From Podarcis gaigeae (Eukaryota): 64,000 nucleotides of DNA. The notes under the pieces were generated by a model that saw only the letters and a list, made by a program, of their open reading frames with translations, had not been told where the DNA came from and did not search any database. Each line of letters begins with the position of its first letter. Position 1 is the stretch's first letter. The stretch lies in the NCBI GenBank assembly GCA_964106915.2, contig OZ066914.1; one strand, 5' to 3'. Positions 1 through 64,000 of the stretch are shown here, piece by piece. The translations under genes were made by a program, and so were the position numbers.

Positions 1-1064
1 TAAACAGGCTGGGGACTGCTGAGAAGATCTCATTTATTCTTAGAAAGCTGGTTATCATTGAGAGGCATATATTCTGAGAGTGCCATGGATGCTTCAAATA
101 GGAATGTGTTCCCAAAATGGAATGGATCATGTATGAATAGGTAATAACACCTTGCCACCTGTTTCAAGACAAGCTTGTTCATCAGCTTGTCAGCTATGCA
201 GGTAGCAGAACTTACATCCTGCGTGCTAGCAGGGAGAACCAAAGTGAACACAACTGACTTGTTTTCTGCAAACCAATAATTATGATTTGTCATGACACGT
301 GAATGCAACCAGTGCCTCTTGAGGCTTAATGCCATCAGGAATGGTATAAGATGTCCATCCCTCCCCCCCCCCCCAGCCTGGTTTATATCAAGCTAAACTC
401 TTAGTCCTCTGACACCGATTAAATATTTTACTCGAAAGTGCAGTAGGAGCACCCTATCTTCTCAGCTGATCAGAGGTCATTGTGCTCAGCCAAACCCTTT
501 TTGGAGACAGGGACACATTTGGAAATCTACAGCTATCACAAGCATCGCAAAATGCCCATTTGACAGGTGATGTGCATAACTCCACCCCTAAATCAGGCAA
601 AACAGATAAAACATAATTTTTAAAAATTGACCAGGAGTCTTGTGTGGATGGAGGGGTGCCTGAGCACTGTGGTGCTCGTGCTTTTCTAGGAAAAACATGG
701 AGAAGCTGCCTAGGACCAATCAAGCAGCAGTTGTCTGTTCTCTTGAAATCCAAGGTCTTTCAGATAGCCCAAGGTTTTGCACTGGTGGGTGAAGCTAGAT
801 ACTGCTGAAAATATGTGTAATGTTTAAATAACGGCACCACAACATAGTGAGGACATGTCCTTTCTTGTTGCCTTATCTCTCTGATTTTGTTCTGACTGTC
901 CTCTAAGAGATCTTATTCTGGCCTTGCCTTTTCATCTACTTTTTTTTTTTTTTTTTTTTTGCTATGATAACTCTGTGGCATTCTGCTCCTCTGAGCAGAT
1001 TCATTAACAGTTAAGTCCTGCTCCTTTGGCATTGCTTTCTACAAGTTACTTCATTTTCCTTTAG

Positions 1065-3091
1065 GCAAAAGAGATGGCAATGATTCAGTGTTCGGAGGCC
1101 ACCATGAGCAAGGCGCCTCGGCAGCGTGGTCGTTGGTCGCAACCCACAGGCAGCCTAGAGATGACGGTTAAATCCATGCTTGACTTGCGGCAGCTGGAGT
1201 CTTTCTCCGTCTCCCGCTCTGCCAGCCGAGATTCTCTTTCCCAGGTCAGCAATGGGGATGACCAAGAAGAGCGTCCTGATCTCCCTCTGTGTGTCAATAA
1301 TGTAAGAGCTTCCCTTCTTAATGCAAGAGATGAGAAACTGCCACGTGGGAGGGATGGCGTTCTGCAACGAAGTCTCTGACCTTCTGACCAGGGAATACTA
1401 TAATACGATAATATTACATGGGTAGTAAAGCAGTGCATTGTGGGTTAGCGCATTGGATCCTGCTCTGGGCTTTCGATGGAGCAGCCATCAAGACCAATCA
1501 GCTGCCAGACCAATGTTTGCTGGGAATTGTAGGAATATAAAAACCGTGAATAAAAGATATTCTGCTTCTTTGTTCCTTAGAACAGAATCAGTAGCCTGAC
1601 TGGCAGGCAGGTGGATATGGCTAATGAGCTGGCTCTGAAGTGGCCATGTTAGTTCCAGTTTTTCTGCATGTTGCTTTACCAAAGCTAAACTAGCTTTGTT
1701 TCTGCATTGATATTCTAGGCTGGAGGCTCTGCAGCTCCTCAGGAAAAGCAGCCTTGCGTTCGACCCCAAGTTATCCGCCTTGTGTCCTGTGAAGGGGGGA
1801 TTTTCCCCCAGGAACTGGAACCTTCAGAGAGTGAGGAATGTGTCATCTACCCAGAACAAGATGAGATTCACCCTGCAGATGTTAGCAGGTAAAAAAATAA
1901 ATTCCTTTTTTGCGCCTTGCTTTTAGCTATTTAAGGTTGTATGACCGCCCCCCGCTCCCCAAAGGGGGAAAAATATATCATGATTTGATGATCTGGGTGA
2001 GGCACCATGCTGTCCACCACATTCCAAAGTTACTGATGGGTTTTATAAATGTCGGCCTGACTGTAGCATGCAGGCCGCAATGAGATGAGGCCTGTTAACA
2101 TAATCTTCGCTTGTGAGCAAGTCATACATATGAACTACCGCTGCCAGATTTCTCCTTGGATGACTGTCTTGTGAGTTTCTTGTCCTCTCCTGCTCTCCGT
2201 CCTCTTCTTTCACGCTTGCCTGGTTTTGAATTTAGTAAGAGAATGCCCAAGCTTGTTCTTGAAACAACTAAAACAGTGGTTGTTTGGAGATGCCACTAAC
2301 ATGACTTGGAGGAGTCATGCGGTATAATAAAAATATTGGAAGAAACCGGAGAGACTTCGGCCTGCTTCCAGCGATCTCTCCCATAATTATAACATTTAAC
2401 TCTCCCTTCCCTCTGTAGCTGTTTCATTTCCTCGGCTTCCAACGTACAGTGTTACGATTGTGGGCTGTGGATGTGCCTCCACAAGCTGTTACACTCTGAA
2501 GGGTGCTTTTTTATATATAAAAAAGCCTGACTATTAGTGCTCTTCCCACCTCACCTCACCCCCCACCCTGCCACTTCTGCTTTATGTTTCTAATGTTATA
2601 GTTCTAAGATTTAAACAGAGCAGATTGTGGACTCCTGGAGCTGTCAGGCAATGGGGGGAGGTCATTCTGGGCAGCGTTTGGAAGCCTGGTGGACACGGCA
2701 CTCACAGAACTTGCAAGCTGCGGTACAGTTAGTGTAAATAATATTCTCAGCATTAGTGACCTTCATGCTTGAGTTCAATCGCAGTGACTAGGAGGATTTA
2801 AACATAAAAGAACTCCCAAGTATTCCATAAACAGAAAGCCTTTTCTTTCAGCCACGGAGCTAAGAGAAGCTGCGTTAAGCTAAACACACACTGCTGGAGT
2901 TAGGACCGAGAGCTGTTGTTGTCATGGTGATGTGTGGAGTCTCTTAAAATGCCATATGCAAACTGGTTTTTCCTCTCATTGGCTCGGTTATCCGTAAGGA
3001 TTTTCACATATGGCGTAGACACAGATGGTAGCTTAGGCCTCAATTTTTCTGTGGATGTGGCTCTTGAGTGTCTTTTAGTTGATGAGGAAAA

Positions 3092-3135
<44 letters not shown>

Positions 3136-6100
3136 TGGAAATGGAAGGGGAAAGTCCAAATGTCACTGTCCAAGCTCTATGAAGTGCAAAATAATTGTGC
3201 ATAAATGGTGAAAAGGTTAGGCTTTACAAAACTTATTTTTCGCAATGGCGGGAAGTTAGTAGCACAGGTAAGGTCTTTAAGAGTGTAATAGTTTAAAAGT
3301 TGTCAATGCTGGTTCTCACACTTGAATCTTCCCTTCTCTCTCAGCGAGTTCCAGGTAAAAGCACTTCCCCATGGGAAACTAGGTAGAGGCTACCACAGCA
3401 ACGGGTGCCCAGATAAACACAGCCCTGACAGTGCCTGCTCCGTGGATTACAGCAGCAGCCGCCTCTCAAGCCCTAATGAAGGTGAGATATTTTTAACTAT
3501 TTGGACTTGTGCCCCACCCCCATTCTCAAAACTGTCAGCATCGCCCTTGAGCCAGTGCACCAACTGGACTCATGCACCTCAACCCCGACTGGGCTAGGCG
3601 AGCTGGGTAGCACTGCCAGTGACCACCTTTCTCACGGGAACAGGTCACAGTGCTGTGGACTCACAGCTTAGAGCTGAGAGCACCGGATTCACTGTCTCAA
3701 TAATACAGTTGTTGCGCAGCAGAGTTTTGCAGAGTCTTGCAGAGTATAAACCACTCGGAGAGCAGCTCTGTAGAATATCTTCCTTTTATTCTGTAACTAC
3801 AACTATGATACAAAACTATATACAGAGCTGAATATTCTAAGCATAAATCAATGCTACACTGAGGGTCTGCAGCTGCTCTTAGCAGCAACCTTATCTCTAG
3901 ACTCTCTCTCTCTCTCCGATACACTGACTGACTGACTCTCTAACTCACACACATTGATGTGGTGCTTAGGCAGAATAAGTAGATAGCAGGACACGCCTCC
4001 TCCTCTCTGGAGAGTCAGCAGAGATCATCAGGAGATCATCAGGAGATTCTTGGGTATGGGAGGGGTGAAATCTCAGCAAGATGCTGCCTACAGTTAGCAG
4101 GGACAAGAAGGGGTCAAAATGAAATATATAAAACAAGTACCACACCAGGCCAGCTTAATCTTGGCCATCAGATAGCATTCCAGATGAAAAGGTTTTGCAT
4201 GCTTCTGATACGTGTTTGAAATAATGGCAGACATTTGACTTTCTCTGATATTCTCATTGCACCTTTGTGGGTGACTGAATATCTTTCTTCTGTGGTACCT
4301 CCAGGTTAGCCCTACTGGGGGAACTGATATACAGAGGCTCTCCTGGACCAGAGCTACATCTTGCAGCTGGTGCATGGCCACTGCTGCAAACAACCATCTC
4401 CTAAGTTTCTTTCCCTGCCCCACCCCCAAAATATGTATATGCGAAATCCCAAACCAGGATTTGTCCCTTTCTCTCAGGAACCCCACCCACCCCCCAAAAA
4501 ACATTTAGAGCTAAACAACACCATTCACACAAAAAAACTCTCAACCACATTCCCAAATAGGCAAAGGGAGCTTTCCTTCCTCAATGCCAAATAGCAGGTG
4601 CAGTGGGCAGAGCCACAGAAAAAGGCACCAAATGGAAGCAGCTGCTGGAATGGAAGAATTGAGAGCATGCTTAGAGTGCACTCCTGACTTTTCCTTTCGA
4701 ATTTGGCATTGCAGCTTTACCTGTCCAACATCTGGTGTCATTTGATGGACGCAGGTGGGTGTGGTTTGGGCCAAACTGAATGAGGAGACCTGGTGGGCCA
4801 GTTTAGGTTTGAGATTCTTGTATGGATTGACAACTGGGGAGGGTTATGGGAGAGGAGACTGACTTGTTCAAGCATCTAACAACTTGTTGTAAGTACCCCA
4901 GAGAAGGGTGGCATGCAGAATTCAGGGTTAAATAAATGGTGGGGTGTTAAAAAATAATAATCCCACTCTCTGTATTAAACAAGAAATTCTCAGGAGTCAG
5001 GAAAGGGGAAAACCACCTGAAATTTCACCATTCCTGAAATCCCACCATTCCTACATAGGAATAAAATGCTCCAAGTTCAGGGCCAACCACAAACCTGAAC
5101 CCTTTCCCTGCAGTACTATAGAGCAGTAAAGGCATCAGGAGTAGGAAAGGGGTAAAAGAAAAGTTCTGTCCTCCCCCCTCCCCCCCGCCAGGTATGAACA
5201 CTCCCAACATTTTGTTGCAGATCCCCCTGTGCAATCTACATTGTTGTGAAAGTTATATTTGTGTCATGTTTTCCACTTTAGATTCTGAGAGTACAGAACC
5301 TCTCAGTGTGGATGGTACGTCCGATCTGGATGAACAGGTGGGAGAAGAGGATGAGGAGGATGTCAGCGCTGGTCTGTTGGAAGGAGATGTCCCCAGGACT
5401 CCAGATCAGGAGAAGTTCCTCAAGCAGCATTTTGAGACCCTGGCCAGTAACGGTGAAAAGGGTACATTTTCAAAACCAGTGGAAACTCTTGACCTTTTTG
5501 TGATGTTCCCAAATGTATTCCTACTAAATCAACTTTAGATTATCAGTGTCCCCACCTGTTGTGACTCTCCTGTGACAACTGCGGAAGCAAATGCCATTGG
5601 TAGAATAGAGAAAATAATGAGAAACCTGTAGCACCTCCTGCAACTTTGGTGGCACAATGAATGGAGCCTTGTCAAAATGGCAGCTTCCTCTTTTGTGCTG
5701 ACCTATGGGGAAAGTAATACAGTACTGGCTTGACTCATCTGTTTGTGCTGGGAATTGAGTAGAAATGCAGTGGCCCCTAGTGGTAGAGGTTGGCATGTTA
5801 AACGTTGTGATGAAGAGTAGAATTGTAAGAACAAGAGTATCTGGCACCTTAAAGACTAACCAGTTGATTGTGGCATAAGCTTTGATGGACTAGAATCCAT
5901 TGCAATTCATTCATTCATTCATAAAATATGTATATGCCACTATGTCAGAAAAACATGTATCAAAGCAGTCTACAGCAACAAAACTGTACAATGAAAACCT
6001 CCTAATTTGTATACATTTCCCCCTTTTTAATTCGTAGGTGGATCATGTAGGACCCTGGAGAGAACGGAAAACAGTATTTCTTCTCGCTTTCTGTCCCAGT

Positions 6101-9100
6101 CTCCTGCTCTCAGGTACAGTCACAGTTTTCCTTACTGCTGGGTAGTCCGGCCATGCTTTGGCTCAGACATGACAACCTCATCTCTTGAATGTTCTGCTCC
6201 TGGTGCACCTTAGCAAAAAAGGCTTGCTCTTAGGAAGAGCCAGGTCTTCTTTTTCTATAAAAAGACTGTGTCTGTTTTGGGAGGGTGATTTGGAAAGGCC
6301 CGGGTACCCCAATGTTCGATCATAGGGTTGCCTTTGCTTCTCTTTCTTCAGTCTTCCAATGAACTTCACAGCTGTGTCAATGAATCCATTTTAGCTGATA
6401 TAAGAACTAAATTTTGCTACGTGGTTTACTCTTCACCATTTATGCGCTATAAAATGATTTTGCATTTCATTCAGCTTGGACAGTGAAAAAATCTTATTCA
6501 GTCTTGCTTTACCAATGAGCTTTAATCTGGTTTTCTTCCATTAGCAAACTCCTTGCTTTGCTGACTAAGCTCCAGACACTGCATTAGTTTTTTTTAAAAA
6601 AATATTATTTCAGGAAGCCTGTTAAATCTGATGGGGAAATTGTGATCTTGTGTATTAGAAAAGGGCGTCTATGAATGTTAGGGTTTACTGAACACATGGT
6701 TCTGGTTTTTTGCTAAAGTAGCAAACAGAAGAGCCGTCTATCCTGATTGCGTACAACTGTATGCTGAGGCCTTTAGGTTAGTGCTAACATCCTGCTTTTC
6801 AGGTAGAAGGGGAGATGGAAAAGCAGGCACAGATATCCCACGAGTACAGGTCTCTTTCTCTAGAGAGTTTAAGTGGACTAAAGTGAGGGCCTGAATCCAG
6901 TAGCATGCTGAGCTGAGAAAACCTTAACCCTGATTATAACTATGGCTTATCTTCCCTTGCTGAAACCTCTCCGTTTCCCCCCTTTCACTTAACCCTCCTA
7001 TATAGTAGTCTTGTCTATGATTAGTCTATGTTCACCATACATCCAAGGGGAAAATGTGTTTGTATGAGGATTTTGGCAGTAAGAGCTTGTCTTGTTGCCA
7101 TGTAGAATCATAGAAATGTAGGGTTGGAAGGGGCCCCTAGGGTCATCTAGTCCAACCCCCTTAAATGCAGGAACCACAGCCCCAAATTAGCTACATAGCA
7201 CTGTTTTATTTTTATTTCAAATGGTGATGGTATTGTGACTTTATATATCCTGCCCTGTCTTTGTCTCTATAGGCAACTGTCACTTTCTTCATCAAATCTG
7301 GTATTGGATCGGAAGCCCACTGAGTTCCCTGACTTTCAGAAGCAAGTTTCTGCTGATCCGCTGAAAAATGGGCTTGACCACCAGAACATGGCCCTGGAGA
7401 ATGGCATCTTCCAAAATGATGTTAATTCATTTAGATCACTCTATATGCAGAGAAAGAGGAAACCTGCGCTAGAGATCAACAGGGGTCCTGGAAGACCACC
7501 TGGGCCTTTCCCCGATAGTGATGGGGCAGGGGTGATGAGGAAATCCCAGTCAGTTCATGACCTTGTTCATAATGGTAAGGAAGTGGCTGGCTATTGTGGA
7601 AATCGTTAAAAGCTAAAGGCCTCCAAAATAGAAACCTGCCCAGCATTGGAGATGAGAGCCAATTATCTACCGGCTTTGGAGGTGGGCTGGGGAGATAGTC
7701 CCTGTCAGCACCACAGGTCCCTCCTCTATGCCTTGCGGGTGGCCTGAGTTGGAGAAATGCAGAAATTGCTGTCACTGGTGATGGCAAGAGGAGGACTTAA
7801 CCTGCTTCCTCTGGAAAGCACAAATTGTTTAAAGGTGTTAGAGATACTAGGAGCAGTTCACCTGGAAATTCTTTTATGGGAACTCAAGCGAAAGTCATGG
7901 AATCACCATTTATTTTAGTGCAGCTTGTGCAGATAACACTCCTAGTGAAACTCTCCCACTTACAGCCTTAGTGTGGTTTTGCATGTATAATTGGGGCTAC
8001 TTTTACTTTGTGTGATGCTCTGCATCAATCAAAGGAGCATTCCACACCTACTTTTATTAATACTCCTATGATTCCCAAGCCATCATTCGTAGCCCTCTGA
8101 CTGCTTTTAGCTGTAAAGGAAACACATTTTTTTTGCAAATACAAGGTGGCGTTTGCAGTAATCCCCATCACACAGAACAAAGGTTAAAACAGTACATGCA
8201 GTGCTATCTCTGGTCACATATTGAGTCAGAAATTGAGACAACAGGGTGTCTGGAACACGGGGCAGTTGCTCAAAATGATTCCCTGAACATAGTTGTTTTG
8301 TCTAGTGCTTCATCCAGGAGCTGAAATGAAATAGTAATGACATTTAAAAGCTGGAGCTATTTTGATTGTCTCCAGACCAGTTTTGTGCACTTATTTCTTC
8401 CATTTCCACAGATAAGGTTCCAGGAGGGATGCCTTCTGCTAGGCAACGTCCTCAGACCCTAATGGTAGGTGAGAAAGATCCAAGGTCCAATAGCTGTCGG
8501 GTTCTGTCTGCAACTCTATTGAAGACAGATGGCTCCAGCTCTCTGCAAGCCAAAGACAGCAAAGCTGCAAAACCAAAGTCCTACATGAGCCCCACCACTA
8601 GCTTCATGGCCAAGATGTCCCGCAGCGTATCTGTGGGAGAGAATCTATGCCTTGGCGACTCTGCAGAACACCTGGCTGATGTGAAGGTCATCCCACAAGT
8701 ACCAGAGAAGACACAGTTGAATCCTTTAGGGGACACTGAGAAGAACAAGCCGCTTGTGAAGGAGAATGGCCTCGTGAAACCTCCTCTTCAGCAAGCTACA
8801 AGTTCTTCATCACCCAAATCCTTTCACAGCAAGCTAGCTTCTAACCGGGCTCATTTGATCCTTGACATCCCCAAATCTCTGCCTGACAGACCGACTTTGG
8901 CTTCTTTCTCACCGACTGCCAAATCAAAACCACCTCTGGAATCTCCCCAGTCACCTGCTGGCACTGGTATAAAGAAGCACTCGTTTCCTGAAGGGTGGGC
9001 CTCCAAGCTGGAAAACCAAGCAGCTGTGCCACTAAGCCTTGGTAAAAGTAGCCCAGCAGGTCCCTTTACAGAGACTCTAAAAGAGAACCGTACGTTGTTG

Positions 9101-12100
9101 AGGACCCAAGTCCAAGTCCAGCTTGAACCGGGGGCTACTAACCCCAAACTGAAAGAGTTTTCAGATGGTCTGCACCCAAAATCTCCAGAATACAGGCCAC
9201 TGAGATGCAAAGAGATAATTGGCAGCACTGGTTGTGTGCCGGAGAATCAGCTTGAACTTTGCTCACGTGAAGCAAGCAGGCCAAGGTCTCCCACAACTGT
9301 GGCAGCCCTGGCAGAGGACTCAGGTGTGCACGGATACCCATCTCTAATCTTCTTCCCCCTTCTGTCTCCTGTCTTTGTGAATCGCTTCACACTTCCATCA
9401 CATTTCTTTACGTCCAGCTTCTGGCCTGTCTCGTCCTGTCTGCACCTGTCTCGTTCCATAAGCCATCCTTTCAATGGTGAGACATTTCAATCTGGCATTC
9501 ATTTTCCCCCCTTTCTGTCCTCAGTTTCTGCTTCCAGTTTGTCTTGTGTTCTGTGTTAGCTCTAGCAAATGTTGTGGCTCAAGCGATGATCCACTTGGTA
9601 GGACTAGCACAAGAGTGAATATATAGTTTTAAAGTAAAGCTGTAGACTGGGTGAAAGAAAACCTTTGCCTGACTTTCAGTGGTAAGGTTACTTATCATTT
9701 GTTTCATAATCTTCCATTGATCATTGCCAACAGTGCTCACTTGTAAAAAGTGAAATCCTGGACTGACACTAATGACAGAAGGAACTCATTTATTATATAT
9801 AGAGAACATGGCTGGCAAACAAAGCTGACCAATGTGTAGTTGCTTTGCTACCATTAATATCCTATGTGGGTATATTAGTTGAGTTAAAAATGGCAAGTTT
9901 TATTCAAGGTACCCTTGCTTATTTTAAATGTGCAGCCATTGCTGCTGAGGTGTGGGGAAAACCATGTTTGGAGCTTGTGGAAGTAAATTCCCACTGTTCT
10001 CAGGTTTTCCAAGCTGCTCCAGAGTGACGTTTTGGAGTCCAGTTCTCTCTTGGAAAGATATGCCTGCAGCATGTTTGGTTAGTAAGCTAACAGCAACACA
10101 GGCCTTTTCTCAGTTGCATTTGATGGTTGTATGCCATACAATGCATGGTCATGTACCACAAGCCACTCTGAATGTTTTTTGACTTGGTTTATATTGAAGA
10201 TCGGGGACGCGGGTGGTGCTGTGGGTTAAACCACAGAGCCTAGGACTTGCCAATCAGAAGGTCAGCGGTTTGAATCCCCGTGACGGGGTGAGCTCCCGTT
10301 GCTTGGTCCCTGCTCCTGCCCACCTAGCAGTTCAAAAGCACGTCAGAGTGCAAGTAGATAAATAGGTACTGCTCCGGCGGGAAGGTAAATGGCGTTTCTG
10401 TACGCTGCTCTGGTTCGCCAGAAGCGGCTTTGTCATACTGGCCACATGACCCGGAAGCTGCAACCCGGCTCCCTCGGCCACTAAAGTGAGATGAGCGCCA
10501 CAACCCCAGAGTCGGCCACGACTGGACCTAATGGTCAGGGGTCCCTTTACCTTTACCTATATTGAAGATCACCTGAAATGGAATCACTTTAACAGGAAGA
10601 GGCAATTAACGTTTTCCTAAGGTGTAGCATGTTTCTTTACTGGCACACCCCTGCAAATGGGTGAGATGTGAAACATGAAAAGAGAGACGCTCACTAGAGT
10701 ATGTTAAAAGGAAGTTTGATTTTTGTTAATATTCTGCCATCTCAGAGCAATGAAGGCAGCTAACAACCAATAAATCTACAAGACATCATAAAAGGCATCA
10801 AGTAATTAATAAAACATCACAACATCCCTAAAGAAGATAAATGTAAGCTCAGTGTAAAAAACCCCAAACCCCTTCCCATAAAGTATCATCAACATAAAGC
10901 AGCATTTAATAAGTCCACCTGAGTGACTGTTTTTCCTGTGTCAGGCTGTGCAGTTAATGCTGTGCAATTCCATAAATTTTGTATTGTGGCTAATATAAAA
11001 AGTGCTGCAACCAGATGAATAAAACACAGGGCTCTGGGCAATAGGAGGGATGGATGGTAAACTGAGTTCTAATATTCTGTTCTGCTATTAACTTGCATGT
11101 AACTTTGGTACAAAGTTACCTAAACATCTGCTCTCAGTCTTTCCCCATCTGCTGGATGTGCACATACTTCTCACTGATAGCAGTACGTTGAGATCTATGG
11201 AGGAAAATGCTGTGGGATTTGAAGTATGGTTACATAAAACAGCCATATGAAATTCATGTCTGAAGGTTCATTCTCACTGCTTCAGAAGTTTTATAGCTCT
11301 CATTCATCTATTTAAACAATTTTACCAACCTGCCTGTGTGTGTTTGTGCACACATGTTGACATTCTTTGATTTCAACAGAATATAAATGCATAATAATCA
11401 ATGGGAGAAATCCGCAGACAATAAGAAGAGAACAATTCGTGTTCTGATTTAGCAAGAGTAATAGACAAGATAATGGAAGACAATGTATTCACACTGTAAA
11501 TTAACAAGAAGATGAAGACCATGTGGATCTGAGGCGTTAGCTGGCACCATTAACCTTTAGTGAACCAACCCCTCTCCTTGTGTGTTTCCCCCGCCCCCCA
11601 ATTCAGAAACCCACAGACCTTTTGTTTTAACTTGTTATTTACTAGGAGGATTTTTAAGTGGCTCTCATGTGAGTTATGATGCGGGAGGACAGAATAAAGG
11701 TTGAATCATGCCTGTGTATGTGTATCCCACTTGTATGTCTATCATCTTTGTCTCACTACATGCCTTCAGATGTCTGACCCTGCTTGGTTAATGAGTTGGC
11801 AACCAAGCAGACAAAGTTGCCCGCCTTTTAAATAAGGGCAGGATAGCAATGTATTGCTGAAATGTGCTTCCCTCAATCATCCCTCTACCCCATGTTGTTT
11901 CTCACCCTTAGAATGATTATAAAAGAAATATGCTTCTTTGTTGCCTGTTTGAATTATGTTTCCTAATGTATAGTTAAGTTCTTTGTTTAGGCAAGTATTT
12001 CTCAGACTTCTAATAACACTGGCACACTGGTTTCTTAATTAAATTTGGAGGTAGACTTTTACACTTGCACTTCAGTTTAATTTTGGAGAGTAAGTATTTC

Positions 12101-14608
12101 CGTCCTCAGAGGAATCTACTATGTGTTTTCTGCTTGTATCACGCTTGGGATCTGTTTCCTGATTGGAAAGAGGCAAGTCTGGAGTGATGGTTGGCAGCAG
12201 AAATGCAATGTGCAGCCTCTCATGATGGCAGGAAATCATCTGTATCTCTAAATATGGAATGGTTTGAATGATTTAATCACATATGAGTTGTGGCAGAAAT
12301 TCCTGTTAACATTGGAGGATTATTTGGAAGGAGGCTAGGTCAACAGCACAGTGAATGGTGGAGTGAGCAGCCTCCCTTTGGGATGGCTGCTTTGGCTTCA
12401 CCGGAACTTTAAAACTATGAAGCTAATTTCTCACAGCGCATGTTTTTAAAAGCCAGAGAAAATGTGCCACTGAAATGCTCATTATATCTCTGGGGGAAGA
12501 GATATTCAGGTGGAGCTATAGAGAATGCCCTCTTCCTGGTTGCCACTAGGTGCAGCAATGCAGGCCACAGCACCACTAAGACTTGCTCCCTTGAAAGGCT
12601 TAACAACTTCTCCTAGGAGAGAAGTTGCTCTCTATTCATGTAAGTGCATAGTGTATAATGAACAGTCTCAGGCAAGGATTTAAAGAATTATTGAGATGGG
12701 TGGGGGAGGCCAATGTATGAAATGGCTAGATTCTCTGCAGGGTTTCCCACCATCTCAGGACAGTGGGCATGGCTGGAATGGTACTTGTGTCCTACTTAGT
12801 GCCTTTGTATTCTGTCTCTCCGCCCGCCCCCCCCCCCAACAGGAGGCTCTTTGGTCAGCATTGAGCAATGCAAGCACGTTGTGTCTGAGCTCCAAGACAG
12901 TATGCGCAAGGCCATCCATCTATACCATATGGTAAGTCACACTTTCATTCCAGCTGGTCACTTGGATCTTAATACTTTTATGTGATTATCTATATTAGAC
13001 AAATTGGAAACATGGTTAAGACTGCAAGCAAAGGTCCTCTAAATTTTCGTTCCGGAGTAGATACCTGTGTACTTACAAGCCCTTGGGTTGTTGTGTGGAT
13101 CACCATTCTGTGGCAAGGAATGCTTCCAGATGGGAGTTTATTGTAGAATAGTGTTTCTCATGCACACGGGTGTTTTTTGCAGTGGTTACACAACGTTGTT
13201 GCCAAAATGCCAGGCCCCGCCCCCCAGCCCTTTATACATTTTAATCCATATTTTCATTTTTGTAGAAAATCTGATAAGTAAAAACAACCCATTGTACACC
13301 TGCAGAACCTTTGTCTTGCCAGGGTTTAAACTCAGCGCAAAACTTAAGTGAGATGCTGACCCAGCATGGCCATTCCCAGTTCAGACGTTAAAGAGAGACA
13401 GAGATTTCAATGGTTGGCTTTCAATAGCTGAGTCAGCAAAAGCGTGATGATGATGATTGAATCTTACTGTTTTAAACTGATTTTGATTGGGGTTGCCAGA
13501 CAAGAAGGTATTCTCATGCATGTATGAGAATCCCTATGAGGCACAAGACCTTTTGCACACTTCATACACAAATATATGATAATTCAGACTCACTTGGTGC
13601 ACAGCATTAATTCAACATGGTACGGCCTTCTCAGTAGTGGTTCCTCATTTGTGGAATGCCCTCTCGGGTGAGGTGTCTCTGCCTCCCTCATTTTTAACAT
13701 TCAGGGGGAATATAAAATCATTTACCCAGGTGCTTGATGCCTGGAAGGTTCCTGGCAGCCCTGAAATTATCTGCTGGGAGGGCATGTGATTGCAGTTAAA
13801 TATGTATTTAACATGTATTGTTTTATCACACCTTTTATCATTTTGGTGTTGGCTGCCCAGGTAGGAAGTGTAGGATATAAATCTAATGGAGAAACAAGCA
13901 GACAACATGTTTAGCAATTTTCAATGCTTGAGACTGATTGGGAGAATGTACTTGAAAGGCTGAAAGTTTTGTGTTGATATTTTTAGTTTCTTGCAGGAGA
14001 GTAGGTGGAATGGGAGGAAGAAAAGCAACAGGAGGGGCAATGGGTCAGGTGTGAGGAGTAGCTGATATGATTGTGGTCACTGCTGCTTGAAGTGAGAAGT
14101 CCATGCTTCTCCCAGGTACTTTCCCATACGAGAAAGAGGAGGGATTACAGAGATTGAAGTTAGAGACCCTCAGACTCTACACTGATGATCTCACAGCACT
14201 GGACTTTGTTGTTTTCATTGCTACCAACCAGAAGCATTCAACACAAAACAGGCTGTGTTTCTAAAATAAAGAAAAAATATTGCTCACTCCCCCCCCCCAC
14301 TTTTTTTGCAGGTGTCTGCTGACATGGAGTCTTCAGCTGATAGAAATGAGATTGCTGGCCTCTTGACTGATACCTTCTCTGTGATGAAAAAAGAACTAGA
14401 TTCCCTGAAGGATGGGAAAGAACTTCAAAGGGAGAAAGAAGTGTTGGCGAAGCCACACGACCCAGCTGTAATGCCAGTCAGTGAGGGAAGTGGTTCCACC
14501 TTATCCAGTCCTCGGCATTTTGGAGATGAGCAAACTCTTGCTTTGTTGGAACAATATTCAGAGCTGTTGCTGCAAGCTGTTGAACGACGAATGGATAAAA
14601 AACTGTAA
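1065..14608 (+). CDS. MAPKBP1: MAPK-binding protein 1 (JNK scaffold, WDR62 paralogue), last 9 coding exons; gene begins upstream of the window
   Basis: Exons with AG/GT boundaries and consistent phases: 1065-1301, 1719-1888, 3345-3481, 5282-5461, 6038-6113, 7273-7574, 8412-9323, 12843-12931, 14312-14608 (TAA). Recognisable MAPKBP1 peptides: [119 protein letters not shown]. Synteny with JMJD7/PLA2G4B agrees. Confidence 0.96.
3095..3132. repeat. (GA)n microsatellite
   Basis: Read directly. Confidence 0.95.
3711..4088 (-). mobile_element. Possible solo LTR or other ~380-bp insertion in a MAPKBP1 intron
   Basis: Flanked by direct repeat TACAGTT (3704-3710, 4089-4095); minus-strand AATAAA near 3785; internal short tandem repeats (CT)n, (ACTG)n, GAGATCATCAG x2. 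TG..CA ends are not cleanly framed. Confidence 0.35.
10203..10557 (+). mobile_element. Sauria SINE, full length
   Basis: GGGGACGCGGGTGG 5' head, (CCTTTA)n tail, 13-bp TSD TATATTGAAGATC (10190-10202, 10558-10570). Confidence 0.92.
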
Positions 14609-17600
14609 AGAAGAGTAGTTCTAAGGGGCATAAACATCTAATGAAGAAACTGACAGCAACACAGGGAAAACTAACATAGTGAAAACCTGGAATGACTGCT
14701 ATTGTTGACTTTTATCCAATGGTGAAATATGTTTTTTCTCATGCAGTTCTGTTAAGAGGGGGTCATTTTATGGCTTCCAGAAATGTGCTGGCCACAGTAC
14801 TAATCTTTCTGTGCCCACTTCTCTCTCTTTTCCTTTTCTTTTTTGGTGGTGTTAAGAAAAACTTATTCGAAACTTTATTCCAGCCAAAACATTTAAAACG
14901 AAAATTCCTACAGACTCAGTTGACTGTGGCTCAGCCTGAAATTGCTGACTTGGTGGAAAGATAGTGAGATGGCACCAGTCACTCCCTCTGCAGGGCTGTC
15001 TCGATCTATGTACAGTGTTAAAATTTTATTTATTAATTTATTTTTGTGACTATTGCTCTAAACTTTTCACATGCATTTTGTAGCTGTGATTGTTTCCATG
15101 TCTTTCCCACACATTTTGTTGCAGTAAACATAACTATACTAGTAGATTGGCAGGCGGAATTTCTGAACTACTTTTTGCTGCAGCCTGCCTTGCTGAATTT
15201 TACTCATAGGTTTTTTTCTTTTCTTTTCTATAAAAAATACAGTCTTGTTCTCCCTGTTTTGCCTTCTGTTTTAAAGAAAAACCTATGCTATATACCTACA
15301 CCTGCACTTGCTTCCAGAGGACAGCACACCCTTTGGACCAAGCTACGGAGATTTGTTACAAGACTGTTTGCAAACATGAATGCTTTTGCAAGAACTGTAC
15401 AACATTTTATATAAAACTTGACCTCTACACTAAGGAGTTTTTTTAAATTGAAGAATTGTTAAATTCTATTTATAAAGTTATAATTAGAAGTGGTGTTCAA
15501 CTGGTGTTGTATACTGGGCTCTTCAGATGATGTTTTTGGGCGGTGGGAGGGGGGGGAGAAACACAGGGTTGCTATAGCATTTATTAGATAAAAAGTTTTA
15601 GTTTAATTCTAGCATAAAGTTAAAGAAATTTGTCAGTGAAGAGAGCCTGACACCCGTTTTTAAGTACTGCTCAAGTGAAGCATGAGATGTACCTAGCATC
15701 CCAAGAGGGAGACCCATTTTATGTCTCCTCTCCATTGCTAAAACCAGAAAACTACCAATTAAATGTGACTGGACAGAACATTTAGACAGTTGTGATGTAA
15801 CTATTTTCATTTCCTTTTTTGTGATTAAAAACAAAGCAGGTCAGTGGGGTGGGAATGAGACTGCATGGTGTTTTATTGTGTTCAATGAAAACTTGCCATA
15901 TTTTCCCAAACTCATTAGTCCACGGCTTTGGCTCTCAAATTGCTTATCCTAGAAGGTTGTTCTTTCATTTACCGTGCTCTCAGATTAAAAATCCCCCTTC
16001 CTGTTTACTGAATTATCAAACCATATTCCCAGAGTACTAGTTGATAAAAGTATTTCAGAAATGGCTATCCTACCGAATTTTTTGAGCTATTCTTTCTGGT
16101 CAAAAATCAGTTCTGCATCCACTATTGTCCATCTGATCATCTGACTAAATTGCTTTGGTGACCTGGGTCTTTTTTATCAGCTTTCCCCCTTGCACTTCTC
16201 ATGTGGGATTTTTCATTCACTGCACTGTAGGACTGAGAACCTTGCAGCGTAGCATCTTTTCTGGGACTGGTTGGCTCTCATAATATATTATAGAGCAGCC
16301 CTCTTTTTGGCTGGCTGGACAGCCAACCATCCATAAATTAATTGCAAGATTAGGGACCTGGAATGTTGTTTGTGCTTTTTAGTATGTCCCTCCCAGAACT
16401 TCCTGGCAGTCTTGCTCTCTCATACACTCTTCTGAATGGTAGTTAAGATACATTCATCAGAACTGATATTCTGCTACTGTTTTCCGTCCATGAGTGAGCA
16501 TGAAATAGAGCAATGTCTGTGGCAAAGGAATAGGATGGGTCACATGATACTCATTGAACATCTATTAAATGAAAACTGAGATGGCTTTTTTGGTTTCGGA
16601 GTGTACATGCCAGGAAAGGTCTTAGGCAAAATAACTTTTATTTCCCTGTTCACATTAGGCTGTGAAAAGTGTTCAATACTCAGGAAATTTTCCTGTTCTG
16701 AGACACACATATACTCAGGGTAGAAGAGCCATACTTACAACACAGACATCTTGTATGAGAAAGGGAGATATTGAAGTTATTTGTGTTGATTTAACCTCTA
16801 AAGTTGTCAAATGCATTAGTGTGACAGCAGAATCAAGATGTTGATAGACAAATACCTCAATGCTTATTGATACAGTTACCTAGTAGGTGATTCTTCTGGG
16901 TTTCTCTTGGGAGAAAGGCAATATCAAACAAATTCAATGTTACTGTCAAAACGTTTCTGCAAAATAATTTTCTTCAAATTACTTGAGCACTGTCTGTATT
17001 CAGGGATCAAGGTGGAAAATGGGTGTAGAAACGAACTAGCACTGTGGTCTTGAGTAAGTAGGTATGCAAGAATGTATGGGCAGGCCTGTTGTTTTTAATA
17101 TTACATGGAATAGAACGGCCAAGATTTCTAGAAAAGTAGTAGTAGGGAAAGGAATCTTTTTGGTTCAAAGCGGAGAGTATGGTTCCTTTGAAATGGTGCT
17201 TTTACAGGAAAGAGGCAGAACATAGTTAAGTAGAACTGAGAATGAATTTTAGGTAAATTAAAAGATGATAATTGTTAGGTGTTTCCTTTTTTTTTTTAAA
17301 AAAAGGAAGTAGTTTAATGGGCCCTTCATTTCCACTATTATATCCATGAATTGGGGAGGTTTTAGGAGTGACTATCCTCAGCCAGCCAGTTGTCTGAAAC
17401 CATTTGGTGCGTGTTAGCTTCTTAGCTATCTTGTTTTCTGTCCCAAGGATTTGTTGCTGAGAAGAAATGGGAGGAAAGACTGTTTCCTCTTAAGGAAAAC
17501 ACTTTGATAGTTAAATGTCAGCCTGCTTTACTTTTAGTTTTGAACTGCATGTAAATTATTTGGCTTTATTATAGATGTTCGCTGGCCCTATTAGGAAACT

Positions 17601-18790
17601 TCAACAGATAATCTAAGGGTTGTGGAAACAGAAATGCATGTAGTATCTGAACCTGGCCCACTTCTACTGATTTTTAATGTTTGCATGCAAATTAATGTAT
17701 TAAGGTAAATGGAGAAAGTATGTACCATGAACTCATCACTGATGCCATGCTGACATATTATATCCATGCTTTCTGAAATGTTTCTGTACAGTGCAATTTG
17801 CATTTTATTCTTTGTGTATGCTGTTTCCTTTTTTCAAGGAGAATCCTTAGAAAAGAGAACAAATACCTGTACACTTGAATGGGACAAAATGGCCTCTCGT
17901 TGTTTCTACAGAAACACAGGAGACATTTGAAAGCCAAAATTGTGTTTACACCAGCTATTGGTATATGCAACTGGTGCTACAATATATGGCCATTTTATTA
18001 TTAACCCCTCCCCTCTTTTAAATCCAATCCTTTTCAGTGACACCTCTAATAGTTGGGCCTGTTAGAAAGGATTAGCGTCCTCTTTTGCTCAACTGATCCA
18101 GAATACATTTCTTTCTGCAAAAAGAGTTACTGTTATGGCCAGTGTACGCATTTTAAACTATGTTGTTGCATATCATCACAGAAGTTAAGCCACTGGACCT
18201 CCAGTAGCATCCAGTATTTTTAATTTTATTTTTTAAAAAATAGATAAATAAATCAGTTGGAGGGGTGAATAGCTGCCTTGTGGACCTTCAGGCAGGTACT
18301 GTTGTGACTAGATTGCTCTTTCCATAGATAATAACTAGAGCATCCAGAATCCTGTATTGTTTGTATATTATATTCTGGAGCTGGGCTGCTTACATATTGA
18401 GTTAATCTGCTGTAGATCACAGACTGTGATGCATGGAGCAGCAATTTAAGGAATAAGCCATGTCTACTCAGCATGTCTAAGTTAAGTCTAGGCACCAGAT
18501 AAACATCCCTTTTACCTGTGTTATTTCAACACTCCCTTCCTATTCTCCGCTTGTTTAAAAGGAGATAACAACCCTGAAACTTTTATTTATAAATGTGTGT
18601 TTTCTACCTTGGCTTTAAGAGGGGAGAAAAAACTTTTAAAATGTCTTCTTTTTTAATTATTTGAAACAATTGTTTTATGTTTGTGGGGGTTTTGCACTGT
18701 GAGCCACCTTTCTGGGGCTATTTTTAATTCTGTATTCATTTGTACTCTGCGTCTTAAGTAGTTTCAATAAAAAAAGGTGTGAACCTTTGT
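14609..18790 (+). other. MAPKBP1: Probable long (~4.2 kb) MAPKBP1 3' UTR ending at an AATAAA poly(A) signal (18766-18771)
   Basis: AU-rich, nearly repeat-free stretch after the stop; TGTA elements upstream of AATAAA at 18766 and T/GT-rich sequence downstream. End point inferred. Confidence 0.5.
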
Positions 18791-19932
18791 TACTAAGCTG
18801 TCTTCATGCTGTTGCTCAGTGGCTATAGCCTTCTTTCATTTTTATAGTTTATTAGGGTTCTTATAGCAAAACAATTCTGTCCCTTCCTTCTCCTGACCTT
18901 CCCTCCCTTGCCCTTTGTAGTAATAGCATTTTCATTTCTTTTAACACATTGCATTGTTCAGATTCATGTTGCAGTGTTCAAGTAAGATGCTGCATTCAGG
19001 ATCCAGCTAAGCAAACACTGTGTTGGAGTTTTTGCTAACATGGGGTTGTTGTTTTTTGCAGGGGGCGGGACCATGCTGGATTGGCCAGATTCTATATTTC
19101 CAAAACAAACCTTTCAGCATTCACTACCAACTAGTTTATAAGAGCCTTTAGAGCAAAAATTACTTGCCTTTCTATAGAACAAATGCTGAACCACAACCAA
19201 CTTCCATGGGCAGGAGTATGCATAGGCACAAATACCATTTTCTCCAGTTTTCGTTGCTTTGTTTACACAAATTCTAGTCACACAGTGGCCAGTAGTAATA
19301 GGTGCTCTATTATTTAACAAAAAAATATTTCCATTAACCTGCTCCTCCTTTATAAGTGATTGAAGATTGAGGATTGAGGGGGCTATTGGGTTATTTTAAT
19401 TTTTATTAGGTATTTTGGTGTTTTATATCTTGATTTTATTCTGTGAACCACCCCGAGACCCCCGGGTATAGGGCAGTATATAAATTCAATAAATAATAAT
19501 AATTGACTGGGTGTTTCAGCACCAAAATGTCCCAAGGTTCATGCCAAATTTGAAAATAAAAAAACTTTGGCCTCAATCTTGACTGGCCAAGTTTGGACCA
19601 CCACCCCACAAGAAACAGCTAAATCTCCTCATGCATCAATGAAGTGTTTTGTTATAGTAGAATTTAGATGAGAAAAGAGAGCCAGAACCGCCACTGACAG
19701 CAGCGAATTGACATAAACCCGAACCAGGAGAGCTTATTATCTTGGCATGGCAGGCGGAGCTCTCCTCTCGCTCGCCCGTAGGGAGGCGGGCCTCGTTTCT
19801 CCCGCGCCCGGCGAGGCCGGCCCTCTCCTTGGGCAGCCGGAGAAGGGCGGACCCAAACGCGAGCCGGACCCAAACGCGGCTCAGGCGGCGCGAGACGCAG
19901 CCGCTGCTGCTGAAGGAGCAGCAGCTCCCGCC

Positions 19933-29428
<9,496 letters not shown>

Positions 29429-29809
29429 GGTCTTGGAACAGCTAACCTACTGATGTGGAACTACGGCTGGAATGTGAACAATTTAATTATGGCCTATTAA
29501 ATCAAGACAAAAGGCAACTGTTTTGCTGTTGACAATTGTTTTGCTGTCACTGAAGCTTAACATCATGTGGATGTTCATGGCATTGTGGACAAAATGGCAC
29601 CTTATATGGTGGTTTACCTTAAGTAACCGTTGAAATCAAGCACATGAGATGAATATCACCTGCATGGATGAAGCACATTTTCTGGATCTGTTTCAGTCAG
29701 GCTTCACAATAATGTAGTTCCTATGGTGAAAAGTCCATTTCTGGAGATCGACAGGGCCCTAACTTGTCCTCAGTACATTAGATCATCTGTATGAATATTC
29801 TGGAGGAAT

Positions 29810-30012
29810 ATTACAGGGAACCAGGCAGAGGGCCTTCTTGGTAGTGGCACCCACCCTGTGGAACACCCTCCCATCAGATGTCAAGCAGAAAAGTAACTAT
29901 ACAACCTTTAGAAGACATCTGAAGGCAGCCCTGTATAGGGAAGTTTTTGATGTTTTATTCCGTTTCTGTATATGCTATATGGGCAGGGTACAAATAAAAT
30001 CATTATTATTAT
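29810..30012 (+). mobile_element. LINE (L2-like) 3' fragment downstream of the JMJD7 stop
   Basis: GGGCCTTCTTGGTAGTGGCACCCACCCTGTGGAACACCCTCCC...AATAAA(ATT)n, a typical L2 3' end. Confidence 0.6.
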
Positions 30013-30309
30013 TAGTGGTCTGGTTGGGCATTAATAACCTGAAGTTGAATCAATACAAGAGCGAAACTATGATAGCAGGCTGCTATTTAATAGGGTTTTT
30101 TTGCCTGTTAAGGATGTGGTCAACTCCTGTGGTCACAATTGTTTGCAGCAGCCACCAGGAGTGTTTTTATCCTCTCATCACTTACATAACCAAGATTCTG
30201 TTGGCTATACTCCTTCCCGGAAATAAATACTGGTGACCTCATGGATCGACGACTGCCATGTTTTCAGTGTAAATCTGTCCTTTACAACTGTTTGAAAGCT
30301 TCAACTAAA

Positions 30310-30520
30310 ATAGAATGCAGCTGGAAGGGACCCTGAGGGTCATCTAGTCCAACTCCCTGCAATGCAGGAATCTTAACTAAAGCATCCATGACAGATGGCC
30401 ATCCAACCTCTGCTTAAAAACGTCCAAAGGAAGGAGAGTCCACCACCTTCTGAAGTCTGCTCCACTGTTGAATAGCTCTTACCACCAGGAAATTCTTCCT
30501 GATGTTTAGTCCTTGTATCT
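30310..30520 (-). mobile_element. CR1 LINE 3' fragment
   Basis: TAGAAT...GGAAGGGACCCTGAGGGTCATCTAGTCCAAC...CCATCCAACCTCTGCTTAAAAACGTCC, reverse complement of a CR1 3' end. Confidence 0.75.
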
Positions 30521-30635
30521 TGAAGTGAGTGAAGGATGTGAAAAGCAAACCTTAGCTTTAATTAACAAGGCATATAAAGCTTTGGGCTAAGGAATCGCCT
30601 ATTCGGCCAAATTCTGACAGCTGCAGAGCTCACTA

Positions 30636-30834
30636 CAGTGGAACATTGGGTTAAGAACTCCATTCGTTCTGGAGGTCCGTTCTTACCCTGAAACTGTTCT
30701 TAACCTGAGGTACCACTTTAGCTAATGGGGCCTCCTGCCGCCGGGGCACGATTTCTGTTCTCATCCTGAAGTAAAGTTCTTAACCTGAGGTACTGTTTCT
30801 GGGTCAGCGGAGTCTGTAACCTGAGGTACGACTA
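30636..30834. mobile_element. Tc1/mariner MITE, family A, older copy
   Basis: Internal similarity to 28806-29047; degenerate TIRs after TA. Confidence 0.8.
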
Positions 30835-30999
30835 TTGTGTCCATGAACTCAAGAAGACAAATTATTACGTTACAATTTGGAAGGGCAAACAGGTTCAAGC
30901 ACCTCGCAAGCAAACAAGGGCTAATCCCCTGCCCAAACTCGTTTTCTTTCACATGGAGCTGGCAGGCAGTATCGGTTCTCAGGAGACGGGCAGCTCCCT

Positions 31000-31830
31000 C
31001 TCAAAGTGTGTCCCCCGCCAGCGAGTTAGGAAATACATTTCCCAGAAGCCCTAGCGACACCGCTTCCTTTTGTGGGCAGCTTGCAAAGACCCGCTTGACT
31101 TTAGGCTGGGAGCAAAAGTTACCGGGCGCGCGGGTTTTTCCTTTTTCTAAAAGCATTGCTCGAAGGACAACTGCCGGCGCGTTGGGGAAGAGGCTACTCC
31201 CTCCGACAAGGCAGACCCGATGGCGGCGGCGGCGGCGAGGATCCTGGTCTTGCCCTCTCCCCGCTGCCTGTGGGACGAGCCGGTCCAAGTGAAAGTCGAG
31301 GGTCTGGGGCCGCTGCAGGAGGTGACGCTGCGAGCATCCTTGGTGGACGAGAGCTGCGAGCTTTTCCAATCGCTCGCCTACTACCGGGCGGGCAGCAGCG
31401 GCGAGCTGGACCTCAGCCGCTCGGCGTCGCTGGGCGGCAGCTACTCCGGAGTGGAGCCCATGGGGTTGCTGTGGTCGCTGGCATCCCAGACGCCCTTCAA
31501 GCGCCTGGCCAAGAGGGACGTCCTCAGCCCTTTCCGCGTCACCTACGAGGTGCTCGACGGGCGCGGAGTCTCCGGGCGGCTCCTCGGCGAGTGCTGCAGC
31601 GAGAGGAGCTTTCTGGCCGACGGCGTGGAGAGGATCCCGGTGCGAGAAGGCAGGCTCCGAGCCACGCTCTTCCTGCCACCCGGTGAGCTTCATTCATCCC
31701 CCGCCCCCCCAGGGTCAAGAGGTTGCCACGCTCCTCGGATGAGCATTGAATGGCTCACCTCGGAAGCGCGGGCACTGCCCTTCCTGCCCATACATAATCG
31801 ACGGAGAGAGCCTCGACCAGCTTCGGGAGT
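31000..31830 (+). promoter_or_regulatory. CpG island over the promoter and exon 1 of the acyl-CoA thioesterase gene
   Basis: Very high GC/CpG density spanning the ATG at 31220. Confidence 0.75.
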
Positions 31831-33804
31831 TCATAGGATGGTTGAGTTGGATCCCAAAGGTCATGCAGTCCAACCCCCTGCAATACACTAATTCTGCCCA
31901 CAGCCGCCTCTAGGTGGGCTCGAACCAACAACCTTCTGGTTAACAGTCAGATGCACTAACCCACTGTGCCACCCTATCTTGTGGCTTTGAACTTCTTTCC
32001 CAGTTGTTGCGAGGGTGGTGGGGAGGGCTTTTTCTCCTTCCGGGTGACTCCCATCAGACCCAGTCTCATTAGCCAATGGAAAAGGGGTGATGGGAGCTGG
32101 CTGACTGCCAAGTTCCAGGGTTCCTAATCTCTGTTCTACCCAATAGATTTATTAAATTTTATTTGGGCATTTATAGCCCACAGCTCTATGATAAGTTCAA
32201 GGCAGCTTATAAAGAAGAAGAACTCACAGCAGAAAAATAAAATGGAGCTGAACAAACCAATAGTGCCATAAACAAATCACCATGAAAATTGCATCGCTGT
32301 CAACAGCAGCAGTCTAAAAGCCTTCACTAAAAACAAGTTATGGCAAGAATAATTGCCCCCACCAGTGACACTAATAATGGCAGTGGGACAGCGAGGAGAG
32401 TAGATCCCTTGGGAAGAGGGGATTCTTGAGATGCACAATACCATACTCTGATCATAAGCCCATTTTTGATGATTAAATTCTTTTTTTAGGCCCTGGACCA
32501 TTCCCAGGACTCATTGATTTGTATGGAAGTGGAGGAGGTCTTGTGGAATACAGAGCCAGTCTTCTGGCAAGCCGAGGTTTTGCTACACTGGCTGTTGCTT
32601 ACATGCACTTTGAGGATTTGCCAACTTTCCCAGAGTTCTTTGAAGTGGACTATTTTGGTGAGGCTGTAGAGTTCTTGCGGAAACAGCAGCAGGTAAGAGG
32701 CTCGCTAGAATCGCAGTTCTTTGGTGCTGTGTGCTGCCTGTTTTATTTAATTTAATGCATTTATGCCAAAAGGCTCCCAGAGAGGCTTAAAAGAGATCAA
32801 GTACTAAGAGGGCTCCATGCCCTCAAGTGCACCATTTAAAAAGACAAGACACATGAGGAAAAGGGAGCAGGAGGGAAGAGGTAGAATCCAGCTCAAGCAG
32901 AAGTTCTCGCAAGTTATAGTTCTTACGACACATTTATTTATTTCAACACTTAATATACTGTCTTCAGTAGATGCTTGCCTATGCAGATTATGGTTGGCTA
33001 GATTATGGTTAGATTATGGTTGGCTAGATTATGGTTGGCAGTTATATGCCCCTTTCAGTTTCCAATTCTCTTAAGAGCAGGGGGAGTGCTTTTTTCTTCA
33101 TTACCATGTAGCGCTAAATCTTTCTAACCAGCAGGCTTTTTAAAAGGGGGATAAAACTGACAAACATGGAGCTGACGGCAGTCCTTATCCAACTGTTGTT
33201 TCAGGTGAGAGCTACAGCGATTGGAGTCCTAGGACTTTCCAAAGGGGCAGATCTTGCCCTTGCTCTAGCTACGTTTTGGCCAGGTATCAGAGCGGCAGTC
33301 AGCATTTCTGGCTCAGGTGTTAATGCTTTTACCCCCCTGCGAGTGAAGGGGCTCACTATTCCTGCCTTTCCATGGGACATGGAGAAGATTAAGAACACCG
33401 GTGATCCCGCAGTTGTGGATTTCTCAGAAATCATGGCCGATCCCAAAGACCCAGCTACCTGGCATTGCCGCATCCCTGTGGAGATGTCCCTAGCCAACTT
33501 CCTTTTTCTGTCAGGGCAGGATGACAAAAACTGGCCGAGTGAGTCGTTTTGTCTAGAAGCCGTTAGACACCTCAGGCGGAGTGGGCGCCGTGTGGAGTTC
33601 TATTGCTACCCCGGGGCAGGGCACCTCTTAGAGCCCCCCTATCTGCCTCTGTGCTATACCTCATTTCACAGGCCACTGGGATTTCTCGTGGTCTGGGGAG
33701 GAAAATGGAGAGAACATGCAAAAGCACAGGAAGATGCCTGGCAGAGGATACTGGCTTTTTTCAGACAACACCTGCTGGATTCCACCGTTAAAAGTAATCT
33801 GTAG
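31220..33804 (+). CDS. Type-I acyl-CoA thioesterase (ACOT1-6/BAAT family alpha/beta hydrolase), complete, 3 exons, 421 aa
   Basis: Exons 31220-31682 (463 nt), 32490-32692 (203 nt), 33205-33804 (600 nt), the canonical type-I ACOT three-exon layout. Motifs [55 protein letters not shown]; catalytic triad GLSKG (Ser), GQDDKNW (Asp), [12 protein letters not shown] (His). Ends -SNL. Exact paralogue not assignable. Confidence 0.95.
31830..31975 (-). mobile_element. tRNA(Asn)-derived SINE with CR1-like tail in ACOT intron 1
   Basis: Minus strand GGTGGCACAGTGGGTTAGTGCATCTGACTGTTAACCAGAAGGTTGTTGGTTCGAGCCCACC resembles tRNA-Asn(GTT) with A/B boxes, followed by a CR1 3' end. Related SINE copies at about 51672-51800 and 61777-61930. 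Confidence 0.75.
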
Positions 33805-35767
33805 ATTGTGGTTTTGTACATGTGTGAAGGAGCTGGTTCGCATCCCACTTGACGCGATCCCACTTGATGTGCGCATCCCACTTGAGATGTCGAGAACAGG
33901 TGCGACGCCTACCTGTTCAGCCACGACCAGGTACGCTAGTAATGCGCTACAGACCTCAGCCAAGGCAATTGGTGAAAGCACATTTCCCTCAATGGCTCTT
34001 CCAGAAACTGACAGTGGCAGTTATATGCCCCTTTCAGTTTCCGATTCTCTTAAGAGCAGGGGGAGTGCTTTCTTCTTCATTACCACATAGCGATACTATG
34101 AGCACTTTGTCAGGATATAAGTGTAATGAGTGTTCTCTATTCGGCTTCATCTTGGAACTCAGATTTGAAATAACATGTCATTTTGCAGCCAAACAAAGGC
34201 ATGACAAGTTTACCAGCGCACTAGTGCCCTGGTCATGTGGCAGAGAAAGGTCATACCTAGCACACCTGCAGGGGTGTATCCTCCCTTCACCTGGCCACTT
34301 CATTTCCTCCTGTCTCATGCCATCCAAAAGGTCTTTTAAAGGAATCAATCTCGTTACTCATATCAAGCCAGACCTTCTTGTGAACCCTACCACTTAGTAA
34401 AATTTTGAGAAAGCCTGTTAAATTTACACACCTGTTGCTTTCCTTACATCTTAATACATTTATTATATTTAAGATCAGCCTTAATCAATCAATCAATCAA
34501 TCAATCAAGTAGTACATGAAAATTGCCGCACTCTTAAATTATGTCACTGTTCTTCCTTTGCTTTGTATAGCTCTATTCATTAAGCAATTTGTAATGATAA
34601 CATTTCTTTATATGTAATTAAAAGTGGAAAGAGCTGTCTCCACAGGTATTTTGTGAAGTTTAATGTGATATTGCTGCTTCTGAAAGATTTTTGTAAATCC
34701 CCTAGAGTTGGGGTGTGTGTATAATGACAGAGTATAAATAAAGAATCTAAAACTATGTTCAGAGAGCTTTTTTATATATATAGCATGCATTACCCCTGTG
34801 AATGTTTTTAACACTGTATAAATGTTGAACCCTTCTTTTCTGATTCCTCCGAAGCGTATGGGAAATTGCAGATTAAACATTAACTTGAAACTGAGTTCCG
34901 CCAAGAAGTTTGCTTGCTTAAAACAAAACCATCAGGATCAGTTATTAAACTAACACCCCCTTCCTGTTCCAGTTATATGTAGGAGTATTAAAGTGCATTA
35001 TTCTTATTCTCTTTAAACTCACACATTTTATATGTCAAAAGCTGACATAGCACCTGCTTTTGACATGAGTACAACATCCTTAGAGGATCCTGCTATGTAT
35101 TTTAACCAGATCTGGGCCATTCATTCCACTCAAAGTTTTGAACTGATCATCAGCTTGGGCCGTTCAAGGAAGTGGCAATGTATGAAATGGCCAGTTTATG
35201 CCATTTGCCCTTTCCCTTAAGTGAATGAACTAAAAACACTTCCACTTGCAAACTGATGTTCTCTCATGTATTTTAAGCTAAAATCTAGGCTTGCCCCAAA
35301 CACACAGTAGGAGTGAGTTGTTAAATTGCTGGATGTTCACAGGGTGCGTGTGTTTAAAATCTGTTCAAGTATAAAACTAGCAAAGCAGAGAATGGATTTT
35401 TCTCCATAGTGTGCTACATTTTGTATATTCATAAAGACTTTTGTGGGAAAAGATTGAAGAACTGTAGTGGTACAGTCTACTCTCCCAGCATAGGACTCTG
35501 CTTGTGTCAACCACACCTTAATGTCAATACATGTATCTTAAGGGAAATGAGCACCCATTCAAAAAAAATAAGATGTGAGAAAAAGAATGGCATTTCTTAC
35601 TCTGAAGAGTCACAAATAAGGTGGAGCTTGGGATGTGCATATAATATCTCACTAGCTCTTTGGCACCAGTCATTTTCTTTAATCAAAAAAAGAAGGAAGT
35701 TAGGAGGGTAACTAACACAGCAGAATACTTGGATTCCTGCCCATCGCTACCGCCTCTCATCTGTGCA

Positions 35768-38700
35768 ATGGACATTCTAATGCCTAAGGTAAGATTATTC
35801 AAATATTTTAACTCTTTACTAGTGCTGGACATGATTTTCCTTACTGCAGAGGAAACACAGTACTTGACAAGCTGAATTTCCACAACACGTAAGTGGCCAT
35901 GTAAGATTTTTAGTGTAGCAGATTGAGGGGTGTGTATAACCCCCCCCCCAAAAAAAAAACCACCCCAGAAGCTTTTCTTTTGGGAATTATAGGGAAAGAA
36001 CTACCTAAATTGTATGGAAATTTATTTACGTATGCTACTACAGCAGCAAGAATGTTACTTGCCCCAAAATGGAAAGAAGCAGAAGTCCCAGCAAATGAAG
36101 AATGGATACAAAAACTTATGGAATATGCAGAAATGGCAAAACTTGCCGGAAGAATAAGAAATCAAGATAACAAACTTTTTATAAAGGAATGGAAAATGTT
36201 TATTGAATATTTACAGATAAATTGTAAATAGATGAAAACATTAGCAGGATTATTGTAACAACCTGCAGTTTTATAAGAGTATATATTTACAGTAGATAAT
36301 TAAATGAGAAAGTTAAATGAATTTGAATATGTAGAAGATATTAAGGAACCACAGAAAGAGGGGAAAGGAAGTCAAGTTTTGAAATTTTAAATGGATTGTA
36401 AAACTAATGAAATGTATAAATAAAAAACTAAAGAAAAAGAAGATTCAGAAACAAGTAAGGGCACCTGACTTTAGAAGAGATGAATTAATTTAAATATATT
36501 TTCAAGAGAGTGATATTAGAATATATAATTGTTGATCTAAATGCCATCAAACGCTGCCCAGTATTAATGAAGTCACAAAATATTTCTCATGATCAAAAGT
36601 CCAAATTTAGTGAAATGTAGAACAGCAAGACCATATGGACGGCAATCTTCTTACCAATGCTCTTTATTTTTTTTTTTATAATAATTTTTATTAAGGTTTT
36701 CCAAATTAAGACAAATCAAAACAAATTAAATCCAATCTATAAACTTTTTGCCAATAACTAGGACTTCCCCTCCCTACCCCCTCTTGTGTTCCAAATCTTC
36801 CAAATAAGCAATTAAATTCAACAAGTTCTTATCCCCAAATTACACTCATCATCAATAACCCAATTTATCCAAATTCCCATCCCCTAAGATCGATCTATAC
36901 CCTTCCACGAGTTTCCCCCTTTCAAACATGGTACAGATGGAAATAAGATAAATATGAATAGTGATTTTACAGCCTTTGGATTCCAATTTTCCCTCCCCTC
37001 TTTCCCCTTTGCGTTTCACCTATCCCTCTACTTCTAATATCTTCCTGGAGTTCCCACATTACACTATGTCCCTCAGGTTCTTTGCCAGTCTTTGATTACG
37101 GATGTCCAATCGTAGAAGGAGTCTATCAAAAAAGGGGCCCATTTCTTCTATCCAGGTTTTTATATCCAGGAGTAAAAACTCCAATTTTGTATCCATAAGC
37201 TTGTCAAACCTGAATATCCCAAATGTTCCCCCAGTTCTGTCCAGTTCTTGTTATTTCCTTGTTCTTGTCAATCATTCTCCTCCTTTTTATTTCTCTGTTC
37301 TCCCACAGAAATGTTCTTTTTCCAAAAGTTTCTAGTGTCTCTGCAGAGGCTTGTTACTCATGGAGCAAAGCATTGCATCATGTTCCTTTCATTTTCCAAC
37401 AAATAGTTCCATTGTTTCCTGTAGTGTGTAGACCTCTGTAGACAAAATAATGTTCCATTCCTGCAGTTTCCCAGGAGATTAAAAGTTCCATTCAACTGTT
37501 CAAGTTTCCTGTCAAAAACACATGCAATATCCCTTGGCTCCTCTAGGTGGATTACAGTAGCAAAGTTCCCTTCCAGAATCACATCCACCAGTCCAAGTAG
37601 CTTGTTAACCGATATTTAAAACAATTTATGTTCAATTTATAACAAATATAACCGGCAAAGTCCTCATAACAAAATCTCTATTTTAATCTTCCTTTTTGAC
37701 AGCTCTTTGACAGCTGTCAAAACCTCCATCGCTTTTCTCCAGGCAGTTTCACGAATCGCTCCAGGGATTCCGGGGGGGATTGCTTTTTTTAAAAAAAAAC
37801 AATTCCACTTTTCTCCTCCAGCTCAATCTTATAATTTTCCCTCGCGAAGTTGCTGATTCGGCAAGATAAGGTTACACTCGATCTTAGTTGTCCAGTCCTT
37901 TGTTTTGGCTCTTCTACAATTTAGGGGTGGGCTGACTTCCTTTTTTCCGCCTCCCCCGTTCGCTCCGAATTTTAAAAATTTATCCCTTTTTTTTTTTAGT
38001 CCATGTGATGGGATAATGAGCTGCTTGTGCGTAAAAGCTTGATCCCGCTGGGGTTTGGCCGGTCATCCAAACCCAGGCACTAACGGAGCCCCCAAAAGCA
38101 TGACTCCGTCAGTCGCTGGTAGAATCTGACAGTGGGCGTCTACGGAACTTACGCCAACATAAAAGCTGTTTGACGGACATGCGCTTTCGTGACTCTCTGC
38201 GTGACAGTTTCCGGCGAAGGGAGGGAATTCCTAAAGGGGGTCTAGTTACCTCTTCACTATTCTCACTAGAAGCGTCTGAGAGCCTCCCCTCCGCTGTAAC
38301 TCCTGCACTCCCCCTGCTGGTTCCTGCTTCTGCTGCAGAGTCTCTCCTACTCTGCTGGAGCCTGTCCAGCACCTCTAACTCCGATGGCAGTTCCCTGACA
38401 TCCACCTCCCCCCCAGGCCCCCCTTCACCCCCTCCCGCCTCCTCTCCCACTGGCGGTGAGGGCGGAAAGCCCCTGAAAGAGCAATCCTCGTCATCAGAGG
38501 ATTCAAACACTTCTAGCCACGGCGTCCCATCTCTCTCCCCGTCTTCTTCTTCTTCGTCGGAGGCAGCTTCCTCACCCACCCCTGACTCTGGGAACCCTTC
38601 AAACTCTCCCTCCTCATCGGTGGTCCCAAAGTGTTCCCTTCTAAATCGTGCCACGGGTTGCGGTTTTCTTGGGAAACGCTGATGAAATGTTTCTATTAAG

Positions 38701-41700
38701 ATCTCGTCATTCACTACCTCTGCTGGCACCCAAGTGTTTTCCGACTCTACTTCCCCCTCCCATTCTACCAGATATTCCACCTGATTCCCCTTCCACCTGG
38801 AATCAATGATTCCTGCCACGTTCATGTCGCGCTCTCTCTCTTCTATCACGAGCGTTTGGGTGGCCTCTCTCTCACGCTCCCCCCACTCACGTCCCTCTCG
38901 GTACGGCGACAGTAATGACCTGTGAAATACTGGGTGTAATTTCATGTGACTGGGCAGTCTGAGTTTGAATGCTACTGGGTTGACCTGCTGTATGACCTCA
39001 AAGGGTCCCAATTTCTTGGGTCTCAATTTCTTACTCCCACCCTTGAACGGTAGTCCTTGGGTGGACAACCACACTCGGTCTCCCACCCTTATGATTTCAC
39101 CTTCCCTCCTATTTCTGTCTGCTTGCTTCTTATATTCTTCCTTGGCTCTCTCTAAGTTAAGTTGAAGCTGACGGTGGATCGCTTCCATCTCTTCAAAAAA
39201 ATGTTCCGCTGCCGGCACGCTCCATCTCTCCCCCCCCTCTCCTGGGAATGCCCGGGGATGGCACCCATAGTTTGCCAGGAAAGGACTCATCCCTGTGGAC
39301 ACATTCTCCGCGTTGTTGTAGGCAAATTCGGCCAGCGGTAGCTTATCTACCCAATCATTTTCTCTGTCCTTTACATAACACCTCAGGTATTGTTGCAAAA
39401 TGCCGTTTGCCCTTTCCGCTTGCCCATTAGTTTCTGGGTGTCGGGCAGTGGAGAAATTGAGTTCTACTTGCAGTAAGCTCATAAGTTTCCTCCAGAACCT
39501 GGAAGTAAATTGTTTGCCTCTGTCACTGACCACCCTCAAGGGGGCGCCATGCAACCTGAAAATATGCTCTACAAACAACTTGGCGGTCTCCTCCGCTGTA
39601 ACCGCATGTGAACAGGCTATAAAATGACACATTTTGGTTAATAGATCTACCACCACCATAACAGCTGTTTTGCCTTTGGATTTTGGCAGGTCCGTCATAA
39701 AATCTATGGATACTGCCTCCCAAGGCCTTTCTGGCGTGGGTAAGGGTTGTAATAGCCCCGCTGGCGCCACCCTCTCTCCTTTTGCTCGCTGACACCTGTC
39801 GCAACCCCTAACATATTCCCGCACGTCCTCCCTCACCTTGGGCCACCAAAACTCCCTGGTAACCAACCACATGGTTTTGTGCTGTCCAAAATGTCCCGCT
39901 GTGGGGCTGTCATGCAACTGCTTGAGTACTCTGCCCCTCAGTTCCCCATCTGGTATGTACAGTGCCCCTTTGTAATACAACGCCCCGTTCTTTTCTTCAA
40001 ATCCCCCTGTGTTCTCTTCTGTCCTCCTGAGTTCTCTGAGTTTCTCTTGGGCGTATTCATCGTTCTCCGTACCTTCCATCAGTTCCCTTTGCCCCACCAA
40101 TGCCGCCCCACACACCCAGCGGTCTTCGGAGATTACATGCCTTGCCTCAGGCGCTCCCTCCCCCTCTAAGTACTCAGGTTTCCTGGAAAGGGCATCCGCT
40201 CTCACGTTCTCTGAACCTGGCACGTAACGAATCTCAAAGTGGAATTTGGAGAACTCCTGGGCCCATCGCACTTGTCTCTGGTTCAGGACACGGGCTGTTC
40301 TCCAATATTCCAGATTTTTGTGGTCAGTTCGGACTTGAACCTTGTGTTGCGCCCCAATCAGCAAGTGCCGCCATTTCCGAAATGCTTCATGAATGGCGAG
40401 CAGTTCTCTGTCGTACACTGTGTAGTTCCTCTCGGATTTGTTCAATTTCCGCGAAAAGAATGCACACGGTCTCCATTCCGACGTATCCTTTCCCGGCTGG
40501 AGAAGCACGGCCCCCACTGCTCGGTCTGACGCGTCAGTCTCCACTCTCATTGGTTGTTGTAGATCCACGTGCAGAAGCTGTTCTTCCGACGCAAACGCCT
40601 GCTTTAGGCGTTCGAACGCCCGCTGCGCTTCTTCCGTCCAAACAAATTTCTTTTTGCTACTAAGACAATCTGTGATGGGCGCGGTCAAATGGGCAAAGTT
40701 TTTGATGAACTTCCTATAGAAGTTTCCGAACCCCAGGAACCTTTGCACGTCCTTCTTGGTCTTTGGTGTTTTCCATTCCAGTACCGCTTGAACCTTGCTG
40801 GGATCCATGGCCAATCCCTTGTCAGACAACCGGTACCCCAGGAATTCCACCTCCCTAGTATGAAACTGACACTTCTCCAGTTTCACCCACAGCCGGTTTT
40901 CTCGCAGTTTGCTCAGTACCTCTCTTACATCTCGCACATGCTGCTCCTCATTCTCTGAGTACACCAGGACGTCATCTAAGAACGCTACGCAGTTCTTGTA
41001 GAGCAATGGCCCCAGGACGTGATTCATGAATGATTGAAAACAGGCGGAGCCTCCTTGTAATCCGAAAGGCATAACGAGGTACTCAAACGCCCCCAAGGGG
41101 GTGAACATAGTGGTCTTCCACTCATCCCCCTTCCTCACACGTATCAAGTTATATGCCCCCCTAAGGTCCAGCTTGGTAAAAATCTTCCCTTTTCTCACCT
41201 GTGTCAGAATGTCATCAATTCTAGGCATAGGGAAAGTCACTGGTTCTGACACTGCATTCAGGGACCTGAAATCACACACAAGTCTGGGCTTGCCCGTGTG
41301 TTTTTTGTCCACAAAGAACACTGGACTGCCCCCCACCGCTCGTGACTCTCTGATGAAACCTCTCTTGAGATTCTTGTCAATGAACTCCCTTAACTCCTGC
41401 ATCTCACTGTCTGACATTGCATACAGCTTCCCCACTGGCAATTGTGCTCCTGGGAGTAAGGTAATTTGACAGTCAAAGGGTCTGTGCGGGGGCAATTTAT
41501 CCGCTTCCTTTTCGCTGAATACGTCAATCAAGTCAGCGTATTGTGGTGGCACCTTCCCCTTGTCCATCACTTCCACCCCTGCTAGAGTGGCCCTGCTGCC
41601 TGCCTGGGCCTCTCCCTCCTTGCAGTGTTCTAGGCAATGTGCTGATCCAAAGGAAACCACGCGCTGATGCCAGCCTACTAGCGGATCATGTAGTGCCAGC

Positions 41701-44700
41701 CAGCTCATTCCCAAGATAATAGGGGCTCCTCCCAGGGTGGCTACGTTAAACGCTATCAGTTCTGTGTGCCGTGCCACCCTCATTATCATTGGTACAGTCT
41801 GTTGGCTCACTTCTCCTCCCAACAGCTCCCTCCCATCAATCGTGGTAACCTGCAAAGGCTTACTTAATGGGATAGTCTGTATCTGGTGCTCAGCTGCAAA
41901 CTCCTTACTCATGAAATTACATGAGCTACCTGAGTCCAATAGCGCTCTTATCTTTAGTGGGTGTCCGTTTGCCAGTTCCAGCAACACCTCTATCACAAGT
42001 GCTGGTCTTGGGGGTTCCGGCGTGGGCACATTCACTACTCCCTGGCCTGGCTGCTGTGCCCTGATGTTGGCAACCAGGCGTTGGCTTTTACTTGCTCCTT
42101 CATTTCATCCTCCTCCTTCCCCCCAACAGTTCCTGCCATCCCTTGCCATTCCTTCCTTTGCGGACAGACTCTGGCAAAGTGACCTGGCTGTTGGCAGAGA
42201 TAGCATCTCTTGCCGCTCTTTCCCTCCTTCTTCCGCCCTTCACTGGTGTTTGAAACTGTGCGCGCGCGCGCTGCTCCAAGTTCCATCGGCTCTGCTGGCG
42301 GGAAAGGCTGCTCCGGAATCTCTGGAATGCGGAAGTCCTTCCAACGTTCCCCCTTTCCTTCCCGCTTTTCCAAAGCTCTAGCCTCCTGGCGTGCTCCTAT
42401 GGACAGCGCTGATTTAGTCAGCTGGTCCATAGACTCCGCCCTAGGCGCCCGGGAAAGTTCATCTTTCACTGCCGGAGAGAGACCTTCTTCAAATAGCATT
42501 TGAATAGGTTCACTAGCAAGGTTCCACCCCAGTCTATGAATCAGCATGGTGAACTCAGTCCAGTACTCACGTACAGATCGGCTCCCCTGTTTACAAGCCA
42601 TCAACTCCCTGCGCACCATCCCCTGCTCAATCTCGCTGGAAAACATCAAGTCCATGGCGCGAAAAAACTTCATTGTGTCCTTTAAGATTTCATTATTGGC
42701 TGCCATCAGGGGGCGAACCCAGTCCCTCGCCCCTCCCTCTAGATGGCCAATCACGTACGCCACTCTAGAGTTCTCATCGGGGAAGTCATCAAACAGTAGA
42801 TTGAGAGCATATTGCATCTCTGTTCTAAAGGCTTGATAGTTCCTGGGATTCCCCCCAAATTTCTGCACCAATCCAGGCACCCTTCTGGCAAGTGGGGTGG
42901 TTTTCCCCTTATCTGCATCTTGAGCCCTCCTCTCCTCCAGCCTCGCCGTTTGCAGTGCGAGCTGGACCTCCAACGCCCTGTACCTTTCTTCCAGGCTTGG
43001 ATCTGCTCCAGCTCCAGCTGCCCCGGTTCCTGCTGGTTCACTCATGATGCCCTCTGCTTGCACAAACAGCTTTCGGAGACTGTCAGATTGCTGTGATGGG
43101 ATAATGAGCTGCTTGTGCGTAAAAGCTTGATCCCGCTGGGGTTTGGCCGGTCATCCAAACCCAGGCACTAACGGAGCCCCCAAAAGCATGACTCCGTCAG
43201 TCGCTGGTAGAATCTGACAGTGGGCGTCTACGGAACTTACGCCAACATAAAAGCTGTTTGACGGACATGCGCTTTCGTGACTCTCTGCGTGACAGTTTCC
43301 GGCGAAGGGAGGGAATTCCTAAAGGGGGTCTAGTTACCTCTTCACTATTCTCACTAGAAGCGTCTGAGAGCCTCCCCTCCGCTGTAACTCCTGCACTCCC
43401 CCTGCTGGTTCCTGCTTCTGCTGCAGAGTCTCTCCTACTCTGCTGGAGCCTGTCCAGCACCTCTAACTCCGATGGCAGTTCCCTGACAGTCCATATTCCA
43501 ATTACTCACGGGTTCTTCTTTAGAGCCGAATTTTCAATAGAAGAAGTCAGCGCTCTCCGCCGGATGGCATGCGGCTGCGCTCGGCAGGGATAGCAGAGAA
43601 CTCAAAGCACCACGCTTCTCCCCGGCACCCGATCTGTAGCCTTTAAAAAGGCTCCTTCACGAGTCGGGAGAGCGCTAACGGTGCCAGCCGAGTCTCCATG
43701 TCCACGGCCTCCTCTGGCCGTGGTTTTTAAGGGTCCCCGCATCGCCGGTGCGGTAGGACCCAGCCCCTGCCAAGCCGGCTCCCTCCGGAGCTCGGAGGGA
43801 GTCCGCCATTCGGCGATGGCGCCGACCCGGAAGTCCTTACCAATGCTCTTTATAAAGGCCAAACCAATGGAATGATGGAAGCTACAAATCAATTCAGCCT
43901 CATAGACGCTGTCCCATTGCTGCCTTTGGTCACAGTACTATCCTGAGTCACGTATATGTATTCAGACCATGAGCAAACTTGCAGAAACACGTTCAGGTGC
44001 CTACAAATCATTTGAAAATGGATCACATGTCATCTGATAAACCTTGAGCTGGGCGCTCCTTCGAGAAAATCAAAAGAATAAGAACGGATGAAGAATTTGA
44101 AACCAGTGACGAGAAAGTGATCAGGTCTAGTGGCATGACAGAAATGAGGTATTTGTTACGGGTCACATGGGTGCTTGTTCTGAAATTAATACTTCAATGG
44201 AGAATATAACAAAATCCATACTATATAATTAGTGACCAACACAAGAAAGCCACTGATGGAAGGAATCGCTGTGACTTAAAGAACTCAATGCTAATTAGAT
44301 TAAGTGCTTTTGAAGAGAATTCTCAATTAAGGAACATGATCAATAACAGCTAATATTGAAATGACAAAGGAAGATGGGAATGGAAGCTATGAGAGAGAAG
44401 TGTGTAATTAAATATTTTTATAGGTGATTTTAATAATCACAGCTTGGGGGGGGGGGAGTATCCAAATATTTTTACAATAGTAATGTTTCTGCACCAGAGT
44501 AAGGAAGACTCAGTCATAGTTCTGTATTTCCCCCCCCTGTACAATGATAGGAATTTCAGATATCTTTATTTTTAACTAGGGAGAATGGTCAATCTATCCT
44601 TCTACTGAAATGACTAATATTTTGTTTTTTGATGTAAGTACCCAAGTTGCACTATTAATTCAGCAACATTTGTTTTCTGTAAAGGTTGAAACCTCTCCAT

Positions 44701-46846
44701 TCTACCTGCTCTCTGTGAAGGTCATCCAGGCTCGACACATACCTTCAAGAGACCTATGTGAGTGAGTTGTTAAATCCGTTGCATTGCATTTATCTTGAGT
44801 TTTTTGGGAGTCCAGAACCTCTTTAACAAGAATGTACACTGTCCTGCATCTCTTTCAGTATGTTGTCTTTTGAAGGTTCTTCAAAGTGTTGGATAGAAAA
44901 CTGGGAAGTCTGTATTTTGCCCTCTGCAGAAAAGCCTACAAAGCCCTATTATTACCTAATGATAATAAAGCACCAAATAATGATTATTGATGCGGTTTTG
45001 TTTTGCTCTAGGGGCTTCTTCTGATTGTTATGTGAGCCTTCGGCTGCCATCAGCTTCAAATAAACAAATGATCACGAAAGTCATCTCAAACGCCTGTAAT
45101 CCTGTTTGGAATGAAAGCTTCCATTTCTTTATCCAACCTGAGGTCAAGGTAGGCAGCTATTAAACTAGAATACTCTTGGTGATTGGTTTCTGTGAATTTG
45201 AAGTGTGTGGTAAATGGAAAGCAGAGAGGAAGTGCAAGCATTCAGTGCTGAGGCCTCACACATTTAAGGTTTTAAGGGCAGCATTTCAAAAGCGGAGAAC
45301 ATTCTGGAGATGTGCTTTCTGGCTTAAGAGATATCCGTTATGTTCTGTGGGACTGGCATGTTCTGGAAGAAATGGCCACTCCTTAAAATAACATACAATC
45401 AGAAAGTCTGCCCTATCCTCAACAGCATGCTGTGGAATGGAGTTATATGCCTTCTCTCATGCCTTTCCACAGAATGTGCTGGAACTGAAGCTCTACGATG
45501 AAGACATGGTCACCAAAGATGATCTCATCTTCATGGTTGCCTACGATATTGCTAAAGTGAGACCCGGGGAAAGTATTCGTGAAGACCTACTTTTGAACCG
45601 TCAGGTGAGAATTGACACAACATATCCTTTATTTATGTATTTGGGGCCTTTATCACCAAAAGAGCCAGTTACACAATAGTAAAAATAAAATAAAAAAAAT
45701 AGTGCAATGTATGAATAATATTAATCAGGTATCTGAAGAAGTGTGCATGCACACGAAAGCTCATACCAAGAACTGACTTAGTTGGTCTTTAAGGTGCTAC
45801 TGGAAGGAATTTTTTTTTGTATTAATTAGGAAGACAGCTGAAATTGCATCATCTTTATCCTTCTGTTCGTTTTAATTTACCTGATTCATTTTGTGGGTGG
45901 CCTGCAGTGAGGGAGATTAATCTGAATTGATAGCTTATTCTAGGCACATAGGAAGCTACCTTATACAGAGTCAGATCCATCTAGCTCAGCATTATCTTCA
46001 CTTTTGCATGCAAAAAAAATGGGTTACAACCCTTCCTTACTCAATTAAAGGGCAGTAATTAGGAAAACGGTACAGTTTTATGACACTGCTATGACACATG
46101 CAGCTAGTGTCAATCATGATAATTTTCTTCCCTTTCCAAAAATGCATTTCACAGGCTGCTTTGTTTTGAGTTGCTGAAAAGCCGTCTTTGGCTACTCTTC
46201 CACCTTAGTTCTGGGAACAGATGTTCAAGTGGAGCTTTCTGTGAGGGTTTGCCTTGGAGGGTTGTATCACCTGGCCTATTTGACAGACAGAAGCATCCCG
46301 TGGGAAAAAGGGGCTGATGCAGTGAGCAAGTATAATTTATTCAGGCTAGCGTACAATTAAAACAGTTGTTCCCTCAGGTAACAAGTGGTAAACTCTGTGT
46401 GGGCTGGGCTCAGAGCTAACAATGCCATTGTTTCTTTTTTGTTCTTTCCCCTATAGGGACCAGAGAGCCTTGAAGTAGAATTCAAGATGGAGAGCATGTG
46501 AGTGAATTGTTCTGATTATAAAATGGAGTTAATAGACATCATCACAATTGGAAACAATCAATCAATCAATCAATCAATCAATAGCTGGGCTCATCCACCC
46601 TTCCAATATATATATTATATATATGTAATATATATATAAGCTAGACACCACACCCCCTCTACAGTATTTATAGGAACTCAAACATTGAGATCCCGCTCTG
46701 TTCCAGTAACAAGAAGCCGAAAGCACCAGCCTGAAGATGACGAGTGAGACCTCGTCGAAACGTCGCCTAGACACCCCAACTTTTACACGGGAAGACACCC
46801 GAGGACACCAAAACCTGCATTCCTGTACCCGTGAAAATCTACGAAA

Positions 46847-46898
<52 letters not shown>

Positions 46899-47012
46899 TT
46901 CTATGTGTTTGCATTTTGACATACTATTAGAACGCAGAAACACAGGGAGCCACCTAATACCAAGTCCAGCTAGATCAGTGGCTCTCCAGGACTGATACCG
47001 ATTCCACCTGCC

Positions 47013-47047
<35 letters not shown>

Positions 47048-50000
47048 CTTGTCTACACAGTATTTTTTTCTTCAGCTTCTGTCACAGTGTCAAAACCACT
47101 CACAAAGTATAATTTTTAGGTTCTTGCTGAGGTGTTGTGTACGCCTGGTTGGATTGCAAGTTATGAAGGCCTAGTCTATTACGTTAAACAGTAAATGCTG
47201 ATTCTCCCGAGGGACGAATAAAACTCAACGGATGAATGTATTGGAAGGATGATTCAAAATTAGGTTTCAGGATATTTCACTATGTGTTAAAAATGTAACA
47301 TGCATTTTGTTGCTGAATGTTTTTATATTTTCCCCAGATGTGGTGGCTTTGAGAACATTGCTACTAATGGCATCCTTACAGTAAGACCTATTATTAACTA
47401 CAATCAGCATCTTTTTTATATTCTTCTTCTTAATATTGTAATTTATTACCTGCCCCTTCACCTCAAGGTCCCAGGGCAGGTTGCAACAAATAAAACAACT
47501 GAAGCATGAAACCACTGAGTGGGGTTTGGATTACAGTGGTACCTCGGGTTAAGTACTTAATTCGTTCTGGAGGTCCGTTCTTAACCTGAAACCGTTCTTA
47601 ACCTGAGGTACCACTTTAGCTAATGGGGCCTCCCACCGCTGCTGCGCTGTGGCAGCACAATTTCTGTTCTCAACCTGAGGTAAAGTTCTTAACCTGGGGT
47701 ACTACTTCCAGGTTAGCGGAGTCTGTAACCCGAAGTGTCTGTAACCCGAGGTACCACTGTACTTTGTCAGCAGTATGCTGATGACACACAGCTCCACTTT
47801 TACTTTACATCTTTCATTTGTCCCTGAAAGGGCAGGTAATGGGGGGGGGGGGAGAGATACTTTTGGATCCATTGCTGTCGCTAGAGACTCAGGTTGCTTC
47901 AGTGGCATGGGCTGTGGAAGGCTTACTGTATATACCTCAACTGTATTGTTTTTATTTGCCATTATGGTATGTATTTTTGTGTTTTGTAACTTCCCTGTAA
48001 TCTTCACATGAAGGGTGGTATAGAAACAACAACAACAACAACAACAACCAACAACCACAACTTAAAATTACAGAAATAAGGAGGGTCCTATATGAGCAAC
48101 GTAGTTGCAAAAGAGAAACAATCTGTATGATATACTGGTCTTTGTCAAATGTCTGAGGGTGAATCTAAACACAGCGCAAAAAACCCGCTATAAATAAGTC
48201 AGAAATTAGATCATTTTAACAAAAGGAAAAAAAAATTCTATGGAAAGCCGTGTTTTAAAATTTCCTGCTCTCTGGCGCCATCTGGTGTTGCATGTTTATT
48301 GTGCATTCAAATCATTGTTTCTTTACTAATGTAGCTGAATCCTGAGATAGTCATTCCAAGCAAATAATTAATTGTGAAATGGTCCTGCACTGTAGAATAA
48401 ATAGAAATACTTTAGCAGAGCAACAGAGCCTTTGAAGATCAGGAAAAAATAGTCCTGGGCAGATCACAGTCTTTTCAACCTCCATTACATGTCTTTATAA
48501 AGTAGGAATTATGTATGACACATACCTTTTCCAAGTTCAGTGATGAAAAGGAATTTTGCGCATTAAAAATGCTGTGACTTATATAAAGTCTTATGATTAT
48601 TTTTTAATGAAAGTACACCTTAAAGAAACTGTGGGAGGGCAGGTTTTGGAGCAGACTGCAGGTGATGATGGAAGTTTTGAACAAGAGCAGGAAGATTTGC
48701 AGGCCTAGCTATGGAGTAGAGTCGGCCTGAATTCTACGGTTGCCATAAAAATCAGGACAACCAGAAACTTGTTGAGCTTTTTTTTTTAAAGGAAAACCTG
48801 AAACTTTGGACTTTGTTTTGCTAAGTGCGCCTCACATTGTAAGCCAAGCAGAAAGAGCATGGAGATTATTAATGAACAGTGCCACACAGAATAGAGCCAA
48901 ACAGAAATAATACGGAAAACATTAACCAATGTAGTTGCTTATAACCTGTCATGTTTGATTCTAGGTTAAAATTTAAAAGAAAAATACTGTAATCTTCCAG
49001 GATCAGAACAGGCAAAAGGAACATTATAGGTTACGTTTGGATGGCAAACTCCATGTTTTGAAGTTCTGTTTTGTTTTTTACTAGAACATTAAGGTCTACT
49101 AACAAGATGCAAGTGCAAGACAGTGGACATGGTGCGTGTGTGTGTGGGGGGAGGCAACATAGAATTAAGGAACAAACTGTCCCTGAGCATAGGTTCAGCC
49201 CAGGAATTTGTTTTCAGGACCAGAACTGAGCACAAACATCCGAGTCACACAATAATCATTATTGGACATTATTCATCTTGGCAACCTAATTTAGAAGTGG
49301 AGAAAAGCCTTTTCGTTGCTGTAATTGTTAAATGATTGGGAATCAGAAACCCTTGGTTATGTGCTGCAAAGCATTTAGAGATATACCTTTTTACCTTTTA
49401 CCTACCTTCCATCCGCCACCTACTCCTTAAGACTCCCCTTAAAAGGAATTACTGTATAAGGTATGTTTAAGCAGTATGCAACCAATTAAAAGAACCCATG
49501 CATATTACAAAGATAGGCAATAAAGTCACCAATGGAATGCACCAATAAATATATACTGATGTTAGTACTGAAACTGAGTACTAATGGTAACCCCTTCTCC
49601 TTCTAGCATGCCTCCTGAACACCTCTTAGCTCTCACCCAGAATTCCACCTTGGCTCTGACTCAGGGACCAAACAAATGGAACCCTGAAATCTCTCAGAAC
49701 AAAGCAGGTCCACTGAGCACTCTTGTGTTTATGGTCAGGCACCAAGATCTGATGGAGTTTCCTCAGGTTGCCCACAGCTGTGTCCTCTTCAGAAATAACT
49801 CTGCACACCCCACACACCCAGGACTCAGCTACACAGCTGCAAATAAAACGTTTTAAACAATAATTTATTATTTATACCCTGCCCATCTGGCTGGGTTTCC
49901 CCAGCCACTCCAGGTGGCTTCCAACAAAAGATGTGTTGTAAAGTGCAATATACACATGTGACACTAGATGACGACAGTGAGCTATGCAAAATTCAATGTA

Positions 50001-53000
50001 ATTTTCAAAATGTTTGAAAACAAAGCATTTTCATATCGTTTTTTTAAATATGTGTGTAGATTCCACCCCTCAGTTTCAGACTACAGCAGGCCTAGTGAAT
50101 TCAACCTTCTTTGATTGTTATGTTTTCTTCCCAGGCCTGTGAGATTTCACGTTTAGACATTAAGATGGACAAGTGGAAGAACGAGGAGTGTTTGAAAAGT
50201 GAGTCCCATTCTTGTGACTTTGTTAAGTAGGCAGCCAAAGAGCCATTGAGGCCTCTTTTCAATTGCAGGACTGTACTGGTAGTTTTTGTAAATGCAATTG
50301 CTGCTGTATCTCTCTTGCTTATAATGCCATGACATGCTGAACGCAACTGCAAAGTGCAGTAAAAGTGGGATGGGCAACTGGCTGTGTGTGTGTGTGGAGG
50401 GAGGGAGGGAGGACAGAGGGTATCAGTTTGTCTGTCTGTAAAGCAGGAACACTTGTTCAAAAACAAAATTACTAGAAAAGCATGACAGTGAATTCCACCA
50501 TTTGTTTTCAGCCTGTCTTGTACCTTTTTGTTACATCATTTAAAATTATTTTCATATGAAAGCCAGTGTGGTATAGCAGTTAAGAGTGTCGAACTAGGAC
50601 CTGAGAGACCAGGGTTCAAATCTGCACTGAGCCAAGAAGCTCACTGAGTGAACTTGTGCCATTCATTATCTCTTAGTCTTGTTGTGAGGACAAATTGGGG
50701 TTGCAGGCAGGGGCAAACCATGTACACTGCTTTGAGCTATAGGGGGGAAAGAATATACAGTAAAATAGTAAATAAATAATTTTATTCAGACTTTTGTAAC
50801 GAAGAAAGGAGGTAAAGAAATATGTTAGCTAAAATAATTCTTTCTCCTAGACAATAAAAATATTGAACTTGTGGTGAAGGAATCCTTTGAAGAAGCACAG
50901 GCGATCACCCAGGAGTCAGAAAGCTTCACATTTCACTGTGTGAAGAACTGGGAGCCAAAACTGGAGGCCAGTACAAAGGTAACACTTTACTCACCAAGGA
51001 CAGCTTTCCTCAGTGTACCTGCGGGGGACAGATTAACTAATGCACTAAAGGAGTATTACAGAGTAGCTTGCTGAGAAATTGGACCCTTGGTGTGCTTTAA
51101 TAAATAAAGAACCTATCCACATAATGCTGACTCAAAAACTCTGCATACACTATGCAAAAGAATTAAATATCATTATTCTCCCCCTTTTCTCTTCCTCCTC
51201 TCTCCCCCGCCAACCTCACAATGCTCATGACAGCAGTGTTTCACACAGAATGTAATTTACCTGTAGAAAGGACTCTATGAATTGAAATGGAGATGTTATA
51301 TGTACTTTTGTTATACATGACTATCTTTTAATAAAAACATTTTTTTAATGTCCTTGCTGGCAGTGTGCTTTTCTTGTTCTCCTATATAGTAAGGGCCAAA
51401 CAGTGAGGGATTCATATGTAGAACAGGCAGCAGTGTTGAAAGCAGTCAGTATCTAGAGCCTCAAATGTGTCTCATTTTGCTTCCTTTTCCTTTGCGATGT
51501 GTTCTAGAGTGTGTCTACATTCTTGTGATTTGTTTTAGAGTAATTCCTTTGTGGGGAAATGGCTTGGAGACGCTGCTACTGAATGTCCAAGTGTGTTGCT
51601 GAAATCCCTCCCTGCAGGAGAGGAAACAAAAGTAGCCTTGTCTTTATCAAAGGTAGGTGGCTTCATCTTTATCATAGAATCATTTAATTGTAGAGTTGGA
51701 AGAGACCAGTCCTCTAATTCAACCCTCTGCAATGCAGAAATCTTTTGCCCAACCCACGACCTTGAGTTTAAGAGTTTCATAATCTACCAACTGAGCAATT
51801 TTTTGGCACAGAAGAGAAGAAGGAAGTAGCTCTTTGCCAATAAAACCACACATTAGTTCTGAAATTTAACAGGGGATTTGTAAATTCATTGTTCCTTTCA
51901 AAGAATGTTATCCTTGTGTCCATATCAGGATTTAATTGTTTGTTTGTTTTTTTGGGATGGATGGTGTATGCCTCTTCCACTGCTCTTAAGAGACCCACAA
52001 GTGCCATGCTTGGAAATGTTTATGAAAATGAAGCCCTGGGATTGGTAATAAACAGTCTATTGTGTTATATTTATGAACATTACACAGTGCATTTGCTTAG
52101 CACCTTAACATAGGTAAACTCAACATCTTCATTTTCAGGATGCAGAATTGGAGCTGCAGCTCCAGGTCAATGACTGGTGAGAAATTATTATTTATTATTA
52201 TATTAAAATCAAATCAAATAAGAAATTCTTGTCTGTTCAGCTTGGCTCTGTCCAGCTCAGTCCAGCAAATCACATACTCATGCACTTCACTTTAAGAAAG
52301 CCCAATATTTAGTTGGAACAAATACTATTCGTATCATCGCCTTCTACATCTGTCAGAGACTATCCAGTGTTATAGCCTACCAAGGATGATGATGAGAGAT
52401 GCAGAGTCTGTTCCTTTCTTACCTTCATTTTTGGCACATTTTAGTACCAGGCCACCTTCATGTTTTAAAATCTCACAACAATGACAAAACACACACACAA
52501 AAATCTACCACACTAAGTTCTCAGTTTCAAATTACATAGCTGCACAACACTGCTTTCTACCTCCGTATATCAGGTGACAAAGGGAGGTGCATTTCTTTCT
52601 TTTTATTCCAGTTTAGGAGATTTAGATGTGCGTTTGGGATGTGACCTCTGTGGGGCTGAGCAGGACTTCCTGTCTAAGCGCAAGAATGTGGTTGCCAGTG
52701 CTCTAAAAAAGGTTCTTCTGCTGGAGCAGGAGCTGCAAGGACATGAGGTACATGTGCTTCATTTTGTGACCCAAAGCTACTCATGCCAGTGCAAAAATAT
52801 ATAAATAGAACTAAAGCAGTTTATTTAGTGTGGGTATTGCAGAGAAGCTGCTTTGTTGAGAGAAATCAACTGCAGCAACGCATTGTTGAAGGAAAATAGA
52901 GTCAACAGACAAAAAGGACGCACAAAAAATCAGATGCTCTTAAATGCATTTTCTCTGATAGACATCCCCTGAGGAGAAAAAAAACCAGTAAGCTTCAAAT

Positions 53001-56000
53001 GTGTACTTTTTGTAATAAATATCCTTTTATTCTTCGAACTGGTATTCTCTCTCCCCCTCCACCCCCGGAAAGAAAGTATTACAGCCTACTGACATTGGAT
53101 ACAGGTTATGTGGGCTTATTGAGGGCTAAGAAAGAAAATATTAATTACAATTTATCTCTCCAGTTTCCCACGCATGTGGGTTAAGCAGAGCATTAAAATC
53201 ACATCCTTCATAACGAAAATAGAAGCTTTGGAACAAGGTTGAGGAGCCTTTCCTTTTCTGAGCAATTCCCCTTGGTTTCCCTCTCTATAGAAGAGACCGG
53301 CAACAAACAGCTTACAAAGTAAGCTTAAAATATACTGTTTACTTGACATTCTTTCACTGGATCACGGCAACGATAATAGGAAAACTATGCAGGACAAAAT
53401 TCTTCTAGGTTTCAAAATATATGGTTGATTAGCGCACACAGACATGCATCTGCATCGAAGGTGAGGAAGGGAGTGAGAGAGAGGCGGTAGGAAGGAGAAA
53501 GAATTAAAAATCTATTGTTTCATCCCATCGCAGGAAACAGGGGAAATGACATCACACAGAGCTCTCTCTGCACCATTTACAGTGGATGCTCGGGTCGCGA
53601 ATGTGATCCGTGTGGGAGGCACGTTTGCAACCCGCAGCATCGGCAGCCTGCAGCACTGTGTTTGCGCATGCGCGGGTTGCAATTCAGTGCTTCTGCGCAT
53701 GCGCAAAGCAGCAAAACCCGGAAGATACCCGTTCTGGTACTTCCGGGTTTTGGTGCGTCCGTATCCCGAAAACGCTCAACCTGAAGCATCTGTAACCTGA
53801 GGTATGACTGTATATTCCTATGATATGGACCTGCCTATCTAGCAATACAGCTCTGTGGTCGCTTACCCCTAGACTTACTAATATTTAGATATTTGACTGA
53901 TAGTCCCGAACAAGTTAGGCAGTTACTTCCTGTTTACTCCATCCTGTTTGTGCCACAGGTCCCAGTGATCGCTGTCATGGCAACAGGAGGAGGAGCCAGA
54001 GCAATGTCAGCTTTTTATGGACACCTCTCTGCCCTTCAGAAGCTGAATCTTCTAGACTGCGTGACATACCTCTCTGGAGCATCTGGCGCAACATGGTAAT
54101 GTGAATTAGCATTGTGAAAAATAGCAGCTGCTGGAGAGGCCCGGTCAGATTTGAGGTTGCTGCACATGTGGAAGGGTTTTAAAAAAAATATTTATCGCCA
54201 ACAGTAGCTTCAATAACAACTTCTGTCTGATGGCAAATGTCAGCTTCAGGGAGAGAAACAATTGTACAATACAGTGGTACCTTGGTTCTCGAACTTAAAC
54301 CGTTCTGGGAGTCCGTTCCACTCCTGAAACAGTTCAAAAAGCAAGCTGTGGATTCCGATTGGCTGCAGGAGCTTCCTGCACTCAATCAGAAGCCACAGAA
54401 GCCTCACCAGATGTTTGGCTTCCAAAAAAGTTTGCAAAGTGGAATGCTCACTTCCAGGTTTGCGGCATTCAGGAGCCAAAAAATCCGAGTACCAAGGCGT
54501 TTGAGAACCAACGTACGCCTGTATTAGGCACCATGGTGCAGGGTTGGGGAAAGCGTTCATCCCTCTCCCTGTGTGCCATAGTCCCGCACCTGACTAGGCC
54601 CTCCCCCGGTTTCTTTTTAAAGCATCCCTTCCAAATCGAACATGTAATCTACACTCATGTAATCTACAATATACTTTTGGGCCCTATACATATGAGGGTA
54701 GCTTTTGTGAGTGTAATTTACAAGGCAGTTTAAATTATAGTGTTGCCTTGTTCTGAAGGTGTTATTTTTTCTGTAGGACAATGAGAAGTTTGTATGAAGA
54801 TGCTGACTGGTCTCAAAAGGACCTGATGGGTCCAATCCACAGAGCACAGGAATATATTGCTAGGAGCAAGTCAAGTGCTTTCTCCTTGGAGGCCCTACAG
54901 CGCTATGATGTGGAGCTAAGGCAGAGAGCTCGAGAGGGGCACTCAGTTTATTTCACTGATGTATGGTCCCTTATAATTGACCGCATGTTCCACGATGAGG
55001 TATGTGTTCCAAAGACCCTCTTACCCTAAGGATGTTAAGTGTCTTCATCTTTCCTTCCAGACATTGCTTAGACAGACGGAGACCCCCCAAGGCCCAGGCA
55101 ACCCCCAGGAGGTATAATGACACCTGACAACGTGTTATAGGATTGAAATTGGCCACAACTTTATTAAATTCTCAGTTGTAGGAAAACCTTGGCTTAGGCA
55201 TTGGGCATTTATCCCTCCCAGTCCCCAGCCAGGGATCTGGGGAACATCAGGTTTATCCAAAGTGTGGGGGGATTGGGCTGACTCTGGAGAATGTCTGTTC
55301 AAGCATAGAGCCCTCTATTGTGAGTGTGGGTGGTCCTAACTCTACCTGGCCAATTCCCTTGGCAACGCCCCCCCCAGCCAGGATTGGCTGATTGATGAAG
55401 CTAGGTGGGAACCTCCAGGTATCCAGCTTGGGGGGGGGGCGGCGAAGCCAACTACCTTGCTGGGGATCTAGTAGTCCCTGGAGGGGGTTGCGCACGACCA
55501 CGCAAAAGCCGTCCCCCAGTTAATGCAGGGAGCGGTCATTCTAGCTCTTGGGCAGTAGCAGATGGCCTGGTGAGGTGGCAGCACTCACCTGACCTCCAGT
55601 TAATTGCGTTGTTGTTTCCTACTGGGAACTAGAGGGTGAGGAGGCTGTGCTCCCAGTCAGAGGCAGTATGCTTTTGAATACCAGATGCTAGAAACCAGAG
55701 GAGCGGAGAGTGCGCTTGTGCTTGGGTCCTGCTTGTGGGTTTCTCAGAGGCATCTGGTTGGCCACTGTGAGAACAGGATGCTGGACTAGATGGGCCATTG
55801 ACCCGATCCAGCGGGGCTGTTGTTATGGTGGTTGCTGAGGTGCAAATGCACCAGTGGAGCCAATCCACCACTCCTGCCGGTGTATTTGCACTATGTTGAC
55901 CTTGCCACCACCTGGCCGCTCCCTCTTTACCGCTCGGTAAGCAGCCGCAACATGACTCAACAGAGGTCAGGTGAGGGCCACAACCCAACCATGCCATCTG

Positions 56001-59000
56001 CTGCTTGGTTTGGAAGTATCTGTTGCTTCATAATTTATTTTCTGCCTTTGAATTTCTTCTTGTTTCCTCTTAGCAAAGTGATAGCAAACTTTCTAGTCAG
56101 CAACAGGCTGTGACTCAGGGGCAGAATCCATTGCCTATCTACCTGGCCCTCAATGTCAAGAACGACACCCAGAGCACTTGTGAATTTAAAGGTAAGTAAC
56201 TCAACAATCTTGAAACCATGTCAGGGGGCTTCAGTGTGTAAGTAGTTCAGAACTGCAGCCAAAAAGGTCCGTATAGTTAAAGCCATGGTTTTCCCAGTAG
56301 TGCTGTATGGAAGTGAGAGCTGGACCATAAAGAAGGCTGATCGCCGAAGAATTGATGCTTTTGAATTATGGTGCTGGAGGAGACTCTTGAGAGTCCCATG
56401 GACTGCAAGAAGATCAAATGTATCCATTCTTAAGGAAATCAGCCCTGAGTGCTCACTGGAAGGACAGATCCTGAAGCTGAGGCTCCAATACTGGCTGAGG
56501 CCACCTCATGAGAAGAGAAGACTCCCTGGAAAAGAACCTGATGTTGGGAAAGATGGAGGGCACAAGGAGAAGGGGACAACAAAGGACGAGATGGTTGGAC
56601 AGTGTTCTCAAAGCAACCAGCATGAGTTTGACCAAAGTGCGGGAGGCAGTGGAAGACAGGAGTGCCTGGCGTGCTCTGGTCCATGGGGTCACGAAGAGTC
56701 GGACACGACTAAACAACAACAACTCGACAATGGTATGGTGTCTTTTAGTAGAACCACCTGCAGTCTTGAAACCATGTCAGGGGGCTTCAGTGTGTAAGTA
56801 GTTCAGAACTGCAGCCAAAATCAAGACTTACTCAAAGTAGGCCCACTGAAATGAATGATTGTGACTAAGTTAGGTCCATTCATTTCAATGGTTCTGCTCT
56901 GTACAAATCTTTCCTGAATTTCACCCAAAGAGAGCAATTCTGTCTTCATCATTCTCCTCTCAAACTTCCTCCTGATTTTAGGCATTGGGGTATATTTTTC
57001 TCCACTTCTCTTCTCTCATTCTGCTTATAGAATGGTGTGAATTCTCCCCATATGAGGTTGGATTTTCTAAGTACGGGGCCTTCATTTGTCCAGAGGATTT
57101 TGGAAGTGATTTCTTCATGGGACGACTAATAAACAAGAGACCAGAGTCTCGGATCTGCTATTTGGAAGGTGACTTAATTTTGATTTGAGGAAAGTTATCT
57201 TTTGGTGAGAAAAATTGCCAAACTGAGTCCCAATTTTGCCAAATTCAATATTGGTATTACCATAGTAAGTGTAGCTTGTTATCAAAAATCTGTAACTCTC
57301 TCTTGAGCATTGAGCTGATACAGTACCGCAAATGTGGGAAATTCTAAAACATGCAAGAAGAAAAAACACCTCAGACCCTCCCCTGTATTCTCCTTCCATG
57401 TCTATCTAACTATGTTTGGCAATCACACACACACACACACACACACCACACCACACACACACCACACACACAGAGAGCCCTGCTCTCCATCCTCCACAGA
57501 GTCTATATATGACAGTAGATGTTTCTTCATTCTTTTCCTGCCAGTTAATGGGCTGCCTCTGCAAGACAGCTGCCTGCCTGAACCATCCTCTAAATCAGAG
57601 CTTTCCAAACTGTGTGTCGCAACACGTTAGTGTGTTGGCTGCAGTGTGTAGTTGTGTTGCGCGAATGCTCCCCATGCTCTTCCCAGAGCTGGAAGGGGAT
57701 TAGTTTAACCTCTGGTTTGCTAGTAAAACTGAATGACTGTGTCATGAAATGATGCATGTCTAAAAAGTGTGTCACCAATATGAAAAGTTTGGAAAGCTCT
57801 GCTCTAAATGAAGCAGGAGACCTCCAGATTAGCTGTTACAAAGTCCCACAGAATCATAGCATTGTAAGAGTTCTCAAAGCCCATCTGGTCCAACTTACGA
57901 GTGATGCAGAAAATCATCAGCCTTTCAAAAATTGATCCTTTGGAAGCTCAATCCCTTAATTTCTCAGCTACCGTAAATGCTGCTTCCAGCTGATTGCAGC
58001 GTAGCAAAGCCTTAGCTGCACCAAAAAGGACAAGTTGATTGATTGAGAATGACAAAGAGAGGTGCTGAAAGTCTTCATTTTTGAATATGTTTACATTTAC
58101 AGGCCTTTGGAGTAACATATTTTCCTTGAATTTGAAGGATGTTCATCACTTATACAAATCCTGGCAGTGGCCTTTCCCAGACCAAGAAAAGGATGAAGGT
58201 AAGAAGTGGCCTAGGGACGCAGGTGGCGCTGTGGGTTAAAGCCTCAGCCCCTAGGACTTGCCGATCGAAAGGTCGGCGGTTCGAATCCCTGCGGCGGGGT
58301 GCGCTCCCGCTGCTCGGTCCCAGCGCCTGCCAACCTAGCAGTTCGAAAGCACCTCCGGGTGCAAGTAGATAAATAGGGACCTCTTTCTAGCGGGAAGGTA
58401 AACGGCGTTTCCGTGTGCAGCTCTGGCTCGCCAGAGCAGCGATGTCACGCTGGCCACGTGACCCGGAAGTGTCTCCGGACAGCGCTGGCCCCTGGCCTCT
58501 TGAGTGAGATGGGCGCACAACCCCAGAGTCTGTCAAGACTGGCCCGAACGGGCAGGGGTACCTTTACCTTTACCTTAAGAAGTGGCCTGGGTAATTTCTA
58601 TTAGTTCAATGGCATTTTTTCAACAGAGAAGGAACTAAAGAATAAAATGCATCATTGTGCAGATACAGCAGAGAATCTGCAAAGCAGATGATCATAATCT
58701 GAACATTGTAGCTAATTTGTGGGTTTTACCCATCCATCTCTGTGGGGTTGTTTTTCACACATATACCTGATTTCTCTCCCTGACTTACTAGGAAAGCACA
58801 TGCTACTTTAAATGGTTTTGATTACATTTAAAGTCTTTGGCAGCAATCCATAGAAATGTGCGTGTTAGTGTGATTGTGCAGATGTGCATGTCACATCTAA
58901 TGCACAAAGCATTGCTGCAAGTGTGAAATACATTGAATGCAAACAAATGGACTATCTGGATTGGATATAAGAGTAGATAAGAACCACGAAGGCATACAGA

Positions 59001-62000
59001 GCTCATAATTTCTATTCTAACCATTTATTTATTTATTTTAAAGCTCAGAATCCGCCTTCTTCAGAAACTATGCCATCTGCCCATGTTCTGTGTGGCAGTA
59101 TAAAGAAGGGATGTTTGATTGCACATAAAAGATGTCCAAACCCCACAAATGACTACTTTGACCAGTAAACAGCCAGTGCACATAGTGTTGTTGTTAGTTT
59201 TTGAGCACCAGAGTTTAGAATTTTTCATAGTACAGTGGTACCTCGGGTTACAGCCGCTTCAGGTTACAGACACTGCTAACCCAGAAATAGTACCTCGGGT
59301 TAAGAACTTTGCTTCAGGATGAGAACAGAAATCGTGCTCTGGTGGCACAGTGGCAGCGGGAGGCCCCATTAGCTAAAGTGGTACCTCAGGTTAAGAACAG
59401 TTTCAGGTTAAGAACGGACCTCCGGAATGAATTAAGTTCTTAACCCGAGGTACCACTGTATGTGCTTTTTGCTGTTCTTCCAGATAAAGGCAACAGGGCT
59501 TCTATAAATCAGCTCTCTCTATGTCACACAGCTTGTTTCATTCCACCAATGAACAGATCCAGCATCTTCAATGGAATTCTGACCAGTCGGCCAATAGGAG
59601 AAAAGAAACCTAACTTTCTGAGAGGTCTCCAGCTACACAAGGACTATTACCAACATAAAACATTCTCCATGTGGCAAGGTAAATAAATCAGCACATGAAA
59701 TTGGGAGGAACCCAGCCAAACCCTTCCTGCACTATAGATGTTCACCAGATTTTGTCATGCAAGTCACCACCTTGCTACAATACTCTTGTAGGAAACGTAT
59801 GTATGTATGTATGTATGTATGTATGTATGTATTATACTTATTAAATTTCTTAGTCTCTTTATCTTGCCCAAGGCAACCCAAAGTAACTTACAACCAAATT
59901 ATGTACAAATACGGTCATGCTAGATGAAATACTTGTTTTCTCAGCATTAGTACTAGTGATTAATCAGTCAAATAAAGCCTTGACACAGTACGCAGTACAG
60001 TTTAGTTTGGATAGACCACTGAAGGTGCTTGTTTTCTGATTAATGCTAAGACTAACAAGACATAAAGCAGCCCATCAAAAACGAACATAAGTTTTGTTTT
60101 TTTCAGTATTTCATTGGTGTATATTAGATAAGCATGTCACAATAGCAAGAAATACTTGCCTTGCAGACAGTAAATTGGACCAGTGCCCCAACTCTCTTAC
60201 ACCTCAGGAAAAAGAGCTATTCTTGGTTGATGCTGGATATTTCATCAATACCAGTTGCCCTCCATTGATGAGAAAGGAAAGGAATGTGGATGTTATCTTA
60301 TCACTTGACTACAACCTGTTGGAGACCAGGTTTAATGTAAGATTATTCTTATTTTATCTTTGGACTAGAGAATAACTTTGCCATTTATTGCAATGTTTTG
60401 GGGCATACAAATTGTTTATAAAGAAATCCTTATTCCTGTATGCTAGCCTAAGAGGGTTAGATTAAATATCAAGCTAAGCATGCTGTAGAGTAGAGCCCAA
60501 GTTAAACATGGAAGTCTTCCTATGATCCAATTATAAAGTGAGTTTCATTCTGTATATGGTGATGCGAGTTGCATGAAACCAGTTTCTGCGTTTAAACATA
60601 GGAAGCTGCCTTATACTGAGTCAGGCCATTGGTTCATCTAGCTCATAGGTAGGCAAACTAAGGCCCAGGGGGCCGAATCTGGCCCAATCGCCTTATAAAT
60701 CCAGCCTGCGGACGGACCGGGAATCAGAATGTTTTTACATGAGTAGAATGTGTCCTTTTATTTAAAATGCATCTCTGGGTTTTTTGTGGGGCATAGGAAT
60801 TCATTCATTTCCCCCCAAAATATAGTCTGCCCCCCCCCAAAGGTCTGAGGGACAGTGGACCGGCCCCCTGCTGAAAAAGTTTGCTGACCCCTGATCTAGC
60901 TGAATATTGTCTTCACTGACTTTCAAACTGGGATCTCCCCCAGCCCTACCCAGGGATGTCAAGGATGGAATCTGGGACTTTATGCATGCAAAGCAGATCC
61001 TCTGCCAATGACCTACAAAGCCAATAAACAAGGAGGTGGGGTTGCAGGCGGCACGCCCCGTCCCCACATTCGCGGGGCTGGCTCCAGCCCCTGCAATACC
61101 TAAGGGAATCCCTGCCCGTGTCATATCCCGGGGGCGGGGCCTCGGCGATTTAAACCTGCCGCAGCCGAGGCTCCTCCTCTTTTCCTCCGCTGCTGCAGCT
61201 GACCCAGTTTTATGCATGCAAAGCAGATCCTCTGCCAATTACCTACAATATATAAGCACCTATATAATGTGCATCCATCCATAGGGAGTTCATGTCAGCA
61301 CCATGGATTCCTAGATGTACCTGACTGAGAAGGGGAGAAATTGTCTGTTTTCCTTCCTGCATTTTGTTCTCTCTGAATGACTAAACTTACCTGAACAGCA
61401 AAACAGTCACTTTCTCCTCTACAGCTTTAGTTAGGTTTGACAATAGTAGATGAGGACTGTTTGGGGGGAAATGGCCTTAGTTTTGCTATTTAAGCTCTAG
61501 TTTTCCTCTTCGTTCTGCAGTCTATAGAACAGATGGGCAAATACTGTTTGGACCAGGATATTCCTTTTCCTGAAATTGCACTGACTGAAGAAGACAGGGA
61601 GAATCCAAAGGAATGCTACATTTTTGAGGACAAAGAGAACCCGGAAGCTCCAATCATACTTCACTTCCCACTAGTGAACAACTCTTTTAGGGAGTATAAA
61701 AAACCTGGTTAGTATTGAACTTTTCAGTCACGTTCTATGAGACTGGGGACCAAGTAGCAAAGAAGCCACTGCCTAATCATAAAATTGTAGAGTTGGAAGG
61801 GACCCTGAGGATCATCTAGTCCAACCCCCCACAATGCAGGGATTAATGTGCAGGTGTCTCGTATGGGGATCAAACCTGCAATCTTGTCATTGTTAGCACC
61901 ATGCTCCAACCAAATGAGCTACCCAGGCCCTCTTGGTACATGGTGTAGGAATAGTATTTCCAAAGGACAGGACATTCATCACTGCCTCCCACAAGACCTA

Positions 62001-63351
62001 TACCTGTCAATACCATACAAGAGCTTCAAGCAATGCTTTCCCTCTCTGATGTTCCTCCAGCTTTTCATTGAGGATTCTTGCCACAATAACTGTTTTCAAG
62101 TCAGAGTGTTAGCAGCTTGTCTCCATTGTTATATTACAAACAGGGAAAAGAGAAGGACAAATATACTGGTCTTTAAATGGAAGAATTTGATAGCCCAAAC
62201 AGAGAATTTAAGTATATTTAAGGCTACAGAAATCCATGGGGTTCAGCATGCTAAAAACATTCTGTTAGATTGCAGCCAGTGTCTTTTCACATGTCAGACT
62301 TAAACCATAGCTCTACAAGTGGGAACATTCTATAGTCCCTTTTTTGTTTGGCACATAGTCCTTTTCAAATCTACCTTCAGGTAGCATATATAAGAAACAG
62401 GTCTGTCAGTTTTGAACTGTGTGATCAGACAGTCAATAAAATAACAAGCTGGGCTCTCACATGTAAAAAAGAGAATACATTAGGTTATGTGCCACAGTGT
62501 GCAAACATGTAACAATTAGTCCTGTAAGACGTGCAGCAAGCCTTGCATCACAATCCTATGCATGTCTACTCAGAAGTAAGTCCCACTGAGTTCAATAGGG
62601 CTTACTCTGTGGTAAGTGTGTAGAGTGTTACAGCCTGGGTGAGTGTGTACAGGATTATAGGGAGACTTAATTCCAAGTAAACATGCATAGATTGCACTGC
62701 TGCTGTTATAAATAATGTCACTGACAACCCAAAAGCACATATAGCCCATTAAACTATTTTATCCTTCACCCCACCCCTCTGATGAAATATCAATCAAGAT
62801 AGAAAAACATGTTTTTGTGTGCATCCATAAGAGAGAGTCCATGTTTGGTCATGCATTTGGAATGTCCAAAATATGGCCAACTTGTGCTCTGCAAAGTCTC
62901 TATTGCTAGATTGTGCTGAATATATCATATGTAATAGACTCCAGGTTCTGTTCTATAATAGACAGACAGCTACCTGGAGAATAGAGTGACTCTCAACAAT
63001 ACAGAATTTGGGCATCCTCGTCATAGAGGGATACTGTTTTACAGACACAGTGTTAACCCAATCTCTTCCTCCCCCCCCCCGCGCCCCCCCGTACTATCCA
63101 TTTTTGGCAACCTTTGTGCAGGAATTAGGCGAACTTCTGCAGACACGGCTAAGGGAGAGGTGGATTTTACTAGTTTAAACTCACCATACAGAATGACAAA
63201 TTTGACTTACACCGAGGAGGAATTCAACAAACTTATAAACCTGAGTGACTATAACATTCAAAATAACAGGGAACTGATTTTGCAAGCTCTGCAGACAGCA
63301 GTAGAAAGGAGAAAAGCCAACAGGAAACAAAAACAACTACAATCAACATGA
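35768..63351 (+). CDS. PLA2G4B: Cytosolic phospholipase A2 group IV (beta position; C2 plus PLAc catalytic domain), 20 exons, ~806 aa
   Basis: Exons: 35768-35788 (predicted MDILMPK, AAG|GTAAGA), 44685-44757, 45012-45148, 45473-45604, 46457-46497, 47338-47380, 50135-50198, 50851-50978, 51539-51652, 52139-52176, 52612-52747, 53959-54095, 54777-54999, 56074-56191, 57031-57168, 58103-58198, 59484-59678, 60167-60336, 61521-61707, 63122-63351; total 2421 nt, open throughout. C2 motifs ([24 protein letters not shown]), TGGGARAM, catalytic GASGA and [15 protein letters not shown]. Symbol from synteny with JMJD7 and exon count; a D/E/F-like paralogue cannot be excluded. Exon 1 is the least certain part. 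Confidence 0.88.
35955..36440 (+). mobile_element. L1-clade LINE 3' fragment (ORF2 C-terminus, 3' UTR, A-rich tail)
   Basis: ORF 35923-36231 contains PEAFLLGI...[12 protein letters not shown]...EEWIQKL...W, typical of non-mammalian L1 ORF2 ends; AATAAA and A-rich tail near 36419-36440. Confidence 0.8.
38004..38400 (-). repeat. 3' LTR of the Gypsy element
   Basis: 397 bp, preceded on the minus strand by the PPT GGGGGGGAGGTGGA. Confidence 0.97.
38109..42035 (-). CDS. pol: Pol polyprotein (protease-RT-RNase H-integrase-chromodomain plus acidic/basic tail), in the -1 frame relative to gag
   Basis: LLDSGS (PR); [17 protein letters not shown] (RT); TDASD, RELLAI, TDHKNL, ADALSR (RNase H); H-x6-H...CDRC, SIDF, SDRG, AER, GPF (IN); VAGIIDSR...YLVEWEG...NTWVP (chromodomain). 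Uninterrupted 1308-codon ORF. Confidence 0.96.
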   Translation of the reverse strand: MNVPTPEPPRPALVIEVLLELANGHPLKIRALLDSGSSCNFMSKEFAAEHQIQTIPLSKPLQVTTIDGRELLGGEVSQQTVPMIMRVARHTELIAFNVATLGGAPIILGMSWLALHDPLVGWHQRVVSFGSAHCLEHCKEGEAQAGSRATLAGVEVMDKGKVPPQYADLIDVFSEKEADKLPPHRPFDCQITLLPGAQLPVGKLYAMSDSEMQELREFIDKNLKRGFIRESRAVGGSPVFFVDKKHTGKPRLVCDFRSLNAVSEPVTFPMPRIDDILTQVRKGKIFTKLDLRGAYNLIRVRKGDEWKTTMFTPLGAFEYLVMPFGLQGGSACFQSFMNHVLGPLLYKNCVAFLDDVLVYSENEEQHVRDVREVLSKLRENRLWVKLEKCQFHTREVEFLGYRLSDKGLAMDPSKVQAVLEWKTPKTKKDVQRFLGFGNFYRKFIKNFAHLTAPITDCLSSKKKFVWTEEAQRAFERLKQAFASEEQLLHVDLQQPMRVETDASDRAVGAVLLQPGKDTSEWRPCAFFSRKLNKSERNYTVYDRELLAIHEAFRKWRHLLIGAQHKVQVRTDHKNLEYWRTARVLNQRQVRWAQEFSKFHFEIRYVPGSENVRADALSRKPEYLEGEGAPEARHVISEDRWVCGAALVGQRELMEGTENDEYAQEKLRELRRTEENTGGFEEKNGALYYKGALYIPDGELRGRVLKQLHDSPTAGHFGQHKTMWLVTREFWWPKVREDVREYVRGCDRCQRAKGERVAPAGLLQPLPTPERPWEAVSIDFMTDLPKSKGKTAVMVVVDLLTKMCHFIACSHAVTAEETAKLFVEHIFRLHGAPLRVVSDRGKQFTSRFWRKLMSLLQVELNFSTARHPETNGQAERANGILQQYLRCYVKDRENDWVDKLPLAEFAYNNAENVSTGMSPFLANYGCHPRAFPGEGGERWSVPAAEHFFEEMEAIHRQLQLNLERAKEEYKKQADRNRREGEIIRVGDRVWLSTQGLPFKGGSKKLRPKKLGPFEVIQQVNPVAFKLRLPSHMKLHPVFHRSLLSPYREGREWGEREREATQTLVIEERERDMNVAGIIDSRWKGNQVEYLVEWEGEVESENTWVPAEVVNDEILIETFHQRFPRKPQPVARFRREHFGTTDEEGEFEGFPESGVGEEAASDEEEEDGERDGTPWLEVFESSDDEDCSFRGFPPSPPVGEEAGGGEGGPGGEVDVRELPSELEVLDRLQQSRRDSAAEAGTSRGSAGVTAEGRLSDASSENSEEVTRPPLGIPSLRRKLSRRESRKRMSVKQLLCWRKFRRRPLSDSTSD
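42035..43045 (-). CDS. gag: Gag (capsid-like plus CCHC zinc knuckle), 336 aa from the first ATG
   Basis: [56 protein letters not shown]; PEG10/sushi-type gag. Confidence 0.93.
   Translation of the reverse strand: MSEPAGTGAAGAGADPSLEERYRALEVQLALQTARLEERRAQDADKGKTTPLARRVPGLVQKFGGNPRNYQAFRTEMQYALNLLFDDFPDENSRVAYVIGHLEGGARDWVRPLMAANNEILKDTMKFFRAMDLMFSSEIEQGMVRRELMACKQGSRSVREYWTEFTMLIHRLGWNLASEPIQMLFEEGLSPAVKDELSRAPRAESMDQLTKSALSIGARQEARALEKREGKGERWKDFRIPEIPEQPFPPAEPMELGAARARTVSNTSEGRKKEGKSGKRCYLCQQPGHFARVCPQRKEWQGMAGTVGGKEEDEMKEQVKANAWLPTSGHSSQARE
43092..43488 (-). repeat. 5' LTR of the Gypsy element
   Basis: 397 bp, matches 38004-38400. Confidence 0.97.
45728..45767 (+). ncRNA. Minimal type-I hammerhead ribozyme in a Penelope-like element relic
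   Basis: GGUAU-CUGAAGA-A-GUGUG(CAUG)CACAC-GAAA-GCUC-AUACC: 5-bp stem I, conserved core, stem II, palindromic stem III; followed by TTAGTTGGTCTTTAAGGTGCTAC, a tail typical of these repeats. Confidence 0.8.
46600..46894 (+). mobile_element. Penelope-like pseudo-LTR fragment with a hammerhead core (46727-46768), embedded in (TA)n
   Basis: CTGAAGA-T-GACGAG(TGAGAC)CTCGTC-GAAA-CGTC; CCCGTGAAAATCTACGAAAG end; TA microsatellites on both sides. Confidence 0.7.
47014..47046. repeat. (CA)n microsatellite
   Basis: Read directly. Confidence 0.95.
47534..47759. mobile_element. Tc1/mariner MITE, family A
   Basis: TIR CAGTGGTACCTCGGGTTA, TA TSD. Confidence 0.9.
50560..50780 (+). mobile_element. tRNA-derived SINE (MIR/Squam-like)
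   Basis: A box GTGGTATAGCAG, B box GGTTCAAATC, AAAT-rich tail. Confidence 0.65.
53580..53810. mobile_element. Tc1/mariner (Tigger-like) MITE, family B
   Basis: TA-CAGTGGATGCTCGGGT ... ACCTGAGGTATGACTG-TA; internal palindromic GCGCATGCGC and CCCGGAAG/CTTCCGGG. Confidence 0.8.
54272..54521. mobile_element. Tc1/mariner MITE, family C
   Basis: TA-CAGTGGTACCTTGGTTCTCGAAC ... GTTTGAGAACCAACGTACGCCTG-TA. Confidence 0.8.
56265..56720 (+). mobile_element. BovB (RTE) LINE, 5'-truncated 3' fragment
   Basis: [45 protein letters not shown]; 3' end CATGGGGTCACGAAGAGTCGGACACGACT followed by (AAC)n. Confidence 0.95.
57596..57801. mobile_element. hAT-type MITE
   Basis: Perfect 16-bp TIR CAGAGCTTTCCAAACT; 8-bp TSD CTCTAAAT (57588-57595, 57802-57809). 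Confidence 0.9.
58213..58575 (+). mobile_element. Sauria SINE, full length
   Basis: GGGACGCAGGTGGCGCTGTGGGTTAA head, (CCTTTA)n tail, 13-bp TSD TAAGAAGTGGCCT (58200-58212, 58576-58588) overlapping the exon-16 splice donor. Confidence 0.92.
59233..59458. mobile_element. Tc1/mariner MITE, family A (inverted relative to 28806)
   Basis: TIR CAGTGGTACCTCGGGTTA, TA TSD. Confidence 0.9.
59798..59831. repeat. (TATG)n microsatellite
   Basis: Read directly. Confidence 0.95.
60644..60893. mobile_element. hAT-type MITE nested in an older repeat
   Basis: CATAGGTAGGCAAACT ... AGTTTGCTGACCCCTG; 8-bp TSD ATCTAGCT (60636-60643, 60894-60901). Confidence 0.85.
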
Positions 63352-63789
63352 ATCAAATCAGGTGGGATTTTTCAATTCAGTCCCCATTTTCAGTGAAAGG
63401 TGAACCATGGCCTTTCACACTTTGAGATGTATATTATCAGGACCCGCCCTAATTCTGTGATTGTAAGCAGTTTTAAACTGCTTTTAATATTGTATTACAA
63501 ATTGTTGTAATCTGCCCTGGAGATCTCAGGGTGAAGGGTGGGCAAGAAATTAAAATAACAACAGCAAGAAAATTAAAATTGCTTCATTATTCTTATTCTG
63601 AACTTCCACGCATACGTGCTTGTCTTTGGATGAAGTGTCTGCTTCCCCTTAAGTGAAGGGCATGGGGAAGTCGGTTCCTCCAGCACAGAAAGAGGGAATG
63701 TCAGCTGGACCAGCCAATGTAATTTCCTGCAATGACAACATTTTCTGTGTCATTGCACTGTTTTTGCTTAACATATTGTATTCCAGTTA

Positions 63790-64000
63790 CAGTGGTACCT
63801 CGGGTTACATACGCTTCAGGTTACAGACTCCACTAACCCAGAAATAGTACCTTGGGTTAAGAACTTTGCTTCAGGATGAGAACAGAAATTGTGCTCCGGC
63901 GGTGCGGCGGCAGCAGGAGGTCCCATTAGCTAAAGTGGTGCTTCAGGTTAAGAACAGTTTCAGGTTAAGAGCAGACCTCCGGAACGAATTAAGTACTTAA
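63790..64000. mobile_element. Tc1/mariner MITE, family A, cut by the window end
   Basis: TA-CAGTGGTACCTCGGGTTAC; body matches 59233-59458. Confidence 0.88.

Follow-up and report, generated by a model that had tools for sequence, protein, structure and literature searches.

Candidate TIM mimics follow a degenerate chromodomain in the integrase of a lizard chromovirus clade

A clade of chromoviruses in the lizard Podarcis gaigeae was found to encode, directly after an integrase chromodomain that retains a single residue of its aromatic cage, two acidic FxGF motifs resembling the TND-interacting motifs (TIMs) of cellular proteins. We regard these as TIM-like rather than as proven TIMs, and they probably bind some TND. 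The fuller interpretation, to which we give a nearly even chance, is that the clade may have lost its own methyl-lysine reader and gained two phospho-switchable TIM mimics, with which LEDGF/HRP2 would be rented as integration tethers; it would then be the first mobile element to run on the cellular TIM code, along a route independent of the lentiviruses.

Structure of the element and its integrase tail

The window analysed is a stretch of 64,000 nucleotides from contig OZ066914.1 of assembly GCA_964106915.2, and it includes a full-length Gypsy/Ty3 chromovirus, the features of which are collected in Table 1. The element is flanked by a 5-bp target-site duplication, TGGAC. By domain search its Pol protein carries, in order, reverse transcriptase, RNase H, an integrase zinc finger, the rve core, a Tf2-1 SH3 domain, a chromodomain and a tail; this is the Gypsy order with a chromodomain at the integrase C-terminus, and the same SH3 and chromodomain ending is found in group I chromoviruses (MAGGY and vertebrate Gypsy elements) and in the plant elements with group II chromodomains. 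A self-priming primer-binding site, complementary to the element's own LTR, is a trait of the Tf1/sushi type. Pol extends 97 codons into the 3′ LTR, where its C-terminal stretch is basic and dual-coded with LTR signals; since this stretch overlaps the self-priming target, conservation there may be at the DNA level. The same LTR-encoded end (window 38400-38109, minus strand) includes an LLCW word that is also present in P0005, a related protein described below.

Table 1. Features of the chromovirus in the window
Feature	Position in window	Strand	Evidence
Gypsy/Ty3 chromovirus, Tf1/sushi type, full-length, TG...CA ends	38004..43488	-	ORFs, domains, LTRs
5′ LTR, 397 bp	43092..43488	-	397/397 positions identical to 3′ LTR
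Primer-binding site, 11 nt, complementary to LTR 43221-43211 (self-priming)	43079..43089	-	sequence complementarity
gag ORF, stop to stop	42035..43150	-	Retrotrans_gag, Ty3_capsid, zf-CCHC domains
pol ORF, 1331 aa, stop to stop	38109..42104	-	own frame, overlaps gag end
Chromodomain, aromatic cage degenerate	38676..38819	-	Pfam and HP1 comparison
Motif 1: short helix ending in F (ARFRREH, predicted); acidic linker of 8 residues containing T-T-D-E; FEGF	38592..38648	-	
Acidic spacer, sequence and length varying between subfamilies	38520..38591	-	
Motif 2: WxxxF anchor; acidic linker of 9 residues containing S-S-D-D-E; FRGF	38466..38519	-	
Polypurine tract	38401..38414	-	sequence
3′ LTR, 397 bp	38004..38400	-	LTR comparison

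The closest named protein relatives of the element were Podarcis proteins. A search of the element's own genome, in which 150 of 3252 candidates were scored, yielded a young set of at least 124 near-identical copies, including that of the window, with 99-100% identity over the chromodomain and tail. This near-identity, together with the identical LTRs, indicates a very recent burst of the family.

Both motifs lie in frame within the Pol ORF directly after the chromodomain, the first beginning six residues past it, and since they are situated upstream of the polypurine tract and the 3′ LTR they are not LTR sequence. The original prediction, made from the letters of the window, had described two tandem FxGF motifs at this point, and they were present where it had placed them (38645-38592 and 38519-38466, minus strand); its motif strings likewise matched, apart from an extra codon at the ends (38648-38589 and 38519-38463). 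A pattern comprising a hydrophobic residue, a 7-16-residue acidic linker and FxGF had two matches, and no more, across all six frames of the window. Two matches were obtained in 5e-5 of 100,000 shuffles of the 184-residue tail, and in 2.7e-4 of shuffles of its 87-residue pre-LTR part, values that flatter the pattern somewhat because the expression was devised for this analysis after the motifs had been seen. The two motifs are also alike in DNA, only 1 of 500 shuffles being as good, which suggests an old internal duplication, with motif 2 probably derived from motif 1.

The chromodomain and tail were modelled together with AF2, which from 8 sequences gave a folded chromodomain and, at low confidence, a helix on motif 1 and none on motif 2. 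With this shallow alignment the pLDDT of the tail was mostly below 50 past residue 90, as of a disordered region. Searches of the PDB by phmmer with either the tail or motif 2 returned no hits at an E-value of 10, and an ESM Atlas search with the tail (best 0.80) gave no lead.

Resemblance to cellular TIMs and conservation of the motifs

A TIM is defined, in the available text of PMC9987994, as a helix, an acidic linker of 8-16 residues in which CK2 sites occur, and an optional FxGF, the last of which is present in every known partner of LEDGF and HRP2. The layout in the window fits this definition, as had been proposed, with the helix predicted for motif 1 only and at low confidence: each motif has a hydrophobic anchor, an acidic linker of 8 or 9 residues, CK2-type sites and FxGF, and both are located in sequence predicted by AF2 to be disordered. 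The same anchor, linker, FxGF and disorder are described for the cellular FxGF TIMs, or IBMs, of JPO2/CDCA7L, IWS1, MLL1/KMT2A, MED1, POGZ, CDC7-ASK and DPF3a (PMC9987994), to which JIL-1 of Drosophila can be added (PMC6877644). JPO2 and ASK carry two TIMs in tandem (PMC9987994), as the element does with its candidates. Cellular TIMs reside in host proteins, whereas the candidates described here reside in the integrase of a mobile element, and both window motifs miss the strict consensus of 2015, [E/D]xExFxGF, as quoted in bioRxiv 2023.01.30.526367. Across the copies of the genome the strict form was found in 19 of 31 motif-1 and 4 of 29 motif-2 sequences. At the position lacking the strict acidic residue, 21 of the 29 motif-2 copies have S or T, the phosphorylation of which could make the position acidic.

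The frequency with which the strict consensus is missed is one of several points that would favour functional motifs with some other partner, either another acidic-aromatic receptor or a part of the element itself (its chromodomain, integrase or Gag). Others are the closeness of motif 1 to the chromodomain, the non-acidic FxGF variant of the P0008-type elements (see below) and the presence of further conserved residues, namely the RF that starts motif 1, a W in motif 2 and a P after both. We consider a different partner possible, if somewhat unlikely, given that the anchor, linker length, CK2 sites and FxGF fit the TIM definition twice over and that the AF2 model, from its 8 sequences, showed no packing of the tail against the chromodomain.

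Conservation was assessed in the window copy and 30 older copies from the same genome, the latter being 42-72% identical to the window over the region (n = 31); as the copies are related, these counts are not independent events. Motif 1 was recognisable in all 31, with FxGF in 30 and FxCF in one, and motif 2 had FxGF in 29, the two misses being disrupted copies. The original prediction that both motifs would be kept within a drifting tail was borne out, in that mean conservation was 0.98 over the ten anchor columns, against 0.74 in the spacer and 0.60 downstream. The chromodomain scored 0.85, and the motifs taken whole were only modestly above the spacer (0.83-0.85 versus 0.74). The anchor F before the linker was invariant. 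Changes in the codons for F and G were mostly synonymous, with TTC invariant at the first F of motif 2, and the x of FxGF was free (E, V, M or K in motif 1; R, Q, M or W in motif 2), which together are the mark of selection acting on the motif as protein. Linker length fell to 7 residues in 4 of the 31 motif-1 copies, and by sequence a CK2-type S/T-x-x-D/E was present in the linker of 29 of 31 copies of motif 1 and 29 of 29 of motif 2. The spacer of the older subfamilies (L034-L063) was also seen to include an acidic word, ESDW, that is absent from the young family.

The region is of low complexity and close to the polypurine tract, and in the window copy the motifs are overlapped by a serine-rich antisense ORF of 192 residues (window 38104-38682, plus strand). 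These features would suit a pattern that arose by chance, the tail being purine-rich, or conservation at the DNA or RNA level through a cis element or an overlapping frame. Such an origin appears very improbable in view of the shuffle frequencies, the synonymous changes in anchor codons and the retention of a motif at 47% identity in a distant relative. A constraint imposed by a cis element or by the antisense ORF was itself rejected, the antisense frames not being consistently open (in 1, 15 and 9 of 28 copies), with the anchor codons free to vary synonymously.

Protein relatives were taken as the best 150 of 15,152 representatives, and 6 of the 156 proteins examined from outside the element's own genome carried the pattern. 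Three of these, P0001-P0003, are Podarcis proteins that keep motif 2 and have L or M where motif 1 otherwise has its first F. P0004 carries both motifs, P0116 carries motif 1, and P0005 carries motif 2 only, at 47% identity; a homologue search with the P0005 tail retrieved, besides P0005, a single protein, which lacks the motif. A related Podarcis family (P0008, P0275 and P0276) has FxGF behind an S/T/P-rich, non-acidic linker together with a second LxGF, and its chromodomain is further degraded, the cage W also having gone. A different accessory module, an AT-hook-like (P/R)RGRP positioned right after the chromodomain, was seen in 22 of the 150 chromovirus representatives (P0021, P0030 and P0031 amongst them).

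Loss of the chromodomain cage and a candidate LEDGF/HRP2 tether

Compared with the Y/W/Y cage of HP1 (Y24, W45 and Y48), the element clade retains only the W, in 31 of 31 copies, and it has thus lost two of the three cage aromatics that mark HP1-like group I chromodomains. A sister family in the same genome had an intact cage and no FxGF at 30 of 30 loci; its copies are also older, which would make them a poor control for insertion preference. In a tree from a quick search, built on the integrase sequence upstream of the chromodomain and comprising 88 rows drawn from 168 candidates and the window, the FxGF-bearing rows formed one 17-row clade (SH-aLRT 99; one row without a tail included), the neighbour of which was a cage-intact squamate family (support 89). 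The loss of the cage and the gain of the motifs coincide only once, as a single evolutionary event, and their association is therefore suggestive only. Group II chromodomains, reported in the available text of PMC3350952 from plants only, are defined by having lost the first and third aromatics of the cage; the element clade resembles these in lacking both residues, and differs in its lizard host and in the addition of the FxGF motifs. If the tail does reach the LEDGF/HRP2 domain, the cage-intact sister and the FxGF family without a cage would form a natural before-and-after pair, within one genome, bearing on the role of the chromodomain in vertebrate chromoviruses.

The reading we prefer, with a confidence somewhat below even, is TIM mimicry in which LEDGF/HRP2 would serve as a broad chromatin tether. 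The disordered integrase tail would dock in the nucleus on the IBD/TND of LEDGF and/or HRP2, the S/T residues of its linkers probably being phosphorylated by CK2, and the presence of two motifs per integrase would contribute avidity. The PWWP domains of LEDGF/HRP2 would hold the intasome on nucleosomes, substituting for the methyl-lysine cage that the clade has lost. The outcome would be broad tethering to chromatin, silent chromatin included by way of HRP2, with no strict preference for gene bodies. We infer this binding, its partner, the phosphorylation and the role at the integration step. The host genome encodes the IBD exons of PSIP1 and of a second gene that we take to be HDGFL2. A complex prediction of the Podarcis PSIP1 IBD with motif 2 (ipSAE 0.01), run with alignments unused and controls not folded, was uninformative either way.

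Tethering of integrases by motifs is already known; the TIM code in a mobile element would be new. Integrase C-terminal targeting motifs link Ty1 to AC40, Ty5 to Sir4, MLV to BET proteins and HTLV-1 to PP2A B56. In these, too, a host transcription or chromatin factor is bound by a short motif located in the disordered tail of the integrase, sometimes with mimicry of a cellular motif or control by phosphorylation, but their partners differ and use of a TIM is unreported for them in the searchable literature. Lentiviral tethering through LEDGF/HRP2 has the same host domain and purpose as those proposed for the element's tail; lentiviral integrases, however, contact LEDGF via the folded catalytic core and N-terminal domain and not via a linear motif. 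Such tethering is regarded as a lentiviral trait, and if the preferred reading is correct, the linear motif of a retrotransposon would represent convergence by a different mechanism and would extend TIM biology to mobile elements. The viral-mimicry section of PMC9987994, in its available text, covers lentiviral integrases only and leaves transposons unmentioned. Searches of the full-text literature, the scope of which excluded subscription papers, the primary TIM papers and supplements (with any proteome-wide motif lists), retrieved no paper that describes a TIM or an FxGF motif for a retrotransposon, nor any linking a lizard Gypsy integrase to LEDGF.

Insertion sites of the window copy and the young family

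Two genes flank the window copy, which is antisense to both: an ACOT-like transcript has its 3′ end approximately 2.5-3 kb before the copy, and the coding exons that could be identified for a PLA2G4-type gene begin 1.2 kb after it. The former, presumably an ACOT gene by our reading of the ORF, has three exons (window 31075-35600, plus strand) that are spliced in three runs presumed to be RNA; the latter (window 44684 onward, plus strand) has C2, cPLA2_C2 and PLA2_B exons. Among the joints listed in contigs of the three presumed-RNA runs, none crossed the element. The copy may be intronic, and only if the first exon of the PLA2G4-type gene lies upstream of it.

A strict, HIV-like version of the tether, in which LEDGF would steer insertions into H3K36me3 gene bodies, draws on the same motif evidence as the broad tether, and on the location of the window copy between two genes about 9 kb apart, possibly within the PLA2G4 first intron. 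The very recent burst of the family allows its insertion preference to be read from population data. Young copies followed chromosome length, with 122 of the 124 on 20 large contigs (chi-square p 0.42, one length being approximated). In GC (p 0.47) and CpG (p 0.56) no difference was seen between the 6-kb flanks of 40 young copies and 20 random regions, in a comparison of low power made free of annotation; strand skew (p 0.22; 33 versus 19 regions after masking) and repeat share were also alike, and oriented strand skew, used as a genic proxy, was positive in 16 of 33 flanks and thus gave no signal. Lentiviruses strongly prefer gene bodies, whereas no such preference was seen among the insertions of the element by these indirect measures. 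Satellite heterochromatin is disfavoured under HIV-like LEDGF targeting, yet 13 of the 124 young copies were located in satellite arrays. We therefore judge the strict gene-body version improbable. Of the mimicry for host tethering that had originally been proposed, the TIM-like part is supported by conservation, layout and the IBD exons of the host; insertion into transcribed gene bodies found no support in the weak composition test, and is difficult to reconcile with the roughly 10% of young copies that lie in satellite.

In these 13 copies (L007, L016, L028, L126, L143, L151, L154, L193, L217, L218, L231, L232 and L245, on G000 contigs C2, C3, C8, C15, C17, C23, C24 and C150) the 3′ flank belonged to one satellite family with a 176-186-bp unit, on seven chromosomes and one small contig. 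An exact 15-mer of the satellite occurred 46,630 times and was present in 0-83% of units across seven arrays. A satellite share of approximately 0.55-2% of the assembly translates to a 5- to 19-fold enrichment of insertions (binomial p <=1e-6), which may be inflated if the assembly collapses pure arrays yet keeps inserted ones; the direct control, with 0 of 20 random regions in satellite, was not significant (Fisher p 0.22). The lacertid TaqI family reaches a share of up to 5% according to the available text of PMC7397244, and with the share set to this figure, taken from a possibly different satellite, the enrichment was 2-fold (p 0.009). Relaxed selection in satellite adds to the enrichment.

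Insertion within the repeat unit was itself clustered, 6 of the 13 copies having inserted at the same base or two (one judged by eye), or 5 of 12 when a neighbouring pair was counted once (p 2.5e-5). The shared site is a G+C-rich spot between A/T tracts that was used in both orientations, and two more copies have a second spot in common, about 27 bases away. Clustering at one position of the unit suggests an effect of DNA shape or of nucleosome phase, in which the motifs need not be involved. HRP2 is reported to bind H3K9me3/H3K27me3 peptides and to associate with CBX1 and POGZ (PMC4797281, available text), and is described as an H3K36me2/3 reader in that of PMC9987994. Invoked after the satellite result, this binding of silent marks would reconcile TIMs with satellite insertions.

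By the proxies used, most insertions look random, as might be expected if LEDGF/HRP2 or another TND were bound for a purpose other than targeting, such as nuclear retention, integration efficiency, gap repair or the blunting of silencing; both LEDGF and HRP2 are described in the available text of PMC4797281 as promoting DNA repair. The motifs nonetheless occupy the exact site of integrase targeting modules and arose in the clade without a cage, and we hold a non-targeting purpose to be unlikely.

Two tandem arrangements were observed amongst the young copies (G000:C16:77473402/77478490 and C1:101483819/101488907), in each of which the two copies are 5088 bases apart and have one LTR in common. 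The 29.5-Mb contig G000:C32, which is probably the W chromosome, harboured 46 of 69 older copies of the clade, yet only 1 of the 124 young ones.
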